In this document: one piece after another, positions 1 to 64,000 of the stretch | Numbering within the stretch: the first letter of the stretch is position 1 | How the letters are laid out: each line of letters begins with the position of its first letter | Source: Escherichia coli | Lineage (GTDB): Bacteria; Pseudomonadota; Gammaproteobacteria; Enterobacterales; Enterobacteriaceae | DNA length: 64,000 nucleotides | Reading direction: 5' to 3' (one strand) | Assembly: GCF_016903815.1 (NCBI RefSeq) | Contig: NZ_CP069973.1 | Translations under genes and position numbers: made by a program | Notes under the pieces: model-generated | What the model was told of the DNA's origin: nothing | Database searches by the model: none | What the model saw: the letters and a program-made list of their open reading frames with translations, nothing else

Positions 1-593
1 ACGCTGGTGGGGGAATCCATCGAGCCGGTAAGGAAAGCAATCTCCTGATGTCCGGCGTTTATCAACTCTGCCACGGCGTTAAAGCTGGTCTGTTTATGAT
101 CGCACCAGACGCTATGGCTGCTGTTTTTGCGCAGGCGGCGATTAAGCACCATTATCGGCTGACTGTGTGCGTCAATGATGTCATCAATCTCATCCACGCT
201 TAAAAAACGCGGGTAAATCATAATGGCGTCGCAGCGCAAATCCAGCAGATACTGAATCGCCTGGCGCTCTTCTTCGGCGCTGTGTTTACCATCTGCCAAT
301 AGCAACTGTCGCCCTTTCTCTTCCGCCATTCGCGCGGCATGAAACAGTAATTCACTAAAATAAATGCCGTGGTAAAGCGTGTTGGTCACGACCAGCCCCA
401 GCGTCTGAGTACTCTTCGCCGACAGATTGCGCGCCAGCAAGTTTGGACGGTAACCGCTCTCTTCTACCGCCTGAAACACGCGATCTTTAGTCTCCTGGCT
501 GACGTAGCCATTACCTGAAAGCACGCGGGAAACGGTCGCTTTTGAAACCCCGGCGCGCTTCGCCACTTCCAGCATCGTCGTCATCATTTTCAT
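1..593 (-). CDS. ascG: LacI-family repressor AscG, 5' part only; gene continues beyond window start
   Basis: Reverse-strand translation from ATG at 593..591 gives MKMMTTMLEVAKRAGVSKATVSRVLSG (LacI-type HTH); divergent from ascF; runs off the window edge so absent from ORF track. Confidence 0.8.
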   Translation of the reverse strand, partial: MKMMTTMLEVAKRAGVSKATVSRVLSGNGYVSQETKDRVFQAVEESGYRPNLLARNLSAKSTQTLGLVVTNTLYHGIYFSELLFHAARMAEEKGRQLLLADGKHSAEEERQAIQYLLDLRCDAIMIYPRFLSVDEIDDIIDAHSQPIMVLNRRLRKNSSHSVWCDHKQTSFNAVAELINAGHQEIAFLTGSMDSPTS

Positions 594-843
594 CCCTTTA
601 CACGCAATCAACGCAGTGTACTGCACCGTTTGCCGATTGTCCTTGCGCAATCGGCGGGAAAAATATTCAGGTGACCGGTTTCACAAATATAAAAAATGAA
701 CAATTAACTCTCTTGCTTATTCAGTGACAACTATTCATGATTTTGTGAAACCGGTTTCCTAATTCCGTTTCAGCATCGGCATTTTTCCGTCACGTCGACT
801 GATAACAACTACATCTACCCTACTGATAACAGGATAAAATCCG

Positions 844-3734
<2,891 letters not shown>

Positions 3735-3761
3735 GTAACTACCGTCGCACGAACCAGGAAA

Positions 3762-3800
3762 GCCCGATAAGCGTTGCGCATCGGGCAATCTTGGGTTTGG
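3762..3800 (+). terminator. Candidate hairpin downstream of ascB (7-bp stem gcccgat/atcgggc)
   Basis: Inverted repeat 3762..3768 / 3780..3786 between convergent ascB and the antitoxin gene; weak T tract. Confidence 0.3.
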
Positions 3801-3812
3801 CATCAGTCAAAA

Positions 3813-4232
3813 TCAAAGAAACCATTCCGGCTTAACACCAAATCGGGCTGAAAGTGCCTTAATGTGGGATATCGTCAGGGATCGTTGCCCAGACAAAATC
3901 TGACTGACCAGGGATTTAGAGCCGATTTCGTTCTTCAAATCCGCGTAGGTCAGATTATGTTGATCAATCAGCGTACGAAGTAACGCCACGCCAACCGGCA
4001 TTGCTGCAACGGCTTTGTCGAACTCGGCAAACTTTTCGTTGTTGTTTTCATATTCTGCAATGCGGCTCGCCAGAAAGTCGATAAGTGGATTGGTGTCATC
4101 TTCTTCAATCAAATATTCGACCAGTTCCAGTGCTTCACGATAATCATCTTCTGAGTCACTACCTCCCAGAAAGGGGACTGCATTGACCAGTTCTCTTGTT
4201 GCTTTAACAGCGCGTGCAGCATTAGCAGTCAT
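3813..4232 (-). CDS. HigA-like antitoxin, XRE-family HTH
   Basis: 139-aa ORF; C-terminal HTH (EIGSKSLVSQILSGQRSLTISHIKALSARFGV) resembling E. coli HigA; overlaps upstream toxin gene by 4 bp. Confidence 0.75.
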   Translation of the reverse strand: MTANAARAVKATRELVNAVPFLGGSDSEDDYREALELVEYLIEEDDTNPLIDFLASRIAEYENNNEKFAEFDKAVAAMPVGVALLRTLIDQHNLTYADLKNEIGSKSLVSQILSGQRSLTISHIKALSARFGVKPEWFL

Positions 4233-4540
4233 TCTTTGTTCTCTCTGTAGTAACGTGTCAGTTTGTCATACTCTGCGTGATTCGTTATGTGCTTCACAAA
4301 GAACCGCTTATTAACAAAGTTTATGTAGGCAATAACCCTAAGATTGTTCCCGCCGACATCCAGAACGTACCATTTGTTGCGATATCTAAAATTGTCGAGG
4401 TTGGGAAACGCCGTTCGCATTTCTTCTGGTGTAGAAAAATCCGTTTCCTTAATAACCCGATACAATGAGTATAGAGCCAGAGCGTCGTTAGGATATTTGC
4501 GCGCACACTCTTCAAATGGCGCTTTCGAAATGATGTGCAT
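4229..4540 (-). CDS. HigB-like toxin (RelE/ParE superfamily mRNA interferase)
   Basis: 103-aa ORF resembling E. coli HigB (MH.I...A..D...KYP...FP.LDNF.Y....YV..VGGN.LRV.A...F......I....H.EYD); toxin-first order typical of higBA; AAGGAAG RBS. Confidence 0.75.
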   Translation of the reverse strand: MHIISKAPFEECARKYPNDALALYSLYRVIKETDFSTPEEMRTAFPNLDNFRYRNKWYVLDVGGNNLRVIAYINFVNKRFFVKHITNHAEYDKLTRYYRENKE

Positions 4541-4621
4541 TTTAACTTCCTTATTAGCGCCTGAATGACTAAACCTGGACTACCATTCCTTCGGATTTAT
4601 TTTCCTATAGTAGTTGATCAC

Positions 4622-4650
4622 ACGGGTGTTCACAATATGTAAACACCCGT
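4622..4650. promoter_or_regulatory. Perfect 9-bp inverted repeat ACGGGTGTT-N11-AACACCCGT upstream of the TA operon
   Basis: Palindrome seen directly, about 80 bp upstream of the toxin start, between hycI 3' end and toxin 5' end; candidate operator. Confidence 0.35.
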
Positions 4651-4706
4651 CTACACGTCACAATTGCACGTCCAAATTCCAAAACGTGAACATGTTTGTC
4701 TACGAA

Positions 4707-5177
4707 CTACTCTTCTTCCACCGCTAACTGCGCGAATCCGCCATTCCCTTCCCAGCCTTCCAGTCGTTGATAAACGGTTTCTACCGCATCTTTAATCGGC
4801 TGGGTCATCGGGTAGTAAAAGCCGACGATATCCGGCTGGATGCCGAGGAAAATCACTTCGCCAATGTCTTCTTTTAACTGGTCGATAAGGTAGTTCAACG
4901 GCATGTTATGGGTAGTCATCATAAACATCTCGGCGATATCATCCGGATCGATGATGCGGATCTCGCCGGGGTTTAGCCCCATATCCGTGGCGTCGACAAT
5001 CAGCAGTCGTGTCGGGCGCAGTTCGCGAATAGCGACAATGTCGTTTTCCGGTGCGCTACCGCCGTCAATCACCACCCAGTTACCTTTCGGCGCGGCGGCG
5101 CACTTTTCCGCCAGCAGCGGACCTGCGCCATCATCGCCCATCATGCTATTGCCAACACAGAGTAAAACGTCAGTCAC
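4707..5177 (-). CDS. hycI: Hydrogenase 3 maturation endopeptidase
   Basis: 156-aa ORF, last gene of hyc operon; matches recalled HycI. Confidence 0.9.
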   Translation of the reverse strand: MTDVLLCVGNSMMGDDGAGPLLAEKCAAAPKGNWVVIDGGSAPENDIVAIRELRPTRLLIVDATDMGLNPGEIRIIDPDDIAEMFMMTTHNMPLNYLIDQLKEDIGEVIFLGIQPDIVGFYYPMTQPIKDAVETVYQRLEGWEGNGGFAQLAVEEE

Positions 5178-5580
5178 GCAATCTCCTCACCATCAAATAG
5201 ATGGCGTTTTCCTGATGAATATCATGCAGCATACTTAACAGCATTGTACTCCATTCCTTCTGCTGCGAAGTTTGCGCAGCCCGGGCTTTATCGAATGCGT
5301 TGGCCAGCATCGGCACATGGTTAATGTCGATGACGATCTCACCATATTTCGGCACGCCTTCCATTTTGCGGCGGGCTTCGCTGCCCGCCTCCAGAGTGGC
5401 AATCCATGCCAGATATTCATCCCACGGACAGGTGAGCGCCGCTTCCAGGCAATCGATAACCCCAAGGTGGTGACCAATCGCCAGGCTGTAATAGACCACC
5501 TGCTGCGCCTCGGCGGGCGTGGCATCGTTCTCATCAATAAATTTACGGCTCAGTTGACTGAACACCACCTTTTCACTCAT
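5170..5580 (-). CDS. hycH: Formate hydrogenlyase maturation protein
   Basis: 136-aa ORF in hyc operon order. Confidence 0.85.
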
Positions 5581-6344
5581 CGGATACGCGCCTCTTCAAC
5601 AACATGATTCAGATGGCTGACAATCTCGTTCAGACGCGGATCGTTTTCCGCTTCCAGCCAGCGTGCAACCTGCTCTTCGCCCTGCCCTAACTGTGTCAGG
5701 AAGTCATCGGCAATCTGGCGACCGTAACGGTAACCCGCCAGGCGGCGAGCTTCGCGATCCACTTTCACGCGCAGCGGCTGCACCATATCGCCATGCAGGA
5801 TCTCCGCCGGTTGTTCATCCTGCTCACCCGGCCCACGGGCGTGAATTTTCTGCTCCAGCAGGCCGAGCGCCATTGCAAAGCCGTACAGCGTGGCGGCAGG
5901 CGTTGGCGGGCAGCCAGGGATATAAACATCCACCGGGACGATTTTATCCGTACCGCCCCACACGCAGTAGAGATCGTGGAAGATCCCGCCGCTGTTACCG
6001 CAGGCACCGTAGGAGATACAAATTTTCGGGTCCGGCGCGGACTGCCACGCACGCAGCGCAGGGGATCGCATTGCACGGGTGACCGCGCCGGTAAACAGTA
6101 AAATATCCGCATGACGCGGTGAAGGAACGACTTTAATGCCGAAGCGTTCTGCATCAAACAGCGGCGAAAGCGTGGCGAAAATTTCGATTTCGCAGCCGTT
6201 GCAGCCGCCGCAGTCCACGCGGTAAACGTAGGCAGAACGTTTGATTTTTTTCAGTAACGACGCCTTCATGCTGGCGATGGATTCATCCACCGTCATCGGG
6301 ACCGGAATGCCGTTGGCGTCACGGGGGCCTAATAAATTGCTCAT
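5577..6344 (-). CDS. hycG: Hydrogenase 3 small subunit (NuoB-like)
   Basis: 255-aa ORF with Cys-rich FeS motifs ([14 protein letters not shown]). Confidence 0.9.
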
Positions 6345-6886
6345 CAGATGGCCTCTTTCATATGGCGAGTCAGTTCAATACGGTCGGACGGCACCAGGCA
6401 TTTCTGGCGCTTACATTCCGGGCAAGTCTCAAAGCTTTCGCGGTGGTTTTCCGCGCGGCTGTCGCCGTTGTGCTTGAGCAGCGCAATGGCGTAGTCGATC
6501 TCTTTCTGGACGGCGAAAGGACGATTGCAGACGCGACAGTTGCACAGCGCGAAGCGGGACTGTTGCAGGAAGTCTTCTTTCTTCCACACCGCCAGTTCGT
6601 ACTCTTGCGACAGCTTAATCGCCGCCGTCGGGCAAACTTCTTCGCAGCGTCCACAGAAGATGCAGCGCCCGAGATTAAACTCCCAGGCAAGCTCTCCTGT
6701 GGCGAGGTCAGTTTCAACCGTTAAGGCGTTTGACGGGCAGGCATTGACGCAGGCCGCGCAGCCGATGCACTGCTGCGGGTTCTGCTCTGGCTTACCACGG
6801 AAGTTTTTATCAACCGCAATCGGCTCCAGCGGATAAGACGAGGTCGCCGTGCCGGTTTTGATAACTTTTTTGATAAAGGTAAACAT
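6344..6886 (-). CDS. hycF: Formate hydrogenlyase 4Fe-4S ferredoxin subunit
   Basis: 180-aa ORF with two CxxCxxCxxxCP motifs. Confidence 0.9.
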
Positions 6887-6895
6887 GGCGATTCC

Positions 6896-8605
6896 TTATT
6901 TCAGCGGCGAGTTTTTACGCTCAATGCTGTAACGCTCGAGTTCTTTGTACGGCACCACTTTGCTCTTCTTCTTACGCACATCGACCACGGTCATGCGGTC
7001 GGTACAGGAGTAGCAAGGGTCCAGGCTACCGATAATCAGCGGCGCATCGGAAACGGTGTTGCCGCGCAGCATGTAGCGCAGGGTCGGCCAGTTCGCGTAG
7101 GTCGCGGCACGGCAGCGCCAGCGGTACAGCTTCTGGTTGTCGCCGGTCATGCTCCAGTGGATATCGTCGCCGCGCGGCGCTTCGGCAAAGCCCAGCGCAA
7201 AACGGTGCGGAATATAGGTAAAGCCTTCCACCATCAGCGGACCGCCCGGCAGGTTATCCAGACCGTAGTCGATCATGTTCAGCGCGGTATAGACCTCGTT
7301 GATACGCACTTTCAGACGGGAAATAACGTCGCAGCCCTGCTCGCTGTGGACTTCCATTGGCAGCAGGCCATAACCAACAAACGGGTGATCGGCACGGGTA
7401 TCGCGGGCGTGACCGCTGGCGCGGACCATCGGGCCAACGTTACTGAAATCGCGGGCGATTTCCGGGTCCAGACGACCAATGCCGACAGTACGCTGTTCCA
7501 TGTTCGGTGTGCTCAGCAGCACATCCACCAGCTCCTGCACTTCACGACGCATCTGTTGCGCCAACTGGCGGGTCTGGATCATGTCATCTTTCAGCAGATC
7601 GCGACGAATTCCGCCGATCAGGTTCAGGCCGTAGGTTTTACGCGCACCGGTAAGGATCTCTGCCATTTTCATGGAGGTTTCACGCACGCGGAAGAACTGC
7701 ATAAAGCCGGAGTCGAAGCCGGTAAAGTGACTGGCGAGGCCGAGGTTGAGCAGATGCGAGTGCAGGCGTTCTACCTCCAGCAGAATGGCGCGGATCATCT
7801 GCGCACGTTCTGGCACCTGAATACCCATCGCGTTTTCCACCGACGTGGTGTAGGCGGTGCTGTGAGCAAAGCCGCAGATCCCGCACACACGGTCAGAGAG
7901 GAAGGTCACTTCGTTGTAACCCATGCGGGTTTCCGCCAGTTTTTCCATGCCGCGATGGACATAGAACAGGCGGTAGTCGGCGTCGATAATGTTTTCGCCA
8001 TCGACGAACAGACGGAAGTGACCCGGTTCGTCGGAAGTGACGTGCAGCGGACCAATCGGCACGACGTTGTTTTTCTTGTCGCCCAGTTCGTTGATGAACT
8101 CGTAGGTTTCAGCATCGGTAGTCGGTGCCGGACGTTGACGATAATCCATGCTGTCTTTACGCAGCGGATAAAGTTCATCCGGCCAGTCATCCGGCAGCAC
8201 CAGACGACGTTCATCCGGCAGCCCTACCGGAATCAAACCGTACATATCGCGCACTTCACGCTCGCCCCATACCGCCGCCGGAACGCGCGGCGTTACGGAC
8301 GGATATTCCGGTTTGTTGGCGTCAACTTCAACGCGCACGGTTATCCAGCATTTGGTGCCCTTCTCCATCGACAGCACGTAGTAAACGGCGTAATGACCAT
8401 TAAGTTTGCGTTCGTCGTTACCAAACAGCACCGACAGCCAGCCCCCCTGCTTGTAGTAGAGAAACTCCACCACTTCCGGCAGGTAGTTCACCTTCACGGT
8501 CACGGTCAGCTGATCTTTGGTCTGCCAGGCGTGGTCCAGCACGACGCCCGGAAATGCCTCATTCAGCGCAGCGAGATAATGTTGACCTAATTTTTCTTCA
8601 GACAT
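6896..8605 (-). CDS. hycE: Hydrogenase 3 large subunit
   Basis: 569 aa from MSEEKLGQHYL; NiFe-hydrogenase large-subunit motifs (RVCGICGFAH, C-terminal DPCYSCTDR); ORF-track start over-extended by 7 codons. Confidence 0.9.
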   Translation of the reverse strand: MSEEKLGQHYLAALNEAFPGVVLDHAWQTKDQLTVTVKVNYLPEVVEFLYYKQGGWLSVLFGNDERKLNGHYAVYYVLSMEKGTKCWITVRVEVDANKPEYPSVTPRVPAAVWGEREVRDMYGLIPVGLPDERRLVLPDDWPDELYPLRKDSMDYRQRPAPTTDAETYEFINELGDKKNNVVPIGPLHVTSDEPGHFRLFVDGENIIDADYRLFYVHRGMEKLAETRMGYNEVTFLSDRVCGICGFAHSTAYTTSVENAMGIQVPERAQMIRAILLEVERLHSHLLNLGLASHFTGFDSGFMQFFRVRETSMKMAEILTGARKTYGLNLIGGIRRDLLKDDMIQTRQLAQQMRREVQELVDVLLSTPNMEQRTVGIGRLDPEIARDFSNVGPMVRASGHARDTRADHPFVGYGLLPMEVHSEQGCDVISRLKVRINEVYTALNMIDYGLDNLPGGPLMVEGFTYIPHRFALGFAEAPRGDDIHWSMTGDNQKLYRWRCRAATYANWPTLRYMLRGNTVSDAPLIIGSLDPCYSCTDRMTVVDVRKKKSKVVPYKELERYSIERKNSPLK

Positions 8606-8622
8606 GCTCAAACTCTCTTTAA

Positions 8623-9546
8623 TCACGCCGCCAGCAAGGAGACGAACGCTAAAAATGCAAAGCCAAACCCAGCCCAGGTAATGCGCGGAGTAATATCAAG
8701 ACGCAGACGGGCCATGCTGTTTTCGAACAGCGCGATAACCAGGACGCCAACCACCAGTTTGACGATGGCAATCACCAGCGCCAGCAGCAGCCCACCGACG
8801 GTGAAGGTTTCCATTTGTCCCCACGGAATAAACACCCCGACGAACATCTGCAACACCACCAGCTGTTTCAGGCTGATACCCCATTTCATGACGCCAAAGC
8901 CGCTGCCGCTATACTCAGAGAGCGGACCTTCCTGCAACTCCTGCTCGGCTTCCGCCAGGTCGAACGGCAGTTTGCCCATTTCGATAAAGGTGGCGAATGC
9001 ACAGGCACAAAGCGCCAGCACCAGCGGAATGCTCTGGCTCAGCGGCCAGTGATAAACGGTGTCGGTGATGTTGCTGATGTTGGTGGAACCGGCAACCTGT
9101 GCGGCGACCCACAGACCAAGCAGCAGCATCGGTTCAACCAGCACGCCAAGCATCGCTTCACGGCTCGCGCCGATAGCGGTAAACGGGCTACCGGTATCCA
9201 GACCAGAAATGGCAAAGAAGAAACGCGCGATGGCAAAGAGATACAGTAAAGTGATCAAATCGCCCAGCTGCGGCAGCGGAGAACCAACGGTCACCACCGG
9301 CAGCGCAGTAGCGATAGTCAGCATGACGCCCACCATCACATACGGCGTCAGGCGGAACACCCAGCCGGAGGCATCCGGGCCAACGCTCTGGCGACCCAGC
9401 AGTTTGATAATGTCGCGATACTCCTGCAACACGCCCGGCCCGCGACGGTTATGCAAGCGGGCGCGCGCCACGCGGGTTATACCGGAGAGCAGCGGCGCAA
9501 CGGCAAATAACACCAGCGCCTGAATTAACGGATATAAAACACTCAT
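8623..9546 (-). CDS. hycD: Formate hydrogenlyase membrane subunit (NuoH-like)
   Basis: 307-aa hydrophobic ORF in hyc order. Confidence 0.9.
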   Translation of the reverse strand: MSVLYPLIQALVLFAVAPLLSGITRVARARLHNRRGPGVLQEYRDIIKLLGRQSVGPDASGWVFRLTPYVMVGVMLTIATALPVVTVGSPLPQLGDLITLLYLFAIARFFFAISGLDTGSPFTAIGASREAMLGVLVEPMLLLGLWVAAQVAGSTNISNITDTVYHWPLSQSIPLVLALCACAFATFIEMGKLPFDLAEAEQELQEGPLSEYSGSGFGVMKWGISLKQLVVLQMFVGVFIPWGQMETFTVGGLLLALVIAIVKLVVGVLVIALFENSMARLRLDITPRITWAGFGFAFLAFVSLLAA

Positions 9547-9548
9547 TC

Positions 9549-11375
9549 TCAGGCTCCTCGTGAAACAATAATCACCACCAGCACCGCCAGTTCAACCAGC
9601 GCCATCCGGCGGAACAGCAACGCACTGCCTTCGCACTGCCAGCCCGGCACCAGCGACACCGGATTCAGCCATTTGCGCAGTTTCAGCACTGGCGCAAACG
9701 CCTGTTTCACCGGCATGGCAAAACCGTGAGCGGTAATCACCATTGATTTTTCGTGGTCGTAGCCGCACACCCAGGCCGCGCCGCGGGAACGCGACGGCAA
9801 ACGGTCGCCTTTGCAAATCGCCATAATGATGAATGGCAGCAGCGGGCAGGCAATCAGCAGCAACGTGATCATGGGTTGAGAAACGGTGGTGTTAGCAGGC
9901 TCCAGCGGCAGAGGTACAGCAGCAGAGAGCATCGGCAGCAGCCACGGCGCAGCAACACCGCCAATTACGCAGCAAATCGCCAGTGCCACTACGCTTACGC
10001 TCATCAGGAGCGGCGCACAGGTGGCGTTTTCGGCTTCTTTGGTACGCGGCGCGCCGAGGAACGTGACGCCATAGACTTTCGCCATACACATCACCGCTAG
10101 CGCACCGGTAATTGCCAGACCCACTGCGAGCAGCGGCCCCAGCAGACGGGCAACAAACGCGCCACTATTGCTCAGTTTGAAGAAGGATTGATAGATAACC
10201 CATTCCCCGGCAAACCCGTTCAGCGGCGGCAACGCAGCCATTGCCATCAGCCCAACTAACATGGCGATGGAGATAACCGGCATTTTCTTGCCAATACCAC
10301 CGAGTTTTTCGATATCGCGATGACCGGTACGGAACCAGACGCTCCCCGCCCCGAGGAAAAGTACGCTTTTGAACAGGCTATGGTTAAGCAGATGGTACAG
10401 ACCACCGACCAGGCCAAGAGCAATCAGCGCCGGTTGTTCGAGCGCGATACCCGTTACGCCAGCGCCCAGCCCCAGCAGGATAATGCCGATATTTTCCAGG
10501 GTGTGGTAAGCCAGCAGGCGCTGGATGTTGTGTTCCATCAACGCATACAGACCACCGACGAACGCGGTGATCATGCCGAGCACCAGCAGCGCGATTCCCC
10601 ACCACAGCGGTGCATTACCGCCCAGCAGTGACAGGGTTAAAATGCCCAGCAGGCCAATTTTCATGACTACCGTGGAAAACAACGCGGCAGCTGGCGCAGA
10701 GGCGTTAGCATGTGCCTGCGGCACCCAGCCGTGCAGCGGAATAATCCCGGCCAGCAGGCCAAAGCCAATCACACCGAGCAGCCAGATATCGGAACCGAGC
10801 GGCAGCTGTTGCATACGCATATCCAGCAGGCGCAGATCCAGCGTGCCGTAACGCTGCCACAGCAGCCAGCAAGCAATCGCCAGCAGCAGAGTGCCAAGAC
10901 GCCCCAGTGCAAACCACAGTTTGCCCTCTTTGCTGTTGTTGGTGAGGAACACCGCGCACAAGGCCATGATTTCTGCCATTACCACGAACATACCGAGGTT
11001 GCTGGCGATGACAGCACAGACGGCAGCAGCCATCAACATATTGATCTGCAAGCCGTTGCACTTCACCTGCGCGTGGCGATGCCAGTCAATGTTGTAGAGG
11101 CTGACAAACAGACCGCACAGGCCGAGCGTAATCAGCCAAATCGCGTTAAGCGGAGAGATTTGCACATCGTAGCTTACTAGCGACAGCGCACCGCTCACGC
11201 CAACCGCGCCAGTCAGTACAGTGAAGCCCGCGGCTGCCGTATACAGACTACCCACCGCGCCGCCAATTCCGGCTATCCAGCCGCTTAGCGCCTTTTGAAA
11301 AGAAAAGAGAAATGCCAGAACAGCGGCGGCGACAAACCACGCCACGCCGCTATTGATCAGGGAAATTGCGCTCAT
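9549..11375 (-). CDS. hycC: Formate hydrogenlyase membrane subunit (NuoL/antiporter-like)
   Basis: 608-aa polytopic membrane ORF. Confidence 0.9.
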   Translation of the reverse strand: MSAISLINSGVAWFVAAAVLAFLFSFQKALSGWIAGIGGAVGSLYTAAAGFTVLTGAVGVSGALSLVSYDVQISPLNAIWLITLGLCGLFVSLYNIDWHRHAQVKCNGLQINMLMAAAVCAVIASNLGMFVVMAEIMALCAVFLTNNSKEGKLWFALGRLGTLLLAIACWLLWQRYGTLDLRLLDMRMQQLPLGSDIWLLGVIGFGLLAGIIPLHGWVPQAHANASAPAAALFSTVVMKIGLLGILTLSLLGGNAPLWWGIALLVLGMITAFVGGLYALMEHNIQRLLAYHTLENIGIILLGLGAGVTGIALEQPALIALGLVGGLYHLLNHSLFKSVLFLGAGSVWFRTGHRDIEKLGGIGKKMPVISIAMLVGLMAMAALPPLNGFAGEWVIYQSFFKLSNSGAFVARLLGPLLAVGLAITGALAVMCMAKVYGVTFLGAPRTKEAENATCAPLLMSVSVVALAICCVIGGVAAPWLLPMLSAAVPLPLEPANTTVSQPMITLLLIACPLLPFIIMAICKGDRLPSRSRGAAWVCGYDHEKSMVITAHGFAMPVKQAFAPVLKLRKWLNPVSLVPGWQCEGSALLFRRMALVELAVLVVIIVSRGA

Positions 11376-11983
11376 TTAGCCTCTCCACTTTGAGCCTGCT
11401 GAAACAAGGTGAGATCGCCAAAGTCCGTGTTAAAGGTCAGCTCACGCTTACGTTTGCTGACGCGGGCGATATCGGTGTTATCCACCAGATGCAGGGCTTT
11501 AGTCGGGCACATCCGCACGCAGGCCGGACCTTGTTCATCAAAGCTACAAAGGTCACATTTGACGGCGATCGCGCGAATACCTGGCACCCAGTCAAGCAAT
11601 GTGCTGACACGCGCCGGAGCAGGCGGTGCCGGTGGCGCTTTCGGGGTATTGGCGTTTGCCGGAATATCCAGCGGACGGCTGCCGGAAAATTCAATTGCGC
11701 CAAACGGGCAGGCGATGCCGCACAGTTTGCAGCTTACGCACAGGCTTTCATTCAACTGCACGGCCCCATCAACGCGGGTGATGGCGTTAACCGGGCAGAC
11801 CACCGCACAGGGCGCATCTTCACAGTGGTGACAGAGCTGCGGCGCAGATTCTTTTTCATTGAGCATCACTCGCAGGCGCGGCATTGATTGCAGGCCGTGC
11901 TGGCGATGCGTCTCTGAACAGGCGGCCTCACAGGTGTGGCAGCCGATACAGAGCGTGGAGTCAGCAATTACAAAACGATTCAC
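11372..11983 (-). CDS. hycB: Formate hydrogenlyase FeS subunit
   Basis: 203-aa ORF with four CxxCxxCxxxCP clusters. Confidence 0.9.
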   Translation of the reverse strand: MNRFVIADSTLCIGCHTCEAACSETHRQHGLQSMPRLRVMLNEKESAPQLCHHCEDAPCAVVCPVNAITRVDGAVQLNESLCVSCKLCGIACPFGAIEFSGSRPLDIPANANTPKAPPAPPAPARVSTLLDWVPGIRAIAVKCDLCSFDEQGPACVRMCPTKALHLVDNTDIARVSKRKRELTFNTDFGDLTLFQQAQSGEAK

Positions 11984-12002
11984 CAGGCATTCCTCAGGTG
12001 AT

Positions 12003-12058
12003 TGTCATTTTTGACGAAAACATGCCGATGAAATGTCATTTTCGACACTCATCGACAC
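12003..12058. promoter_or_regulatory. Candidate FhlA upstream activating sequence (TGTCATTTTCGACA repeats) in hycA-hycB intergenic region
   Basis: Motif tgtcattttcgacactcatcgaca (12034..12057) near-identical to the one at 12687..12708. Confidence 0.5.
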
Positions 12059-12107
12059 GCCCATCCCCAAACAGGCGTAACGCCTGCAAAACGGGCAAAG
12101 CCTCAGC

Positions 12108-12569
12108 TCATGCTGCCGGGCTTTGTCCCTTTACCAGTTGGCTTAAATTCACCGGCACATTGTTTTCAATGGCGGTGTATAAGCTGTCGTAAACGCCAGC
12201 GATTTTTTCGAGATAGTGTTCCAGAACCTGTTCGCGATCGCGGATGTTGACCTTGCCATCAATCATGCCGTCAATGCTCAGTTGCGCCTGCGCAATCCGC
12301 TGTTTGTCTTCACCATCTTTTGTTTCGACGTAATACTCGATGGTGTGGCTGTTAAAGCCATCCGCCAGGGTGACGTAAATGCGAAAATGTTCAAAAAGGA
12401 CGAAACAGAGTTCTTTGTCCGGCGCGCAGCTCATGGCGTGATGCAGGCGCGCTTTCGATAACGTGATCCCCTGAACCAGCGAATTGCAGTAGATGTGCCA
12501 CTGGTCCTGTAGGCGACGATGCCGCTGTGCGATGTAATCGGCTTTCTCGCTTATTTCCCAAATAGTCAT
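12108..12569 (-). CDS. hycA: Formate hydrogenlyase regulatory protein HycA
   Basis: 153-aa ORF, first gene of hyc operon. Confidence 0.85.
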   Translation of the reverse strand: MTIWEISEKADYIAQRHRRLQDQWHIYCNSLVQGITLSKARLHHAMSCAPDKELCFVLFEHFRIYVTLADGFNSHTIEYYVETKDGEDKQRIAQAQLSIDGMIDGKVNIRDREQVLEHYLEKIAGVYDSLYTAIENNVPVNLSQLVKGQSPAA

Positions 12570-12606
12570 TGTCAGGTTACCCGTTTAACAGAGATGCCAG
12601 CTTTAA

Positions 12607-12622
12607 GCATTTTTTGTGCCAA
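12607..12622 (-). promoter_or_regulatory. Sigma-54 promoter for hyc operon (TTGGCAC-N5-ATGC on minus strand)
   Basis: Reverse complement of 12607..12622 reads TTGGCACAAAAAATGC with GG-N10-GC spacing. Confidence 0.6.
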
Positions 12623-12670
12623 CTTTTAATTTATTGTTATTAAAGCGATTTTTAAGCTAAAGATGAATTT

Positions 12671-12710
12671 CGTCGCCGTGTCGACGTGTCATTTCGACAT
12701 CATCGACATT
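12671..12710. promoter_or_regulatory. Candidate FhlA UAS between divergent hyc and hyp promoters
   Basis: gtgtcgacgtgtcatttcgacatcatcgacat with TGTC/GACA repeats. Confidence 0.5.
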
Positions 12711-12734
12711 ATTCACCGCAGGGATAATCAACAC

Positions 12735-12750
12735 TGGCACAATTATTGCT
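12735..12750 (+). promoter_or_regulatory. Sigma-54 promoter for hyp operon (TGGCAC-N5-TTGCT)
   Basis: Exact -24/-12 consensus TGGCACaattaTTGCT about 30 bp upstream of hypA start. Confidence 0.7.
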
Positions 12751-12780
12751 TGTAGCTGGCAATAGTTAATGGGAGGCGAT

Positions 12781-13131
12781 ATGCACGAAATAACCCTCTG
12801 CCAACGGGCACTGGAATTGATCGAACAGCAGGCCGCAAAACACGGCGCAAAACGCGTAACTGGGGTCTGGCTCAAAATTGGCGCATTTTCTTGTGTCGAA
12901 ACCAGCTCTCTTGCCTTTTGTTTTGATCTGGTTTGCCGCGGCAGCGTGGCGGAAGGTTGTAAACTGCACCTCGAAGAACAAGAGGCCGAATGCTGGTGTG
13001 AAACATGCCAACAGTATGTGACGCTACTGACCCAGCGCGTCCGCCGCTGTCCACAGTGTCATGGTGACATGCTACAGATTGTGGCAGACGACGGTTTACA
13101 GATTCGGCGGATAGAAATAGACCAGGAGTGA
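12781..13131 (+). CDS. hypA: Hydrogenase maturation nickel metallochaperone
   Basis: 116 aa from MHEITLCQ; CxxC...CxxC zinc site. Confidence 0.9.
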   Translation: MHEITLCQRALELIEQQAAKHGAKRVTGVWLKIGAFSCVETSSLAFCFDLVCRGSVAEGCKLHLEEQEAECWCETCQQYVTLLTQRVRRCPQCHGDMLQIVADDGLQIRRIEIDQE

Positions 13132-13134
13132 GCG

Positions 13135-14007
13135 ATGTGTACAACATGCGGTTGCGGTGAAGGCAACCTGTATATCGAGGGTGATGAACATAACCCTCAT
13201 TCCGCGTTTCGTAGCGCGCCATTTGCCCCGGCGGCACGCCCGAAGATGAAAATCACCGGCATTAAAACGCCTGAATTTACCCCCAGCCAGACTGAAGAAG
13301 GCGACCTGCATTACGGTCATGGCGAAGCGGGCACTCACGCGCCGGGCATGAGCCAGCGTCGGATGCTGGAAGTCGAAATTGACGTGCTGGACAAAAATAA
13401 CCGTCTGGCTGAACGCAACCGCGCGCGCTTTGCTGCCCGCAAGCAACTGGTGCTCAACCTGGTTTCCAGCCCTGGTTCCGGTAAAACCACCCTGCTGACG
13501 GAAACCTTAATGCGCCTGAAAGACAGCGTTCCGTGCGCGGTTATTGAAGGCGATCAGCAAACCGTGAACGATGCCGCACGCATTCGCGCTACCGGCACAC
13601 CAGCGATTCAGGTGAATACCGGTAAAGGCTGCCATCTTGACGCACAGATGATTGCCGACGCCGCACCGCGCCTGCCACTGGACGATAACGGTATTCTGTT
13701 TATCGAAAACGTCGGCAACCTCGTGTGCCCGGCCAGCTTCGATCTCGGTGAAAAACACAAAGTGGCGGTGCTTTCCGTTACCGAAGGTGAAGACAAACCG
13801 CTGAAATATCCGCATATGTTTGCCGCAGCTTCGCTGATGCTGCTCAACAAAGTTGACTTGCTGCCGTATCTCAACTTTGACGTTGAGAAGTGCATCGCCT
13901 GCGCCCGCGAAGTCAATCCAGAAATTGAAATCATCCTTATTTCCGCCACCAGCGGCGAAGGGATGGACCAGTGGCTGAACTGGCTGGAGACACAGCGATG
14001 TGCATAG
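13135..14007 (+). CDS. hypB: Hydrogenase nickel incorporation GTPase
   Basis: 290 aa; N-terminal [10 protein letters not shown] motif and P-loop GSGKTTL. Confidence 0.9.
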
Positions 14008-14270
14008 GCGTTCCCGGCCAGATCCGCACCATTGACGGCAACCAGGCGAAAGTCGACGTCTGCGGCATTCAGCGCGATGTCGATTTAACGTTAGTCGGCA
14101 GCTGCGATGAAAACGGTCAGCCGCGCGTGGGCCAGTGGGTACTGGTTCACGTTGGCTTTGCCATGAGCGTAATTAATGAAGCCGAAGCGCGCGACACTCT
14201 CGACGCCTTACAAAACATGTTTGACGTTGAGCCGGATGTCGGTGCGCTGTTGTATGGCGAGGAAAAATAA
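13998..14270 (+). CDS. hypC: Hydrogenase maturation factor HypC
   Basis: 90 aa from MCIGVPGQ (conserved N-terminal Cys2); overlaps hypB end. Confidence 0.9.
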
Positions 14271-15391
14271 TGCGTTTTGTTGATGAATATCGCTCGCCGG
14301 AACAGGTGATGCAGTTAATTGAGCATCTGCGCGAACGTGCTTCACATCTCTCTTACACCGCCGAACGCCCTCTGCGGATTATGGAAGTGTGCGGTGGTCA
14401 TACCCACGCCATTTTTAAATTCGGCCTCGACCAGTTGCTGCCGGAAAACGTTGAGTTTATCCACGGTCCCGGTTGCCCGGTGTGTGTACTGCCGATGGGT
14501 AGAATCGACACCTGCGTGGAGATTGCCAGCCATCCGGAAGTCATCTTCTGTACCTTTGGCGACGCCATGCGCGTGCCGGGGAAACAGGGATCGCTGTTGC
14601 AGGCAAAAGCACGCGGTGCCGATGTGCGCATCGTTTACTCGCCGATGGATGCGTTGAAACTGGCGCAGGAGAATCCAACCCGCAAAGTGGTGTTCTTCGG
14701 CTTAGGTTTTGAAACCACCATGCCGACGACGGCCATCACTCTGCAACAGGCGAAAGCGCGTGATGTGCAGAATTTTTACTTCTTCTGCCAGCATATTACG
14801 CTTATCCCGACGCTGCGCAGTTTGCTGGAAGAGCCGGATAACGGTATCGACGCGTTTCTTGCGCCCGGTCACGTTAGTATGGTTATCGGCACTGATGCCT
14901 ATAATTTTATCGCCAGCGATTTTCATCGTCCGCTGGTGGTCGCTGGTTTCGAACCCCTTGATCTACTGCAAGGCGTGGTCATGCTGGTGGAGCAGAAAAT
15001 AGCGGCCCACAGCAAGGTAGAGAATCAGTATCGTCGGGTGGTGCCGGATGCCGGTAACCTGCTGGCGCAACAGGCGATTGCCGATGTGTTCTGTGTCAAC
15101 GGCGACAGCGAATGGCGCGGCTTAGGCGTGATTGAATCTTCTGGTGTACACCTGACGCCGGATTATCAACGATTCGATGCCGAAGCGCATTTCCGCCCGG
15201 CACCGCAGCAGGTCTGCGATGACCCGCGCGCACGTTGTGGCGAAGTATTAACGGGCAAATGTAAGCCGCATCAATGCCCGCTGTTTGGTAACACCTGTAA
15301 TCCTCAAACCGCGTTTGGTGCGCTGATGGTTTCCTCCGAAGGAGCGTGCGCCGCGTGGTATCAGTATCGTCAGCAGGAGAGTGAAGCGTGA
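14270..15391 (+). CDS. hypD: Hydrogenase maturation factor HypD
   Basis: 373 aa with CGxH and GPGCPVC motifs. Confidence 0.9.
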   Translation: MRFVDEYRSPEQVMQLIEHLRERASHLSYTAERPLRIMEVCGGHTHAIFKFGLDQLLPENVEFIHGPGCPVCVLPMGRIDTCVEIASHPEVIFCTFGDAMRVPGKQGSLLQAKARGADVRIVYSPMDALKLAQENPTRKVVFFGLGFETTMPTTAITLQQAKARDVQNFYFFCQHITLIPTLRSLLEEPDNGIDAFLAPGHVSMVIGTDAYNFIASDFHRPLVVAGFEPLDLLQGVVMLVEQKIAAHSKVENQYRRVVPDAGNLLAQQAIADVFCVNGDSEWRGLGVIESSGVHLTPDYQRFDAEAHFRPAPQQVCDDPRARCGEVLTGKCKPHQCPLFGNTCNPQTAFGALMVSSEGACAAWYQYRQQESEA

Positions 15392-16398
15392 ATAATATCC
15401 AACTCGCCCACGGTAGCGGCGGCCAGGCGATGCAGCAATTAATCAACAGCCTGTTTATGGAAGCCTTTGCCAACCCGTGGCTGGCAGAGCAGGAAGATCA
15501 GGCCCGTCTTGATCTGGCGCAGCTGGTAGCGGAAGGCGACCGTCTGGCGTTCTCCACCGACAGTTACGTCATTGACCCGCTGTTCTTTCCTGGCGGTAAT
15601 ATCGGCAAGCTGGCGATTTGCGGCACCGCGAATGACGTAGCGGTCAGTGGCGCTATTCCGCGCTATCTCTCCTGTGGCTTTATCCTCGAAGAAGGATTGC
15701 CGATGGAGACACTGAAAGCCGTAGTGACCAGCATGGCAGAAACCGCCCGCGCGGCAGGCATTGCCATCGTCACTGGCGATACTAAAGTGGTGCAGCGCGG
15801 CGCGGCAGATAAACTGTTTATCAACACCGCTGGCATGGGCGCAATTCCGGCGAATATTCACTGGGGCGCACAGACGCTAACCGCAGGCGATGTATTGCTG
15901 GTTAGCGGTACACTCGGCGACCACGGGGCGACTATCCTTAACCTGCGTGAGCAGCTGGGGCTGGATGGCGAACTGGTCAGCGACTGCGCGGTGCTGACGC
16001 CGCTTATTCAGACGCTGCGTGACATTCCCGGCGTGAAAGCGCTGCGTGATGCCACCCGTGGTGGTGTGAACGCGGTAGTTCATGAGTTCGCGGCAGCCTG
16101 CGGTTGCGGTATTGAAATTTCAGAAGCGGCACTGCCGGTTAAACCTGCTGTGCGCGGCGTTACCGAACTGCTGGGACTGGACGCCCTTAACTTTGCCAAC
16201 GAAGGCAAACTGGTGATCGCCGTTGAACGCAACGCGGCAGAGCAAGTGCTGGCAGCGTTACATTCCCATCCACTGGGAAAAGACGCGGCGCTGATTGGTG
16301 AAGTGGTGGAACGTAAAGGTGTTCGTCTTGCCGGTCTGTATGGCGTGAAACGAACCCTCGATCTACCGCACGCCGAACCGCTTCCGCGTATATGCTAA
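15388..16398 (+). CDS. hypE: Hydrogenase maturation carbamoyl dehydratase HypE
   Basis: 336-aa ORF; AIR-synthase-like fold; C-terminal PRIC. Confidence 0.9.
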   Translation: MNNIQLAHGSGGQAMQQLINSLFMEAFANPWLAEQEDQARLDLAQLVAEGDRLAFSTDSYVIDPLFFPGGNIGKLAICGTANDVAVSGAIPRYLSCGFILEEGLPMETLKAVVTSMAETARAAGIAIVTGDTKVVQRGAADKLFINTAGMGAIPANIHWGAQTLTAGDVLLVSGTLGDHGATILNLREQLGLDGELVSDCAVLTPLIQTLRDIPGVKALRDATRGGVNAVVHEFAAACGCGIEISEAALPVKPAVRGVTELLGLDALNFANEGKLVIAVERNAAEQVLAALHSHPLGKDAALIGEVVERKGVRLAGLYGVKRTLDLPHAEPLPRIC

Positions 16399-16471
16399 TA
16401 AAATTCTAAATCTCCTATAGTTAGTCAATGACCTTTTGCACCGCTTTGCGGTGCTTTCCTGGAAGAACAAA

Positions 16472-18550
16472 ATGTCATATACACCGATGAGTGATCTCGG
16501 ACAACAAGGGTTGTTCGACATCACTCGGACACTATTGCAGCAGCCCGATCTGGCCTCGCTGTGTGAGGCTCTTTCGCAACTGGTAAAGCGTTCTGCGCTC
16601 GCCGACAACGCGGCTATTGTGTTGTGGCAAGCGCAGACTCAACGTGCGTCTTATTACGCATCGCGTGAAAAAGACACCCCCATTAAATATGAAGACGAAA
16701 CTGTTCTGGCACACGGTCCGGTACGCAGCATTTTGTCGCGCCCTGATACGCTGCATTGCAGTTACGAAGAATTTTGTGAAACCTGGCCGCAGCTGGCCGC
16801 AGGTGGGCTATACCCCAAATTTGGTCACTATTGCCTGATGCCACTGGCGGCGGAAGGGCATATTTTTGGTGGCTGTGAATTTATTCGTTATGACGATCGC
16901 CCCTGGAGCGAAAAAGAGTTCAATCGTCTGCAAACATTTACGCAGATCGTTTCTGTCGTCACCGAACAAATCCAGAGCCGCGTCGTCAATAATGTCGACT
17001 ATGAGTTGTTATGCCGGGAGCGCGATAACTTCCGCATCCTGGTTGCCATTACCAACGCGGTGCTTTCCCGCCTGGATATGGACGAACTGGTCAGCGAAGT
17101 CGCCAAAGAAATCCATTACTACTTCGACATTGACGATATCAGCATCGTCTTACGCAGCCACCGTAAAAACAAACTCAACATCTACTCCACTCACTATCTT
17201 GATAAACAGCATCCCGCCCACGAACAGAGCGAAGTCGATGAAGCCGGAACCCTCACCGAACGCGTGTTCAAAAGTAAAGAGATGTTGTTGATTAATCTCC
17301 ACGAGCGGGACGATTTAGCCCCCTATGAACGCATGTTGTTCGACACCTGGGGCAACCAGATTCAAACCTTGTGCCTGTTACCGCTGATGTCTGGCAACAC
17401 CATGCTGGGCGTGCTGAAACTGGCGCAATGCGAAGAGAAAGTATTTACCACTACCAATCTGAGCTTACTGCGCCAGATTGCCGAACGTGTGGCAATCGCT
17501 GTCGATAACGCCCTCGCCTATCAGGAAATTCATCGTCTGAAAGAACGGCTGGTTGATGAAAACCTCGCCCTGACCGAGCAGCTCAACAATGTTGATAGTG
17601 AATTTGGCGAGATTATTGGCCGCAGCGAAGCCATGTACAGCGTACTTAAACAAGTTGAAATGGTGGCGCAAAGTGACAGTACCGTGCTGATCCTCGGTGA
17701 AACTGGCACGGGTAAAGAGCTGATTGCCCGTGCTATCCATAATCTCAGTGGGCGTAATAATCGCCGCATGGTCAAAATGAACTGCGCGGCAATGCCTGCC
17801 GGATTGCTGGAGAGCGATCTGTTTGGTCATGAGCGTGGGGCTTTTACCGGTGCCAGCGCCCAGCGTATCGGTCGTTTTGAACTGGCGGATAAAAGCTCCC
17901 TGTTCCTCGACGAAGTGGGCGATATGCCACTGGAGTTACAGCCGAAGTTGCTGCGTGTATTACAGGAACAGGAGTTTGAACGTCTCGGCAGCAACAAAAT
18001 CATTCAGACGGACGTGCGTCTAATCGCCGCAACTAACCGCGATCTGAAAAAAATGGTCGCCGACCGTGAGTTCCGTAGCGATCTCTATTACCGCCTGAAT
18101 GTATTCCCGATCCACCTGCCGCCACTACGCGAGCGTCCGGAAGATATTCCGCTGCTGGCGAAAGCCTTTACCTTCAAAATTGCCCGTCGTCTGGGGCGCA
18201 ATATCGACAGCATTCCTGCGGAGACGCTGCGCACCTTGAGCAACATGGAGTGGCCGGGTAACGTACGCGAACTGGAAAATGTCATTGAGCGCGCGGTATT
18301 GCTAACACGCGGCAACGTGCTGCAGCTGTCATTGCCTGATATTGCTTTACCGGAGCCTGAAACGCCGCCTGCCGCAACGGTTGTCGCCCAAGAGGGCGAA
18401 GATGAATATCAGTTGATTGTTCGCGTGCTGAAAGAAACCAACGGCGTGGTTGCCGGGCCTAAAGGCGCTGCGCAACGTCTGGGGCTGAAACGCACGACCC
18501 TGCTGTCACGGATGAAGCGGCTTGGAATTGATAAATCGGCATTGATTTAA
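16472..18550 (+). CDS. fhlA: Formate hydrogenlyase transcriptional activator (sigma-54 enhancer-binding protein)
   Basis: 692 aa from MSYTPMSDLGQQG; AAA+ sigma-54 activator motifs (GETGTGKE, GAFTGA) and C-terminal HTH. Confidence 0.9.
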   Translation: MSYTPMSDLGQQGLFDITRTLLQQPDLASLCEALSQLVKRSALADNAAIVLWQAQTQRASYYASREKDTPIKYEDETVLAHGPVRSILSRPDTLHCSYEEFCETWPQLAAGGLYPKFGHYCLMPLAAEGHIFGGCEFIRYDDRPWSEKEFNRLQTFTQIVSVVTEQIQSRVVNNVDYELLCRERDNFRILVAITNAVLSRLDMDELVSEVAKEIHYYFDIDDISIVLRSHRKNKLNIYSTHYLDKQHPAHEQSEVDEAGTLTERVFKSKEMLLINLHERDDLAPYERMLFDTWGNQIQTLCLLPLMSGNTMLGVLKLAQCEEKVFTTTNLSLLRQIAERVAIAVDNALAYQEIHRLKERLVDENLALTEQLNNVDSEFGEIIGRSEAMYSVLKQVEMVAQSDSTVLILGETGTGKELIARAIHNLSGRNNRRMVKMNCAAMPAGLLESDLFGHERGAFTGASAQRIGRFELADKSSLFLDEVGDMPLELQPKLLRVLQEQEFERLGSNKIIQTDVRLIAATNRDLKKMVADREFRSDLYYRLNVFPIHLPPLRERPEDIPLLAKAFTFKIARRLGRNIDSIPAETLRTLSNMEWPGNVRELENVIERAVLLTRGNVLQLSLPDIALPEPETPPAATVVAQEGEDEYQLIVRVLKETNGVVAGPKGAAQRLGLKRTTLLSRMKRLGIDKSALI

Positions 18551-18594
18551 CAGATGTGGTTATACTCGATCAACATTCAATGAAAGGAGGCAGT

Positions 18595-19023
18595 ATGGCA
18601 GTTTCAGCAAGAAATCAATTAACCGGAACAGTTAGCGCAGTAGCAATGGGCGCTGTGAATGATGAAGTAGAACTGACGCTGGCAGGTGGTGCAAAGCTGG
18701 TGGCAATTGTGACTCACAGCAGCCAGCAAGCGCTGGGTCTGGCGAAAGGGAAAGAAGCGATTGCCCTGATTAAAGCCCCGTGGGTAACGCTGGCAACGGA
18801 AGGCTGTGGACTGAAATTCTCTGCTCGCAACCAGTTTGCTGGCAGCGTGTCGACAATCACCGAAGGCGCAGTGAACGCCACTGTCCATATCAAAACGGAT
18901 GCGGGTTTTGAAATTGTGGCAGTGGTAACAAATGAAAGTCAGGATGAAATGAAACTCACCACTGGCTCGCGCGTTATTGCATTGATCAAAGCATCAGCCA
19001 TCCTGATTGCCACCAAAGCGTAA
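18595..19023 (+). CDS. Molbindin: tandem TOBE/Mop-domain molybdate-binding protein
   Basis: About 142 aa from MAVSARNQLTGTV; two repeated Mop-like halves (SARNQ..G.V..I..GAVNA.V); AAGGAGG RBS 5 nt upstream; 45 bp after fhlA stop. Confidence 0.7.
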   Translation: MAVSARNQLTGTVSAVAMGAVNDEVELTLAGGAKLVAIVTHSSQQALGLAKGKEAIALIKAPWVTLATEGCGLKFSARNQFAGSVSTITEGAVNATVHIKTDAGFEIVAVVTNESQDEMKLTTGSRVIALIKASAILIATKA

Positions 19024-19061
19024 ACGCCTTATTTGCCGGAGAGTATGGCTCTCCGGCAGAT

Positions 19062-19406
19062 TTATTTCTTTGGACGATATTTTTCTGGCAACTCCGGCAC
19101 CGGACGCTTGTCATCGATGAGATGACGCACGGTTAAGATCGGATGACGCCACAGCATTCTCGGCCCGGCCCAACGCATAATCTGTTTCATCTCTTCACGC
19201 TTTGCAGGCTGGTAACAGTGCACCGGACACTGCTTACAGGCTGGTTTCTCTTCGCCGAACACACATTTATCCAGCCGCTTTTGCGCGTAGGCAAACAGCG
19301 CGTCGTAATGCTCCGGCTCCGCTGACGCCTGCGGGCATTTCGCTTGATAAAGATCGATCATTTTTTTAATCGTCAGTTTTTCACGAGAGATACGCTTGCC
19401 GGACAT
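19062..19406 (-). CDS. ygbA: Conserved cysteine-rich protein YgbA
   Basis: 114-aa ORF, position between fhlA region and mutS as in E. coli. Confidence 0.75.
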   Translation of the reverse strand: MSGKRISREKLTIKKMIDLYQAKCPQASAEPEHYDALFAYAQKRLDKCVFGEEKPACKQCPVHCYQPAKREEMKQIMRWAGPRMLWRHPILTVRHLIDDKRPVPELPEKYRPKK

Positions 19407-19692
19407 GCTGCCTCCATACTCTTAAGGTGTATTTATATTACAACTTAATTTGAAAGGGGACTATGGCTCTGAAGGAGGAGGTTTATTCAACCGACGCAAT
19501 TTTGCGTACCTGCTTCATAAGCATCACGCAAAAGCTGCAAAACAGCATCTTTCCCGGAATCACCATCAAGAACTCGCCGTTCGCTTCTTCCCCTGAAATG
19601 ATTAACTCCGGTATCATGTGCGCCTTATGTGATTACAACGAAAATAAAAACCATCACACCTCATTTAATATCAGGGAACCGGACATAACCCC

Positions 19693-22254
19693 ATGAGTGC
19701 AATAGAAAATTTCGATGCCCATACGCCCATGATGCAGCAGTATCTCAAGCTGAAAGCCCAGCATCCCGAGATCCTGCTGTTTTACCGGATGGGTGATTTT
19801 TATGAACTGTTTTATGACGACGCAAAACGCGCGTCGCAACTGCTGGATATTTCACTGACCAAACGCGGTGCTTCGGCGGGAGAGCCGATCCCGATGGCGG
19901 GGATCCCCTACCATGCGGTGGAAAACTACCTCGCCAAACTGGTGAATCAGGGCGAGTCCGTTGCCATCTGCGAACAAATTGGCGATCCAGCGACCAGCAA
20001 AGGTCCGGTTGAGCGCAAAGTTGTGCGTATCGTTACGCCGGGCACCATCAGCGATGAAGCGCTGTTGCAGGAGCGTCAGGATAACCTGCTGGCGGCTATC
20101 TGGCAGGACAGCAAAGGTTTCGGCTACGCGACGCTGGATATCAGTTCCGGGCGTTTTCGCCTGAGCGAACCGGCTGACCGCGAAACGATGGCGGCAGAGC
20201 TGCAACGCACTAATCCGGCAGAGCTGTTGTATGCAGAAAATTTCGCCGAGATGTCGCTGATTGAAGGTCGTCGCGGACTGCGCCGTCGCCCGCTGTGGGA
20301 GTTTGAAATCGACACCGCGCGCCAGCAGTTGAATCTGCAATTTGGCACCCGCGATCTGGTCGGTTTTGGCGTCGAGAACGCGCCGCGCGGACTTTGTGCT
20401 GCCGGTTGTCTGTTGCAGTATGCGAAAGATACTCAACGCACGACCCTGCCGCATATTCGTTCTATCACCATGGAACGTGAGCAGGACAGCATCATTATGG
20501 ATGCCGCGACGCGTCGTAACCTGGAAATTACCCAGAACCTGGCGGGCGGTGCGGAAAATACGCTGGCTTCTGTGCTCGACTGCACCGTCACGCCGATGGG
20601 CAGCCGTATGCTGAAACGCTGGCTGCATATGCCAGTGCGCGATACCCGCGTCTTGCTTGAGCGCCAGCAAACTATTGGCGCATTGCAGGATTTCACCGCC
20701 GAGCTGCAGCCGGTACTGCGTCAGGTCGGCGACCTGGAACGTATTCTGGCGCGTCTGGCTTTACGAACTGCTCGCCCACGCGATCTGGCCCGTATGCGTC
20801 ACGCTTTCCAGCAACTGCCGGAGCTGCGCGCGCAGTTAGAAAATGTCGATAGCGCTCCGGTACAGGCGCTGCGTGAAAAAATGGGCGAGTTTGCCGAGCT
20901 GCGCGATCTGCTGGAGCGAGCAATCATCGACACACCGCCGGTGCTGGTACGCGACGGTGGTGTTATCGCACCGGGCTATAACGAAGAGCTGGATGAGTGG
21001 CGCGCGCTGGCTGACGGCGCGACCGATTATCTGGAGCGTCTGGAAGTCCGCGAGCGTGAACGTACTGGCCTGGACACCCTGAAAGTCGGCTTTAACGCGG
21101 TTCATGGTTATTACATTCAGATCAGCCGTGGACAAAGCCATCTGGCACCCATCAATTACATGCGTCGCCAGACGCTGAAAAACGCCGAGCGCTACATTAT
21201 TCCAGAGCTAAAAGAGTACGAAGACAAAGTTCTCACTTCAAAAGGCAAAGCACTGGCACTGGAAAAACAGCTTTATGAAGAGCTGTTCGACCTGCTGTTG
21301 CCGCATCTGGAAGCGTTGCAACAGAGCGCGAGCGCACTGGCGGAACTCGACGTGCTGGTGAACCTGGCGGAACGGGCCTATACCCTGAACTACACCTGCC
21401 CGACCTTTATTGATAAACCGGGTATTCGCATCACCGAAGGCCGCCATCCGGTGGTTGAACAGGTGCTGAATGAGCCGTTTATCGCCAACCCGCTGAACCT
21501 GTCGCCGCAGCGTCGCATGTTGATCATTACCGGTCCGAATATGGGCGGTAAAAGTACCTATATGCGCCAGACCGCACTGATTGCGCTGATGGCCTACATC
21601 GGCAGCTATGTACCGGCACAAAAAGTCGAGATTGGACCTATCGATCGCATCTTTACCCGCGTAGGGGCAGCGGATGATCTGGCATCCGGGCGTTCAACCT
21701 TTATGGTGGAAATGACCGAAACCGCCAATATTTTACATAACGCCACCGAGTACAGTCTGGTACTGATGGATGAGATTGGGCGCGGGACGTCCACTTACGA
21801 TGGTCTGTCGCTGGCGTGGGCGTGCGCGGAAAATCTGGCGAATAAGATTAAAGCGTTGACGTTGTTTGCCACCCACTATTTCGAGCTGACCCAGTTACCG
21901 GAGAAAATGGAAGGCGTCGCCAACGTGCATCTCGATGCACTGGAGCACGGCGACACCATTGCCTTTATGCACAGCGTGCAGGATGGCGCGGCGAGCAAAA
22001 GCTACGGCCTGGCGGTTGCAGCCCTTGCGGGCGTGCCAAAAGAGGTGATCAAACGCGCGCGGCAGAAACTGCGTGAGCTGGAGAGCATTTCGCCGAATGC
22101 CGCCGCGACGCAGGTAGATGGCACGCAGATGTCTTTGCTGTCCGTACCAGAAGAAACTTCGCCTGCGGTCGAGGCACTGGAAAACCTCGACCCGGATTCA
22201 CTGACTCCGCGTCAGGCGCTGGAGTGGATTTATCGCTTGAAGAGTCTGGTGTAA
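19693..22254 (+). CDS. mutS: DNA mismatch repair protein MutS
   Basis: 853 aa; N-terminal mismatch-binding domain (GDFYELF), Walker [10 protein letters not shown]. Confidence 0.95.
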
Positions 22255-22359
22255 TAACAATTCCCGATAGTCTTTTGCTATCGGGAATATTAACGACAAC
22301 TGACGAATCAAATAAAAACACCCTGTATAATAGGAAATCTTATTTTACAGGGTAAAACC

Positions 22360-23016
22360 ATGCCATCTACACGCTATCAAAAAATTAATGCCCATCACTA
22401 TCGTTATATATGGGCCGTTGGTGATATTCATGGTGACTATCAATTATTACAATCCCGCTTACATCAACTCTCTTTTTTCCCTGAAACCGACTTACTTATT
22501 TCTGTCGGCGATAATATTGATCGTGGGCCGGAGAGTCTTAACGTACTACGCCTGTTAAACCAGCCCTGGTTTACATCGGTTAAAGGCAACCATGAAGCGA
22601 TGGCGCTTGATGCATTCGAAACTGGCGATGGAAATATGTGGCTTGCCAGCGGCGGCGACTGGTTCTTTGAATTAAATGAGACGGAACAACAAGAAGCAAT
22701 AAATCTGTTGCTGAAATTTCATCGCCTTCCACATATTATTGAAATCACTAACGACATAATAAAATATGTCATCGCACATGCAGATTATCCGGGGAATGAA
22801 TATCTCTTTGGCAAAGAAATAGCGGAGAGAGAACTACTCTGGCCTGTTGATCGTGTGCAGAAATCGCTTAATGGCGAGTTACAACAAATAAACGGCGCTG
22901 ATTATTTTATATTTGGACATATGATGTTTGATAACATTCAGACGTTCGCAAACCAGATTTATATTGATACCGGATCGCCGAAAAGCGGGCGGCTGTCATT
23001 TTATAAAATAAAGTAG
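22360..23016 (+). CDS. pphB: Serine/threonine protein phosphatase 2
   Basis: 218 aa; calcineurin-like metallophosphatase motifs (GDIHG, GDNIDRG, GNHE). Confidence 0.85.
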   Translation: MPSTRYQKINAHHYRYIWAVGDIHGDYQLLQSRLHQLSFFPETDLLISVGDNIDRGPESLNVLRLLNQPWFTSVKGNHEAMALDAFETGDGNMWLASGGDWFFELNETEQQEAINLLLKFHRLPHIIEITNDIIKYVIAHADYPGNEYLFGKEIAERELLWPVDRVQKSLNGELQQINGADYFIFGHMMFDNIQTFANQIYIDTGSPKSGRLSFYKIK

Positions 23017-23066
23017 TCTCATGCTTCTTCTGTGAAGCATGAGTAACCCGGTGTTATTGCAGGCCA

Positions 23067-23864
23067 TTATTCATTTTTCGCTACCAGCAAAGAGAGATCC
23101 TGCTTCGCCAGCGCGCGACTGGCACTCTCCGGCAAACCGTCGTCTGTAATAATCTGATCAAACTCGCTTAATGGTAACGCCAGCCATGTCGCCACCTGAC
23201 CATATTTCGTCGCATCACAGACCAAAACTCGCTGGCGGCTGGCACTGGCAATCGCCCGTTTCACCGTGACTTTATCTTCCGCTGGCGTAGAAATCCCCCG
23301 CACACTCCATGACGATGCAGAAATAAAAGCCTGATCAATCATCAGGCTGCGCAGCATGGTCGCAGCGGCTTCCCCGACACAGGAACGGTTTTCCCGACAC
23401 ACTGCACCGCCAGTGTGAATAATTGTGCAATTACTGTTGTCGAGCAAGTAGTCCGCAATAACGAAATCGTTTGTGACCACAGTCAGTGACTCCATGTGAA
23501 TCAGATGCTGTGCTATCGCTAGCGTGGTCGTTCCCGCATCCAGATAGATACAACTTCCCGGCTGAACAAGACTTGCCGCCAGCTTGCCAATAGCCGCTTT
23601 TTGCGTCATTGCCAGCGCAGTTTTTACCTGATGAGAAGGTTCATGCGCCACGCGTCCCGGAGACTGGACGCCTCCGGACACCAGCACAACGGCTCCCTGC
23701 TGCTCCAGTTTTTGTAAATCCCGACGAATGGTCATATGTGACACATTCATTCTGTCCGTTAGTTCAGCAATACTGACAATGCCTTTTTCAGCTACCATCT
23801 CAAGGATGATTTGGCGACGCTCTACGGGTATCAACTTTTGCTCCTTCCTTTGTCCTGCTGACAT
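23067..23864 (-). CDS. ygbI: DeoR-family transcriptional regulator
   Basis: N-terminal HTH (ELTDRMNVSHMTIRRDL) plus sugar-phosphate-binding domain; divergent from ygbJ; exact start uncertain. Confidence 0.8.
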   Translation of the reverse strand: MSAGQRKEQKLIPVERRQIILEMVAEKGIVSIAELTDRMNVSHMTIRRDLQKLEQQGAVVLVSGGVQSPGRVAHEPSHQVKTALAMTQKAAIGKLAASLVQPGSCIYLDAGTTTLAIAQHLIHMESLTVVTNDFVIADYLLDNSNCTIIHTGGAVCRENRSCVGEAAATMLRSLMIDQAFISASSWSVRGISTPAEDKVTVKRAIASASRQRVLVCDATKYGQVATWLALPLSEFDQIITDDGLPESASRALAKQDLSLLVAKNE

Positions 23865-24029
23865 TCTACGCTATTTGCCTGCGAAACGTGCGCGGCGCAA
23901 CTAACGCTTAGTTCACATAAAATAACACACAATGTTAATTTTTGTGAATCAGCTCACCATATCGTTATCTTCCAGCGCCTATATTCACAATATCAAACAA
24001 AATATCACTTAAATTAACAAGGAGAGCAG

Positions 24030-24938
24030 ATGAAAACGGGATCTGAGTTTCATGTCGGTATCGTTGGCTTAGGGTCAATGGGAATGGGAGCAGCACTGTC
24101 ATGTGTCCGCGCAGGTCTTTCTACCTGGGGCGCAGACCTGAACAGCAATGCCTGCGCTACGTTGAAAGAGGCAGGTGCTTGCGGGGTTTCTGATAACGCC
24201 GCGACGTTTGCCGAAAAACTGGACGCTCTGCTGGTGCTGGTGGTCAATGCGGCCCAGGTTAAACAGGTGCTGTTTGGTGAAACAGGCGTTGCACAACATC
24301 TGAAACCCGGTACGGCAGTAATGGTTTCTTCCACTATCGCTAGTGCTGATGCGCAAGAAATTGCTACCGCTCTGGCTGGATTCGATCTGGAAATGCTGGA
24401 TGCGCCAGTTTCTGGTGGTGCAGTAAAAGCCGCTAACGGTGAAATGACTGTCATGGCCTCCGGTAGCAATATTGCCTTTGAACGACTGGCACCCGTGCTG
24501 GAAGCCGTTGCCGGAAAAGTTTATCGCATAGGTGCAGAACCGGGACTAGGTTCGACCGTAAAAATTATTCACCAGTTGTTAGCGGGCGTACATATTGCTG
24601 CCGGAGCCGAAGCGATGGCACTTGCAGCCCGTGCGGGGATCCCGCTGGATGTGATGTATGACGTCGTGACCAATGCCGCCGGAAATTCCTGGATGTTCGA
24701 AAACCGGATGCGTCATGTGGTGGATGGCGATTACACCCCGCATTCAGCCGTCGATATTTTTGTTAAGGATCTTGGTCTGGTTGCCGATACAGCCAAAGCC
24801 CTGCACTTCCCGCTGCCATTGGCCTCAACAGCATTGAATATGTTCACCAGCGCCAGTAACGCGGGTTACGGGAAAGAAGACGATAGCGCAGTTATCAAGA
24901 TTTTCTCTGGCATCACTCTACCGGGAGCGAAATCATGA
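24030..24938 (+). CDS. ygbJ: NAD-dependent L-threonate dehydrogenase (3-hydroxyisobutyrate dehydrogenase family)
   Basis: 302 aa; Rossmann GLGSMG motif. Confidence 0.85.
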   Translation: MKTGSEFHVGIVGLGSMGMGAALSCVRAGLSTWGADLNSNACATLKEAGACGVSDNAATFAEKLDALLVLVVNAAQVKQVLFGETGVAQHLKPGTAVMVSSTIASADAQEIATALAGFDLEMLDAPVSGGAVKAANGEMTVMASGSNIAFERLAPVLEAVAGKVYRIGAEPGLGSTVKIIHQLLAGVHIAAGAEAMALAARAGIPLDVMYDVVTNAAGNSWMFENRMRHVVDGDYTPHSAVDIFVKDLGLVADTAKALHFPLPLASTALNMFTSASNAGYGKEDDSAVIKIFSGITLPGAKS

Positions 24939-26197
24939 TCAAGATTGGCGTTATCGCCGATGATTTTACCGGCGCGACGGATATCGCCAGTTTTCTGGTG
25001 GAAAACGGTCTACCAACGGTACAAATTAACGGTGTTCCAACAGGTAAAATGCCGGAAGCAATCGACGCACTGGTGATCAGCCTGAAAACGCGTTCCTGTC
25101 CGGTTGTTGAAGCCACACAGCAATCGCTGGCGGCTCTGAGCTGGTTGCAACAGCAAGGTTGCAAACAGATCTATTTCAAATACTGCTCTACTTTCGACAG
25201 TACGGCGAAAGGTAATATCGGCCCGGTTACCGATGCATTAATGGATGCTCTCGACACGCCGTTTACGGTCTTCTCTCCGGCCCTGCCGGTCAACGGACGT
25301 ACGGTTTATCAGGGGTATTTGTTCGTAATGAATCAACTGCTGGCCGAATCTGGGATGCGCCATCACCCGGTAAATCCCATGACCGACAGCTATCTTCCCC
25401 GTCTGGTTGAAGCGCAATCCACAGGGCGCTGCGGCGTCGTTTCGGCACATGTTTTCGAACAAGGTGTGGATGCCGTTCGTCAAGAGCTGGCTCGCTTACA
25501 GCAAGAGGGCTACCGCTACGCGGTGCTTGATGCGCTGACCGAACACCATCTGGAAATTCAGGGAGAAGCCTTGCGCGATACCCCACTGGTAACGGGCGGT
25601 TCTGGTCTGGCGATTGGCCTTGCCCGGCAGTGGGCGCAAGAAAACGGTAACCAGGCTCGCAAAGCAGGGCATCCGCTCGCTGGGCGCGGCGTAGTGCTCT
25701 CCGGTTCATGCTCTCAAATGACCAACCGCCAGGTAGCACATTACCGTCAAATTGCACCAGCCCGTGAAGTTGATGTGGCACGCTGCCTCTCAATTGAAAC
25801 TCTGGCCGCTTATGCACACGAACTGGCAGAGTGGGTTCTGGGCCAGGAAAGTGTACTTGCTCCACTGGTTTTTGCCACCGCCAGCACTGACGCATTGGCA
25901 GCAATTCAACAGCAATACGGTGCACATAAAGCCAGTCAGGCAGTAGAAACACTGTTTTCTCAACTAGCAGCGCGGTTAGCAGCGGAAGGCGTGACACGCT
26001 TTATTGTCGCAGGCGGTGAGACCTCCGGCGTAGTCACACAGAGCCTGGGAATAAAAGGGTTTCATATTGGCCCAACCATTTCTCCCGGCGTGCCGTGGGT
26101 AAACGCACTGGATAAACCTGTCTCACTCGCCCTTAAATCTGGCAACTTCGGTGATGAAGCCTTTTTTTCACGAGCCCAAAGAGAGTTTTTATCATGA
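24935..26197 (+). CDS. ygbK: 3-oxo-tetronate kinase (four-carbon acid sugar kinase family)
   Basis: 420-aa ORF overlapping ygbJ stop (ATGA). Confidence 0.8.
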   Translation: MIKIGVIADDFTGATDIASFLVENGLPTVQINGVPTGKMPEAIDALVISLKTRSCPVVEATQQSLAALSWLQQQGCKQIYFKYCSTFDSTAKGNIGPVTDALMDALDTPFTVFSPALPVNGRTVYQGYLFVMNQLLAESGMRHHPVNPMTDSYLPRLVEAQSTGRCGVVSAHVFEQGVDAVRQELARLQQEGYRYAVLDALTEHHLEIQGEALRDTPLVTGGSGLAIGLARQWAQENGNQARKAGHPLAGRGVVLSGSCSQMTNRQVAHYRQIAPAREVDVARCLSIETLAAYAHELAEWVLGQESVLAPLVFATASTDALAAIQQQYGAHKASQAVETLFSQLAARLAAEGVTRFIVAGGETSGVVTQSLGIKGFHIGPTISPGVPWVNALDKPVSLALKSGNFGDEAFFSRAQREFLS

Positions 26198-26832
26198 GCG
26201 ATTTCGCAAAAGTAGAGCAGTCTTTGCGAGAGGAGATGACGCGGATTGCCAGTTCATTCTTTCAGCGCGGCTATGCAACCGGTTCGGCTGGCAATTTGTC
26301 GCTGCTTTTACCTGACGGGAATTTACTGGCGACACCGACAGGTTCATGCCTGGGCAATCTCGATCCGCAGCGGCTTTCCAAAGTCGCCGCGGATGGCGAA
26401 TGGTTAAGTGGTGACAAACCCTCGAAAGAGGTGCTCTTTCATCTGGCGCTGTATCGCAACAATCCGCGCTGTAAAGCGGTGGTGCATTTGCACAGCACAT
26501 GGTCGACGGCGCTTTCCTGCCTGCAAGGGCTGGACAGCAGCAACGTTATTCGTCCGTTCACACCATACGTGGTGATGCGGATGGGAAATGTCCCGCTGGT
26601 GCCTTATTACCGACCGGGCGATAAACGCATCGCACAGGATCTGGCGGAACTGGCAGCAGACAATCAGGCTTTTTTACTGGCAAATCATGGCCCAGTGGTT
26701 TGCGGTGAAAGCCTGCAAGAAGCCGCCAACAATATGGAAGAGCTGGAGGAAACGGCAAAGCTGATTTTTATTCTCGGTGACCGCCCGATCCGTTATCTGA
26801 CCGCAGGTGAAATTGCGGAATTAAGGAGTTAA
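26194..26832 (+). CDS. ygbL: Class II aldolase/adducin-family decarboxylase
   Basis: 212-aa ORF overlapping ygbK stop. Confidence 0.8.
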
Positions 26833-26836
26833 TGCA

Positions 26837-27613
26837 ATGCCTCGTTTTGCAGCTAATTTATCCATGATGTTCACCGAAGTGCCTTTTATTGAACGCTTCG
26901 CCGCAGCGCGAAAAGCCGGGTTCGATGCTGTGGAATTTCTGTTTCCCTATGACTACTCCACCCTGCAAATCCAAAAGCAACTGGAGCAAAACCATCTGAC
27001 ACTGGCGCTGTTCAATACCGCTCCCGGAGATATTAATGCGGGGGAATGGGGATTATCCGCCCTTCCCGGACGTGAGCACGAAGCACACGCAGACATCGAC
27101 CTGGCACTGGAATATGCATTGGCGCTCAATTGTGAACAAGTCCATGTGATGGCAGGCGTCGTGCCCGCTGGCGAAGATGCTGAACGGTACAGGGCAGTAT
27201 TTATCGATAATCTCCGCTACGCTGCCGACCGCTTTGCGCCACACGGCAAGCGAATATTAGTTGAAGCACTCAGCCCCGGCGTTAAGCCTCATTATCTCTT
27301 CTCCAGCCAGTATCAGGCACTGGCTATTGTTGAAGAAGTTGCGCGAGATAACGTGTTTATTCAACTAGATACTTTTCATGCGCAAAAAGTAGATGGCAAC
27401 CTGACGCATTTAATCCGCGACTACGCCGGGAAATATGCGCACGTACAAATTGCCGGACTACCTGATCGACATGAACCGGACGATGGAGAAATCAACTATC
27501 CGTGGCTGTTCCGCCTGTTCGATGAGGTGGGATATCAGGGCTGGATCGGTTGTGAATATAAACCTCGTGGCCTCACCGAAGAAGGGCTTGGCTGGTTTGA
27601 CGCCTGGCGCTAA
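26837..27613 (+). CDS. ygbM: Hydroxypyruvate-isomerase-like (TIM barrel) 2-oxo-tetronate isomerase
   Basis: 258-aa ORF. Confidence 0.8.
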
Positions 27614-27701
27614 TTCGTTAAATCCCTAATTACAACGTACCCATACATCCCCCCATCTACGGATGGGGTAGGTTAACTATAACTTTCAGACAGGGTTTCC
27701 C

Positions 27702-29066
27702 ATGTCCACAATTACATTGTTATGCATTGCGTTAACTGGCGTAATCATGCTGTTGCTGCTGGTCATCAAGGCAAAGGTACAACCATTCGTTGCTCTGCTC
27801 CTCGTCAGCCTGTTAGTCGCACTTGCGGCGGGTATACCGGCGGGCGAAGTGGGTAAAGTGATGATCGCCGGGATGGGCGGTGTGCTTGGTTCCGTCACTA
27901 TTATTATTGGTCTGGGCGCTATGCTGGGGCGTATGATCGAACACTCTGGTGGTGCAGAGTCACTGGCTAATTATTTCAGTCGCAAGTTAGGTGACAAACG
28001 AACTATCGCTGCGCTGACTCTGGCAGCGTTCTTCCTCGGTATTCCCGTCTTCTTTGATGTCGGCTTTATTATTCTTGCGCCAATCATTTACGGTTTTGCC
28101 AAGGTTGCCAAAATATCGCCACTCAAATTTGGCCTGCCTGTCGCTGGAATCATGCTAACTGTTCATGTGGCGGTACCGCCGCATCCAGGCCCTGTCGCCG
28201 CAGCGGGGTTACTCCACGCAGACATCGGCTGGCTAACCATCATCGGTATTGCGATTTCTATTCCCGTAGGGATTGTTGGCTACTTTGCAGCGAAAATAAT
28301 CAATAAGTGCCAATATGCGATGTCGGTGGAAGTACTGGAACAGATGCAACTGGCTCCGGCCAGTGAGGAAGGCGCGACAAAATTAAGCGATAAAATAAAT
28401 CCACCGGGCGTCGCGCTGGTCACCTCGCTAATTGTTATTCCTATCGCGATTATCATGGCGGGTACGGTTTCCGCAACACTGATGCCGCCTTCGCATCCCC
28501 TGCTTGGTACGCTACAGCTGATCGGCTCACCAATGGTAGCTCTAATGATTGCGCTGGTGCTGGCATTCTGGTTATTGGCTTTACGTCGCGGCTGGAGCTT
28601 ACAACACACCAGCGACATTATGGGCTCAGCCCTTCCCACCGCGGCGGTAGTGATTTTGGTTACTGGTGCTGGAGGGGTATTTGGCAAAGTGCTGGTGGAA
28701 TCGGGCGTCGGCAAAGCCCTTGCCAACATGCTACAAATGATTGACCTGCCTCTGTTACCAGCCGCATTTATTATTTCACTGGCGCTGCGTGCATCGCAGG
28801 GGTCAGCAACCGTAGCAATCCTGACAACCGGCGGGTTACTCTCAGAAGCGGTGATGGGATTGAATCCGATTCAGTGCGTATTGGTGACGCTGGCAGCCTG
28901 CTTTGGTGGGCTTGGCGCGTCACATATTAATGACTCAGGGTTCTGGATTGTGACCAAATATCTGGGGTTATCGGTAGCAGACGGTCTGAAAACCTGGACA
29001 GTGTTAACGACCATTCTCGGTTTTACCGGATTCTTAATTACCTGGTGCGTATGGGCGGTAATTTGA
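27702..29066 (+). CDS. ygbN: GntP-family transporter
   Basis: 454-aa polytopic membrane ORF. Confidence 0.85.
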   Translation: MSTITLLCIALTGVIMLLLLVIKAKVQPFVALLLVSLLVALAAGIPAGEVGKVMIAGMGGVLGSVTIIIGLGAMLGRMIEHSGGAESLANYFSRKLGDKRTIAALTLAAFFLGIPVFFDVGFIILAPIIYGFAKVAKISPLKFGLPVAGIMLTVHVAVPPHPGPVAAAGLLHADIGWLTIIGIAISIPVGIVGYFAAKIINKCQYAMSVEVLEQMQLAPASEEGATKLSDKINPPGVALVTSLIVIPIAIIMAGTVSATLMPPSHPLLGTLQLIGSPMVALMIALVLAFWLLALRRGWSLQHTSDIMGSALPTAAVVILVTGAGGVFGKVLVESGVGKALANMLQMIDLPLLPAAFIISLALRASQGSATVAILTTGGLLSEAVMGLNPIQCVLVTLAACFGGLGASHINDSGFWIVTKYLGLSVADGLKTWTVLTTILGFTGFLITWCVWAVI

Positions 29067-29072
29067 CCTTAA

Positions 29073-29106
29073 TAAAAAGGTCCGATGGGCATCGGACCTT
29101 TTATTT
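29073..29106. terminator. Bidirectional rho-independent terminator between ygbN and decarboxylase operon
   Basis: AAAAA-ggtccgat-gggc-atcggacc-TTTTATTT; 8-bp GC-rich stem flanked by A and T runs. Confidence 0.7.
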
Positions 29107-29341
29107 AGCGCTTACCTTCCGCCAGCAGCGGCGGGATGCTCGGCACCATCGGCGCGTCATCAATATCTTTCTGTGTCATGCGGAACGCTTCGGGATAATG
29201 TTCGCGGCTGGTGCGGCGTAGCGGTTCGGTATCGCGCCAGGTATAGAGGCAATGCTGGCACTGGTAGACCGTCCAGACATCTTTTACCGGCGATTTCGCC
29301 ATCACTTCAATCTGTTCATCAGCACAACGTGGACAAATCAT
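29105..29341 (-). CDS. ecdD: Small subunit D of non-oxidative hydroxyarylic acid decarboxylase
   Basis: 78 aa with zinc-ribbon-like CPRC...CQHC; directly downstream of UbiD-like gene. Confidence 0.7.
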   Translation of the reverse strand: MICPRCADEQIEVMAKSPVKDVWTVYQCQHCLYTWRDTEPLRRTSREHYPEAFRMTQKDIDDAPMVPSIPPLLAEGKR

Positions 29342-29351
29342 CTTGTTCTCC

Positions 29352-30779
29352 TTATTTACGTGCGGCCAGCATAGCGGTCAGTTTTTCAGCCCAGGCTTTG
29401 GTTTCCGGTAAATCCACCACCGGCTGGCTGTAGTGACCACGGTTGTCCGGGGCGACAGGCGTGGTGGCGTCGATAATCAGCTTGTCGGTGATACCGGCCG
29501 GGCTTGAGCCGGGGTCGAGTTCCAGCACGGACATATTCGGCAACTGCACCAAATCCCCTGCCGGGTTCACTTTCGAAGAGAGCGCCCACATCACCTGCGG
29601 CAGGTTGAACGGATCAACGTCTTCATCGACCATAATCACCATCTTCACGTAGCCCAGACCGTGTGGCGTGGTCATCGCACGCAGGCCCACCGCGCGGGCA
29701 AAGCCACCGTAGCGTTTTTTGGTGGAGATAATCGCCAGCAGGCCGTGGGTGTACATGGCGTTCACCGCCTGCACTTCCGGGAACTCGGCTTTCAGTTGCT
29801 GATACAGCGGCACGCAGGTGGCTGGCCCCATCAGGTAGTCGATTTCTGTCCACGGCATGCCGAGGTACAGCGATTCGAAAATCGGCCTGGTGCGGTAAGA
29901 GACTTTATCGATACGCACCACGGTCATGTTACGCCCGCCGGAGTAGTGCCCGGTAAACTCACCGAACGGCCCTTCGATTTCGCGTTTACGACTTTCGATG
30001 ACCCCTTCGAGGATCACTTCTGAACCCCACGGCACATCAAAACCAGTCAGCGGGGCGGTGGCGATCGGGTACGGGCTTTCACGCAGCGCGCCTGCCATTT
30101 CGTACTCGGACTGATCATATTTCAGCGGCGTGGCCCCCATCAGCGTGATGATCGGATCGTTACCCAAGGTGATGGCAATCGGCAGATCTTCACCGCGTTC
30201 TTCCGCTTTATGCAGATGCAGGGCGATATCGTGCATCGGCACCGGTTGCAGGCCGAGCTTACGTTTGCCCTTCACTTCCATACGATAGATACCGACGTTC
30301 TGCTTGCCGAAGTTATCCGGGTCGAGCGGATCGCGGGAAACCACGCACGCTTTGTCGAGATAGAAACCGCCATCGCCATCGTTTAAACGAAACAGCGGCA
30401 GGATATCGAACAGGTTGATCTCGTCGCCATCGACGGTGTTCTGCGCCCAGGCTGGATTGGCGCGGCGCTCCGGGGCAATCGGGAAGTTATCCCAGCGGCG
30501 GATAAACTCATCAATCTGCTTTTTGACCGGGGTGTTTGGCGGCAGGCCGAGGGAAATCGCGTGGTTCTGCCAGGAACCGATGGTATTCATCGCCACACGG
30601 GCATCGGTAAAGCCGCGAATATTGTCAAACCACAGCGCGGGCGCGCCGTCGCCGATACGCCCGGTGGCGTTAGCTGCTGCTGCCAGATCCGGTTCCGCGT
30701 TCACCTCTTCGCTGATTTTCAGTAACTGTCCGTGGTCATCAAGCGCCTGTAAAAAGCTGCGTAAATCATCAAATGCCAT
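29352..30779 (-). CDS. ecdC: UbiD-family (prFMN-dependent) aromatic acid decarboxylase subunit C
   Basis: 475 aa; UbiD-family similarity throughout. Confidence 0.8.
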   Translation of the reverse strand: MAFDDLRSFLQALDDHGQLLKISEEVNAEPDLAAAANATGRIGDGAPALWFDNIRGFTDARVAMNTIGSWQNHAISLGLPPNTPVKKQIDEFIRRWDNFPIAPERRANPAWAQNTVDGDEINLFDILPLFRLNDGDGGFYLDKACVVSRDPLDPDNFGKQNVGIYRMEVKGKRKLGLQPVPMHDIALHLHKAEERGEDLPIAITLGNDPIITLMGATPLKYDQSEYEMAGALRESPYPIATAPLTGFDVPWGSEVILEGVIESRKREIEGPFGEFTGHYSGGRNMTVVRIDKVSYRTRPIFESLYLGMPWTEIDYLMGPATCVPLYQQLKAEFPEVQAVNAMYTHGLLAIISTKKRYGGFARAVGLRAMTTPHGLGYVKMVIMVDEDVDPFNLPQVMWALSSKVNPAGDLVQLPNMSVLELDPGSSPAGITDKLIIDATTPVAPDNRGHYSQPVVDLPETKAWAEKLTAMLAARK

Positions 30780-31372
30780 TATTCATTCTCCTGAGAAAAA
30801 TTCCGGACCTGCGGCAATCCTTGCCAGCGCCTGGCGTGGGGATGTTCGAGGCCAAATTGATCCAGCACGCGGGCTACCACGTGGTGGACAATGTCATCTA
30901 CCGTTTCGGGATGGTTATAAAAGGCAGGCATCGGCGGCACCATCGCCACGCCCATGCGTGAAAGTGCGAGCATATTTTCGAGATGGATGGTGCTAAGCGG
31001 CATTTCACGCGGCACCAGCACTAGTTTGCGGCCTTCTTTGAGCACGACGTCCGCCGCGCGCCCTACCAGGCCATCGGCGTAACCGACACGGATACCGGCG
31101 AGCGTTTTCATACTGCACGGAATAACGATCATGCCGTCGGTACGAAAGGAACCTGAGGAGATGGTCGCCGCCTGATCCGCCGGGTTATGACTGAAGTCTG
31201 CGAGGGCAGCAACATCGCGAGCGCTGTAAGGCGTTTCCAGTTCAATGGTGGTTTTCGCCCACTTCGACATCACCAGATGAGTCTCGACATTCGGCATCTC
31301 CCGCAGCGCTTGCAGTAATGCCACCCCAAGAGGCGCACCGGTAGCCCCTGTCATCCCGACGATCAGTCTCAT
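30779..31372 (-). CDS. ecdB: UbiX-like flavin prenyltransferase (decarboxylase subunit B)
   Basis: 197 aa; UbiX/Pad1 motifs (GMTGATGA, IVIPCSMKTLAG). Confidence 0.8.
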   Translation of the reverse strand: MRLIVGMTGATGAPLGVALLQALREMPNVETHLVMSKWAKTTIELETPYSARDVAALADFSHNPADQAATISSGSFRTDGMIVIPCSMKTLAGIRVGYADGLVGRAADVVLKEGRKLVLVPREMPLSTIHLENMLALSRMGVAMVPPMPAFYNHPETVDDIVHHVVARVLDQFGLEHPHARRWQGLPQVRNFSQENE

Positions 31373-31518
31373 TGTTTATTCTCTTAATTGTTCGTATACG
31401 AACGTTATTATTAAAATACGCCTCTGTTTTCATCGCGGCAAGCACTGAAAAGTAACAACATCTTCTTCGTCACTGAAAAACCGCTATGATAGCAGCAGAT
31501 AGTTTGCCCGGAGTTTAC

Positions 31519-31926
31519 ATGGCGTTACGAAATAAAGCGTTCCATCAGTTACGACAGCTTTTTCAGCAGCACACGGCTCGCTGGCAGCACGAGTTACCTG
31601 ACCTCACCAAACCACAGTACGCGGTGATGCGCGCCATTGCTGATAAGCCTGGTATCGAACAGGTGGCACTGATAGAAGCAGCAGTCAGCACCAAAGCAAC
31701 GCTGGCAGAAATGTTGGCAAGAATGGAAAATCGTGGCTTAGTCAGACGTGAACATGACGCCGCTGACAAGCGGCGTCGCTTTGTCTGGCTGACTGCCGAA
31801 GGAGAAAAGGTACTTGCTGCGGCGATCCCCATTGGTGACAGTGTGGATGAGGAATTTTTGGGGCGTTTGAGTGCAGAAGAGAAGGAGCTGTTTATGCAGT
31901 TGGTGCGCAAGATGATGAGCAAATAG
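31519..31926 (+). CDS. MarR-family transcriptional regulator, divergent from decarboxylase operon
   Basis: Winged-helix MarR signature; start placed at ATG 31519 with GGAG RBS (ORF track begins 31486). Confidence 0.75.
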   Translation: MALRNKAFHQLRQLFQQHTARWQHELPDLTKPQYAVMRAIADKPGIEQVALIEAAVSTKATLAEMLARMENRGLVRREHDAADKRRRFVWLTAEGEKVLAAAIPIGDSVDEEFLGRLSAEEKELFMQLVRKMMSK

Positions 31927-31989
31927 GATGCTGATTGCCGGGTAGGACGCTGACGAGTCTTATCCAGGCGACAAAACACACCGACTTCC

Positions 31990-32028
31990 CAAACAAAAGA
32001 AAAAGGCCAGCCTCGCTTGAGACTGGCC
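31990..32028 (-). terminator. rpoS rho-independent terminator
   Basis: ggccag...ctggcc stem followed on minus strand by TTTTTCTTTTGTTT. Confidence 0.6.
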
Positions 32029-32046
32029 TTTCTGACAGATGCTTAC

Positions 32047-33039
32047 TTACTCGCGGAACAGCGCTTCGATATTCAGCCCCTGCGTTTGCAGGATTTCGCG
32101 CAAACGGCGCAGGCCTTCAACCTGAATCTGGCGAACACGTTCACGGGTGAGGCCAATTTCACGACCTACATCTTCCAGTGTTGCCGCTTCGTACCCCAGC
32201 AAACCGAATCGACGTGCCAGTACTTCACGCTGTTTGGCGTTCAGCTCGAACAGCCATTTGACGATGCTCTGCTTCATATCGTCATCTTGCGTGGTATCTT
32301 CCGGACCGTTCTCTTTTTCATCGGCCAGGATGTCCAGCAACGCTTTTTCGGAATCACCACCCAGCGGGGTGTCTACCGAGGTAATGCGCTCGTTAAGACG
32401 AAGCATACGGCTGACGTCATCAACTGGCTTATCCAGTTGCTCTGCGATCTCTTCCGCACTTGGTTCGTGGTCCAGTTTATGGGACAACTCGCGTGCGGTT
32501 CGCAGGTAAACGTTCAGCTCCTTTACGATGTGAATCGGCAAACGAATAGTACGGGTTTGGTTCATAATCGCCCGTTCGATCGTCTGGCGAATCCACCAGG
32601 TTGCGTATGTTGAGAAGCGGAAACCACGTTCCGGGTCAAACTTCTCTACCGCGCGGATCAGCCCCAGGTTGCCCTCTTCGATCAGGTCCAGCAACGCCAG
32701 ACCACGATTGCCATAACGGCGGGCAATTTTTACCACCAGACGCAAGTTACTCTCGATCATCCGGCGGCGGGAGGCAACATCTCCACGCAGTGCGCGACGC
32801 GCAAAATAAACTTCTTCTTCGGCCGTTAACAGTGGTGAATAACCAATCTCACCAAGGTAAAGCTGAGTCGCGTCCAACACACGCTGTGTGGCTCCCTGCG
32901 ATAACAGTTCCTCTTCGGCCAAATCGTTATCACTGGGTTCCTCTTCTACTAAGGCCTTTTCGTCAAAAACCTCAACTCCGTTCTCATCAAATTCCGCATC
33001 TTCATTTAAATCATGAACTTTCAGCGTATTCTGACTCAT
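32047..33039 (-). CDS. rpoS: RNA polymerase sigma-S (sigma-38)
   Basis: 330 aa from [14 protein letters not shown]; sigma-70 family regions 2-4; full-length with no internal stop. Confidence 0.95.
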
Positions 33040-33101
33040 AAGGTGGCTCCTACCCGTGATCCCTTGACGGAACATTCAAGCAAAAGCCTGGTTCCGCCGA
33101 T

Positions 33102-34241
33102 TTATCGCTGCGGCAAATAACGCAGCGGGTTTACGGATTTCCCCTTGTAACGAATTTCAAAATGCAAGCGTGTTGAACTGGTTCCGGTGCTACCCATGGT
33201 TGCTATTTTTTGCCCCGCCTTCACTTCTTGTTGTTCCCGGACCAGCATTGTGTCGTTATGGGCGTAGGCACTCAGGTAATCATCATTATGTTTGATGATA
33301 ATCAGATTACCGTAGCCGCGCAGCGCGTTACCGGCATAAACAACGCGGCCATCTGCGGTCGCGATAATTGCCTGTCCTTTGCTGCCTGCGATATCAATCC
33401 CCTTGTTGCCCCCCTCAGAAGCGCCAAAGGTTTCGATCACTTTGCCCTCAGTCGGCCAGCGCCAGGTGGAGATAGGCGTACTGGTTGATGTACTGCTGAC
33501 AGTCGGCTCGGTTGTGCTTGCTGTTGGCACCGTTACAGGCGCTGTGACCGTGGTCGCAGTTGGCTTGTTGTTCGGCAACATTTTGTTAGCACTCTGTTCA
33601 CCCGAAGACTCAGAATACGTAATTGTCGGTTGCGACGCAACAGCAACGGTGGAATTTTGTGCAGGCTTGATCACAACTCCTTGCTCTGCTGCGTCGGCCT
33701 GGGTAATGGCATTTCCGCCAGTGATTGGCGTACCGGAAGCATTACCCACCTGCAAGGTCTGACCAACGTTCAGCGCGTATGGTGCCTGAATATTGTTGCG
33801 CTGAGCAAGGTCACGGAAATCGTTGCCAGTAATCCAGGCGATATAGAAAAGTGTGTCGCCTTTTTTCACGGTATAGGTACTGCCGCTATAACTGCCTTTC
33901 GGAATGTTCCCATACTGACGGTTATAGACGATGCGTCCGTTTTCCATCTGTACCGGCTGCTGAGCTACTGGCTGCACCGGCTGGATTTGCGGTTGTTGAG
34001 TGGCCTGAATTTGTGGCTGCTGTACCGGCTGAATTTGCGGTTGCTGAGCTGTAGACGTCGTTCCCATTTTCGGCGGCGGCGTAATCAACATACCAGAATT
34101 GGTATTTGCAGGCGCATTGCCATTAACGGAGCTGACCGGTGCCGGTGGATTTGAAGTGTCAGAACAGCCTGCCAGCCATAGCGAAACCAGTGACAAAGCC
34201 GCAATGCGGCGAACGGTGAATTTTGGGCTTCCCGCGCTCAT
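33102..34241 (-). CDS. nlpD: Murein hydrolase activator NlpD (LysM + M23 peptidase lipoprotein)
   Basis: 379 aa; lipobox LAGCS, Gln/Pro-rich repeats, LysM ([13 protein letters not shown]), C-terminal M23 domain. Confidence 0.9.
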
Positions 34242-34380
34242 TTATCCCCCAGGAAAAATTGGTTAATAACCAGTGACATAATTACCGTGCAAGGCACCAT
34301 ACTGAACACTGGAAAAGATGTTCACGATACGCTGACCTGCGGCAAAATAACCAGGAAAAATCCAGGTATTTCCTCACGTT

Positions 34381-35742
<1,362 letters not shown>

Positions 35743-35762
<20 letters not shown>

Positions 35763-36792
35763 AATCACCTGTTGTGTTGATAAGTTCCCTGACAACGCTG
35801 GTTGCAAAACTACCCGCCGGAAGCCAGAAACGGATTTCTACGGTGACGTCATCCCACCAGTTCCAGCTTAATTGTTGCGGATACAGCAGCATCGCTCTGC
35901 GCGCGGCTTCAACTTTTTCGCGCACCAGTAAGGCTTGTAATTCAGTTTCTGCGGCGACAGCTGCTTGTTCGAATGCCAGCGCTTCACGCTGAGTTCCCCA
36001 TTCGCCACTGCCCGGCAATGCGGCGGTTATCATTAGCTCTTTATCGTTGACGCGACGCTGTAATTCCGCCAGTTCTTCGGTGGTTGCGACAAACCAGCTA
36101 CCACGTCCGGCTAATTGTAGCGCATCGCCGTCAACAACTTGATTAACGTCTGCTTTTTTGAGGCGCTCAGCAACAATCTGATTAAACAACGCACTGCGGG
36201 CTGCCGACAACCAAAAACTCCGTTTATTGCGATCGCGCACCGGAGTATTGGTTTGCGCCCAGCGCAGCGCGCCCTGCAAGTTGCTACCGCCAATCCCAAA
36301 ACGTTGGGCACCAAAATAGTTAGGCACGCCTTTTACGCAAATATCGATCAGACGTTGTTCAACGTCATCGCGATTGCTCACTTCGCGCAGAACCAGGGTA
36401 AAGGCGTTACCTTTCAGCGCGCCTAAACGCAGCTTGCGCTTGTGCCGCGCATACTCCAGCACCTGGCAGCCTTCCAGTTGAAAGGCGCTCAGATCGGGCA
36501 TTTCCTTGCCCGGCACGCGAGCACATAACCACTGTTCCGTTACAGCATGTTTGTCTTTTTGCCCAGCGAAGCTGACTTCACGGGCATGAATTTTAAGGAA
36601 TTTCGCCAGTGCATCCGCCACAAAACGGGTATTGCAGCCGTTTTTGAGGATTCTAACCAGAATATGCTCACCTTCACCATCAGGCTCAAAGCCCAAATCT
36701 TCCACCACCACAAAGTCTTCCGGATTGGCTTTCAGCAGCCCAGTGCCTTGCGGTTTACCGTGGAGGTAAGTGAGATTATCAAACTCAATCAT
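35743..36792 (-). CDS. truD: tRNA pseudouridine(13) synthase
   Basis: 349-aa ORF in conserved position. Confidence 0.85.
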
Positions 36793-37268
36793 TTTGTTGC
36801 CTTAATGAGTAGCGCCACCGCTTCACAGGCAATCCCTTCCCCACGTCCGGTAAATCCAAGTTTTTCCGTAGTAGTGGCTTTCACGTTAACATCATCCATA
36901 TGGCAGCCGAGATCTTCGGCAATAAACACGCGCATTTGTGGAATGTGCGGCAACATCTTCGGTGCCTGAGCGATGATAGTGACATCGACGTTGCCCAGGG
37001 TATAACCCTTCGCCTGAATACGACGCCAGGCTTCGCGTAGCAGCTCGCGGCTGTCGGCACCTTTAAATGCCGGATCGGTATCCGGGAACAGTTTGCCGAT
37101 ATCCCCCAGCGCCGCCGCGCCAAGCAATGCATCGGTCAACGCATGGAGCGCCACGTCGCCATCAGAATGCGCCAGCAATCCTTTTTCGTAAGGAATGCGT
37201 ACGCCACCAATGATAAGTGGGCCTTCACCGCCAAAGGCGTGTACGTCAAAACCGTGTCCAATTCGCAT
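36789..37268 (-). CDS. ispF: 2-C-methyl-D-erythritol 2,4-cyclodiphosphate synthase
   Basis: 159 aa; [12 protein letters not shown] motif. Confidence 0.9.
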
Positions 37269-37978
37269 TATGTATTCTCCTGATGGATGGTTCGGGTGAG
37301 GTAAAACTCGGCCAGTGCCAAATCTTCCGGTCGCGTGACTTTAATGTTATCCGCGCGGCCTTCGACCAACTGCGGATGGAATCCGCAATATTCCAGCGCC
37401 GAGGCTTCGTCGGTAATGGTAGCGCCTTCATTTAGAGCGCGCGTCAGGCAGTCATGTAACAGCTCGCGAGGGAAAAATTGCGGCGTCAGCGCGTGCCATA
37501 AGCCGTTGCGATCAACGGTATGAGCAATGGCATTTTTGCCCGGTTCGGCACGTTTCATCGTATCGCGCACTGGTGCGGCGAGGATCCCCCCCGTGCGGCT
37601 GGTTTCGCTCAACGCCAACAATCGCGCGAGGTCATCCTGATGCAGACAAGGACGAGCGGCGTCATGCACCAATACCCACTGCGCGTCGCCAGCGGCTTTC
37701 AGACCTGCCAGCACCGAATCGGCACGCTCATCACCGCCATCTACAACGGTGATTTGCGGATGATTCGCCAGAGGAAGTTGTGCAAAACGGCTATCGCCAG
37801 GACTTATGGCAATGACGACACGTTTCACCCGGGGATGCGCCAGCAGCGCATGCACCGAGTGTTCAAGAATGGTTTGATTACCGATTGAGAGATATTGCTT
37901 AGGACATTCCGTTTGCATTCGACGGCCAAATCCGGCCGCCGGAACCACGGCGCAAACATCCAAATGAGTGGTTGCCAT
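37268..37978 (-). CDS. ispD: 2-C-methyl-D-erythritol 4-phosphate cytidylyltransferase
   Basis: 236 aa; [10 protein letters not shown] motif. Confidence 0.9.
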
Positions 37979-37996
37979 GTTAATTCCCGGGCTGAT

Positions 37997-38308
37997 TTAT
38001 CGATTGTTTTGCCCCGCAGACTGTGCGCGCTTCGACGCGTCAGGCACCAGACGATAAAAAGTTTCGCCCGGCCTGGTCATGCTGAGTTCATTACGCGCAC
38101 GCTCTTCGAGCGCCTCCTGGCCGCCATTGAGATCGTCAATTTCGGCAAAAAGTTGATCGTTTCGCGCTTTAAGTTTCGCGTTTGTAGCTTGCTGTGCCGC
38201 CACATCATCATTGACGCGGGTATAGTCATGTATACCGTTCTTACCGAACCACAGCGAATACTGTAGCCAGACCAGAATAGCCAGCAACAGCAGCGTTAGT
38301 TTACCCAT
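37997..38308 (-). CDS. ftsB: Cell division protein FtsB
   Basis: 103 aa; N-terminal TM segment plus coiled coil. Confidence 0.9.
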
Positions 38309-38501
38309 CCTGCCCCCTGAAAAACGGCATCATCATCCCATGCATCCGAAGACGACTCTACATCCTCTGTTGGGGATACCGCGACAACGCGGGCAAATGT
38401 ACCACATTTGTCCATTGTTACGTATACCCAGGGCGTGCAGAACATAATCTCATTATTAGTTACGGTTTGAATTATGAACAGAGGAGACAAGAAAGTACAA
38501 A

Positions 38502-38825
38502 TTAGCCCAGTAGCCACATAAACAGTGCGCCAAACATAATGCCTACTGTCACCAGGGTGAAAACAATACTGTAGCGTAGCTTTCCGTCCATCAATGAATG
38601 CAGCGCAATCCCCACCACTACCGCGACAGGCATCAGTGCCAGAAAGAAAGGCCAGGTGTAGATAAAGAAAAACAGCGTGTTAGAGCCATAAATCAACATC
38701 GGCATCGCCAGCGCAAATAACCAGGAGATAAAACCGACCACAGCACCAGGCAGTGACCATGTGGTTTCTTCATCCTCAGTAAGGCTGTCGTTATTTGTTA
38801 GTGTAATGTTATGGCTATTACGCAT
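38502..38825 (-). CDS. ygbE: Inner membrane protein YgbE (DUF3561)
   Basis: 107-aa hydrophobic ORF. Confidence 0.75.
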   Translation of the reverse strand: MRNSHNITLTNNDSLTEDEETTWSLPGAVVGFISWLFALAMPMLIYGSNTLFFFIYTWPFFLALMPVAVVVGIALHSLMDGKLRYSIVFTLVTVGIMFGALFMWLLG

Positions 38826-38874
38826 ATTTGATCCTGTTACTTTGACGAACCGGGCATGGAAACCCGGTGGTGTC

Positions 38875-39480
38875 TCAGGATCTGATAATATCGTTCTGTC
38901 TCAACAGATCTAATAATTGCTGTACCAAATTTGTTACTAATTGTTCACCATTGAGATGAATTTCTGCCGATTCAGGCGCTTCGTAAACGGAATCTATTCC
39001 CGTAAAGTTGCGCAGTTCACCGGCACGCGCTTTCTTATATAAGCCTTTTGGATCGCGGGCTTCGCAAATCGCCAGCGGCGTATCGACAAACACTTCGATA
39101 AAGCGCCCTTCTCCTACGCGTTCACGAACCATCTGGCGTTCGGCGCGGTGTGGCGAGATGAATGCGGTCAGCACCACCAGTCCGGCTTCAACCATCAAAT
39201 TCGCCACTTCACCGACGCGACGGATATTCTCTTTACGATCGGCATCGCTAAAACCGAGATCGCTGCATAATCCGTGGCGAACATTGTCGCCATCCAGCAG
39301 ATACGTACTGACGCCGAGTTTATGTAACGCCTCCTCCAGCGCCCCGGCGACCGTTGATTTACCGGACCCGGAGAGGCCGGTAAACCACAGCACTACACCA
39401 CGATGACCGTGGTGTAGCTCGCGTTGTTGCACAGTGACCGGATGGCTATGCCAGACGACGTTTTCGTCATGCAGCGCCAT
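38875..39480 (-). CDS. cysC: Adenylylsulfate (APS) kinase
   Basis: 201 aa; P-loop GLSGSGKST. Confidence 0.9.
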
Positions 39481-40907
39481 TATTTATCCCCCAGCAAATC
39501 GCGTGCGCCCCAGTGCGGAAAGTGGCGACGAACCAGGGCATTCAATTCCAGTTCGAATGCACTGAATTCAGATGGCGCAGCAGTTGCCTGGCTAACTGGC
39601 TCGTGCACCATACCGGCACCCACGGTCACATTGCTCAGGCGATCGATAAAAATCAGCCCACCGGTAACCGGATTTTGCTGATAACGATCTAACACCAGTG
39701 GCTCGTCAAAAGTGAGATCCACCAGGCCGATGCCGTTCAGCGGCAGGTTTTCAACTTCGCGTTGGGTAAGGTTATTAATATCAACCTGATAACGAATGCC
39801 ATCAACACGAGCACGTGTCTTCTTACCGGCAATTTTGATGTCGTAACTCTGGCCTGGGGAAAGCGGCTGTTCCGCCATCCATACCACATCCACCGACGCG
39901 CTCTGCACAGCCGGTAACGCTTCGTCTGCCGCCAGCAGCAGATCGCCACGGCTGATGTCGATCTCATCCGTCAGCACTAGGGTGATCGCTTCTCCGGCAA
40001 AGGCTTCTTCGCGATCGCCATCAAAAGTCACGATCCGCGCGACGTTTGATTCCACACCAGAGGGCAGCACTTTGACACGTTGCCCGACTTCCACTCGACC
40101 GGATGCCAGCGTTCCGGCGTAGCCACGAAAATCGAGATTCGGGCGATTAACGTACTGCACCGGGAAGCGCATTGGCTGGGCATCCACCACTCGCTGGATC
40201 TCCACGGTTTCCAGCACTTCGAGCAGTGTCGGACCGCTGTACCACGGCATACTTTCACTTTGCGAAGCCACGTTGTCACCTTCCAGTGCAGAGAGCGGCA
40301 CAAAGCGGATATCCAGATTACCCGGCAGCTGCCCGGCAAAGGTCAGATAATCTTCGCGAATACGGGTGAACGTCTCTTCACTGTAATCCACCAGATCCAT
40401 TTTGTTGATCGCCACGACCAGATGTTTGATCCCCAACAGTGTGGAGATAAAACTGTGACGACGGGTTTGATCGAGCACGCCTTTACGGGCATCGATCAGT
40501 AAGATCGCCAGTTCACATGTCGATGCGCCAGTCGCCATATTGCGAGTGTACTGCTCGTGCCCTGGGGTATCGGCGATAATAAATTTACGCTTCTCGGTAG
40601 AGAAATAACGGTAAGCCACGTCAATGGTGATGCCCTGTTCGCGCTCAGCTTGCAGGCCGTCCACCAGCAGTGCCAGATCCAGTTTTTCGCCCTGGGTGCC
40701 GTGACGTTTACTGTCGTTATGCAGCGATGAGAGCTGATCTTCGTAGATTTGGCGGGTATCGTGCAGCAGGCGACCAATCAGGGTACTTTTGCCGTCATCG
40801 ACGCTACCACAGGTCAGAAAACGCAGCAGGCTTTTATGTTGTTGTGCAATCATCCAGGCTTCGACGCCGCCTTCATTGGCGATTTGTTGTGCAAGTGCGG
40901 TGTTCAT
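39480..40907 (-). CDS. cysN: Sulfate adenylyltransferase subunit 1 (GTPase)
   Basis: 475 aa; GTPase motifs [14 protein letters not shown]. Confidence 0.9.
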
Positions 40908-40908
40908 C

Positions 40909-41817
40909 TTAAAAATACCCCTGACGTTTTTTCAACTCCATGGATCCCGCCTGGTCGCGGTCAATCACGCGACCCTGACGTTCACTGGTGGTGGAAACCA
41001 GCATCTCTTCGATGATTTCCGGCAGTGTTTGTGCATTTGACTCCACCGCACCGGTCAGCGGCCAGCAGCCCAGCGTACGGAAACGCACCATCCGTTTTTT
41101 AATCACTTCTCCCGGTTGCAGGTCGATACGGTTGTCATCAATCATCATCAACATACCGTCGCGTTCCAGAACCGGTCGTTCCGCAGCGAGATACAGCGGC
41201 ACAATGTCGATATTTTCCAGCCAGATGTATTGCCAGATATCCTGCTCGGTCCAGTTAGAGAGCGGGAAGACGCGAATGCTTTCGCCTTTGTTAATTTGCC
41301 CGTTGTAGTTGTGCCACAGCTCCGGGCGCTGATTTTTCGGATCCCAGCGATGGAAGCGGTCACGGAAAGAGTAGATTCGCTCTTTAGCACGGGATTTCTC
41401 TTCGTCGCGGCGTGCACCACCGAAGGCGGCATCAAAACCGTATTTATTCAGCGCCTGTTTCAGGCCTTCAGTTTTCATAATATCGGTATGTTTCGCGCTG
41501 CCATGAACGAATGGATTAATCCCCATCGCCACGCCTTCCGGGTTTTTATGCACCAGCAGCTCGCAGCCGTAGGCTTTAGCCGTACGATCGCGGAACTCAT
41601 ACATCTCGCGGAATTTCCAGCCGGTATCGACATGCAGCAACGGGAAAGGCAGCGTACCTGGATAAAACGCCTTGCGCGCCAGATGCAGCATGACGCTGGA
41701 ATCTTTACCGATAGAGTAGAGCATCACCGGATTTGAGAATTCTGCCGCCACCTCGCGAATAATGTGGATGCTTTCCGCCTCCAGTTGCCGCAGGTGAGTA
41801 AGTCGTTTTTGATCCAT
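40909..41817 (-). CDS. cysD: Sulfate adenylyltransferase subunit 2
   Basis: 302 aa; PAPS-reductase-like fold. Confidence 0.9.
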
Positions 41818-42068
41818 AACCGTTCCTTTGCAATACCGCTATTTTCTTGCCATCAGATGTTTCGACTATAGGGAGCGTAAGAGAACGAATGAAATTACCA
41901 ATTAGAATGAGTAGTTCCTTAACGGAATAACGATTTGGCAAAGCTAATATCAAAAAGTGCTTAAGGCACCGGATTTCGGGCGTTTAGGAAGATTTGAAAT
42001 TGTTTTAGCGCATCGGCAGTTTCATACTATGGCGGTAAAAAAATTTGCATGGTATTTAAGGACTCACT

Positions 42069-43106
42069 ATGTTTTCCGCATTGCGCCACCGTACCGCTGC
42101 CCTGGCGCTCGGCGTATGCTTTATTCTCCCCGTACACGCCTCGTCAGCTAAACCTGGCGATTTTGCTAATACTCAGGCACGACATATTGCTACTTTCTTT
42201 CCGGGACGCATGACCGGAACTCCTGCAGAAATGTTATCTGCCGATTATATTCGCCAACAGTTTCAGCAAATGGGTTATCGCAGTGATATTCGGACATTTA
42301 ATAGTCGGTATATTTATACCGCCCGCGATAATCGCAAGAGCTGGCATAACGTGACGGGAAGTACGGTGATTGCCGCTCATGAAGGCAAAGCGCCGCAGCA
42401 GATCATCATTATGGCGCATCTGGATACTTACGCCCCGCTGAGCGATGCTGACGCCGATGCCAATCTCGGCGGACTGACGTTACAAGGAATGGATGATAAC
42501 GCTGCAGGTTTAGGTGTCATGCTGGAACTGGCAGAACGCCTGAAAAATACGCCTACCGAGTATGGTATTCGATTTGTGGCGACCAGCGGCGAAGAGGAAG
42601 GGAAATTAGGCGCTGAGAATTTACTCAAGCGGATGAGTGACACCGAAAAGAAAAATACGCTGCTGGTGATTAATCTCGATAACTTAATTGTTGGCGATAA
42701 ATTGTATTTCAACAGCGGTGTAAAAACCCCTGAAGCAGTAAGGAAATTAACGCGCGACAGGGCGCTGGCAATTGCGCGTAGTCATGGAATTGCCGCAACG
42801 ACCAATCCGGGTTTGAATAAAAATTATCCGAAGGGTACTGGCTGTTGTAATGATGCCGAAGTTTTCGACAAAGCCGGTATTGCCGTACTTTCAGTAGAAG
42901 CAACAAATTGGAATCTTGGGAATAAGGATGGTTATCAGCAACGCGCAAAAACAGCTGCATTCCCTGCGGGAAATAGCTGGCATGACGTAAGACTGGATAA
43001 TCAACAACATATTGATAAGGCACTTCCTGGAAGAATAGAACGTCGCTGCCGTGATGTTATGCGGATAATGCTACCGCTGGTGAAGGAGCTGGCGAAGGCG
43101 TCTTGA
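42069..43106 (+). CDS. iap: Alkaline phosphatase isozyme conversion aminopeptidase
   Basis: 345 aa with signal peptide; M28 peptidase family. Confidence 0.85.
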   Translation: MFSALRHRTAALALGVCFILPVHASSAKPGDFANTQARHIATFFPGRMTGTPAEMLSADYIRQQFQQMGYRSDIRTFNSRYIYTARDNRKSWHNVTGSTVIAAHEGKAPQQIIIMAHLDTYAPLSDADADANLGGLTLQGMDDNAAGLGVMLELAERLKNTPTEYGIRFVATSGEEEGKLGAENLLKRMSDTEKKNTLLVINLDNLIVGDKLYFNSGVKTPEAVRKLTRDRALAIARSHGIAATTNPGLNKNYPKGTGCCNDAEVFDKAGIAVLSVEATNWNLGNKDGYQQRAKTAAFPAGNSWHDVRLDNQQHIDKALPGRIERRCRDVMRIMLPLVKELAKAS

Positions 43107-43126
43107 TGGGTTTGAAAATGAGAGCT

Positions 43127-43155
43127 GGGAGTTCTACCGCAGGGGCGGGGAACTC
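43127..43155 (-). repeat. Decayed CRISPR repeat remnant (19/29 match) one unit beyond the array
   Basis: gggagttctaccgcaggggcggggaactc aligns to the repeat with 16/19 identity over the 3' 19 nt and lies exactly 61 bp before repeat 1. Confidence 0.45.
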
Positions 43156-43187
43156 CAAGTGATGTCCATCATCGCATCCAGTGCGTC

Positions 43188-43765
43188 CGGTTTATCCCCG
43201 CTGACGCGGGGAACACGTCAATAGGCGGCGTCCCGTAGCCGTCCCCTTCGGTTTATCCCCGCTGGCGCGGGGAACACGTTGAGGTCGATAAGTACGAACG
43301 GTTTCCCTGCGGTTTATCCCCGCTGGCGCGGGGAACACGATCGCCTGCTCCAGCGTCACTCCCTGCCCCTCGATTTATCCCCGCTGGCGCGGGGAACACT
43401 TCTGATACGTACTGAGGCCGGTTGTGATACGCGATTTATCCCCGCTGGCGCGGGGAACACTAACCCCCAATGAAGTTAATAAAGTCTATGGCCGATTTAT
43501 CCCCGCTGGCGCGGGGAACACATGAGATTAAAATACTCAGTACTCTTACTCGCCGATTTATCCCCGCTGGCGCGGGGAACACCAGCGTGGCGCGATAAAG
43601 CAATGTGTCTGGCTCGATTTATCCCCGCTGGCGCGGGGAACACCAGAGGCAACCGACGCGGATTCAGTAGGAAAGCGATTTATCCCCGCTGGCGCGGGGA
43701 ACACCGATAGACACTTTGCGGTCATTGTCTATTCGGCGATTTATCCCCGCTGGCGCGGGGAACAC
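43188..43765 (-). CRISPR. Type I-E CRISPR array: 10 repeats of 29 bp, 9 spacers of 32 bp
   Basis: Repeats start at 43188, 43249, 43310, 43371, 43432, 43493, 43554, 43615, 43676, 43737 (61-bp period); plus-strand consensus CGGTTTATCCCCGCTGGCGCGGGGAACAC; repeat 1 is degenerate (GCTGACGCG); repeats 4-10 carry CGATTT variant. Confidence 0.97.
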
Positions 43766-43861
43766 ACTAAGCATACATAACTGTTTTTAAACAAATTTAT
43801 TCCGCATCAACAATCTACCAACTAAATTAAAACATTTCCTTATTTTTAAAGAACAGATAAC
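43766..43861 (-). promoter_or_regulatory. AT-rich CRISPR leader between array and cas2
   Basis: About 95 bp AT-rich sequence adjacent to the non-degenerate repeat end. Confidence 0.75.
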
Positions 43862-45071
<1,210 letters not shown>

Positions 45072-45075
<4 letters not shown>

Positions 45076-45722
45076 GCCTCTGCTCCGGGTTTGATCAGCA
45101 TCAGACCACAGCCGAACGCGCGGCTTTTGCCATACCCCTGGCTCAGACGTTGCAGAAATAACCCAGGATCGGTGACCGTAAGCATCCCCGTATAATCCAC
45201 GCTACTGAACTGGATCAGTTGCCGGGAGTTTTCCCGCCGCAGTTGCTGTTGTCGGTAGGCATCGACCGAGGTATCCAGTAGTGTAAAACCGCTTCTTTCC
45301 CCCTGCGCTGCCAGCCAGTCCAGCGCCGCCTGTTGTTGATGCAACCAGACATCACTTCCTTCCACCTGCCCCCTCACCTGCCGTTTCGCCTCCATCAGCA
45401 AGTCGTGGCGTTTGCCCGCTTTACAAATTGTTGGATTCGCCCGCAGGTTGAAACAAAGGGATTGTCCGGTACGCAACTCTGGCGCAAATGGTCGGCATTC
45501 GATGGTGAAAATATCACTTTCCGCCGGGCGTTCCTGCGACAGGACAAAAAAGCGAAACGCCCCCTGGAGTTCTTCCCGACGATAAAGAAATTGCCTTTCT
45601 TTGCCGCCAGGAAAAAGATCCCACAGCCACTGATGCATTACATATTCACCGCGACCCACCAAATGCAGCAACTGCGCAGGCAAAAGCTGGCCGGTATGTA
45701 AGGTTATTCTTGAGAGGTACAT
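45072..45722 (-). CDS. cas6e: Cas6e (CasE) pre-crRNA endoribonuclease
   Basis: About 216 aa from MYLSRITL; ORF-track N-terminal extension overlaps cas5e and is rejected. Confidence 0.85.
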
Positions 45723-46450
45723 GGTTCCTCCTTGCTGAGCCACGGCCCCTGATTGATGGTGCGTTCCCCAAACAGCCACTGCTGACGATTTAAAGGAACA
45801 TCCCGGCGACGTAATATTTTGCTCGCGACCAGGCCGTCGTGTTCCCCTTCCCACCAGCATTCATCCTGAAGTTTCGGGAGTGAGACTTTCAGTTCGCGGA
45901 AACTATCCTGATACTGTTGGTATGCGTTACGTAAGACATCAGACGCGTTGCCTTCGAGCAGTAACGGCGCAAGTGGTAACGCCAGCGGATGACTTTTTCG
46001 CCCCAGATAAAGCGGAAAAACCGGATGACGTAAACCGTCCTGCAACTGTTCAAGCCTGTAAGACGCATCGGGGGTTGTTGCCACCGCCACCATCCACCAG
46101 GCATCGGTGTAGTAGTCGCGCCGGGAGATAATCGCGCTCAGAAGATCAGGGGCGCTCAACTCTTCGCGACGGCTGAAATAACGCGCTTTACGCACCTCTT
46201 TTGGCATCTGGACCGTGTGATAATCCCGTGCCCAGCGCGGGTTACGGCTGGCGCAAACCACCAGTGAATAGTGGCGGTTAAACGCGTTTAATCGTTCGGT
46301 ATCATCACGCCGAATCCCTACCCCGGCAGCCAGCAGCCCCAGCAATGCTGAGCGCGAAGGCAGTTCATGGGTATGACGCACTTCGCCGGGGGCATCGACG
46401 CCCCAGGATGCCATTGGCCCATGAAGCTGAAAAATCAAATATTGGCTCAT
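45704..46450 (-). CDS. cas5: Cas5e (CasD) Cascade subunit
   Basis: 248 aa; MSQYLIFQLHGPMASWG matches Cas5e N-terminal motif; GGGGCGG RBS. Confidence 0.85.
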   Translation of the reverse strand: MSQYLIFQLHGPMASWGVDAPGEVRHTHELPSRSALLGLLAAGVGIRRDDTERLNAFNRHYSLVVCASRNPRWARDYHTVQMPKEVRKARYFSRREELSAPDLLSAIISRRDYYTDAWWMVAVATTPDASYRLEQLQDGLRHPVFPLYLGRKSHPLALPLAPLLLEGNASDVLRNAYQQYQDSFRELKVSLPKLQDECWWEGEHDGLVASKILRRRDVPLNRQQWLFGERTINQGPWLSKEEPCTSQE

Positions 46451-46460
46451 TAGCCGCCCC

Positions 46461-47516
46461 TTACGCGCAGATAAAGTCCAGCACGTCCTTCATGCTTCCC
46501 TGTTTGTTCATCACGTCAAAGCTTACGCATTCGGTCTTCTGTTCATAGACCGTATTCATATTTTCGCGAAGCGTTGTAATACGCTGCACCGCCACATCTA
46601 ACTGCCGGGTGCCATTAATGGGTTCATAGAAAGCCGCCGCCAGAGAGCGTGGTTGTTCAGTGCCTTTTTCTGCCAGCGCCCAGGAGGCGTAGGCACGGCT
46701 GGCAAAGCTGTTCTGTTTGCCGGTTGGGGAGACTTTAAGTGCGGCTTCCGTAAAGGCGCGCAAGGTCTGATTAGCTAACGCTTCGTCACCGCCGAGGTTT
46801 TCGACCAGCAGATCTTTATCGATGCAGATATAGGTGTAGAACAGCGCAGAACCGAATCCGGTTTCACCAAGATGCCCGGCACCGGCATCTTCAGAAGCCT
46901 GGCGCAAATCATCAACGGCGGTGAAAAAATCATCTTCGACAATCGTTTCACTGACACCAAATGCATGCGCGACCTGGCAGGCGGCTTCAACATTAAATTC
47001 GGGTTTATTCGCCAGCATACGACCAAACATAGCGATATCTACCGCCATGCGATCTTTACGTAACAAAGCGAGATCTTCCTCTTTTGGCGCGCGCTTTTCT
47101 TCGGCCAGTTGATGGGCCAGCGCTTTTACGGCGTCAAATTCTGCCGGGCTGATATGGACTAGCTGTTCAGTTTCGGCGTTAGTGAGCGGATCTTTTGGTT
47201 TTTTGTCGTTTTTAGCTTTCCCAAGATAATCCGCAATTTTTGCCGCCCATTCGATGGCTTTTTTCTCTTCGATGCCTTTCTCAATCAGGATAGTTGCCGC
47301 CTCACGCGCAATACGCCCACTGCGAATACCAATATGGCCCGCCAGTGCCTGTTCAAAAAGTGCAGAAGTGCGCCACGCACGTTTCAGACTTTGTGAGGAA
47401 ACGCGCAGACGCGTTGCTCCACCCAGTACCACAGTTTTTGGCGCACCGGTGTCATCACGGTTAAGGTTGGCAGCAGGGTAAGCGGTTAACAAATGAAGCT
47501 GAATAAATGTCGTCAT
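46461..47516 (-). CDS. cas7: Cas7e (CasC) Cascade backbone subunit
   Basis: 351 aa; N-terminal IQLHLLTAYPAANLNRDD resembles K-12 CasC. Confidence 0.85.
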   Translation of the reverse strand: MTTFIQLHLLTAYPAANLNRDDTGAPKTVVLGGATRLRVSSQSLKRAWRTSALFEQALAGHIGIRSGRIAREAATILIEKGIEEKKAIEWAAKIADYLGKAKNDKKPKDPLTNAETEQLVHISPAEFDAVKALAHQLAEEKRAPKEEDLALLRKDRMAVDIAMFGRMLANKPEFNVEAACQVAHAFGVSETIVEDDFFTAVDDLRQASEDAGAGHLGETGFGSALFYTYICIDKDLLVENLGGDEALANQTLRAFTEAALKVSPTGKQNSFASRAYASWALAEKGTEQPRSLAAAFYEPINGTRQLDVAVQRITTLRENMNTVYEQKTECVSFDVMNKQGSMKDVLDFICA

Positions 47517-47530
47517 GAGATAGTCCTTTA

Positions 47531-48067
47531 TTAATTTTGTTCGTTATCGGCGTCGCCAGCCTGGTAATATTCCAGCGCCCAGCGGATACGGATAAATTCT
47601 GTTGGCCGCTGCTGGCGGCGGTGATGATTGAGCAGGTCGTCGCTCTCCTGGCACCAGCGGAAAATATCTTCTGCCAAAGAGATAAGATTGACGGAACCAT
47701 TTAATAATTTGACCGCGCGACGTAACTGACGCAGTAAATCATCAGGCGTTTTTACTGCCGACAGGCGAGTAAAACGCCCCTCCGACATTACCGCCGCCAG
47801 CTGCGCGGCAAAAGGCTGCCGTTCATCAATAGCTTTAACATTGGCGCTAACTGCGGCGACCAGCGCCAGTGCGGTAAAACGCCACTCTTGTGCTTCAATT
47901 TTCCACAAAGTGTGGGTCTGCATCAGCAGAGAACGAAACCCTTCTGACAGACAAACATCATTAACCGTTGTGCTACGCCGCAGACTGGCACGATTGCCGC
48001 GTTTTTCCTGCAACTCTTCGTGCCATTTACGCAGCGTGGCTTTGTGCTCCTCTTTTACAATACTCAT
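47531..48067 (-). CDS. cse2: Cse2 (CasB) Cascade small subunit
   Basis: 178-aa basic alpha-helical ORF between cse1 and cas7. Confidence 0.8.
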   Translation of the reverse strand: MSIVKEEHKATLRKWHEELQEKRGNRASLRRSTTVNDVCLSEGFRSLLMQTHTLWKIEAQEWRFTALALVAAVSANVKAIDERQPFAAQLAAVMSEGRFTRLSAVKTPDDLLRQLRRAVKLLNGSVNLISLAEDIFRWCQESDDLLNHHRRQQRPTEFIRIRWALEYYQAGDADNEQN

Positions 48068-49626
48068 TCAGCAGCCTCCTGCTTTTTCTCCCTGGCGGCT
48101 TTAGCATTTTGCTTCTCCGCCGATGTTGTAAAATATTTCTTGCGCGCGGTCATGACGCGTTTCAAATCAACGGGCTCATATGGATTGGTGAAGACACGCT
48201 CGTCAAAATCCTGACGCGCGAATAACCAAATTTCCTTTTGCCATTTGCTGAGTAATTCATCCGCATCCTGACCTTCTTCAATGTGGCGCACTAACCTCAG
48301 GAAGCGATGCTGAGTTTTGTTCCAGAAGTCGATATCCACAAAACTGAAATCACCCCGTGCACCTTTTGGATCGGAGAACCACGCTTCTTTCAATGCACTC
48401 CGTAACAGACTCAGAATCCGTGAAGCCGTTTGCGCAGCCAGCCGCAGCTTCGGTATCTGGCCTTCTTTTTTATCGAGCAGCAGCGGAAAATGGTGTTCGT
48501 ACCAACAGCGCGCTTTCATGTTGTCAAAATCATAACCAAATCCCCACAGGCCCACTTTTGCCTGCTTGAGACTGCTGGCATTAAAGAGTTTCACCACCAG
48601 CGCGGGAAGTTCCGTATTGTTTTCTGATTTACCCGTTTCGATAAGGCCTAACCAGTCGCGCCAGATTAAACCGCCTGGTTGTGGTTTGACCGAGTAAAAC
48701 TCGCCGCCCTCTTTAAGGGGTACACGGTAAGGCGTTAAGGGATGCTGCCACATGGCATAATTCGCGCCGTAATTTTTGGTCGTCATCAGGCTCAGGAGCG
48801 CGTCGTTCTGCTCGCCGCAAATATCGCAGTTGCCGACTGTCGTGGTATTAAAATCAATACGAATACGCCGCGGCATTCCCCAGTACGCCTGGAGTTTATT
48901 AACCTGATCATCGGTTACCACCGCACCGGCCAGTTCGCTGGTACGCGTCGGGCCAAGCCAGGGGAAAACCAGATCGTCAAATTTTTTGGGTAGCGGTAAG
49001 TCGGCTTCGTCCTGCGGCATCACATTGAGCCACAGTTTGCGCCACAAGGGCGTTTGTTGATTGCCCTGATATTCCTGTAATTCAATCAGAGTGGTCATCG
49101 GCCCACCGCCGCGTAAACCGGTGCGGTAGCCTTTACCACCTGACGGCGCATTTAACTGTAGGGAGAACAGAGCTAACGCAGAACAATGTGGGCACAGGTA
49201 TTCCGTTACACCACGCTTGATAAAGTGGTCTTTATTAAACTTCGTTGTTTGAGCGCCGGGAATCTCAGGCAGTAGCGAAGCGACCTGAACTTTATCTCCT
49301 GTGAGCGCCTCGAAATCCTGCATAAATGAAGGGGAATCTGGCCCAAACTGGAAAGCGTGTTCTAAGGACAGCAATGCTTCCCGTAGCTTTTCAGATTCCA
49401 GTCCGTCTTCCCAGATATCATCCCAACGACGATGATCTTTTGGCGCAAAGCTGGTTTGTAGTAGCCCCAGCAAAAACTGCCATGCCGCTCCCTGGAGATC
49501 TGCCCGTGGCGCAGCAATATCGACAACATTTTCATCCGCCAGATCGACAGGCGCCAGTTTGCCTGTCGTTCCGTCTTTATAACGAACGGGCAACCACGGG
49601 GTTGTCAGAAGTGAAAACGAGTTCAT
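48064..49626 (-). CDS. cse1: Cse1 (CasA) Cascade large subunit
   Basis: About 520 aa from MNSFSLLTTPWLPV; start chosen 6 nt after GAGG (ORF track begins 49695). Confidence 0.8.
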   Translation of the reverse strand: MNSFSLLTTPWLPVRYKDGTTGKLAPVDLADENVVDIAAPRADLQGAAWQFLLGLLQTSFAPKDHRRWDDIWEDGLESEKLREALLSLEHAFQFGPDSPSFMQDFEALTGDKVQVASLLPEIPGAQTTKFNKDHFIKRGVTEYLCPHCSALALFSLQLNAPSGGKGYRTGLRGGGPMTTLIELQEYQGNQQTPLWRKLWLNVMPQDEADLPLPKKFDDLVFPWLGPTRTSELAGAVVTDDQVNKLQAYWGMPRRIRIDFNTTTVGNCDICGEQNDALLSLMTTKNYGANYAMWQHPLTPYRVPLKEGGEFYSVKPQPGGLIWRDWLGLIETGKSENNTELPALVVKLFNASSLKQAKVGLWGFGYDFDNMKARCWYEHHFPLLLDKKEGQIPKLRLAAQTASRILSLLRSALKEAWFSDPKGARGDFSFVDIDFWNKTQHRFLRLVRHIEEGQDADELLSKWQKEIWLFARQDFDERVFTNPYEPVDLKRVMTARKKYFTTSAEKQNAKAAREKKQEAAE

Positions 49627-49723
49627 ACGCATCCTCTCGTAAAAAAGACCATCCCAGGTCGGTTGTCCATCATTCCATCCTTTTCGGTGTATCAACTATT
49701 CAGAGAGCCCTGTCGCAGGCATC

Positions 49724-52423
49724 TCAACCAACCTTGCCAGTCAATCCTTCCATAGCCGAATACCCGCAACTTTCGTCATCGGTAACTAAAATCACGTTTG
49801 CCATCTCCGGATCTTTCCGCTGTTCAATGCACCACTGCCTGAACGCTTCCCCTTCCAGTAAAGAAAACTCATCCCGATGTTTTTTCCACCAGCTTCGACG
49901 CACTCTGACAACGCTCATTTCCCATGCGTGAGCACCGTTGGCATAAGGCTTCACCACACTGGCAATACAGGTAGCCAGCCACAGGGAAACAGACTCCTCC
50001 GCCAGACGTGTCGACAGCTTTTCCGGAAGGTAATCGTTGATATTGGCGGCATAGCCAGGCCTGAAGTTCAGCACAAACTTTTTAGCCATTGCGCGATCGC
50101 AGTAATATTTGCCCACTTGCTCCTGCTCGCTGCGGGCAAATCCTTCCGGCATTACCACGTCCTCACCGTAGACTGATTCAATAAGAAGGCGGGCTGCGTG
50201 TGGCATTTGAATAGCGCCTTGCTCACGCAGTACACGCTGCGTCAGCCAGATTCGTCCATGATCGGGATAGACATATGCACTGTTACGCATGGCACTGCCG
50301 AACCATTCGTCACCTGGAGCGTCGTCCCAGACGGGGGCCAGAATCAGCAATTCAGGAGGGGAACGCTCGTCTTTTCCGTCACGCTTTAACTGACCATTAA
50401 TATCGCGGATATGCCGCTGTAATCGCCCCGCTCGCTGGATCAGCAAATCAACAGGGGCCAGGTCGGAAATCATTTCGTCCATATCGCAATCAACGCTCGA
50501 CTCTAAGACCTGAGTACAAATGAGGACTTTTCCGGCACGCTGTGAGCTATCTTCTTTACCGAAGCGTGCCAGCGTTTCCGTTTCAATTCGCTGGCGATCG
50601 CTAAAAGCAAAGCGGCTATGAAACAGAGAAAGGCTGGAAGCAGGAATGACGCCGCGGGCAAGCAACTGACGATAAACCTTAATAGCGTCATCGACAGAAT
50701 TCCGGATCCAGGCGATGCATTTCCCCTGACTTACTGCCGATTCGATACGCGCAATACATTCTTGTTCGCTATGAAGCCAACCCACGCTCACGCTACGCTC
50801 AACGTCTTTGCGCGTCGCTACCCGGTGTGAATGCACATCGGATTTCGTAACGTGCGTCAGCCAGGGGTAATCATCCTTTTCCAGGAACGGAGCTTCTTGC
50901 TGGCCCTCTGTACCACGCGCAAAGGCAGCAACGAGTTTGTCGCACTGCTGTTGAGATAACGTGGCAGAAAGCAAAATGACGCTGTTTCCGCCACGCGCCT
51001 GCCGCTCGATCAGCCCTTCAAGAATGCATGACATGTAAGCGTCACAGGCATGGATCTCATCAGCCAGCAGGATTTTGTTACTCAGTCCCAGAAGCCGCAG
51101 ATTATTATGTTTGAACGGCATCACAGCCATCATCGCCTGATCCAGCGTGCCGACGCCAATTTCAGCCAGTAGCGCCTTCTTGTTACTGTCGGCAAACCAG
51201 GCCGCACATCCCTGACTGAACGTTTGTTCATCCGGTTCTTCTGACCCGACTAAATCACCGGACCAGAGTGATTCATTAAAGCGGTCCATTAATGTTCGGG
51301 CACTGTGTGCCAGCACCAGGCTGGGGCGGGACTCTGGCGAATAGAAAGCAAGCCAGGTTTTGACCAGTCGATCGTACATGGCATTGGCCGTTGCCATTGT
51401 TGGCAGGCCAAAAAACAAACCCTGCGCTTTACCCGCAGCCATCAACCTGTGCGCCAGGATAAGCGCCGCTTCCGTTTTACCTGCGCCAGTCACATCTTCC
51501 AGAATAAATAACTGTGGCCCTGGCTGGCTGATATCCAGATCCAGCACCTTTTGCTGTAACGGTGTCGGATTCTCAATAAAAGGAAACAGCGTATTAATTC
51601 CGGTGAAAGGCGCGACTTTTGCTTTTAGAGGAAAGACGGTTAAGGCGTTTTGAGCCTGAACTAAAGTTTTCTGCCAGTAACCTTTAATATCCATTGGGTG
51701 TGCGACGCGTGGAAAAAATCGCGTTGACGAACCCGTCCAGTCTGCGAGCACGACGGTTGCAGAGATATACCAGGAAAGGTGTTTTATAAGTTCAATGCCC
51801 TCATCATCATCCCAGAATGCGGGGATCTCTATGAGCGGAAACAGTGGTTTGATTTCAAGAAGAAAATCTCGCGCGGCAGCTTTGTCTTCAGGCAGAAAAT
51901 TATCCAGTTCATCAATACGGTCAGGCGGGCGACCATGATGCCCGGTAGTTATGGGCATCCACATCTCCATCACCCGTTTAAGTTTGCGCGGAGAGAGTGA
52001 AGATGAAGGAAGCAATTCTTCGTATTCACTTAAATAATGATGCCACAGCCAGTAGCCCAGCGTTGAATGAGAGATCTTTTCGTAATTCTTTCTTGCGCCT
52101 TCCGGAACCTTGAGTTGTGGGTGCAGGTAAAGTTGCTGAAAAGAGCGGGCAAATTTTCCAGTATCGTGCCAGCACAATAGCCAGGCGAAAAATTGTGCTG
52201 CCTGCTCCGTATCAGCGAAACCTAGTTGACGAAAATAGTCAGTCAGCCCGAAGCAATTGCTTTTAACCATTAAATAGCCCATCGCGGCTACATCCAGCGA
52301 ATGCCAGCAAAGAAGGTGATAGTCGTCGCCCCCGTCTTTCTCGCCGCGTCGGGTTTTTCCCCAGAAATCAAAAAAAGTCACAATATTTTTATCCTTCAGT
52401 AAACTTAAAGGATATTTACGCAT
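49724..52423 (-). CDS. cas3: Cas3 HD nuclease / SF2 helicase
   Basis: 899 aa; N-terminal HD domain, Walker A (DVTGAGKTEAA), DEAH-like box (LADEIHACD). Confidence 0.9.
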   Translation of the reverse strand: MRKYPLSLLKDKNIVTFFDFWGKTRRGEKDGGDDYHLLCWHSLDVAAMGYLMVKSNCFGLTDYFRQLGFADTEQAAQFFAWLLCWHDTGKFARSFQQLYLHPQLKVPEGARKNYEKISHSTLGYWLWHHYLSEYEELLPSSSLSPRKLKRVMEMWMPITTGHHGRPPDRIDELDNFLPEDKAAARDFLLEIKPLFPLIEIPAFWDDDEGIELIKHLSWYISATVVLADWTGSSTRFFPRVAHPMDIKGYWQKTLVQAQNALTVFPLKAKVAPFTGINTLFPFIENPTPLQQKVLDLDISQPGPQLFILEDVTGAGKTEAALILAHRLMAAGKAQGLFFGLPTMATANAMYDRLVKTWLAFYSPESRPSLVLAHSARTLMDRFNESLWSGDLVGSEEPDEQTFSQGCAAWFADSNKKALLAEIGVGTLDQAMMAVMPFKHNNLRLLGLSNKILLADEIHACDAYMSCILEGLIERQARGGNSVILLSATLSQQQCDKLVAAFARGTEGQQEAPFLEKDDYPWLTHVTKSDVHSHRVATRKDVERSVSVGWLHSEQECIARIESAVSQGKCIAWIRNSVDDAIKVYRQLLARGVIPASSLSLFHSRFAFSDRQRIETETLARFGKEDSSQRAGKVLICTQVLESSVDCDMDEMISDLAPVDLLIQRAGRLQRHIRDINGQLKRDGKDERSPPELLILAPVWDDAPGDEWFGSAMRNSAYVYPDHGRIWLTQRVLREQGAIQMPHAARLLIESVYGEDVVMPEGFARSEQEQVGKYYCDRAMAKKFVLNFRPGYAANINDYLPEKLSTRLAEESVSLWLATCIASVVKPYANGAHAWEMSVVRVRRSWWKKHRDEFSLLEGEAFRQWCIEQRKDPEMANVILVTDDESCGYSAMEGLTGKVG

Positions 52424-52560
52424 ATATTAAAAATTATCTGTGATATATATCGTTCAATAAAATATTTACATTATGAATAATCAAATAATTTTCATCCGTA
52501 ATATATATGAATAATAAACATAGGCATAATATTCACATAAACAATATAAATTAAAAAAGG
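52424..52560. promoter_or_regulatory. Strongly AT-rich cas3 upstream region (candidate promoter / H-NS target)
   Basis: About 135 bp of A/T-rich sequence with repeated ATATAT and TAAATA tracts immediately 5' of cas3. Confidence 0.5.
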
Positions 52561-52590
52561 GTGCAGGAGACCAAACCATCACAATTCAAT

Positions 52591-52613
52591 ACGCGGGGTT
52601 TTACCCCCGCGTG
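52591..52613 (-). terminator. Hairpin immediately 3' of hok-like ORF (cgcgggg-loop-ccccgcg)
   Basis: Inverted repeat seen directly; on minus strand followed by TATTGAATTG. Confidence 0.4.
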
Positions 52614-52617
52614 GTGG

Positions 52618-52770
52618 CTACTTCTTCGATTCGTAAGCGAGAACTGCCTTAAACTCCATACCACGTTCTCTGATACTCAACTCACACAACGAGTCGCCTA
52701 CCATCAGCGTGAATCCCAGTACTGTACAACACAGTACGATGATTGCCACAAGGGCATATTTTGTCAGCAT
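52618..52770 (-). CDS. Hok/Gef-family type I toxin (small membrane peptide)
   Basis: Hand-translated 50-aa [53 protein letters not shown]; GGGAGG RBS; Hok signature (TM helix, LCE, AYES); below ORF-track length cutoff. Confidence 0.75.
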
Positions 52771-52985
52771 GTCTTGCCTCCCTGCAAAGAAGAGACTAAC
52801 ATTCGAATTGCTTAGGTTCGAACGCTGGCCTCAGGTTGATAGAAATATCGCCTGGGGCTTTTGTCCATCTGGAACCTCGCGAATGCTTAACGCCAGACAG
52901 CCTCAAGCACCCAACGCCATTCTATACCTGATAATTCTTCCAGCGGCGTTCACGTTTAAAATCAGGAATGCTGCTCGCAAAATAA

Positions 52986-53017
52986 AAACGCCCCCATCAT
53001 TTCTGACAGAGGCGTTT
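52986..53017 (-). terminator. Candidate cysH terminator hairpin
   Basis: aaacgcc...ggcgttt stem with large loop, followed on minus strand by TTTTATT; weak. Confidence 0.3.
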
Positions 53018-53034
53018 AATTTATCCGGCAATAT

Positions 53035-53769
53035 TTACCCTTCGTGTAACCCACATTCTCTTTTTAAGCCAAAGAAACGCGTTTCTTCTTCCGCCATGCC
53101 GGGTTCCCATTTACGGGTTGTATGGGTATCACCGACCGATAAATATCCTTCATCCCATAATGGGTGATATTTCAGGCCATGTTTTTGCAGGTACTGATAA
53201 ATAGTTCGGTTATCCCAGTCGATAATCGGCAGCACTTTAAATACGCCACGCTGAATTGCCAGCACCGGTAAATTGGTGCGGCTGCCGGATTGTTCACGGC
53301 GCAGGCCAGCAAACCAGGTTTGCGCATTCAGTTCTTTCAGCGCCCGGTTCATCGGTTCGACTTTGTTGATGTCATTGTACTTTTCAATGCCTTCAACACC
53401 CTGCTCCCACAGTTTTCCGTAACGTGCTTCCTGCCAGGCGGCGCTTTCGGTAGCGCGGTACACTTTCAGGTTGAGCTTGAGTTTGTCCGTTAACTCGTCA
53501 ATAAAGCGGTAGGTTTCCGGGAACAAGTAACCCGTATCGGTGAGGATCACTGGAATATCCGGGCGAATCTGATTCACCAGATGCAGGCTCACCGCCGCCT
53601 GAATGCCGAAACTGGAAGAAAGTACATATTCACCGGGCAGATTATCCAGCGCCCAGGCAACGCGGCCTTCAGCGTCCAGTTTTTCCAGTTCGGCGTTAGT
53701 TTCTGCCAGCGCCAGAATGCGATCTACCTTCGGCAGTTCGTTCAGGGCGTTTAGATCGAGTTTGGACAT
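53035..53769 (-). CDS. cysH: Phosphoadenosine phosphosulfate (PAPS) reductase
   Basis: 244 aa from [12 protein letters not shown]; C-terminal ECGLH motif; ORF-track start over-extended through REP. Confidence 0.9.
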
Positions 53770-53842
53770 AGATTCCTCACTGTTTGCCTTGCCTGATGCG
53801 ACGCTCACGCGTCTTATCAGGCCTACAAGACCGGGCTGATGG
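53770..53842. repeat. REP (repetitive extragenic palindrome) between cysI and cysH
   Basis: gcctgatgcgacgctcacgcgtcttatcaggcctac matches the REP consensus. Confidence 0.75.
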
Positions 53843-55555
53843 TTAATCCCACAAATCGCGCGCCGGATCGAGCACCGGGCGAATGATGCCCGCACGCACC
53901 GTAAAGTCGCCGAAGCCTTCACCCGCTTCGCGCTCTTTCGCCCAGCGCCCTATCAGTTCATCAAGCGACGCCAGGATTTCCGGTTCGGTGATGTTTTCTT
54001 TATACATCCGTGGGATACGTGTCCCAATGCGGTTGCCGCCAAGATGCAGGTTGTAGCGACCCGGCGCTTTACCCACCAGGCCCACTTCCGCCAGCATCGC
54101 GCGACCACAACCGTTCGGGCAGCCTGTTACACGCATCACGATATGCTCATCGCTGACACCATGTTTCGCCATTAAATTATCGATGTTGTCGATAAAAGAC
54201 GGCAGGAAACGCTCGGCTTCGGCCATCGCCAGCGGGCAAGTCGGGAATGACACGCAGGCCATTGAGTTTTCACGCTGCGGCGTGACGGCATTCATTAACC
54301 CGCTCTCTTTGGCAATCTTCTCGATCTTCGCTTTCTCGCTTTCCGGCACACCGGCGATGATCAGATTCTGGTTCGCCGTAATGCGGAAATCGCCTTTGTG
54401 GATCTTCGCGATCTCCAGCAGGCCGGTTTTCAGCGGACGCCCAGGATAATCAAGGATGCGACCATTTTCGATAAACAGCGTCAGGTGCCAGTTATCATCA
54501 ATGCCTTTAACCCAGCCAATACGATCGCCGCGTCCGGTGAACTCATATGGACGGATCGGTTCAAATTTGATCCCCGCGCGACGCTCCACTTCCGCTTTAA
54601 ACGTCTCAACCCCCACGCGCTCCAGCGTGTATTTGGTTTTGGCATTTTTACGATCGGTACGGTTACCCCAGTCGCGCTGAGTCGTCACGACGGCTTCTGC
54701 CACCGCCAGCGTATGCTCCAGCGGCAGATAGCCAAACTCACTCGCCGTGCGGGCGTAGGTTTTCTTGTTGCCGTGTTCGATAGAAAGCCCACCGCCCACC
54801 AACAGGTTAAAGCCCACCAGCTTGCCGTTTTCGGCGATTGCCACGAAGTTCATGTCGTTGGCATGCAGATCGATATCGTTCTGCGGCGGGATCACTACCG
54901 TAGTTTTGAATTTACGCGGCAAATAAGTCTGACCGAGGATCGGTTCTTCATCGGTGGTGGCGACTTTTTCCTGATCGAGCCAGATCTCCGCATACGCGCG
55001 GGTACGCGGCAGCAGATGTTCAGAGATTTTCTTCGCCCATTCATACGCTTCCGCGTGTAGCTGCGACTCGTAAGGGTTCGAGGTGCAGAGTACGTTACGG
55101 TTCATGTCGTTAGCAGTCGCCAGCGCATCAAGACCGACCGAGTGCAGCATCTGGTGCACCGGTTTGACGTTCTTTTTCAGAATGCCGTGGAACTGAAACG
55201 TCTGGCGGTTGGTCAGGCGAATGCTGCCATAGATGGTGTTTTCACCGGCAAATTTATCGATCGCCTGCCACTGTTTGGTGGTAATCACGCCACCCGGCAG
55301 ACGGCAGCGCAACAGCATTGCATGACGTGGCTCCAGCTTCTGTTCAGCACGTTCGGCGCGGATGTCGCGGTCATCCTGCTGATACATGCCGTGGAAGCGG
55401 ATCAGCAGGAAGTTATCGCCCTTAAAGCCGCCGGTCAGACCGTCGTTTAAATCTTCCGCAATGGTGCCGCGCAGGTAGTTGCTTTCAAGCTTCATGCGCT
55501 CGGCGTCTGTCAGTTTTCCTTCGACCACTAAAGGCCCTGGATGTTTTTCGCTCAT
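53843..55555 (-). CDS. cysI: Sulfite reductase hemoprotein beta subunit
   Basis: 570 aa; siroheme/4Fe-4S motifs (TGCPNGC). Confidence 0.9.
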
Positions 55556-57354
55556 TAGTAGACATCTCGCTGATAACGGCGCTCTACGCGCAGCTCACTT
55601 AAAAATTCATCCGCCGCTTCGGTGTCCATGCCACCAAATTCGGCAATCACTTCCAGAAGTGCCTGCTCAACGTCTTTCGCCATGCGATTAGCGTCGCCGC
55701 AGACATAAATGTGGGCACCGTCATTGATCCAGCGCCACAGCTCTGCGCCCTGTTCGCGCAGTTTGTCTTGTACGTAAATTTTTTCTTTTTGATCGCGCGA
55801 CCAGGCAAGATCGATACGCGTCAGCACGCCCTCTTTGACGTAGCGCTGCCATTCCACCTGGTAGAGGAAATCTTCCGTAAAGTGCGGGTTGCCAAAGAAC
55901 AGCCAGTTTTTCCCCGGCGCTTCGTCGGCGGCGCGTTGCTGCATAAAGGCGCGGAACGGCGCGATGCCGGTGCCTGGGCCAATCATAATCACCGGCGTTT
56001 CCGGATTGGCTGGCAGGCGGAAGTTATCGTTATGTTCGATAAAGACGCGGACTTCACCCTCTTCTTCCACGCGATCCGCGAGGAAGCTGGAGGCACCACC
56101 GGCACGGGCGCGGCCTTCCACGTCGTAACGCACCACGCCAACGGTGACGTGTACTTCGTTCTCGACTTCCGCCTGCGAGGAGGCGATGGAATACAGGCGC
56201 GGGGTCAGCGGGCGCAGCAGGTTAATCAGCGCTTCGGCATCCAGTTGCGCCGGAGAGAAACGCACCATGTCGACAATCGGCGTCGTCGCGGCGTAATGCT
56301 GTAACTTCGCTTTATCGCCCACCAGCGGCAGCAGCGTTTCGCTGCGGGTAAGCGTGGCATAGTTCTCAACAATGTTGGCGGTGTTGACGGTCAGTTCGAA
56401 GTGCCACTGTAGCGCTTCGTTCAGCGGCAGGGTTTTGCCCTCAACGTTGACAGGTTCATCACCTTTCAGCCACAGCAGTTCGACAAGTTCTTTCACCAGT
56501 GCCGGATCGTTCTGATACCAGACGCCCAGCGCGTCACCCGGCTGGTAACGCAGGCCCGAGTCACCTAAGTCAATTTCGATATGGCGAACGTCTTTTTCAG
56601 AGTTACGCCCGGTAATTTTCTGGTTAACAGAGAGGCTCGCCACCAGCGGCGCGTCTTTGCTGTACGGGCTGGTGTGGATTTCATTTACCGCGCCAGTAGC
56701 GACGGATTGCGAAGGTGCCGCGACAGGCGCACGCGATTTAAGCGCATCAACCACGCGGGCGCGCCACTCGATGGCAGCAGCCTGGTATTCAACGTCGGCA
56801 TCGACACGGTCGAGCAGGCGTTCACCGCCCAGTTCCGCCAGCTTGCTGTCAAAATCTTTCCCGGACTGGCAGAAAAATTCATAAGAGCTATCGCCGAGGC
56901 TAAACACGGCAAATGCGGTGTTTTCCAGCTTCGGCGCTTTTTTGGAGAACAGGAACTTATGCAGCGCGACGGCTTCTTCCGGCGGTTCCCCTTCTCCTTG
57001 CGTTGACGTCACCACGATAAGCAGTTTTTCGCTGGCGATTTGTTTGAATTTATAGTCGCCCGCGTTCACCAGCTTAACGTTCAGTTTTGCCGCCAATAAA
57101 TCATCGCGTAATGCTTCAGCAACCCGGCGCGCATTGCCGGTTTGCGAAGCGGAGATAATAGTTATACCCGGCATTTCTGCGGCGGGCGCTGGCGTCGCTG
57201 CAAGCGCAGCTGGCTGCTGGTTGAGCACGCCCCAGAAATAGCCAGAAACCCAGGCAAGCTGGGTGGGAGTTAAATCGGTCGTGGCCGCCTGAAGGCGTGC
57301 CAGTTGCTCCGGGTTCAACGGAAGCAACGCGGAAGGTGGGACCTGTGTCGTCAT
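55555..57354 (-). CDS. cysJ: Sulfite reductase flavoprotein alpha subunit
   Basis: 599 aa; flavodoxin and FAD/NADPH reductase domains. Confidence 0.9.
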
Positions 57355-57669
57355 GCGTCGTTATGTTCCAGTAAGCAAAGCTGTTTCTGCGCCCTGTCAG
57401 CGCCCATAAAACAGAAGAGAAGATAAGGTTAACGGGGTGAACGGTGTGGATTAAAGACGGGATAGCGATAACTAATAACCAAATCGACTAACCTGTTTTA
57501 GCAATAGTCTTTAACAACAAAATAGATTAACCAACCCAATGAAAAACAAATGAATATTGCCCATCAATAAGATAAATCAGCGATTTTGCGCAACAAAGTC
57601 GTTTTAGATAATGCGAAAAAACAGCCTTTCCGGTACTCTACGGCGGTTTTATCGTCCTGTAGAGAAATT

Positions 57670-58035
57670 ATGATGTCCACCACGTTATTTAAAGATTTCA
57701 CCTTCGAAGCCGCTCACCGCTTACCACACGTCCCGGAAGGGCATAAATGTGGTCGCCTGCACGGGCATTCCTTTATGGTGCGACTGGAAATTACCGGGGA
57801 AGTCGATCCGCATACGGGCTGGATTATCGATTTCGCTGAACTGAAAGCGGCGTTTAAGCCAACCTACGAGCGCCTCGATCACCATTATCTCAATGATATT
57901 CCAGGTCTGGAAAACCCAACCAGCGAAGTTTTAGCAAAATGGATTTGGGATCAGGTTAAACCCGTTGTGCCGCTGTTAAGTGCGGTGATGGTAAAAGAAA
58001 CCTGTACTGCAGGCTGTATCTATCGCGGCGAATGA
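57670..58035 (+). CDS. queD: 6-carboxy-5,6,7,8-tetrahydropterin synthase
   Basis: 121 aa from [21 protein letters not shown]; CGRLHGHSF motif. Confidence 0.9.
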
Positions 58036-58112
58036 TAAGAGTGTGTCGGCGGTCAATTTCCCTTAAGTAACGCCATGTTAGGGTGTTGTGTTCTGGATAT
58101 CTGGGGCATGAC

Positions 58113-59384
58113 ATGGAAGACAACTGCGACATTATTATTATTGGTGCCGGTATAGCAGGTACCGCTTGTGCTTTACGCTGCGCGCGGGCAGGTTTGTCCG
58201 TTCTGTTACTGGAACGCGCTGAAATCCCCGGCAGCAAAAATCTTTCCGGCGGGCGTTTATACACCCATGCGCTCGCGGAACTCCTCCCGCAATTTCATCT
58301 GACCGCGCCTCTTGAACGACGCATCACTCACGAAAGCCTTTCTCTGCTAACGCCGGATGGCGCAACGACGTTTTCCAGCTTACAGCCCGGCGGTGAATCC
58401 TGGAGTGTATTACGTGCACGGTTCGATCCGTGGCTGGTTGCCGAAGCCGAAAAAGAAGGTGTCGAATGCATCCCCGGTGCGACGGTGGATGCGCTGTATG
58501 AAGAAAACGGCAGGGTGTGTGGTGTCATTTGTGGTGACGATATTCTCCGCGCCCGTTATGTGGTGCTGGCAGAAGGTGCCAACAGCGTCCTGGCTGAACG
58601 TCACGGGTTAGTGACTCGTCCTGCTGGCGAAGCGATGGCGTTGGGGATCAAAGAAGTGCTGTCGCTGGAAACATCCGCTATTGAAGAACGTTTTCATCTG
58701 GAGAATAACGAAGGCGCAGCGTTGCTGTTCAGCGGCGGGATCTGTGATGACTTACCCGGCGGCGCATTTCTTTATACTAATCAACAAACGCTCTCGTTAG
58801 GGATTGTTTGCCCGCTCTCTTCCCTTACGCAAAGTCGTGTTCCGGCAAGCGAGCTGCTGGCTCGCTTTAAAACGCATCCGGCAGTGCGCCCGCTTATCAA
58901 AAACACGGAATCACTGGAGTATGGTGCGCATCTGGTGCCAGAAGGTGGCTTGCACAGTATGCCGGTGCAATACGCCGGTAACGGCTGGCTGCTGCTGGGC
59001 GATGCGTTGCGCAGTTGCGTCAATACCGGAATTTCCGTGCGCGGCATGGATATGGCGCTAACTGGCGCGCAGGCGGCGGCACAAACGCTGATAAGCGCCT
59101 GCCAGCACCGCGAGCCGCAAAATCTGTTTCCGCTTTATCATCACAACGTCGAGCGCAGCCTGCTATGGGATGTTCTACAACGTTATCAGCATGTTCCGGC
59201 GCTTTTGCAACGCCCTGGCTGGTACCGTGCGTGGCCTGCGTTAATGCAGGATATTTCCCGCGATTTATGGGATCAGGGTGATAAACCTGTTCCACCGCTG
59301 CGCCAGTTATTCTGGCGTCATTTACGTCGTCACGGCCTGTGGCATCTGGCGGGCGATGTTATCAGGAGTCTGCGATGTCTGTAG
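58113..59384 (+). CDS. ygcN: FixC-like electron-transfer flavoprotein-quinone oxidoreductase
   Basis: FAD-binding IIIGAGIAG; start trimmed to MEDNCDIII. Confidence 0.8.
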   Translation: MEDNCDIIIIGAGIAGTACALRCARAGLSVLLLERAEIPGSKNLSGGRLYTHALAELLPQFHLTAPLERRITHESLSLLTPDGATTFSSLQPGGESWSVLRARFDPWLVAEAEKEGVECIPGATVDALYEENGRVCGVICGDDILRARYVVLAEGANSVLAERHGLVTRPAGEAMALGIKEVLSLETSAIEERFHLENNEGAALLFSGGICDDLPGGAFLYTNQQTLSLGIVCPLSSLTQSRVPASELLARFKTHPAVRPLIKNTESLEYGAHLVPEGGLHSMPVQYAGNGWLLLGDALRSCVNTGISVRGMDMALTGAQAAAQTLISACQHREPQNLFPLYHHNVERSLLWDVLQRYQHVPALLQRPGWYRAWPALMQDISRDLWDQGDKPVPPLRQLFWRHLRRHGLWHLAGDVIRSLRCL

Positions 59385-59635
59385 CCCGTAATCTCTGGCG
59401 CGTTGCCGATGCGCCGCACATTGTTCCGGCTGACTCCGTTGAGCGCCAGACGGTACAACGGTTGATTAACGCTTGTCCGGCTGGTCTTTTTTCGCTCACA
59501 CCGGAAGGTGACTTACGCGTTGATTATCGCGGCTGCCTGGAGTGTGGCACCTGCCGTTTGCTGTGCGACGAATCAACACTACAACAGTGGCGCTATCCGC
59601 CTTCCGGATTCGGCATCACCTACCGCTTTGGATAA
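59375..59635 (+). CDS. ygcO: FixX-like ferredoxin
   Basis: 86 aa from MSVARNLWRV; CLECGTCRLLC. Confidence 0.8.
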   Translation: MSVARNLWRVADAPHIVPADSVERQTVQRLINACPAGLFSLTPEGDLRVDYRGCLECGTCRLLCDESTLQQWRYPPSGFGITYRFG

Positions 59636-59651
59636 ATAATAAGGATAATTT

Positions 59652-60227
59652 ATGCCCCTCTTACACCTGCTCCGCCAGAATCCGGTGATTGCTGCCGTTA
59701 AAGATAATGCCAGCCTGCAACTGGCAATCGATTCTGAATGCCAGTTTATTTCAGTGTTGTACGGCAATATCTGCACCATCAGTAATATCGTTAAAAAGAT
59801 TAAAAACGCCGGAAAATATGCCTTTATTCATGTTGATTTGCTGGAAGGCGCATCGAACAAAGAAGTGGTGATTCAGTTTCTGAAACTGGTGACCGAGGCG
59901 GACGGCATTATCAGCACGAAAGCATCGATGCTGAAAGCGGCAAGAGCGGAAGGTTTTTTCTGTATTCATCGCCTGTTTATTGTTGATTCGATTTCGTTTC
60001 ACAACATTGATAAGCAAGTTGCGCAATCGAATCCGGATTGTATTGAGATCCTGCCAGGCTGTATGCCTAAAGTGCTGGGCTGGGTGACGGAGAAAATCCG
60101 CCAACCGCTGATTGCCGGCGGGCTGGTGTGCGATGAAGAAGATGCGCGTAATGCGATTAACGCGGGTGTTGTGGCGCTTTCCACCACGAATACCGGGGTC
60201 TGGACGTTAGCGAAAAAATTGCTTTGA
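59652..60227 (+). CDS. ygcP: GlpP-like glycerol-3-phosphate responsive antiterminator family protein
   Basis: 191-aa ORF. Confidence 0.8.
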   Translation: MPLLHLLRQNPVIAAVKDNASLQLAIDSECQFISVLYGNICTISNIVKKIKNAGKYAFIHVDLLEGASNKEVVIQFLKLVTEADGIISTKASMLKAARAEGFFCIHRLFIVDSISFHNIDKQVAQSNPDCIEILPGCMPKVLGWVTEKIRQPLIAGGLVCDEEDARNAINAGVVALSTTNTGVWTLAKKLL

Positions 60228-60361
60228 CGGGATACTCGTAACGAGTTGAATTTGTGTGATTTGTAGGCTGCACGCCACATCCGACATTCAGCGCCTGATG
60301 CGACGCTTGATGAACTGCACCCCAAATGTTGGACATAATCTGACATCTGAAGGTGCAGTTT

Positions 60362-60883
60362 ATGAAACATTCATTTGAAGTAAAACTTGCCGCTGTAAAT
60401 CATTACCTGGCTGGTCATGCAGGCATCATTTCTACGGCAAAACTCTTTCAACTTTCTCACACCAGCCTCTCACACTGGATTAATCTTTTTCTTCTTCACG
60501 GTCCTCGGGCACTGGATTGCAGACACAAGCGTAGCTATTCTCCTGAAGATAAACTTTGCGTGGTTCTTTATGCTCTCGGGCATTCTGAGTCTCTACCCCG
60601 GGTAGCTGCCCGGTTTAACATTCCCAGCCACAACACGGTTAAAAACTGGATAAAAGGCTACCGCAAATCTGGTAATGAGGCCTTTATCAGGCGCAGGAAG
60701 GAGAAAAGCATGACCCGTTCTGATGATACCCATGAAAACGAGGCAAACATGACGCCGGAAGAGATGAAGAATGAGCTACGTTATCTTCGCGCAGAAAATG
60801 CATATCTGAAAGCCATGCAGGAGCATCTCCTGGAAAAAAAGCGCCAGGAGCTGGAGAAAAAACGAAAGTCATCCGGAGCCTGA
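60362..60883 (+). CDS. insJ: IS150 OrfA (InsJ-like) HTH protein
   Basis: 173 aa from MKHSFEVKLAAVNHY; C-terminal leucine-zipper region; ends just after slippery site. Confidence 0.85.
   Translation: MKHSFEVKLAAVNHYLAGHAGIISTAKLFQLSHTSLSHWINLFLLHGPRALDCRHKRSYSPEDKLCVVLYALGHSESLPRVAARFNIPSHNTVKNWIKGYRKSGNEAFIRRRKEKSMTRSDDTHENEANMTPEEMKNELRYLRAENAYLKAMQEHLLEKKRQELEKKRKSSGA
60835..60841 (+). other. Programmed -1 ribosomal frameshift heptamer A-AAA-AAG linking orfA to orfB
   Basis: A AAA AAG in orfA frame at 60835..60841; orfB frame open from here to 61710. Confidence 0.7.
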
Positions 60884-60987
60884 GGTGCGGACACTGCCAG
60901 TCTGACCTGTTAAAGGCTGCAGGGCTGGCCAGAAGCACGCTGTACTACCAGCTGTCACTGCAGAAGGCTAAGGACAAGTATGCTGAT

Positions 60988-61745
<758 letters not shown>

Positions 61746-61809
61746 ACGCGTCTTATCAGGCTTACAAGTCCCCAGCCCGAAACCGTAGGCAGGATCATCC
61801 GGCTGCACG

Positions 61810-62670
61810 TTATTGGCATTCTGCGTGAATGTTTGTCACCAGTGCCTCCAGCACCACTTTCCAGTCATCAACCACGCCAACATCTGCCTGTGAAAATACC
61901 GCTGCGCTGGCGTCATGATTAATCGCCACCACAAACTTGCTATTGCGTACGCCCGCCATTAACGCTGCTGCGCCGGAAGCGCCAACAACAATACACACCT
62001 CAGGTGCCAGCAGATGTCCAGAAATACCAATCACTTTTTCGGCATCAACGCCACCGTTCATCACTCGTGCCCGACTGTAGCCCACTTCGGCTCCCAGCTT
62101 TTCTGCCAGCATAGCGATTTCCTGGTTATCTGCCTCTCCGCCCTGCCCCACCACCAGCACCCGTCTGGCCTCAGCTAATGGGTCGCGGGTAACATTTTTC
62201 AGGTTTTCTATGCTAACCAGCCAGTCGGGAAGCGCACCTGGGACAATGTTCAGTTGCTGCATACCAGAGGGCAACGTGGCGTTTTTATCTGCTCCCGCCT
62301 GACGTGCCAGCGAAAGGCATAGCGGGCGTTTTTCTGTTTGCAGCGTCGCCGTTAGCGCATTTCCCCAGTGGGATTTGCGCACGCTTACGGTTGGAATATC
62401 TAACGAAGTCACCTGGCAGATGCTTGCACCATGTAAACGCCAGGCCAGCCGGGTCGACAGTTCATCGCCAAACGTTCCCGGCGGAAAGAGAACAACGTCC
62501 GCTGGCGTTCGCTGCCACTGTTCCACCAGCGCATCCAGCACCTGTTCCGCCACAGCGGGCTGAGGTTCAATCTTCCAGTGCGCCAGGGTACAACCGCTGA
62601 AATCCTGCGCCGCCTGCCAGCTCGCTGTTGCGGCATTCTCCTGATTTATTGTCACAATTGCGATATTCAT
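61810..62670 (-). CDS. ygcQ: Electron transfer flavoprotein alpha-subunit-like (FixB-like)
   Basis: About 286 aa from MNIAIV; start overlaps ygcR stop (ATGA). Confidence 0.8.
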   Translation of the reverse strand: MNIAIVTINQENAATASWQAAQDFSGCTLAHWKIEPQPAVAEQVLDALVEQWQRTPADVVLFPPGTFGDELSTRLAWRLHGASICQVTSLDIPTVSVRKSHWGNALTATLQTEKRPLCLSLARQAGADKNATLPSGMQQLNIVPGALPDWLVSIENLKNVTRDPLAEARRVLVVGQGGEADNQEIAMLAEKLGAEVGYSRARVMNGGVDAEKVIGISGHLLAPEVCIVVGASGAAALMAGVRNSKFVVAINHDASAAVFSQADVGVVDDWKVVLEALVTNIHAECQ

Positions 62671-63446
62671 GGCTGCATCCTTTGGCGTAAATAGTCCTGC
62701 CATAGCTTTTGCGCTTTTTCTGCTACCGTTTGCCCATCAATCAGCGTCGCTCCGCGTTGTTGCTCTGCTCTTGCCAGTTGCAGACACTGCATCGCTGGCG
62801 ATTCGGCAGCAACAGTTTTACGGATAATTGCTGCTTTCCCCACCGCCATTCGCTGACGCATTCCCGGTACTGGCAAGGCCACTTCACCGCACTGACGCAC
62901 GGCAATCACCGCAGGCAAGCGAACCCGGCAACAGCGCAGCCCGTTTTCAGTACGCTGTTCAAGGGTGATAAACGGCGCGTCGAGAGTAAAACGCTCCACC
63001 TGGGTGAAGCAGGGCCAGCCCAGCATTTCCGCCAGCAAAAATGGCGTTTGCCCATTCTGCCCTTCGCTGCTTTGGCAGCCAGTAATTATCAGCTCCAGCG
63101 GATTCTGGTACTGCCATTCGGCAATATGGCGAGCGACAAATTCCGGCGCAAAGCGCAGATCTGCCGCCGTCTCCAGCAATACAGCTTCCTCAAACCCAAG
63201 AGCCATAAGATAGCGCAGCCAGTGCAACGCCCGTTCATCCCCCATGCTCAACGCGGTTAAAGACATCGACGTACCGTTTTTTCTCTGCGCCAACAGCAGC
63301 GCGGCGGCAGCCTGTTCATCAGCACCGAGCAAACTTCGCAGAAGCGAAACATCCGGTCCGCTATTACCCTGAGCCGCCGCCTGCCACTCTTTTTCCGCCA
63401 GCATTCCGGCATCCGGTTCGGCTTTAAACGCTAACAGAATGTTCAT
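62667..63446 (-). CDS. ygcR: Electron transfer flavoprotein beta-subunit-like (FixA-like)
   Basis: About 259 aa from MNILLAFK; GGAGGTG RBS. Confidence 0.8.
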   Translation of the reverse strand: MNILLAFKAEPDAGMLAEKEWQAAAQGNSGPDVSLLRSLLGADEQAAAALLLAQRKNGTSMSLTALSMGDERALHWLRYLMALGFEEAVLLETAADLRFAPEFVARHIAEWQYQNPLELIITGCQSSEGQNGQTPFLLAEMLGWPCFTQVERFTLDAPFITLEQRTENGLRCCRVRLPAVIAVRQCGEVALPVPGMRQRMAVGKAAIIRKTVAAESPAMQCLQLARAEQQRGATLIDGQTVAEKAQKLWQDYLRQRMQP

Positions 63447-64000
63447 TCGCACCTCCAACATTTCCCGCCGCCACCAGCGGGAGTGCTTTGGTTTCTGGTG
63501 CCCATAGCCAGGTCACGACAAAACCAACCAACAACACTGCCGCCAGGAGCAATAAGGTGACTTGCATTCCCCACTGCGCCAGCACCCACGGCAGCAGGCC
63601 AGTACTTACCGCCGCGCCCAACCGACTCATGGCGGTGGCAAAACCGACGCCCAGCGAGCGAATGTCAGTAGGAAAACTTTCCGCAGGCAAAATGCCCACC
63701 AGATTACTGACTGCCGAAATGGTGGTGCTGAAGAGAACAAAAAGCAGCAGCGTTAATGAACTGCCGGAAGGCAAACAAGCCATCACTACCAGCGTTGCCG
63801 CCAGCAGCAAAAAACTTCCCAGCAAAAATTTGCGATGTGCCAGCAGGTGCGTCAGAACTAATCCCAGCAGCGCACCCACAATTAACAACGCATTAAGCAT
63901 CAGGCTAGCGGTCAACGCATCTTCCAGACCAATAGTCTGGGCGATAGTTGGCAGCCAGGTATAAATCACAAACCATGGGATTACGAGGCAGACAAAGAAG
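63424..64000 (-). CDS. ygcS: MFS transporter, 3' portion only (5' end beyond window)
   Basis: Hydrophobic multi-TM C-terminal region; ORF open to the window edge. Confidence 0.7.
   Translation of the reverse strand, partial: FFVCLVIPWFVIYTWLPTIAQTIGLEDALTASLMLNALLIVGALLGLVLTHLLAHRKFLLGSFLLLAATLVVMACLPSGSSLTLLLFVLFSTTISAVSNLVGILPAESFPTDIRSLGVGFATAMSRLGAAVSTGLLPWVLAQWGMQVTLLLLAAVLLVGFVVTWLWAPETKALPLVAAGNVGGANEHSVSV

Follow-up and report, generated by a model that had tools for sequence, protein, structure and literature searches.

The DNA considered here is a window of 64,000 nucleotides from Escherichia coli (contig NZ_CP069973.1 of RefSeq assembly GCF_016903815.1) that carries nlpD on its minus strand, with pcm, surE and truD on one side of the gene and rpoS on the other. 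The gene order surE-pcm-nlpD-rpoS is found both among the open reading frames of the window and in the RefSeq annotation of the same region. The gene that carries the repeat array described below is nlpD: its reading frame scores 679 bits (cutoff 311, E=1.8e-204) with the NCBIfam equivalog NF008123 'murein hydrolase activator NlpD' over profile positions 1-365 of 365, and RefSeq annotates nlpD at the homologous place in thousands of genomes. NlpD activates AmiC and localises to the septum according to PMC5533458. At its N-terminus lies a lipoprotein signal peptide with a basic n-region, a hydrophobic core and the lipobox L-A-G-C. From established knowledge of lipoboxes, C26 is presumably lipidated; together with M1, S2, G4, S5 and T9 it is invariant in 27 Enterobacteriaceae. 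A linker separates this cysteine from a LysM domain, and the C-terminal part is an apparently degenerate LytM domain. Residues 252-376 match the solved LytM domains of DipM and EnvC and are the sole part of NlpD with relatives in the PDB. HxxxD and HxH are the motifs of active M23 enzymes; in NlpD, read by eye, NKGID stands in place of HxxxD and RLHF in place of HxH, so that the zinc ligands of active M23 peptidases may be missing. A second linker, between LysM and LytM (residues 225-256, 33474-33569, minus strand), is a low-complexity segment rich in T, S, P and V that has indels between genera: S. enterica diarizonae is without four residues and Pseudescherichia has an insertion. The features of the gene and of the array are as follows.

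33102-34241, minus strand: nlpD coding sequence, 379 amino acids from the ATG at 34241, stop codon included (ORF list and NCBIfam)
34164-34241, minus strand: lipoprotein signal peptide with lipobox LAGC, residues 1-26, C26 being the presumed lipidated cysteine
34023-34046, minus strand: repeat unit 1, QQPQIQPV, residues 66-73
34033-34043, minus strand: 11-nt exact direct repeat CAACCGCAAAT, unit-1 copy
34020-34031, minus strand: 12-nt exact direct repeat CAGCCGGTACAG, first copy, one end of the 72-bp deletion
33999-34022, minus strand: repeat unit 2, QQPQIQAT, residues 74-81, the most diverged at the DNA level
33975-33998, minus strand: repeat unit 3, QQPQIQPV, residues 82-89, 21/24 identical to unit 1
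33985-33995, minus strand: 11-nt exact direct repeat CAACCGCAAAT, unit-3 copy
33948-33974, minus strand: degenerate tail QPVAQQPVQ, residues 90-98, where the 9-bp deletion and duplication alleles occur
33948-33959, minus strand: 12-nt exact direct repeat CAGCCGGTACAG, other copy, at a distance of 72 bp
33747-33875, minus strand: LysM domain, residues 123-165 (Pfam PF01476, E=2.7e-12), the first folded domain past the linker
33126-33407, minus strand: apparently degenerate LytM/Peptidase_M23 domain, residues 279-372 (Pfam PF01551, E=4.6e-33)

Two matters of annotation concern the gene as a whole. RefSeq/PGAP starts nlpD at a TTG at codon 16, which gives a product of 364 residues (348 in deletion strains) and would drop codons 1-15 (34197-34241, minus strand), including K7, R11 and R12 of the n-region; the hexamer GGGGGA sits 4 nt upstream of the ATG at 34241. 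Because the n-region would be lost, GGGGGA precedes the ATG, and M1, S2, G4, S5 and T9 are invariant, the RefSeq start appears to be placed too far downstream. Two antisense open reading frames run across the array on the plus strand, at 33630-34154 and 33851-34054 (174 and 67 amino acids). They were judged spurious, as RefSeq has only nlpD here and their leucine-rich translations mirror the CAG/CAA-rich coding strand.

The original prediction placed tandem in-frame repeats in the NlpD linker, and such an array is present there as three 24-bp units (33975-34046, minus strand); the plus-strand string quoted for it, GGCTGAATTTGCGGTTGCTG, occurs at 34027-34046. Tandem Repeats Finder reports 33971-34047 with a period of 24, 3.2 copies, 71% matches and a score of 85. 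It keeps the reading frame and lies between the lipobox cysteine C26 and LysM, which starts at residue 123. The units were predicted to be near-identical, which overstates the DNA, where 15-21 of 24 positions match (17/24 between units 1 and 2, 21/24 between 1 and 3, and 15/24 between 2 and 3); the protein repeat is much cleaner, with the QQPQIQ core exact in all three. The octapeptide of units 1 and 3 is the same, and their DNA differs at three synonymous positions. Ichikawa et al. 1994 (J Bacteriol 176:1630, cited in PMC2736372) name this repeat in their title, and the feature described there concerns the same gene, segment and organism, with nothing different in kind. The NlpD repeat is real but ordinary and already known, and gene and repeat are textbook features of E. 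coli. This analysis contributes counts of length alleles across 5,426 complete genomes, the junctions of these alleles, and a 48-bp deletion that marks the EC4115/TW14359/SS17 group of O157:H7.

The census set consists of 5,426 complete E. coli genomes, 5,420 of which match a 301-bp probe around the array. In evenly sampled rows of these matches the span is unchanged, except in the weakest (Z142-6), which is 72 bp shorter. Megablast breaks at gaps of at least 24 bp and identity is not lowered, so identity bands of the 301-bp probe are not diagnostic. A 113-bp probe was used for which any loss of at least 24 bp leaves coverage below 80%. Coverage is this low in exactly 61 genomes, and 59 type-A and two type-B 48-bp deletions account for all of them, which leaves no room for 24-bp deletions. 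Junction probes covered every in-frame deletion or duplication with at least 5 nt of flanking microhomology on 11-12 natural SNP haplotypes; they were trimmed to have no 28-mer in common with any wild-type haplotype, such that only rearranged alleles seed. Among the complete E. coli genomes, no single-unit allele (plus or minus 24 bp) matches any modelled junction. Representative variant alleles were read directly. The length alleles found are listed below.

48-bp deletion, type A: 59 genomes; crossover in the 11-nt CAACCGCAAAT of units 1 and 3, one unit left
48-bp deletion, type B: 2 genomes (PEC145, PEC411); junction a few bases further 3'
72-bp deletion: 2 genomes (Z142-6, USMARC-49610); between the two 12-nt CAGCCGGTACAG copies
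9-bp tail deletion: 7 genomes; QPVQPVA becomes QPVA
9-bp tail duplication: 4 genomes, on two SNP backgrounds; reciprocal of the 9-bp deletion
48-bp duplication: 1 genome, the baboon isolate PapRG-04-4; five units, crossover at the 11-nt CAACCGCAAAT copies

In all, at least 75 genomes of about 5,420 (1.4%) have a length variant, about 98.6% of the 5,420 keep one arrangement, and E. coli alleles hold about 0.4, 1, 3 or 5 units. Compared across genomes, as the original prediction proposed, repeat number is not identical in all strains. Its expectation of copy-number variation is borne out by these in-frame variants, and its description of the repeats as slippage-prone goes too far, since variation is rare and largely clonal. 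With tandem units and copy-number polymorphism between strains, the array belongs among coding-region VNTRs; it is a poor typing marker of low diversity, except for the O157:H7 clade 8 group. For small indels the census is a lower bound: the 113-bp test with the K-12 haplotype places 21 genomes at 90-95% identity, of which 11 are 9-bp alleles, and at most about 10 more may hold small indels or many SNPs. Only two records have a second place, so large duplications concern about two genomes at most. Some probe matches were corrected. The CFSAN061771 haplotype (12 genomes) and WEM25 are false positives of the junction probes, with wild-type length and SNP combinations that had not been modelled, and Rb-50, which a probe match presented as a 36-bp deletion, actually carries a 9-bp duplication. 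Six of the 5,426 complete genomes have no match to the 301-bp nlpD segment, and one further genome matches the 301-bp but not the 113-bp probe, for which the 72-bp deletions do not account. These seven genomes may have nlpD deletions or disruptions.

All junctions read fall in exact direct repeats of 9-12 nt with partners 9-72 bp apart: 11 nt (48 bp apart), 12 nt (72 bp apart) and, in the tail, 9 nt (9 bp apart). The length steps seen are 48 bp, with units 1 and 3 pairing, 72 bp, and 9 bp in the tail; steps of 24 bp do not feature, presumably because unit 2 is too diverged from its neighbours. We infer slippage from these products, and near-neutrality of the variants only from the persistence of the alleles. 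Divergence of the units at synonymous sites would make replication misalignment infrequent. When misalignment does occur, it would pair the longest exact direct repeats available and yield deletions or duplications that keep the frame and change the length of the tether in either direction. The resulting length variants are apparently tolerated, and one of them has become fixed in a successful O157:H7 lineage. Classical examples of slippage include the lacI deletion hotspots and RecA-independent misalignment. As in deletions by slippage at short direct repeats, the array junctions lie in exact direct repeats; reciprocal products are also seen at the array, with a deletion and a duplication of both 48 bp and 9 bp. 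Unlike in the classical systems, the mechanism at the nlpD array is judged from its products alone.

At least four flanking haplotypes carry the 48-bp deletion, which shows two types of junction. The four haplotypes are represented by the following strains.

Flanking haplotype 1: EC4115
Flanking haplotype 2: ECCWS199 and P276M, sharing one haplotype, 15 SNPs from EC4115 over 2.6 kb
Flanking haplotype 3: ESBL 15, 30 SNPs away, with GCC at A65
Flanking haplotype 4: Z1322HEC0006, with GCC and GTA

PEC145, with the second junction type, represents an additional origin. The occurrence of several haplotypes and junction types implies that the deletion arose, or was transferred, several times. Roughly half of its carriers are O157:H7 or putative O157 strains (the EC4115, TW14359, SS17, SS52 and RM6067W group). 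PMC4321836 and PMC8779985 assign the strains of this group to O157:H7 clade 8, lineage I/II. The full-length array was read directly in O157 strain 180-PT54 and is inferred from unchanged alignment spans in O157 strains Z1833, PV15-279 and DEC4E. The 16-residue deletion is common to all clade 8-type O157:H7 reference strains seen and provides a simple lineage marker; no link of nlpD to the O157:H7 clade 8/TW14359 lineage was found in the literature searched. The O157 allele of 180-PT54 also has N33H in the linker upstream of the array (codon 33, 34143-34145, minus strand), and NlpD of EC4115 has its own RefSeq protein accession, different from the one of the non-O157 deletion strains.

The distribution of the repeat beyond E. 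coli was scanned in 80 nlpD loci of Enterobacteriaceae, with one genome per species. The exact three-unit array is also present in E. whittamii and two further Escherichia species. E. whittamii, cryptic-clade Escherichia and E. albertii all retain the QQPQIQ core, and the last of these has four units (QQPQIQPI, QQPQIQPA, QQPQIQSA and QQPQIQPV). E. albertii NlpD in NBRC 107761 (locus 301-1458) has 386 residues and a one-residue deletion upstream, where APANTNSG becomes APGTNSG. In Citrobacter, Salmonella, Enterobacter, Kosakonia, Kluyvera and others, this position is occupied by two degenerate units with the layout (T)PQIQPVQ...QP(T)QIQPV...QPVQ. The pattern PQIQPVQ...QIQPV...QPVQ is conserved across Enterobacteriaceae, and the length and sequence of the segment drift between genera. 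PMC2736372 describes a P/Q-rich repeat in NlpD of E. coli and Salmonella that is absent in Yersinia.

Within E. coli, nine full-length alleles were compared, including those of the window, K-12, O157, ST131 and others. The polymorphic sites of the array are synonymous third positions at A65, V73, A80, P88 and V89, with a single amino-acid change, Q83R, in one strain. Because array variation falls at synonymous sites, it points to a constrained peptide and not to a conserved DNA or RNA motif. Judged from these alleles, the pattern would be a signature of selection on the peptide, with its QQPQIQ core, and not on the DNA.

Several other explanations have to be weighed. The periodicity could be a chance by-product of a low-complexity composition rich in Q and P, as Q or P occupies 23 of the 34 positions of residues 65-98, but the likelihood of this is next to nothing. 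The best 48-nt self-match at offset 24 in the array is 33/48, whereas codon shuffles of nlpD (n=2000) average 25.0 and peak at 32; none of the 2000 shuffles reaches the observed periodicity, and the chance reading is rejected. No second place with a self-match of 33/48 occurs in the 64-kb window at offsets of 6 to 60. The 8-residue spacing of the three exact QQPQIQ hexapeptides and the fourth copy, in register, in E. albertii also argue against chance. A tandem repeat in the gene of a surface-associated lipoprotein, with length variants that exist and recur, might also suggest a contingency locus or hypervariable VNTR at which frequent slippage switches or diversifies NlpD among close strains. 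This is extremely improbable. The 24-bp unit and all variants (9, 48 and 72 bp) are multiples of 3, so no frame is switched; the units are only 62-88% identical; nearly all genomes have one arrangement; the commonest variant is largely clonal; and no single-unit change is seen. The marks of phase-variable repeats, namely a frame shift by unit change and near-perfect units with high variability, are absent from the array. A role of the repeat in DNA or RNA to which coding would be secondary, such as a protein-binding array or an RNA element affecting rpoS transcription that reads through nlpD, is also very unlikely. The rpoS ATG (33039) is about 900 bp downstream of the array, rpoS belongs to the same operon as nlpD, and its transcription begins within nlpD, a subject on which Lange and Hengge-Aronis reportedly worked in 1994. 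However, variation between units and between strains sits at synonymous sites, the opposite of what this explanation predicts, and the array-deleted natural strains examined all have identical annotated RpoS (WP_000081550.1). The array region has no inverted repeats, positions 32000-35500 give no Rfam match at E<=1, and no promoter-like site was found in 33000-34500. Three terminator-like matches in 33000-34500 were set aside, as they are within the number expected by chance.

We consider it highly probable that the array is an in-frame imperfect repeat in an unstructured tether of NlpD, that it is changed by infrequent slippage, and that its variants are tolerated. NlpD activates the septal amidase AmiC, and the tether would run from the lipid anchor of the protein in the outer membrane (C26) to LysM, which binds peptidoglycan. 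In PMC5533458, disorder of the N-terminal linker is predicted with DISOPRED, and a fusion with this linker alone is weakly enriched at midcell. No solved PDB structure matches residues 27-121 at E<=1. An AlphaFold2 model from a 27-sequence Enterobacteriaceae alignment has a mean pLDDT of 33 and is poor throughout, even in M23; pLDDT is below 50 for residues 1-116 and most of M23, so that linker and fold are inseparable in it. The repeated peptide could have more than a spacing role, as a functional short linear motif (for example, a multivalent contact for Lol or for a partner in the envelope or at the division site) with a copy number that tunes NlpD. We regard this as unlikely. In its favour, array amino acids are essentially invariant in E. 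coli while synonymous sites vary, a PQIQPVQ-like motif lies at the same position across Enterobacteriaceae, the linker-only fusion has its weak midcell enrichment, and Lol-dependent sorting of outer-membrane lipoproteins involves their N-terminal linkers (bioRxiv 10.1101/2021.01.05.425367). Strict amino-acid conservation of the core could thus mean more than a passive spacer. Against a motif, alleles reduced to one unit or nearly none survive in nature, with a globally successful O157:H7 lineage among the carriers, Yersinia NlpD is reportedly without the whole region (PMC2736372), and length and sequence of the segment drift between genera. A motif is compatible with the spacer explanation and does not exclude it. 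That QQPQIQ/PQIQPV is a multivalent functional motif, and that the one-unit O157:H7 allele alters NlpD reach, sorting or cell separation, is decidedly improbable. If true, the one-unit allele would contribute to envelope or aggregation phenotypes of the EC4115/TW14359/SS17 lineage.

Proline-rich spacers that cross the periplasm include the (Glu-Pro)n/(Lys-Pro)n region of TonB and the linkers of LpoA and LpoB, for which length is thought to matter more than exact sequence. Like these spacers, the NlpD array is repetitive, proline-rich and presumably extended, in a membrane-anchored protein that reaches peptidoglycan or the opposite membrane. Unlike them, its motif is uncharged and rich in Q, P, I and V, the anchor is a lipid in the outer membrane, and the partner is AmiC at the septum. 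The likeness would be a functional analogy only, and not homology. With the predicted disordered linkers of RcsF, Pal and NlpD the array has its place in common, after the lipobox and the sorting residues. Length and disorder of outer-membrane lipoprotein linkers matter for Lol-dependent extraction (bioRxiv 10.1101/2021.01.05.425367). In that study, about 60% of NlpD without residues 29-64 stays in the inner membrane, an effect that depends on Lol and is rescued by deletion of lpp, and the truncated protein complements poorly; the tested deletion lies outside the repeat (66-98), which is intact in that construct.

The length alleles provide a natural series of tethers, at roughly -24, -16, -3, +3 and +16 residues, that is usable for tests of Lol sorting and AmiC activation. 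The census also puts figures on the stability of the array, which, where it changes, gains or loses two units or triplets of the tail at short direct repeats. A small repeat just upstream of the array, CCGCCGCCG, encodes PPP (codons P55-P57, 34071-34079, minus strand) and varies too: strain A30 is minus one CCG (PPP becomes PP, allele read), and G47-1 matches the same 3-bp-deletion junction probe, by probe match only.

What the first reader, a model, noticed from the sequence alone, without database searches (positions are those of the whole stretch)
43127..52560. Complete type I-E CRISPR-Cas locus with apparently intact effector and adaptation genes
All eight type I-E genes are present as full-length ORFs with tight or overlapping junctions: cas3, cse1, cse2, cas7e, cas5e, cas6e, cas1, cas2, followed by leader and array. 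By my recollection Cas1 and Cas2 are close to the K-12 proteins while Cas6e, Cse1 and Cas3 are more divergent, consistent with the second E. coli type I-E cas variant and recombination within the locus. The cas3-cse1 intergenic region is only about 100 bp, and the cas3 upstream region is extremely AT-rich, suggesting nucleoid-protein silencing as in K-12.
Basis: partly seen in the sequence, partly recalled or inferred. Interest (0 to 1): 0.5.

Follow-up and report, generated by a model that had tools for sequence, protein, structure and literature searches.

The report

Summary
On the minus strand of 43127-52423 lie eight uninterrupted type I-E genes (cas3, cse1, cse2, cas7e, cas5e, cas6e, cas1e, cas2e), a 96-nt AT-rich leader and an array of 10 good repeats, a degenerate terminal repeat and 10 spacers of 32 nt. 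Cas1 and Cas2 are 85% and 84% identical to the K-12 proteins; the other six are 21-35% identical or not alignable.

This is the published cas-E1 (cas-EO, "var. B-8552") variant in its ancestral "arrangement A": iap, array, leader, cas genes, hok/sok, cysH. It is present in 2419 of 5426 complete E. coli genomes, against 1114 for the K-12 variant.

The idea of recombination inside the locus is not supported. Synonymous sites of cas1 and cas2 are as saturated against K-12 as those of the other cas genes (pS 0.72-0.83, against 0.09-0.12 in flanking genes).

Silencing "as in K-12" is untested, and the layout differs. The only AT-rich control region lies upstream of cas3, not between cas3 and cse1.

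Three spacers match a prophage, a lambda-like phage and a plasmid, all with an ATG PAM. That is the known preference of this variant.

Verdict: already known, low interest.

The parts
43127..43765 (-). CRISPR2.1 array. It has 10 repeats of 29 nt (type A, GTGTTCCCCGCGCCAGCGGGGATAAAYCG), a degenerate terminal repeat at 43155..43127 and 10 spacers of 32 nt. The seven leader-proximal repeats carry C27T (…ATAAATCG).
   Evidence: 10 matches, 0 expected by chance. The repeat RNA folds into the same 7-bp hairpin as the K-12 repeat. The oldest spacer and the terminal repeats are shared with K-12.
43766..43861 (-). Leader (L1 / leader-A), 96 nt, GC 25%. It is homologous to the K-12 leader but diverged from it.
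   Evidence: alignment to the K-12 leader. Leader variants travel with cas variants (PMC3903273; PMC3737337).
43862..44155 (-). cas2e, 97 aa
   Evidence: TIGR01873, 130 bits, profile positions 1-87 of 87. 84% aa identity to K-12.
44152..45075 (-). cas1e, 307 aa, GTG start
   Evidence: TIGR03638, 381 bits. 85% aa identity to K-12. Active-site residues E141, H208, D218 and D221 are kept.
45072..45722 (-). cas6e, 216 aa, the pre-crRNA endoribonuclease
   Evidence: TIGR01907, 285 bits, profile positions 1-207 of 208. The catalytic histidine aligns with K-12 H20 (H30 here).
45704..46450 (-). cas5e, 248 aa
   Evidence: TIGR01868, 159 bits. 35% identity to K-12 CasD.
46461..47516 (-). cas7e, 351 aa, the Cascade backbone subunit
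   Evidence: TIGR01869, 448 bits, profile positions 1-325 of 325.
47531..48067 (-). cse2 (cas11e), 178 aa
   Evidence: TIGR02548, 103 bits. No significant BLASTP match to K-12 CasB. Weak match to T. thermophilus Cse2, 2zca.
48064..49626 (-). cse1 (cas8e), 520 aa, the large subunit
   Evidence: TIGR02547, 609 bits, profile positions 1-503 of 504. The start follows the RefSeq annotation and has a GAGAGGA ribosome-binding site. The closest solved structure is K-12 CasA, only E = 1.8e-15 over the N-terminal half.
49627..49723 (-). cas3-cse1 spacer, 97 nt, GC 49.5%. No consensus promoter, no terminator and no stable fold.
   Evidence: fold z-score +1.0.
49724..52423 (-). cas3, 899 aa, HD nuclease fused to an SF2 helicase
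   Evidence: TIGR01596 (HD) at residues 38-233 and TIGR01587 (helicase core) at 306-676. The HD motif (H86, D87, K90), Walker A (K316), DEAH (D455) and motif III (S486, T488) are kept. The closest solved Cas3 chains are 4q2c and 4qqw.
52424..52617 (-). AT-rich region upstream of cas3, 194 nt, GC 28%. It is the presumed control region. It also holds the hokX 3' hairpin, which is an IS186/IS421 insertion hot-spot.
   Evidence: The IS421 site is occupied in AR_0114 and empty here.
52618..52912 (-). hokX/sokX type I toxin-antitoxin locus. The Hok ORF is 52770..52618 (50 aa) and the hok/sok RNA element is 52912..52755. It is a neighbour that marks the E1 arrangement, not a CRISPR component.
   Evidence: ORF. 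(Rfam RF01794, 111.7 bits, full length). (annotated as a Hok/Gef family protein). Hok/sok is reported in all strains except those carrying E2 (PMC3903273).

Best explanation
[quoted passage not shown] The literature calls it cas-E1, cas-EO (after O157:H7) or var. B-8552. It sits between iap and cysH in the ancestral 'arrangement A'.

How it works, inferred from the family and not tested here:
- The array is transcribed from the leader.
- Cas6e cuts each repeat at the base of its 7-bp hairpin, giving 61-nt crRNAs.
- Cse1, Cse2, Cas7, Cas5 and Cas6e assemble around the crRNA into Cascade.
- Cascade finds DNA that matches the spacer next to an AWG PAM and forms an R-loop.
- Cas3 is recruited to nick and unwind the target.
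- Cas1-Cas2 add new 32-nt spacers at the leader-proximal repeat.

What the sequence shows directly:
- All parts are present, full length and with catalytic residues intact.
- Past acquisition left a signature: three spacers have protospacers flanked by ATG, and a repeat mutation (C27T) has spread through the seven newest repeats.

Inferred regulation: expression probably starts in the AT-rich region upstream of cas3 and reads through the 97-nt spacer into cse1 and on to cas2. H-NS-type silencing of that region and of the leader is plausible.
For: Family membership:
- All eight proteins pass the NCBIfam I-E models over their full length.
- Catalytic residues are conserved.
- The repeat hairpin is intact.

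Variant identity:
- Gene lengths and identities to K-12 match Table 1 of PMC12736100.
- The cas region is 95-96% identical to O157:H7 strains (H9, H152).
- The repeat is type A (GTGTTCC…), with its matching leader and hok/sok next to cas3, as described for E1.
- Mean GC is 51.7%, against 44.8% for K-12. The published values are 53.5% and 45.6%.

Prevalence: 2419 of 5426 complete E. coli genomes carry this cas region. 1114 carry the K-12 type.

Past activity:
- Spacer 4 matches a lambdoid prophage gene 32/32.
- Spacer 6 matches a lambda-like portal gene 29/32, with mismatches spaced by 9 nt.
- Spacer 8 matches a type IV coupling-protein gene on a 31-kb plasmid 32/32.
- All three protospacers are preceded by ATG. 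This is the CAT/CWT motif shown experimentally and in silico for cas-EO (PMC3737337).

Whole-module origin:
- DNA similarity to K-12 drops inside the array and returns at 52768.
- cas1 and cas2 synonymous sites are saturated.
Against: - No expression or activity data exist for this sequence.
- The consensus scan finds no sigma-70 promoter upstream of cas3, in the cas3-cse1 spacer or in the leader.
- cas3 lacks an obvious Shine-Dalgarno sequence.
- The array and leader are 100% identical in strain 7/2 (H102), and the 10-kb locus is 100% identical in AR_0114 apart from its IS421 insertion (H1). That argues against very recent spacer turnover.
- Co-transcription of cas3 with cse1 is inferred only from the lack of a terminator and of an AT-rich region between them.
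Confidence: 0.93

Rival explanations
1. The locus is a mosaic made by recombination inside it. A K-12-like cas1-cas2-leader segment was joined to a foreign cas3-Cascade segment, which is why only Cas1 and Cas2 resemble K-12.
For: There is a sharp step in protein identity at the cas6e/cas1 boundary, from 27-31% to 85%. DNA similarity to K-12 is detectable only from the array through cas1, ending at window 45063. Recombination within E1 Cascade genes among B1 strains is documented (PMC3903273).
Against: cas1 and cas2 are 74-77% identical to K-12 at the DNA level. Their pS values are 0.83 and 0.72, indistinguishable from the other cas genes (0.75-0.83) and about 7-fold above the flanking core genes (0.09-0.12). 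dN is 0.13-0.14 against 0.74-0.95, so the difference lies in constraint. In the published trees E1 and E2 remain separate clades on cas1-cas2-cas3 alone, and the leader co-varies with the variant.
Confidence: 0.06
2. The locus is intact on paper but functionally dead or permanently silent. On this view it is a relic kept by drift, inactivated by missense or regulatory decay rather than by stops.
For: E. coli arrays change slowly, and the K-12 system is silent in the laboratory (literature cited). This array is identical in strain 7/2 and in AR_0114 (H102, H1). No consensus promoter was found. cas3 has a weak ribosome-binding context.
Against: About 8.5 kb of uninterrupted reading frames survive across eight genes, with full-length profile matches and all checked catalytic residues. 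cas1 and cas2 show strong purifying selection, with dN much lower than dS. The same full-length gene set is found in 2419 genomes. Cas1-Cas2 from an E1 strain (O157:H7) are active in acquisition assays (PMC3737337).
Confidence: 0.15
3. [quoted passage not shown]
For: C. rodentium has the same layout, with control exerted upstream of cas3. Fnr sites are predicted upstream of cas3 in 13 of 32 Enterobacteriaceae (PMC12669028).
Against: No 14-mer in the 300 nt upstream of cas3 matches TTGATnnnnATCAA better than 7 of 10. Four such matches were seen against 2.5 expected in shuffles, and none is centred near -69.5. E. coli is not among the species listed with a site in that paper's source data.
Confidence: 0.04

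Closest known systems
E. coli type I-E1 CRISPR-Cas, also called cas-E1, cas-EO or 'var. B-8552' (for example O157:H7 and E24377A); arrangement A of Almendros et al. 2014, mBio (PMC3903273)
   Same: Everything tested:
- gene order and gene lengths;
- 90-100% DNA identity across 2419 genomes;
- type-A repeat and its matching leader;
- hok/sok between cas3 and cysH;
- position between iap and cysH;
- ATG/AWG PAM signature.

   Different: Only strain-level details differ. These are the particular 10 spacers, a C27T change in the seven newest repeats, and an empty IS186/IS421 site that is occupied in many relatives.
E. coli K-12 type I-E system (cas-E2 / cas-EK), the experimental model
   Same: - Same subtype, gene order and chromosomal site.
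- Same repeat hairpin and 61-nt period.
- Homologous leader.
- Cas1 and Cas2 are 84-85% identical.
- The oldest spacer and terminal repeats are shared.

   Different: - Cas3, Cse1, Cse2, Cas7, Cas5 and Cas6e are 21-35% identical or unalignable, with no DNA homology from cas6e to cas3.
- GC is 51.7% here against 44.8% in K-12.
- K-12 has a 414-bp AT-rich cas3-casA spacer holding Pcas, where this locus has 97 bp at 49.5% GC.
- K-12 has lost the hokX coding region.
- The repeat starts GAG in K-12 and GTG here.
- The acquisition motif is CTT only in K-12, against CWT for the O157:H7-type variant (PMC3737337).
Citrobacter rodentium type I-E system, activated by Fnr in anoxia (Campbell et al. 2025, PMC12669028)
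   Same: It is an enterobacterial type I-E locus, and its control region lies upstream of cas3.
   Different: No Fnr consensus site is present upstream of cas3 here. Protein similarity to the C. rodentium system was not measured.

Membership tests
Type I-E CRISPR-Cas | Signature genes cse1 (cas8e) and cse2 (cas11e) together with cas7e, cas5e and cas6e | tested here: met
   TIGR02547 609 bits, TIGR02548 103 bits, TIGR01869 448 bits, TIGR01868 159 bits and TIGR01907 285 bits. All are above their cut-offs and cover the full profile.
Type I-E CRISPR-Cas | A single Cas3 that fuses an HD nuclease to an SF2 helicase, with catalytic motifs | tested here: met
   The HD domain spans residues 38-233 and the helicase core 306-676. 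H86, D87, K90, K316, D455, S486 and T488 align to the K-12 catalytic residues.
Type I-E CRISPR-Cas | Cas1e-Cas2e adaptation module with the Cas1 active site | tested here: met
   TIGR03638 381 bits and TIGR01873 130 bits. E141, H208, D218 and D221 are conserved.
Type I-E CRISPR-Cas | Adjacent array of 29-nt hairpin repeats with 32-nt spacers, next to an AT-rich leader | tested here: met
   10 repeats at a 61-nt period, with 0 expected by chance. The hairpin folds at -15.1 kcal/mol. The leader is 96 nt at 25% GC.
Type I-E CRISPR-Cas | crRNA-guided interference and spacer acquisition in vivo | not testable with these tools
   Only indirect traces are available: three spacers with ATG-flanked protospacers and the spread of the C27T repeat change.
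E. coli I-E1 (cas-EO) variant | cas genes near-identical to O157:H7-type strains and distinct from K-12 | tested here: met
   95.0-95.6% DNA identity to O157:H7 strains over the locus (H9, H152). No megablast match to K-12 cas genes (H21). Gene lengths equal those of var. B-8552.
E. coli I-E1 (cas-EO) variant | Type-A repeat and leader, and hok/sok between cas3 and cysH | tested here: met
   The repeat starts GTGTTCC, against GAGTTCC in K-12. hokX ORF and Rfam sok match. These features are described for E1 in PMC3737337 and PMC3903273.
E. coli I-E1 (cas-EO) variant | Protospacer motif CWT (AWG), with frequent CAT (ATG) | tested here: met
   Protospacers of spacers 4, 6 and 8 are all preceded by ATG. 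The sample is only three spacers.
E. coli K-12 I-E2 variant | High identity to K-12 Cas3 and Cascade proteins, and a long AT-rich cas3-casA spacer holding Pcas | tested here: not met
   Identity is 21-35%, or absent, for six proteins. The spacer is 97 bp at 49.5% GC, against 414 bp at 29.5% GC in K-12.
Fnr-activated enterobacterial I-E loci | Fnr consensus site centred about 65-70 nt upstream of the cas3 start | tested here: not met
   The best matches are 7 of 10, at -81.5, -54.5, -27.5 and -23.5, which is no more than chance. E. coli is absent from the published list.
H-NS-silenced cas promoters (K-12 model) | H-NS binding and LeuO relief at the cas and CRISPR promoters | not testable with these tools
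   Only composition can be measured: 28% GC upstream of cas3 and 25% GC in the leader. One 8-of-10 match to the H-NS motif TCGATAAATT lies upstream of cas3.

The most novel reading that the evidence does not exclude
The majority E. coli variant may be wired differently from the K-12 model. On this reading a single control region upstream of cas3, next to hokX, drives one cas3-to-cas2 transcript, and there is no separate Cascade promoter. Its regulators could then differ from the K-12 H-NS/LeuO scheme, and the system might be active under conditions where K-12 is silent. IS186/IS421 insertions into the hokX hairpin, seen in many strains, would then cut the whole system off from its natural control.
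Probability: 0.4. Interest if true: 0.3.

Novelty: already known. Interest (0 to 1): 0.1.

Why it matters
It adds little. The two E. coli type I-E variants, their leader and repeat types, their PAM preferences, the hok/sok neighbour and the role of IS elements were described between 2010 and 2014, and again in 2025.

One point is worth keeping in mind. Nearly all mechanistic and structural knowledge comes from the minority K-12 variant. No solved structure is closer to this Cse1 than K-12 CasA at E = 1.8e-15. I also found no study of how this variant is regulated.

Tried and rejected
- **Fnr control as in C. rodentium.** No site better than 7 of 10 was found, and E. coli is not in the published list.
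- **A terminator or structured element in the cas3-cse1 spacer.** The fold is no better than shuffled sequence (z = +1.0), and no terminator was called there.
- **A consensus sigma-70 promoter upstream of cas3, in the spacer or in the leader.** None was called. The scan is crude, so this does not show absence.
- **A second array in the window.** None was found.
- **A Klebsiella plasmid match to spacer 4 that seemed to extend into repeat-like flanks** (CG upstream, GAGTTCCC downstream). I considered a captured CRISPR unit or an off-target integration. The flank is simply the ribosome-binding site and start of an LprI lipoprotein gene, with no flanking duplication. An E. coli prophage copy gives a clean 32/32 match with an ATG PAM.
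- **Global nucleotide identities for the six divergent genes (about 67-72%).** These are alignment artefacts and were not used. BLASTN finds no homology there.
- **Touchon et al. 2011 (PMC3133152).** It could not be read.
- **Not run.** Structure prediction, large protein-database searches and metagenome scans were judged unnecessary for a locus that is 100% identical to annotated RefSeq genomes.
Full report
**Observation**

Eight ORFs without internal stops run from cas3 (52423..49724) to cas2 (44155..43862). Each matches the corresponding NCBIfam type I-E model above its curated cut-off and over essentially the whole profile. For Cas3, both the HD and the helicase-core domain models match.

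The junctions are tight. There is a 97-nt gap after cas3, followed by overlaps of 4, 19, 4 and 4 nt and gaps of 14 and 10 nt.

Downstream of cas2 lies a 96-nt leader at 25% GC. Then comes an array of ten 29-nt repeats at a 61-nt period, a degenerate terminal repeat ending at 43127, and ten 32-nt spacers. None would be expected by chance. The repeat RNA forms the same 7-bp hairpin as the K-12 repeat.

Residues that align to the known K-12 catalytic positions are conserved:
- Cas3: H86, D87, K90, K316, D455, S486, T488
- Cas1: E141, H208, D218, D221
- Cas6e: H30

**Source and context**

The window is E. coli chromosome, running ascG…hyc…hyp…mutS…rpoS…cysDNC-iap-CRISPR-cas-hokX-cysHIJ. The locus is 100% identical to strains AR_0114 and 7/2, where RefSeq annotates the same eight genes with the same boundaries.

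**Comparison with K-12 (MG1655 region fetched)**

Cas1 is 85% and Cas2 84% identical to the K-12 proteins. The others are far more distant: Cas3 29-32%, Cse1 21-24%, Cas7 30-32%, Cas5 35% and Cas6e 27-31%. Cse2 is not alignable by BLASTP.

**Identity with a described variant**

Table 1 of PMC12736100 gives the same gene lengths for "var. B-8552" (2700, 1563, 537, 1056, 747, 651, 924 and 294 bp) and the same identity pattern against K-12.

Almendros et al. 2014 (PMC3903273) named the two variants E1 (majority) and E2 (K-12 and a minority of strains):
- They tied each variant to its own leader.
- They noted that hok/sok is present in all strains except those with E2.

Díez-Villaseñor et al. 2013 (PMC3737337) called the variants cas-EO and cas-EK. 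They linked cas-EO to type-A repeats and leaders, and showed a CWT acquisition motif for cas-EO against CTT for K-12.

The window has all of these marks:
- GTGTTCC-type repeats.
- An intact hokX ORF and a full-length Rfam sok/hok element next to cas3.
- 95-96% DNA identity to O157:H7 loci.
- cas GC of 51.7%, against 44.8% in K-12.

In 5426 complete E. coli genomes, 2419 carry this cas region at 80% coverage or more, and 1114 carry the K-12 one.

**Recombination within the locus**

BLASTN against K-12 shows four zones:
- Core-level identity up to the trailer end of the array. The oldest spacer and the terminal repeats are shared with K-12, with two and one mismatches.
- About 70% identity across the rest of the array, the leader, cas2 and cas1.
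- No homology from cas6e to the hokX coding region.
- A return to 97.7% at 52768.

Nei-Gojobori counts show that synonymous sites of cas1 (pS 0.83) and cas2 (0.72) are as saturated as those of the other cas genes (0.75-0.83). cysN, cysD, iap and cysH have pS 0.09-0.12. The difference between cas1/cas2 and the rest lies in dN, which is 0.13-0.14 against 0.74-0.95.

So Cas1 and Cas2 look close because they are constrained, not because they share a more recent ancestor with K-12. This agrees with the published whole-module exchange. It gives no support to a cas6e/cas1 recombination joint, although saturation prevents any dating.

**Regulation**

The layout, however, is not that of K-12. In K-12 the AT-rich region (414 bp, 29.5% GC) lies between cas3 and casA, and the cas3 upstream region is 41-44% GC.

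Here the cas3-cse1 spacer is 49.5% GC. It has no called promoter or terminator and no stable fold. I infer one control region upstream of cas3 and read-through into cse1. This is an inference only. H-NS silencing is plausible from composition but untested. I found no study of regulation in this variant.

The Fnr mechanism shown for C. rodentium (PMC12669028) is not supported here. There is no site better than 7 of 10, and E. coli is not in that paper's list.

**Traces of past activity**

Three spacers have protospacers, each preceded by ATG:
- Spacer 4 matches 32/32 the start of an LprI-family gene in a lambdoid prophage of an O25:H4 strain. It also matches 31/32 on 113-kb Klebsiella plasmids that carry tail-fibre genes.
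- Spacer 6 matches 29/32 the portal gene of lambda-like phages, with mismatches 9 nt apart.
- Spacer 8 matches 32/32 a type IV coupling-protein gene on a 31-kb plasmid.

ATG is the CAT form of the cas-EO motif.

The seven leader-proximal repeats share a C27T change that the three older repeats lack. This is what repeat duplication at the leader end would produce after a mutation in the first repeat. If so, about six acquisitions followed the mutation. That is an inference, and recombination between arrays could give the same pattern.

**Verdict**

This is a real, intact and well-described system. Novelty: already known.

Noticed in passing
window 43368-43532; L003 6001-6165 (NZ_CP107157.1 16029-16193): A 96-kb E. 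coli plasmid, pR11-698-2, carries 165 bp that are 100% identical to part of this array (two spacers with parts of three repeats). The fragment lies at the end of an ISEcp1-blaCTX-M-15-WbuC(orf477) unit that splits a DUF1281 gene. It looks as if an ISEcp1 transposition unit once sat in a chromosomal array with these spacers and carried a piece of it onto the plasmid.
   Followed up: partly
window 52618-52912: An intact hokX/sokX type I toxin-antitoxin locus lies directly upstream of cas3: a 50-aa Hok ORF and a full-length Rfam sok/hok element at 111.7 bits. Similarity to K-12 resumes at 52768, right at the hokX start codon. So K-12 keeps only the sokX side and has lost the toxin coding region.
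   Followed up: partly
window about 52595-52615; L002 11000-11045 and 12340-12365: The hokX 3' hairpin (CGCGGGGGTAAAACCCCGCG) is an empty IS186/IS421 target site in this window. In the otherwise identical strain AR_0114 an IS421 copy sits in it, flanked by a GGGGTAAAACCC duplication, between cas3 and its upstream region. Annotation under the match shows IS421 in several other listed genomes as well.
   Followed up: yes
window 43371-43765: The seven leader-proximal repeats end …ATAAATCG instead of …ATAAACCG. crRNAs from the six newest spacers would therefore carry an altered 5' handle (AUAAAUCG). Its frequency in other strains and any effect on Cascade were not examined.
   Followed up: no
window 43127-43216; L001 about 4140-4230: The oldest spacer, the last full repeat and the degenerate terminal repeat are shared with K-12, with two mismatches in the spacer and one in the repeat, although the cas genes differ completely. 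So the left edge of the module exchange lies inside the array.
   Followed up: yes
L004 2990-3050 (CP037443.1): The spacer-4 protospacer on 113-kb Klebsiella plasmids is flanked by CG and GAGTTCCC, which mimic the repeat ends. This is coincidence: the flank is the ribosome-binding site and start of a lipoprotein gene. The flank there reads ACG, whereas the E. coli prophage copy has ATG.
   Followed up: yes
window 30779-31372: The hydroxyarylic acid decarboxylase subunit B gene, in the variable segment next to rpoS, is an intact 197-codon ORF here. AR_0114 annotates it as a pseudogene with an internal stop. So the window does not come from AR_0114 itself.
   Followed up: partly

Follow-up and report, generated by a model that had tools for sequence, protein, structure and literature searches.

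The window, the 64,000-nt stretch of Escherichia coli DNA analyzed here (contig NZ_CP069973.1), holds a CRISPR array between iap and cas2, with a set of cas genes adjoining its leader and, between cas3 and cysH, a toxin gene of the hok/gef family (Table 1). A CRISPR locus next to iap was first seen in 1987. The locus is the classical type I-E CRISPR2.1 (CRISPR-I) array of E. coli; the array is real but ordinary, and the locus is already known.

Array and repeat structure

We located the repeats with a repeat finder and in a coordinate table of our own, and both reproduced the ten repeats of exact 61-bp periodicity that a sequence-only reading of this DNA had described. The array spans 43188-43765, with 29-bp repeats that match the consensus at 28-29 of 29 positions in all ten copies, and with nine distinct spacers of uniform 32-bp length between them. 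Regular repeats, unique spacers of equal length, an AT-rich leader and a degenerate distal repeat, together with neighboring cas genes and spacer matches to mobile elements with a consistent motif, are the general features of a CRISPR array. The earlier call of a CRISPR array is further borne out by the NCBI pipeline, which annotates 'CRISPR' at the equivalent of 43191-43765 in a genome identical over 22.9 kb, and by the eight type I-E cas genes that adjoin the array. Tandem Repeats Finder left the array unreported, its sole report being a 12-bp repeat within iap, as expected for units whose spacers interrupt the tandem similarity. Scanning 42500-44500 against Rfam at E-values up to 1 gave no match, including to the repeats, which says little because very short repeat models score poorly.

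Repeats 2 and 3 are the consensus, CGGTTTATCCCCGCTGGCGCGGGGAACAC, and repeat 1 carries a single change (GCTGACGCG). The coordinate table confirms that repeats 4-10 share a variant CGATTT start, and all ten repeats end in AACAC, the repeat form of CRISPR-A (PMC3737337). RNA folding predicts the same hairpin for both repeat variants, a tetraloop on a 7-bp stem with a folding energy between -15.1 and -15.2 kcal/mol, and 7 nt (UAAACCG or UAAAUCG) on its 3' side. A 29-bp repeat with a stable predicted hairpin near its 3' part and a predicted 8-nt 5' handle is of the type I-E form. The G-to-A change reported earlier for repeat 1 is present, but its assignment to the stem does not hold: folding places it in the tetraloop, where in the crRNA sense it turns GCCA into GUCA, with the energy still -15.2 kcal/mol.

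Table 1. Features of the CRISPR-Cas locus, listed by position in the window.
Feature	Coordinates	Strand	Evidence
iap, aminopeptidase (alkaline phosphatase isozyme conversion), old-end neighbor	42069..43106	+	NCBIfam NF007568, 704.6 bits
Decayed 'anchor' repeat, + strand GGGAGTTCTACCGCAGGGGCGGGGAACTC	43127..43155	-	19/29 to consensus, 61 bp before repeat 1
Anchor spacer ('spacer 0'), CAAGTGATGTCCATCATCGCATCCAGTGCGTC	43156..43187	-	32 nt, remnant to repeat 1
Repeat 1, terminal, leader-distal, CGGTTTATCCCCGCTGACGCGGGGAACAC	43188..43216	-	28/29; tetraloop change, fold unchanged
Spacer 1 (oldest)	43217..43248	-	Matches only within other E. coli CRISPR arrays, widely shared
Repeat 2 (consensus)	43249..43277	-	29/29
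Spacer 2	43278..43309	-	32/32, type IV coupling protein gene, 31-kb plasmid pGF50-E
Repeat 3 (consensus)	43310..43338	-	29/29
Spacer 3	43339..43370	-	Matches only in other strains' CRISPR arrays
Repeat 4, first CGATTT copy, crRNA sense ...AUAAAUCG	43371..43399	-	28/29; fold unchanged
Spacer 4	43400..43431	-	31/32, PAM ATG, portal gene of GF131 prophage
Repeat 5 (CGATTT variant)	43432..43460	-	Coordinate table
Spacer 5	43461..43492	-	32/32, PAM AAG, tRNA-Leu/yecA prophage of LCP30S3_I5, position 7858
Repeat 6 (CGATTT variant)	43493..43521	-	Coordinate table
Spacer 6, true sequence ATGAGATTAAAATACTCAGTACTCTTACTCGC	43522..43553	-	32/32, PAM ATG, tRNA-Leu/yecA prophage
Repeat 7 (CGATTT variant)	43554..43582	-	Coordinate table
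Spacer 7	43583..43614	-	Coordinate table; targetless in phages, plasmids, E. coli genomes
Repeat 8 (CGATTT variant)	43615..43643	-	Coordinate table
Spacer 8	43644..43675	-	Match only in one other strain's CRISPR array
Repeat 9 (CGATTT variant)	43676..43704	-	Coordinate table
Spacer 9 (newest)	43705..43736	-	Targetless; beside spacer 2 in array deletion variant
Repeat 10, leader-proximal (CGATTT variant)	43737..43765	-	Coordinate table
Leader, 96 bp, cas2 stop to repeat 10	43766..43861	-	Aligns along its length with K-12 CRISPR-I leader
cas2e	43862..44155	-	TIGR01873, 130 bits; 81% identical to K-12 Cas2
cas1e	44152..45075	-	TIGR03638, 381 bits; 84% identical to K-12 Cas1
cas6e (casE)	45072..45722	-	TIGR01907, 286 bits; 27% identical to K-12
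cas5e (casD)	45704..46450	-	TIGR01868, 159 bits; 30% identical to K-12
cas7e (casC)	46461..47516	-	TIGR01869, 448 bits; 28% identical to K-12
cse2 (casB)	47531..48067	-	TIGR02548, 103 bits; 21% identical to K-12
cse1 (casA)	48064..49626	-	TIGR02547, 609 bits; 21% identical to K-12
cas3	49724..52423	-	Passes the models for the Cas3 HD and helicase cores; 27% identical to K-12
Toxin gene of the hok/gef family, between cas3 and cysH	52618..52770	-	Annotated in strain 7/2; ORF translates cleanly

Cas operon and flanking genes

The cas operon starts 96 bp from repeat 10 and is complete and uninterrupted: all eight genes score above the NCBIfam I-E cut-offs and have zero internal stops. It contains the type I-E signature, cse1 and cse2 with cas7e, cas5e, cas6e, cas3, cas1e and cas2e. 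Against models built on the K-12 type, cse1 falls far under the cut-off of the K-12-specific PRK09693, and cas3 reaches 421 bits with PRK09694, for which the cut-off is 569. The leader has a GC content of 25% versus 53% for the window. At the old end, Iap is 98.8% identical to that of K-12 and is annotated as iap in the identical strain 7/2. The Hok/Gef coding sequence between cas3 and cysH is the arrangement of the cas-E1 variant; hok/sok is found in all strains except carriers of the K-12-type E2 genes (PMC3903273).

Spacers and their targets

A search of the spacers with inspection of PAMs had been proposed by the sequence-only reading, and we ran it against 50,697 phage records, 72,556 plasmids and 5,426 E. 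coli genomes at E-values up to 1-5. Eight of the nine spacer strings it had listed are exact, but its string for spacer 6 starts a base too soon, on the repeat's final C. Four spacers match a prophage or plasmid at 31-32 of 32 positions next to an AWG motif, three of them at CAT and one at CTT. These four AWG-flanked protospacers match the CWT acquisition motif shown experimentally for the cas-E1 variant, CAT being the commonest in leader-A arrays (PMC3737337). The other five (spacers 1, 3, 7, 8 and 9) have no target in the phages, plasmids and E. coli genomes searched, and the PAM-proximal 22-mers of spacers 7, 8 and 9 are absent from IMG/VR. Within the window no spacer matches elsewhere, the best other site reaching 21/32, in agreement with what had been judged by eye.

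The protospacer of spacer 2 has CAT as its plus-strand 3' flank, which is PAM ATG, and the spacer matches related plasmids at 29/33. The same portal gene also matches spacer 4 at 28-29/32 in the prophages of EC958 and LCP30S3_I5 and in vB_EcoM phage records, and the 32/32 protospacer of spacer 5 is present on three other chromosomes as well. For spacer 6 the protospacer lies at the initiation codon of a gene of the LprI family, in EC958 and many other chromosomes named as ST131; in IncFIB Klebsiella plasmids of ~110 kb the match is 31/32 with the flank ACG. The spacers record past contact with a conjugative plasmid and with a family of prophages that is today found widely among chromosomes named as ST131.

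Spacers 4, 5 and 6 all map to the same strand of one prophage family (myovirus-type, at tRNA-Leu near yecA). The best matches for spacer 4 and for spacers 5-6 lie in different mosaic relatives of this prophage, with no single record holding them all, and three spacers would fall on one strand by chance alone with a probability of 1 in 4. Judged from the protospacer positions, three same-strand spacers from one prophage family would indicate the pattern that primed adaptation produces.

A decayed repeat-spacer unit at the iap end

One further unit lies beyond repeat 1, and the repeat finder also picked up its repeat within a repeat family. The earlier reading had described a 19/29 remnant exactly 61 bp beyond repeat 1 and abutting iap. 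The match and its register are confirmed, and the remnant does lie by iap, but strict abutment does not hold: the iap stop ends at 43106 and the remnant begins 20 nt after it. The unit is present in 2,462 of 5,426 complete E. coli genomes, once per genome at 90-100% identity, and K-12 MG1655 has the same remnant and following 32 nt downstream of iap, with a 1-nt insertion in its copy. A degenerated repeat with a fixed spacer at the iap end has been described as the 'anchor' repeat-spacer (Almendros 2014, PMC3903273). Register, distribution and this description together uphold the earlier view of an older, decayed repeat-spacer unit. RNA folding finds the canonical hairpin lost, and 43127-43187 is the ancient anchor unit, with a repeat that would be too diverged to form the Cas6e hairpin or to recombine with the working repeats.

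That the 19/29 match is a chance similarity in the iap-array intergenic region is improbable in the extreme. Ten of the 29 positions differ, the canonical hairpin is not predicted, and an unrelated site at 25997 likewise scores 19/29; yet outside the array these two sites alone reach at least 19/29 among ~128,000 window positions on both strands, so the empirical chance of such a match at one pre-specified in-register position is ~1.6e-5, and 43127 is the site in register. The matches also cluster in the core, GCGGGGAAC, and in the C that flanks it, and the published description treats the unit as a degenerated repeat. Taking it, then, as a true decayed unit, one can ask whether it is maintained because it has its own function, blocking total loss of the array and offering a site at which cas/leader modules are exchanged, as Almendros et al. 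2014 (PMC3903273) proposed for a diverged, non-recombining repeat. Its single copy per genome at high identity, and its presence in strains with cas sets as different as E1 (the window) and E2 (K-12), speak for this, but such conservation is typical of any neutral intergenic sequence within E. coli (Iap, for comparison, differs from that of K-12 by little more than one residue in a hundred), and the 1-nt insertion in K-12 means that the exact geometry is not maintained. We regard a maintained function as unlikely and prefer the reading of a decayed remnant. The anchor spacer gave only chance matches among phage records (Gordonia, Pseudomonas and Aeromonas phages). A 23/32 match lies in the tRNA-Leu prophage, and 3 of 2,000 shuffles scored as well; once ten spacers and several loci are corrected for, this is no more than suggestive.

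Distribution and lineage

Positions 32000-54900 of the window are identical to strain 7/2, with 0 mismatches over 22,901 bases, and at least 30 complete E. coli genomes match 43000-43900 at 100% identity, with CRISPR, iap and cas2e annotated there. Among 5,426 complete genomes, ~120 have the identical spacer set; they come from a wide range of countries and hosts, and those typed from papers are ST405; the array matches arrays of strains published as ST405. Nine spacers unchanged in ~120 genomes mean that no spacer gain is visible within the lineage. The spacer set and the CGATTT repeat form a clean marker for these genomes, which include multidrug-resistant clinical strains published as ST405. 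A sister array has spacers 1-2-9; in it, spacers 2 and 9 flank a CGG-type repeat, and the leader-end repeat is CGA-type, an arrangement that fits internal deletion of spacers 3-8.

Capture of an array segment by ISEcp1-blaCTX-M-15

In the chromosome of sister strain Nord122 an ISEcp1-blaCTX-M-15 transposition unit lies inside spacer 6. The conjugative IncI1 plasmid pR11-698-2 holds an ISEcp1-blaCTX-M-15 unit with 165 bp of the array, namely repeat 6, spacer 5, repeat 5, spacer 4 and repeat 4. The sequences of these records show that the ISEcp1-blaCTX-M-15 unit carried the array piece onto pR11-698-2. Junctions that mark the capture are ATGAGATTAAACCGTATTCTG and GAGATTAAACCTCGATTTATCC. We rejected insertion by microhomology as the origin of the plasmid fragment, because Nord122 shows the intermediate, with the unit inside spacer 6.

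The captured piece is oriented such that promoter read-through from ISEcp1/bla would be crRNA-sense. One could imagine this leaderless, plasmid-borne mini-array being processed by a recipient's cas-E1 Cascade, making the array a donor of portable memory, in which case a resistance plasmid would spread ready-made immunity against the prophage; we consider this speculation very improbable. The capture itself may be of interest for tracing the movement of resistance genes.

Proposed mechanism and activity

The type I-E biology behind the mechanism proposed here is that of Brouns 2008, Jore 2011 and Datsenko 2012. Diez-Villasenor 2013 (PMC3737337) gives it a further basis. From this established biology we infer that transcription of the array would proceed from the leader along the minus strand, and that the transcript would be processed by Cas6e, which, at the cleavage position taken from the K-12 and Thermus literature, would cut at the 3' base of every repeat hairpin. 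The products would be 61-nt crRNAs consisting of an 8-nt 5' handle (AUAAACCG for spacers 1-2, AUAAAUCG for spacers 3-9), the 32-nt spacer and a 21-nt hairpin handle. Cascade guided by these crRNAs would locate AWG-flanked protospacers and Cas3 would degrade the target. New spacers would be inserted by Cas1-Cas2 at the leader end with copying of the leader-proximal repeat, and this copying at each acquisition explains the CGATTT pattern of the repeats: once spacer 3 was in place, the repeat that was then first would have undergone one C-to-T change (crRNA sense), and all six subsequent acquisitions would have inherited it.

Whether this genuine CRISPR-Cas locus does any of this in nature is another matter, and it may be inert, silenced, gaining no spacers and giving no immunity, and useful as a lineage marker only; we hold this to be a serious possibility, though on balance we lean the other way. 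The constant spacer content of the ~120 complete genomes of diverse origin is what an inert record would look like, the variants seen being only losses (the 1-2-9 deletion) or disruption by ISEcp1. Published work (PMC10910852) describes E. coli arrays as stable over years and E. coli I-E systems as transcriptionally repressed in the laboratory. A simple sigma-70 promoter/terminator scan of 43000-44200 gave no hits of either kind and so no promoter in the leader, which could be added to this side; taken alone, the result neither supports nor excludes a leader promoter. Set against inertness are the eight intact cas genes and the experimental acquisition of spacers by Cas1-Cas2 of the cas-E1 variant (PMC3737337). 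In addition, three successive spacers from one strand of one prophage suggest past priming, and hence past Cascade activity. In ten sampled array-bearing genomes the one match each is the array itself, the protospacer being present in 0 of 10, whereas several hundred genomes without the array carry the targeted prophage sites, a contrast that is confounded by phylogeny.

Comparison with known systems

The locus is almost certainly the type I-E iap/cas2 array in its majority non-K-12 variant (cas-E1/cas-EO, leader-A (L1), CRISPR-A; PMC3737337, PMC3903273). The two share the position between iap and cas2, the 29-bp type-2 AACAC repeat, 32-bp spacers, a leader that adjoins cas2, a complete I-E operon that has diverged from the K-12 one, hok between cas3 and cysH, a CWT (AWG) motif with CAT predominant, and the degenerated repeat with fixed spacer at the iap end. 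AACAC repeats, K-12-diverged cas genes, hok, the CWT motif and the anchor unit place the array within the variant, from which it shows no difference in kind; specific to it are its set of nine spacers and the CGATTT change in repeats 4-10.

K-12 MG1655, of the cas-E2/leader-T/CRISPR-T type, shares the chromosomal locus, the anchor unit, the 61-bp unit and a homologous leader, and the loop of its terminal repeat is altered in a related way (GCTGATGCG). Its Cas1 and Cas2 are 84% and 81% identical to those of the window, whereas Cas6e, Cas5e, Cas7e, Cse2, Cse1 and Cas3 are merely 21-30% identical. Its repeat has T where the array here has A at the penultimate leader-side position (AACTC versus AACAC), its array has zero working spacers in common with this one, and it has sokX where a hok gene is annotated in the window. 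K-12 acquires spacers almost only at CTT (AAG), in contrast to the CWT used by the cas-E1 variant (PMC3737337). The AACAC end and the 21-30% identity of Cascade and Cas3 thus exclude the array from the K-12 type.

The third comparison is with primed adaptation. In type I-E systems, primed adaptation is known from Datsenko 2012, Swarts 2012 and Fineran 2014. The likeness lies in consecutive spacers 4-6 from one strand of one mobile element; the difference is that here the pattern is seen in natural spacer content only, in three spacers, and across mosaic prophage relatives. The locus in the window is a textbook E. coli CRISPR in the commonest variant, already annotated in identical public genomes, and adds one more natural example of a CAT-biased motif and priming-like spacer clustering in an under-studied, non-K-12 variant.

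Array structure and repeat history

A repeat finder recovered ten in-register copies of the 29-bp repeat with every start-to-start interval at 61 bp, and together with our own coordinate table this reproduced the exact periodicity described in the sequence-only reading. A second repeat-finder family connects 43137-43158 with the repeat cores. Repeats 2-3 are CGGTTTATCCCCGCTGGCGCGGGGAACAC and repeat 1 is GCTGACGCG, a single change from these. That reading had placed the G-to-A change in the stem, which is wrong: the repeat folds into a 7-bp stem with a tetraloop, and RNA folding puts the change in the loop with the energy the same. The spacers, numbered from 1 (oldest, iap end) to 9 (newest, leader end), had been transcribed exactly in eight of nine cases, the string for spacer 6 being off by one base (true sequence ATGAGATTAAAATACTCAGTACTCTTACTCGC). 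The absence of any spacer match elsewhere in the window, previously judged by eye, held up, the best scoring at most 21/32.

The leader spans 96 bp from the cas2 stop to repeat 10, has 25% GC and aligns over its full length to the K-12 CRISPR-I leader. A minus-strand reading direction is indicated by the leader's position, by the orientation of the repeats, by degeneration at the far end and by the side carrying the protospacer motif.

In type I-E systems spacers enter at the leader end, with duplication of the leader-proximal repeat. A CGATTT start was confirmed in all of repeats 4-10 and occurs in no others, a pattern explained by one change in the then-first repeat after acquisition of spacer 3, then copied onward. 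Judged from sequence, the six later acquisitions in exact 29 + 32 geometry show the variant repeat to be a seemingly competent integration template. In crRNA sense, this change gives spacers 3-9 the 5' handle AUAAAUCG in place of AUAAACCG.

Coordinates of the array and of related sites (window positions unless another record is named)
Feature	Position	Strand	Remark
Decayed repeat	43127-43155		toward iap
Anchor spacer	43156-43187		toward iap
29-bp repeats	43188 + 61n, n = 0-9; last end 43765		own coordinate table
Spacer 6	43522-43553		true bounds
Other 19/29 site	25997-26025		without neighbouring repeats
hok/gef-family toxin ORF	52618-52770	-	50 aa; between cas3 and cysH; marker of cas-E1 arrangement
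Prophage, EC958 (L008)	4487-46700		
Prophage, LCP30S3_I5 (L009)	from 5496		
Anchor-spacer match, LCP30S3_I5 (L009)	7551-7582		23/32; Gp157-family gene
Spacer 6 match, K. pneumoniae NZ_CP097699.1 (L003)	4002-4033		LprI-family gene start
Captured array fragment, pR11-698-2 (L004)	4970-5134		165 bp
GAGATTAAA site, pR11-698-2 (L004)	4960-4969		DUF1281 gene
ISEcp1-blaCTX-M-15-WbuC unit, Nord122 (L010)	1854-4915		~3 kb; inside spacer 6
GAGATTAAA site, Nord122 (L010)	1854-1864		spacer 6
Array with spacers 1-2-9, SCEC020023 (L014)	309-522		

The degenerate unit beside iap

The decayed repeat matches the repeat consensus at 19 of 29 positions. Only one other site outside the array reaches this score among ~128,000 window positions on both strands, and the empirical chance of 19/29 at a single in-register position is ~1.6e-5. 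That other site was taken as chance and served as a background calibrator. The sequence-only reading was correct in seeing an older decayed repeat-spacer unit toward iap, and the unit is already published, an "anchor" role having been suggested for it by Almendros et al. 2014 (PMC3903273). In K-12 MG1655 the remnant and its next 32 nt also directly follow iap, with one additional G, and the terminal repeat is likewise loop-altered (GCTGATGCG). Of 5,426 complete E. coli genomes, 2,462 contain a single copy of the 81 bp from the iap stop to repeat 1, with 90-100% identity and almost never with an annotation.

The anchor spacer, which is species-wide, aligns at 23/32 with a site in the tRNA-Leu/yecA prophage of strain LCP30S3_I5, 276 bp from a perfect spacer 5 protospacer but on the other strand. 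A score of 23 was reached by only 3 of 2,000 shuffles, and the phage collection held nothing better than 23/32.

Spacer targets and protospacer motifs

The nine spacers were concatenated and used to query collections of phages, plasmids and E. coli genomes. Spacers 1, 3, 7, 8 and 9 had no target in these three collections, and 22-mers of spacers 7-9 were absent from IMG/VR.

Protospacers found for the array (motifs in crRNA sense)
Spacer	Match	Motif	Target
2	32/32	ATG	type IV coupling-protein gene, 31-kb plasmid pGF50-E
4	31/32	ATG	prophage portal gene, strain GF131
4	28-29/32	ATG	portal gene, EC958 and LCP30S3_I5 prophages
5	32/32	AAG	LCP30S3_I5 prophage
6	32/32	ATG	LprI-family gene start, LCP30S3_I5 and EC958 prophages
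6	31/32	ACG	~110-kb IncFIB Klebsiella plasmids

Spacers 4, 5 and 6 all lie on one strand of a ~42 kb prophage that combines a lambda-like head module with a contractile tail module and is inserted next to tRNA-Leu, in the interval from pgsA to yecA. Three consecutive spacers against one element on one strand is the pattern left by primed adaptation; because the spacers number just three and their best hits are mosaic, the pattern is suggestive and not proof. The prophage was found in many chromosomes named as ST131, and the spacer 6 site is present in many more E. coli chromosomes, several named ST131. The LprI-family gene start is common to the E. coli prophage and the Klebsiella IncFIB plasmids, which are non-mobilizable and carry GIY-YIG nuclease and methyltransferase genes. 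Ten sampled array-bearing genomes contained no protospacer, the sole match being the array itself.

On the plus strand the motifs are three CAT and one CTT, in keeping with the CWT motif that experiments showed for spacer acquisition by the E1/cas-EO variant and with the predominance of CAT among leader-A arrays (PMC3737337).

Capture of an array fragment with ISEcp1-blaCTX-M-15

In the plasmid search, spacers 4 and 5 turned up together with their flanking repeats. The conjugative IncI1 plasmid pR11-698-2 (NZ_CP107157.1; E. coli R11, Sweden) carries 165 bp identical to the window, made up of repeats 4-6, spacers 4 and 5 and the initial 11 nt of spacer 6. This piece occupies the outer end of an ISEcp1-blaCTX-M-15-WbuC transposition unit, which sits within a DUF1281 gene and has produced a 5-bp duplication, TAAAC. 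The chromosome of the sister strain Nord122 (Germany, NZ_CP139853.1) has the same array as the window with such a unit inside spacer 6, splitting spacers 1-5 from the leader (junctions ATGAGATTAAA, then CCGTATT...CTAGG, then ATTAAAATACTC).

By its sequence, Nord122 shows the intermediate of capture, and the source of the plasmid fragment was evidently a chromosome like that of Nord122. ISEcp1 moves flanking DNA via surrogate right ends, which would account for the capture. In the searched plasmid and E. coli records, the junctions occurred only in Nord122 and pR11-698-2 and the 165-bp fragment in pR11-698-2 alone; a literature search found no paper joining an ISEcp1 transposition unit with a CRISPR array. 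ISEcp1/bla transcription would run in crRNA sense into the captured repeats in both records, in Nord122 toward spacers 5-1. Both insertion sites have the 9-mer GAGATTAAA, which could be a target preference or coincidence.

Distribution and activity of the array

About 120 complete genomes hold 80% or more of the spacer set (118 and 120 in two genome searches), and 121 records match the array region at 99% or more. Strains WCHEC4533 and WCHEC96200 on the array list are treated as ST405 (PMC9037040, PMC5762679), so that the array matches that of ST405 strains. Some relatives have a shortened array with spacers 1-2-9 only. The repeat separating spacers 2 and 9 is still of the CGG type there, consistent with internal loss of spacers 3-8 when two repeats recombined.

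That the array is unchanged across this many isolates suggests that few if any spacers were gained recently. On a rival view, with which this constancy is compatible, the type I-E system may now be mostly silent. We regard it as nearly certain that the locus is a genuine E1-variant type I-E array and that it works in the usual way when expressed. Its transcription, processing and present-day activity we infer: the leader would drive pre-crRNA transcription, Cas6e would cut the transcript to 61-nt crRNAs, Cascade would recognise AWG-flanked targets for degradation by Cas3, and Cas1-Cas2 would put new spacers in at the leader end.

Assignment to the E1 variant

Window 43000-43900 is 100% identical to the corresponding region of at least 30 complete E. 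coli genomes, which bears the annotation CRISPR, iap and cas2e, and window 32000-54900 has 0 mismatches over 22,901 bases to strain 7/2. There NCBI annotates the array at the equivalent of 43191-43765, with the gene order rpoS...cysD, iap, CRISPR, cas2e, cas1e, cas6e, cas5e, cas7e, casB, casA, cas3, hok, cysH. None of the eight cas ORFs of the window is interrupted, and each scores above its type I-E cut-off in NCBIfam. Anatomy and gene content were observed directly, as were the targets and their motifs.

Compared with K-12, Cas1 (84%) and Cas2 (81%) are similar, whereas Cas6e, Cas5e, Cas7e, Cse2, Cse1 and Cas3 have only 21-30% identity, and the K-12-specific NCBIfam models of CasA and Cas3 score under their cut-offs. 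The repeats end in AACAC, the CRISPR-A form, which accompanies leader-A and "cas-EO" genes of non-K-12 type (Diez-Villasenor et al. 2013, PMC3737337), the majority variant that Almendros et al. 2014 named E1/L1; hok/sok is present in every strain except those with K-12-type E2 genes (PMC3903273). The AACAC repeats, the diverged cas genes and hok therefore identify the locus as the common E1/cas-EO variant and not the K-12 model system. The feature is real, was rightly read from sequence and is already known, and the window agrees throughout with the published description of this locus.

Follow-up and report, generated by a model that had tools for sequence, protein, structure and literature searches.

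Regulation of CRISPR-Cas in Escherichia coli has been studied almost wholly in K-12, whose cas cassette is a minority variant. Pul 2010 and Westra 2010, as cited in PMC4782391 and PMC3903273, report both the K-12 casA–cas3 region and the K-12 CRISPR leader as silenced by H-NS, and the silencing of Pcas is reportedly relieved by LeuO. Deletion of hns raises K-12 cas3 mRNA about 8-fold in stationary phase (PMC4782391), and in exponential phase a reporter for the K-12 cas3 promoter depends on H-NS only slightly (PMC7019758). A 2025 survey (PMC12736100) describes two I-E variants and the adjoining of hok/sokX to cysH. According to PMC3903273, an intergenic unit named IG4 is invariably linked to the cas-E1 variant and is absent from cas-less and E2 strains, and every strain but the E2 ones, which have the K-12-type cassette, carries hok/sok regardless of cas status.

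Here we analyse an extremely AT-rich block upstream of cas3 in a window of 64,000 nt (the whole stretch of DNA that was examined) from E. coli contig NZ_CP069973.1. The gene order, all on the minus strand, is cysJ, cysI, cysH (down to 53035, with a terminator 3′ of it at 53017–52986), hok/sok, the AT-rich block and cas3, followed by cse1, cse2, cas7, cas5, cas6e, cas1, cas2, a 10-repeat CRISPR array and iap; the locus is thus E. coli CRISPR-I (iap–cysH). The cas3E1-R primer of PMC3903273 matches 52323–52342, and the window therefore carries the non-K-12, O157:H7-type ‘cas-E1’ variant. The cas3-E1 gene itself (49724..52381, minus strand; annotated start 52423) encodes an HD nuclease and helicase, as judged by RefSeq and by NCBIfam matches to cas3_core (218 bits) and cas3_HD (88.7 bits). 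In our reading the block is rather probably the promoter and leader of cas3-E1, possibly of a whole cas3-to-cas2 operon, and a likely target of H-NS.

Composition and boundaries of the block

The first-pass annotation had described about 135 bp of AT-rich DNA, rich in A/T runs and repeats and in sharp GC contrast to its surroundings, between the cas3 start and a hok-like locus, and this description holds. The GC fraction of 52424–52560 (137 nt) is 0.168, as compared to 0.529 for the window (16.8% vs 52.9%), ATATATAT runs are found at ~52443–52450 and ~52500–52508, TpA steps number 18.2 per 100 bp as compared to 4.0 in the window, and the flanks are the annotated cas3 ATG at 52423 and an Rfam-backed hok/sok locus. 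No other 137-bp span in the window has a lower GC content; just five of the ~63,900 sliding positions are equally AT-rich, and all five overlap 52424–52560, so that its AT-richness is far beyond chance. Internal repetition is limited to weak palindromes and two direct repeats of 15 and 13 nt, each present twice, which is consistent with low-complexity AT DNA.

The sole further span with GC ≤0.30 in the 137-nt sliding scan of the window is the CRISPR leader (43753–43915). The E1-type CRISPR2.1 leader (43767..43861, minus strand, GC 0.253) lies beside the CRISPR2.1 array, which has ten 29-nt repeats at a spacing of 61 nt (43183–43766). Ranked by AT-richness, 43767–43915 comes second in the window (minimum GC 0.27) and corresponds to this leader.

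The edges of the block are set by its neighbours. The maximal AT-rich segment spans 52365–52558 and extends leftward into the annotated cas3 ORF, across the 42 nt that separate the ATG from a GTG at 52381. At the right edge of 52424–52560, AAAAAAGG is part of hok rather than of the block: AAAAAA(GG) at 52552–52560, the last 6–9 bases of the interval, corresponds to the U-run and fbi end of the hok mRNA. Given the hok U-run on the right and the GTG start on the left, we take the cas-E1-specific AT-rich non-coding region to be 52382–52551 on the minus strand (170 bp, GC 0.18).

On the hok side of this boundary, loci of the hok/sok type, here hokX-sokX, are type I toxin-antitoxin systems. Rfam family sok (RF01794) matches at 52912–52755 (111.7 bits, E 2e-26), and a 50-aa Hok ORF lies at 52770–52618, which RefSeq annotates as a Hok/Gef family protein and which matches NCBIfam HokA/Hok below the curated cut-offs. 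The predicted RNA fold of 52915–52546 (−128.9 kcal/mol, z = −3.6) pairs the 5′ GGGUGC...GAGGC (tac) with the 3′ GGUCUCCUGCACCC (fbi) just before a U6 run; as modelled, this is the tac–fbi long-range pairing typical of hok mRNAs. With the U-run at 52557–52552, the pairing places the end of the hok transcript at about 52552–52557 and the predicted hokX mRNA at 52552..52912 on the minus strand, and the block thus lies outside the hok mRNA, the Sok RNA and their promoters.

Distribution, homology limits and conservation

To place the block among E. coli strains we surveyed 5426 complete genomes. A 751-bp query spanning the region finds matches in 5425 of them and is matched over at least 80% of its length in 2237, and the block alone (52382–52551) is present in 2697, about half. 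All 2697 carriers have it in single copy, in the chromosome and under or beside an annotated Cas3, and no genome among the 5426 holds a second copy. The block is missing from cas-less, K-12-type and third-variant loci, and homology to the window stops at a different point in each kind of strain: at 52552 in a cas-less strain that has iap directly against hok, and likewise at 52552 in a strain carrying a third cas variant; at 52596 in strain C1, which has an IS421 insertion; and at 52768 in K-12, in which hok is deleted and a sokX remnant is left. The break exactly at 52552 identifies the block as DNA of the cas cassette, not of hok.

The survey reproduces the E1 linkage of IG4, and, as far as can be gathered from the text of Almendros et al. 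2014, the block is probably IG4. It has thus already been catalogued as a structural unit, and the feature, while real, is ordinary.

Two haplotype classes are apparent among the carriers: 1004 genomes match the window at ≥95% identity, and another 1664 do so at 80–90%; the latter class is of the O157:H7/A19 type, and across ten aligned loci the two differ chiefly in the distal, hok-side half. A mobile-element origin of the block was considered and rejected, as there are no genuine plasmid copies: three of the four ‘plasmid’ matches are mislabelled chromosomes of 4.8–4.9 Mb. The fourth, NZ_MN732922.1 (245 kb), is filed as a conjugative E. coli plasmid and carries the block and its flanks at 169006–169265 with 89.7% identity; it is perhaps a piece of chromosome carried by an F-prime-like element, or a mislabelled record.

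Insertion sequences were seen near the hok end. In strain C1, the IS421 homology limit at 52596 falls in the GC-rich hok 3′ hairpin CGCGGGG..CCCCGCG. The IS1A of strain JMK_KBN3987 was considered as a possible insertion in the AT-rich block; coordinate arithmetic from the annotation puts it at ~52592–52601 instead, in or near the same hairpin. Both elements separate hok from the block and cas3, and ~52592–52601 may be an insertion hot spot.

The third type I-E variant in the iap–cysH locus is that of strain 2017-19-1CC (NZ_AP027854.1, 2015–12004 of the extracted locus). Its cas3 is divergent from casA over a 610-bp intergenic region, with its convergent end against hok; its Cas3 is 45% identical to the E1 protein and 31% to that of K-12, and the final 135 bp upstream of its cas3 have a GC content of 0.27.

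Conservation was assessed in an alignment of ten loci (seven E. coli E1 alleles, a divergent E. coli-like genome, Escherichia sp. MOD1-EC7003 and Pseudocitrobacter), and a second alignment also takes in E. albertii and two Citrobacter loci. Mean pairwise identity over the ten loci (the seven E. coli in brackets) is 0.97 (0.98) in the hok 3′ end (52640–52552), drops to 0.70 (0.85) in the distal half of the block (52551–52491), and then climbs toward cas3, to 0.86 (0.91) in the proximal half or conserved core (52490–52424) and 0.95 (0.99) between the annotated ATG and the GTG (52423–52382), the best-conserved segment of the block; all four intervals are read on the minus strand. The proximal part and the leader are conserved into Pseudocitrobacter and a divergent Escherichia species. 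In Escherichia sp. MOD1-EC7003 a deletion of ~47 nt removes mostly distal sequence and reaches a few bases into the proximal half. As aligned, the distal half behaves as a fast-evolving AT-rich spacer with two haplotypes and indels.

Proposed promoter, leader and start codon of cas3-E1

The start codon of cas3-E1 bears on how much of the AT-rich segment is coding. The annotated codons 1–14 (52382..52423, minus strand) are, on indels and conservation, probably a 5′ untranslated leader. In four of the ten aligned loci an extra T (TTTAAGTTTTAC) throws ATG 52423 out of frame and into a TAA stop, and in E. albertii and both Citrobacter loci this ATG is missing. GTG 52381, on the other hand, is invariant in all aligned loci of three genera. 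It is preceded by a Shine-Dalgarno-like GAAGGA at 52397–52392, which is invariant in E. coli-type loci; E. albertii and Citrobacter have other purine-rich, Shine-Dalgarno-like sequences there. Initiation at the GTG would yield the N-terminus MTFFDFWGK and a protein of the same length class as Cas3 of K-12 (MEPFKYICHYWGK) and of the third variant (MTTSILPDYLRYWGK). The extra-T allele appears to be rare in E. coli proper, at least on the SNP background of the query: an exact 72-nt query carrying it finds no E. coli genome at ≥99%, as compared to 947 for the window’s allele. Most E. coli could thus use either start, and the case for the GTG leans mainly on the cross-species comparison. We nevertheless judge that GTG 52381, rather than ATG 52423, is probably the true start. 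One practical consequence concerns strain 2014C-3338, whose cas3 is labelled ‘frameshifted’ by PGAP and in which the sole indel in 311 aligned nt is the 1-nt indel of the leader: a cas3 that RefSeq calls frameshifted may be intact in at least one strain, if this indel is its only defect.

No non-coding DNA other than the block lies directly 5′ of cas3 in the same orientation; on the minus strand the block adjoins the cas3 start, and the hok mRNA upstream of it ends at 52552. Since the block also travels with the cas3 variant and is conserved in its proximal half, it probably contains the cas3 promoter, as had been proposed at first pass. Pinpointing that promoter is another matter. A strict scan finds no consensus promoter inside the block. 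A home-made position weight matrix built from classical hexamer frequencies gives moderate sites on both strands (best scores 8.3–9.7), of which the best in the conserved core (8.3, minus strand) combines a −35 TTTATT (52461–52456) and a −10 GATAAT (52438–52433) over a 17-nt spacer. Sites scoring ≥8 are ~12 times denser in the block than in the whole window, which is what 82% AT predicts, and so sequence alone cannot name the promoter.

How far transcription from the block would reach is suggested by the layout of the cassette. The cas3–cse1 junction (49627..49723, minus strand) is 97 bp long with GC 0.495, has no AT-rich region of the promoter type, and contains no minus-strand consensus promoter and no convincing terminator. 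The K-12 cas3–casA junction, by comparison, is 414 bp with GC 0.295 and is the known Pcas region. The AT-rich non-coding tracts of the E1 cassette are the block and the CRISPR leader only. Given the lack of AT-rich DNA between cas3 and cse1, a promoter in the block would probably drive cas3 and possibly the whole cas3-to-cas2 string, and the arrangement suggests a single cas3-to-cas2 transcription unit in E1. The K-12 Pcas/IGLB region has no counterpart in E1. Furthermore, the two cassettes differ in overall composition: E1 cas genes have a GC content of 0.52 (0.49–0.55 per gene; 43862–52381) and K-12 cas genes of 0.448 (3174–11824 of the K-12 locus), so that the E1 cassette, its two AT-rich control regions aside, looks far less foreign than that of K-12.

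Could the block instead be passive DNA, an AT-rich leftover at the cassette edge with no regulatory role, with cas3 transcripts arising by read-through from hokX or cysH, or at a promoter within the annotated ORF? It does sit exactly at the boundary of an exchangeable module, its distal half is variable and indel-prone, and the strict scan came up empty; in addition, our scan calls no intrinsic terminator at the hok 3′ end, which makes some read-through conceivable. However, the proximal 67 bp and the 42-nt leader, at identities of 0.86–0.99, are conserved far above the distal half, and the cassette offers no other non-coding DNA able to host a cas3 promoter. AT-rich DNA also recurs 5′ of cas3 in unrelated genomic contexts, with 135-bp GC minima of 0.17–0.29 in Escherichia, Pseudocitrobacter, Citrobacter, Dickeya, Serratia, Erwinia, Pantoea and Mixta; among the relatives compared, Pectobacterium has no AT-rich DNA upstream of cas3. 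On this evidence we consider passive junction DNA unlikely.

Slightly less likely still is a promoter that is active and mainly under the control of an activator such as CRP, rather than silenced by H-NS. A CRP-like site with one perfect half, TGTGA-N6-TCGTT, is found in the conserved core at 52439–52454, and in K-12 CRP activates the cas3 promoter, the effect of hns deletion being slight (PMC7019758). Against this, the regions upstream of cas3 in K-12 and E1 share no homology, and a tract of 82% AT would probably not evade H-NS in vivo. We rejected the CRP site as a candidate, since matches with ≤3 mismatches occur in the window at or below chance (177 found vs 210 expected).

We thus favour a cas3 promoter kept quiet by H-NS, which could operate as follows. 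The block begins right after the 3′ end of the hokX mRNA (52552) and runs to the cas3 start, its distal part being a variable spacer of extreme AT and TpA content. The proximal part, ~52382–52490, would hold a weak sigma-70-type promoter and a short leader whose Shine-Dalgarno sequence directs initiation at GTG 52381. From this promoter cas3 would be transcribed, and possibly cas3-cse1-cse2-cas7-cas5-cas6e-cas1-cas2 in full. H-NS, together with StpA, would coat the block and occlude RNA polymerase, keeping the system quiet in the manner shown for the non-homologous cas and CRISPR promoters of K-12. In this account the block's position and composition, its linkage to cas3-E1, the gradient of conservation and the hok boundary are observed, and the promoter, the extent of the operon, the GTG start and H-NS binding are inferred.

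Proposed H-NS silencing and comparison with known systems

H-NS reportedly prefers AT-rich, TpA-containing DNA, and the block has this composition to an extreme degree (GC 0.18 vs 0.53 and TpA 18.2 vs 4.0 per 100 bp in the window). It is more extreme than either of the silenced K-12 regions, the casA–cas3 intergenic region having GC 0.295 and 11.6 TpA per 100 bp and the CRISPR leader GC 0.267 and 10.5. The block is therefore, judged by its composition, likely to be bound by H-NS. Two other sequence indicators count against binding. The 10-bp motif TCGATAAATT is said to be a high-affinity H-NS site; it is absent from the block at ≤1 mismatch, the nearest sequence being CGATATATAT on the minus strand. 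With 10 matches in the window vs 4.3 expected the search is not informative, and the motif is not obligatory for H-NS binding. Curvature, put forward at first pass as a check, turned out to be unremarkable (end-to-end/contour ratio 0.971, 53rd percentile of the window in a wedge model), an estimate to which we give low weight. As the K-12 region is not homologous to the block, the analogy with K-12 cuts both ways, and our literature search returned no H-NS, ChIP, promoter, reporter or start-site data for the E1 variant. Given the host-like GC content of the E1 cas genes (0.52), spreading of H-NS would be confined to the block, and any filament would be short.

The first-pass annotation had gone further and suggested that cas3 and hok may share their silencing, which would require H-NS to nucleate in the block, spread both ways and repress cas3 as well as hok/sok. 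H-NS is known to spread from nucleation sites, the two genes are adjacent, and hok, co-directional with cas3, ends ~130–170 bp upstream of it. This part of the proposal did not survive, and we regard a shared silencing domain as improbable. The hok locus is like bulk DNA in composition (GC 0.49, 4.9 TpA per 100 bp), and the hok and sok promoters lie 350–500 bp from the block. An identical Hok (WP_000956458.1) is kept in cas-less, third-variant and IS421-separated strains that have no adjacent block, and the hok 3′ region is nearly invariant in strains lacking one. The independence of hok/sok from cas status outside K-12-type strains, as given in PMC3903273, argues in the same direction, as does the detection of SokX RNA under all tested conditions in K-12, which is without the block (bioRxiv 2024.06.20.599902).

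It is very improbable that the block encodes a product of its own, be it a small RNA or a small protein, or fires an antisense promoter toward the hok 3′ end. Plus-strand promoter-like sites do reach similar scores, but at this base composition such matches are to be expected on either strand. The block is also overlapped by two ORFs, 33 and 37 aa long, which span the indel-rich distal half as well as the hok 3′ end; the alignment does not preserve them. An Rfam scan of 52200–53100 yields sok and sub-threshold cysH-terminator matches only, with no family inside the block.

More speculatively, hok and cas3, being co-directional, may be linked by transcriptional read-through. It is a rather doubtful extension of this idea that the 170-bp region is the only entry point for all eight E1 cas genes, supplemented by hokX read-through into cas3. 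If true, Cas3, Cascade and Cas1-Cas2 would be switched as one unit, unlike the split regulation of K-12; the hokX mRNA, constitutive and with a weak long-range terminator, would supply an H-NS-independent trickle into cas3; and a toxin-antitoxin transcript would be coupled to basal CRISPR immunity.

Returning to the H-NS-silenced cas3 promoter that we favour, it would concern a variant found in roughly one of every two complete E. coli genomes, O157:H7 included. If the block is a single H-NS-gated switch for the system, its deletion or a promoter swap would provide a simple way to probe whether E1 systems are truly silent in nature.

The K-12 Pcas/IGLB and CRISPR leader are, like the block, AT-rich non-coding DNA fronting type I-E cas genes at the same chromosomal locus. 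Pcas/IGLB has no sequence homology to the E1 block and is positioned differently, between cas3 and casA, whereas the block lies upstream of cas3 and is the more AT-rich of the two (GC 0.18 vs 0.295). The H-NS and LeuO binding that has been shown is that of K-12. In position, the block corresponds rather to the K-12 cas3 promoter region, which likewise lies directly 5′ of cas3 on the cysH side; that region is ~84 bp long with GC 0.36, is unrelated in sequence, and abuts the sokX remnant because hok is deleted there. The E1 block directly adjoins hok/sok (hokX-sokX), and conserved hok sequence stops at 52552. The E1 layout thus differs from that of K-12: cse1 is not preceded by a large AT-rich region, and a single extreme block lies in front of cas3. 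Finally, IG4, as described in the text of PMC3903273, has the same E1 linkage and the same absences as the block and occupies the cas3–cysH interval beside hok/sok; in that text it serves as a marker for the exchange of modules and is given no function, whereas we propose for it a regulatory role.

Follow-up and report, generated by a model that had tools for sequence, protein, structure and literature searches.

Identification of the hokX coding sequence

Two questions are raised by the short interval between cas3 and cysH in Escherichia coli: whether a 50-codon frame lying within it is the toxin gene of a hok/sok-type module that can still act, and whether its position at the edge of a CRISPR-Cas operon has a functional meaning. 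In the 64,000-nucleotide stretch of E. coli DNA analysed here (the window), both flanking genes are on the minus strand, cas3 at 49724..52423 and cysH at 53035..53769. A promoter and terminator scan placed a strong terminator-like hairpin (53017..52986) at the close of cysH, so a hok unit downstream of it needs its own promoter. The hokX coding sequence (52618..52770, minus strand; 50 codons, 50 amino acids) runs from ATG to TAG, as established from the sequence, its translation, Pfam and RefSeq. The initial annotation had described a 50-residue Hok-family frame on the minus strand between cas3 and cysH, with which sequence and translation agree exactly, and the GGGAGG ribosome-binding site that it named, read from the sequence and kept in homologues, is present as the hok Shine-Dalgarno (SD; 52782..52777), separated from the ATG by 6 nt.

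The layout of HokX read from the sequence is that of an N-terminal hydrophobic, transmembrane helix followed by a DSLCEL...LAYESKK tail that carries the LCE...AYES signature, and all the hallmarks of the Hok/Gef family (about 50 residues, one transmembrane helix, a conserved cysteine and an AYE motif) were found. A search against Hok/Gef models, proposed initially as a check, matched the peptide to Pfam HOK_GEF (PF01848; E value 6.3e-10, 38.9 bits), with residues 5-46 spanning positions 1-42 of the 42-position model. We identified 318 homologues with E ≤ 1e-3, of which all the near ones contain PF01848, and the closest paralogue is HokE, with 80% protein identity. The tyrosine equivalent to Y48 of the R1 toxin, whose replacement by asparagine (Y48N) inactivates Hok (PMC9841398), appears to be kept in HokX, as judged from motif correspondence and not from an alignment. 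Against the curated NCBIfam models the peptide scored below the cut-offs of HokA (NF007290, 53 bits vs 89) and of the Hok subfamily (NF007279, 39.5 bits vs 73), and the same search gave no match to any HokX or HokE model. The protein is therefore not called HokA, an assignment that we considered and dropped on the NF007290 score.

The identical protein, WP_000956458.1, carries the label "Hok/Gef family protein" from PGAP/RefSeq in genomes with 100% identical DNA. The initial description of the gene as unannotated thus holds for the open reading frame track from which it was made and not for RefSeq, which has the exact protein; in this strain type RefSeq gives the coding sequence only, leaving SokX and the RNA elements unannotated. 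The literature moreover already knows the gene as hokX and maps it to the cysH-iap region; the adherent-invasive E. coli (AIEC) NRG857c has it intact, and in E. coli B an insertion sequence interrupts it (PMC7232551). Published CRISPR-I maps include a hok sok system, which only strains carrying the K-12-type (E2) variant of cas lack (PMC3903273), and hok and sokX adjoin cysH in 90% of a uropathogenic (UPEC) collection (PMC12736100). The locus is almost certainly the chromosomal hokX/sokX of E. coli, a type I toxin-antitoxin module of the hok/sok type. It was correctly found but is already known and annotated, since RefSeq annotates the identical protein and papers name hokX/sokX at this place. 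The case illustrates that a real small toxin gene below the length cut-off for open reading frames can be spotted from the sequence without tools, and the coordinate-level map of the hokX/sokX parts given below is an addition to the public annotation.

Predicted architecture of the hokX mRNA

The predicted full-length hokX mRNA (52553..52912, minus strand, about 360 nt) comprises the leader, hok, a 3' stem-loop, the fbi element and a T-run, and was delimited from Rfam, conservation and folding. Its +1 was set at the G at 52912, taken as position 1 of the Rfam model RF01794. A predicted -10 box, TAGAAT (52919..52924, minus strand), was read from the sequence 6 nt upstream of this start; its T-A-N-N-A-T positions are invariant in nine homologous loci from five genera, and the -35 region is weak. 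At the other end, the conserved block stops right after the T-run when strains with cas3 or iap downstream are compared. The consensus promoter and terminator scan reported neither a hokX nor a sokX promoter; in this stretch it listed the cysH terminator and a single promoter-like site, which lies within hok (52767..52739), and nothing else, so that our promoter calls rest on homology and position.

RF01794, named "sok", matched 52755..52912 on the minus strand (158 nt; 111.7 bits vs a gathering score of 59; model positions 1-157). This model represents the strand of the hok leader, and in K-12 its match likewise lies opposite the annotated sokX; the hit therefore backs the leader and not the orientation of the antisense RNA. 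A consequence for databases is that annotations of a "sok antitoxin" derived from RF01794 give Sok the wrong strand and length.

The full-length RNA folded with a minimum free energy (MFE) of -128.9 kcal/mol (z = -3.6). In this structure the tac element at the 5' end of the mRNA, GGGTGCTTGAGGCT (52899..52912, minus strand), pairs with 52559..52572, the fbi element, GGTCTCCTGCACCC (52572..52559), which together with the T-run (52558..52553) occupies 52553..52572 on the minus strand. The 12 pairs join GGGUGC..GAGGCU at the 5' end to GGUCUC..GCACCC. The same pairing was found in the MFE structures of 15 of 16 homologous mRNAs, a set made up of E. coli hokX alleles, hokE, loci from Klebsiella, Citrobacter rodentium and Enterobacter, and one further contig. 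In the alignment of these 16 sequences, helix 1 of tac/fbi was 100% and helix 2 90% paired, and the named helices together were 96.9% paired vs 34-53% when the 3' partner was slid. The natural fbi variants GGCCTC and GTACCC exchange G-U and G-C pairs with pairing retained. Covariation across the alignment is weak, with only one pair changed on both sides, because the sequences are too close.

Two further elements were assigned in the folds. The ucb, or anti-SD, box AAGCCCC (mRNA 53-59; 52854..52860, minus strand) was identified from the fold, its role being proposed by analogy with R1 (PMC9841398). In the closed form its GCCCC (mRNA 55-59) pairs with GAGGC (81-85), a helix that is 97% paired in the 16 sequences and that, on the same analogy, corresponds to the ucb/mok-SD helix of R1. 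Five nucleotides past the hok stop codon, where a hairpin had been noted initially, lies an 8-bp 3' stem-loop, ACGCGGGG-GTAAAA-CCCCGCGT (52591..52612, minus strand), which is present in the full-length and truncated folds, is 100% paired in the 16 sequences and includes one compensatory change from CG to UA. By analogy with R1, it is predicted to block 3' exonucleases and to set the end of the truncated, active mRNA (PMC9841398). The resemblance of this 3' hairpin, GCGGGGGTAAAACC, to a type I-E CRISPR repeat was also considered and rejected, as the G-rich arm is the leading one whichever strand is read, in contrast to the order in the repeat; the likeness probably explains only the shared targeting by IS186 (PMC3903273).

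Sok-target hairpin and the antisense RNA SokX

Once the 3' 35 nt were removed, the leader formed a second structure, the Sok-target hairpin GAGGC-C-AGCGUUCGAA / loop CCUAAGCAA / UUCGAAUGUU-A-GUCUC (52792..52832, minus strand), which was recognised in the truncated-mRNA fold and in Rfam, where it is the paired core of the RF01794 model. Among strains, it is chiefly the loop of this hairpin and the outermost part of the inner stem (mRNA 86-88) that vary.

SokX, a predicted 59-nt antisense RNA on the plus strand (52810..52868), is the orthologue of the K-12 ncRNA sokX (b4701), with which it shares 57 of 59 positions, both differences falling in the 5' tail. It folds into a free 5' tail, a hairpin and a U-tail (-22.7 kcal/mol, z = -3.6). 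Reading by eye from the 5' end of K-12 sokX, we predicted its promoter at 52774..52802 (plus strand), with a -35 box TTGCCT (52774..52779), a 17-nt spacer, a -10 box TAACAT (52797..52802) and a +1 G 7 nt further on. This candidate has 8 of 12 consensus matches, which is under the threshold of the scan; its sequence does not vary within E. coli and varies little between genera. Its -35 box is the complement of the hok SD. That K-12 is reported to carry a sokX sRNA in this region, as stated in the initial annotation, was borne out by the mapping of b4701 to 52810..52868, and the toxin frame is indeed intact at the place where K-12 keeps sokX without hok. The folding analysis that had been suggested for tac, fbi and an antisense RNA thus delineated tac/fbi, the target hairpin, the 3' stem-loop and SokX.

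Leader reading frames and the absence of a canonical mok start

In R1, mok begins 9 nt past a regulated GAGG and has to be translated as far as the hok SD, and toxicity is lost if a premature stop interrupts mok before the hok start (PMC9841398). The homologue of this mok SD was located by Rfam alignment (GAGG, 52829..52832, minus strand), with no start codon after it: the site of the mok ATG reads TCG in all E. coli hokX copies examined (window 52818-52832). Relatives in Klebsiella and Enterobacter have an ATG 9 nt past GAGG (GAGGCTGGCGTATG), in frame with hok, giving the 67-residue products found in databases. The canonical mok start, one of the elements that define a hok/sok locus, is therefore absent from E. 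coli hokX. An Enterobacter contig carries two tandem hok genes about 330 nt apart (1472-1675 and 2001-2153), called as products of 67 and 50 residues.

A scan of the mRNA for reading frames returned two candidates within the leader. ORF45 (52812..52868, minus strand; ATG at 52868), a candidate equivalent of mok with a GAGG 6 nt upstream, has its ATG at the position at which hokE starts its long in-frame upstream ORF. A TAA at codon 19 (52814..52812) ends ORF45 in the allele of the window, within the target-hairpin loop and 41 nt short of the hok ATG; in the allele of K-12, B and O111 the frame stays open for 34 codons and terminates at a TGA that overlaps hok codons 2-3. The second, ORF111 (52764..52802, minus strand; ATG at 52802), is a mini-ORF of 12 codons that runs through the hok SD to a TGA 1 nt past the hok ATG, overlapping hok codons 2-3, and is the sole leader ORF of the window that overlaps the hok start. 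ORF111 shows no variation among 13 E. coli strains, and all nine homologues keep it open as far as the hok start; this conservation is ambiguous evidence, because its ATG also complements the -10 box of sok. As the R1-type mok AUG is absent and ORF45 is stopped, translation of hok would proceed by re-initiation from ORF111 or from hok's own strong SD.

Allelic variation and disruption of hokX in E. coli

The leader loop, which is also the 5' tail of SokX (window 52810-52826, mRNA 86-102), exists in three alleles, counted as exact words over 5,426 complete E. coli genomes. Allele a1 (CCTAAGC), which has the TAA in ORF45 and is that of the window, was present in about 1,178 genomes (22%), with 603 identical to the window. 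The majority allele a2 (CCCAAAC), with ORF45 uninterrupted, is that of K-12, B, C and O111 and occurred in about 3,207 (59%); a3 (ACGT-AGC), with a TAG at the same place of ORF45, occurred in about 1,023 (19%). Alleles a1 and a3 independently place a stop (TAA or TAG) at ORF45 codon 19, affecting about 41% of genomes. We had considered that a2, with its uninterrupted leader ORF, might be found mainly in disrupted loci; this was dropped, as a2 is simply the majority allele, and insertions and K-12-type deletions were seen on the a1 background too.

Of the 5,426 genomes, 5,415 have the hokX leader, and 4,146 (76%) have 80% or more of the mRNA; all 6,176 matches are chromosomal, with none on a plasmid. 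An evenly spaced sample of 60 genomes contained 37 full-length loci, nine that break at mRNA position 317, 13 in the K-12 state and one shorter. The break at 317 corresponds to insertion of IS186/IS421 after 52596, within the 3' stem-loop (GGGGGTAAAACCCC), a hot spot for this element, in about 15% of the sampled genomes; in E. coli B and C this insertion separates hok from fbi. Deletion of hok, the K-12 state, affected about 22% of genomes in the same sample. In one enterohaemorrhagic (EHEC) lineage, whose protein was seen on 424 contigs, a 5-nt deletion, GGCAA, takes part of the hok SD and of the sok -35 box and fuses the leader ORF to hok, giving 81 residues; judging from the sequence, this one deletion would disable translation of the toxin and the promoter of the antitoxin together. 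That leader and sokX are almost never lost and hok often is, we read as what the logic of an addiction module predicts.

Selection on the HokX peptide

Among 12 E. coli strains the hok frame had ten variable sites, nine synonymous vs one non-synonymous (pN/pS 0.03, binomial P 1.6e-5), and no synonymous bias was seen in the other two frames of the hok region. Within allele a3, in which all members have the ORF45 stop, there were seven synonymous and no non-synonymous changes (P = 4e-5), from which it follows that the peptide is still selected where ORF45 is interrupted. On this substitution pattern, HokX is under strong purifying selection, which argues that Hok is made, via ORF111 or directly from its own SD. 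In EHEC EDL933 the Rfam-defined hokX leader is transcribed and associated with ribosomes, with a ribosomal coverage value (RCV) of 0.63 from few reads (PMC5331693), data that are weakly compatible with Hok being made.

These results bear directly on the strongest alternative, in which the locus is a translationally silent relic whose parts are intact and whose toxin is never made for want of mok, as proposed for several hok loci of K-12. Such a reading would accommodate the lack of a canonical mok AUG in every E. coli hokX copy, the stop in ORF45 of about 41% of genomes including the window, the finding that premature mok stops kill hok expression in R1 (PMC9841398), and the frequency with which the locus is disrupted, by IS186/IS421 (about 15%), by hok deletion (about 22%) and by the 5-nt SD deletion of EHEC. 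It is, however, difficult to reconcile with the low pN/pS across alleles and with the exclusively synonymous changes of a3, which indicate selection on the peptide after the ORF45 stop arose, nor does it account for the conservation of all other regulatory elements, for an intact ORF111 overlapping the hok start or for the GGGAGG SD that hok has of its own. We regard a silent relic as unlikely, though it deserves more weight than any other rival. For specialists, the point of the locus is a mok that is missing or truncated while the toxin stays under selection, and the polymorphism between mok-less and mok-truncated leaders is mildly new.

A model for hokX/sokX function

The reading that best explains the locus, and that we hold with considerable confidence, is a hok/sok-type module that works as in R1 with a non-canonical coupling step. 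That a toxic HokX product can be made when SokX is removed seems to us probable, if less firmly so. The initial proposal of a functional addiction locus is partly sustained by the RNA architecture, the intact Sok and the selected peptide, and is weakened by the missing mok start and the stop in ORF45.

For RNA processing, the action of Sok and toxicity, we infer the following course. By analogy with R1 (PMC9841398), the full-length mRNA closed by tac/fbi would be untranslated and would not be bound by Sok. Slow trimming from the 3' end to the stem-loop (52612..52591) would remove fbi, upon which the 5' end would refold onto the AAGCCCC box, the leader would open and the target hairpin would form. 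An abundant and unstable SokX would then engage the hairpin loop by base pairing of its 5' tail and come to cover mRNA positions 45-103, blocking translation of the leader and leading to cleavage by RNase III. Should SokX fall, ribosomes would translate the leader and open the hok SD, and HokX would damage the inner membrane. The coupling would be unlike that of R1, occurring by re-initiation at the 12-codon mini-ORF or by a direct start at hok's own SD.

More tentatively, and with less than even chances in our view, classical mok coupling may have been replaced in the E. coli hokX clade, the gate being a relay from termination in the loop to ORF111 or the hok SD directly, with the loop alleles conferring strain-specific recognition by Sok.

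Relation of hokX to the CRISPR-Cas operon

The initial annotation had placed the locus directly beside the CRISPR-Cas operon. This is correct as to position, as hokX precedes cas3 by 130 nt and shares its strand, but the link is positional only. A terminator scan between hokX and cas3 found no hairpin terminator, the T-run alone ending the transcript. A functional tie to the cas operon, for example as a CreTA-like addiction cassette or through a transcript feeding cas3, could draw on this arrangement, with its T-run and no local hairpin, and on K-12, where the hokX promoter and leader still lie about 95 nt upstream of cas3. Against it, strains that lack cas genes have hokX, with the identical protein, beside iap, strains carrying the K-12-type variant of cas do not have hokX (PMC3903273), its nearest relatives occupy unrelated contexts (ybdK-entD, mutS and others), and SokX is a cis-antisense RNA without any repeat-like part. 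Since hokX is found beside iap in cas-less strains and its relatives elsewhere, the adjacency to cas3 is incidental, and its distribution largely refutes a tie to CRISPR-Cas, which we consider very improbable. Any interaction would have to be read-through transcription that passes from hokX into cas3.

Three observations were made on the surrounding DNA. In K-12 MG1655 the hokX promoter, leader and sokX are retained, and the replaced DNA, beginning directly past the hok ATG, starts some 95 nt ahead of cas3; hokX and cas3 share their strand there, so that the old hokX promoter may read into cas3. The segment that separates the hokX T-run from cas3 (52424-52552) is very A+T-rich, and unrelated sequence replaces it where iap adjoins. 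Between cysI and cysH lies a perfect palindrome, TGCCTGATGCGACGCTCACGCGTCTTATCAGGC (53790-53822), which scored 33.6 bits against the REP-derived model naRNA4 (gathering score 59.5) and is probably an ordinary REP element.

Finally, the possibility that the hok frame is open by chance, with the antisense sRNA as the one real element, could appeal to K-12, which keeps sokX and the leader without hok, and to the unequal retention of leader (5,415 of 5,426) and hok (about 76%), but this is refuted by the full-length Pfam match, the 318 homologues, the synonymous bias specific to the hok frame and the 80% identity to HokE, leaving it a negligible probability.

Comparison with known hok/sok systems

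The nearest counterparts of the module in the window are the hokX/sokX loci described in E. coli B, AIEC NRG857c, UPEC and the CRISPR-I maps, which represent the same locus at the same position by cysH. These loci encode the same protein, WP_000956458.1, or, in B and C, its C15F variant, WP_000956460.1. In E. coli B and C, IS186/IS421 in the 3' stem-loop cuts off fbi, whereas the 3' end of the window is intact, and the window has leader allele a1 where B, C and K-12 have a2. The sokX remnant of K-12 (b4701) retains the same promoter, 145-nt leader and sokX as the window; everything past the hok ATG has been replaced there, so that hok, the stem-loop and fbi, all present in the window, are absent.

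The paralogous hokE/sokE of K-12 shares with hokX the leader, tac/fbi, the target hairpin, the 3' stem-loop and the geometry of Sok and its promoter, and its IS186B, 19 nt past the stop codon, recalls the IS186 in hokX of E. coli B. It differs in its location at ybdK-entD, in a 4-nt insertion that brings the upstream leader ORF into the hok frame, and in the sequences of the loop and of the Sok 5' tail, which are unlike those of hokX/sokX. A point against a functional module is that chromosomal hok loci reportedly did not stabilise plasmids (Pedersen and Gerdes, 1999).

With hok/sok (parB) of R1, hokX/sokX has in common a Hok/Gef toxin, tac/fbi, the ucb/GAGG pairing, the Sok-target hairpin and the 3' stem-loop (PMC9841398), as well as a predicted cis-antisense Sok with a candidate promoter lying across the hok SD. 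R1 has an AUG past GAGG, a mok of 70 residues and a Hok of 52, whereas hokX is chromosomal, has no such AUG and encodes 50 residues.
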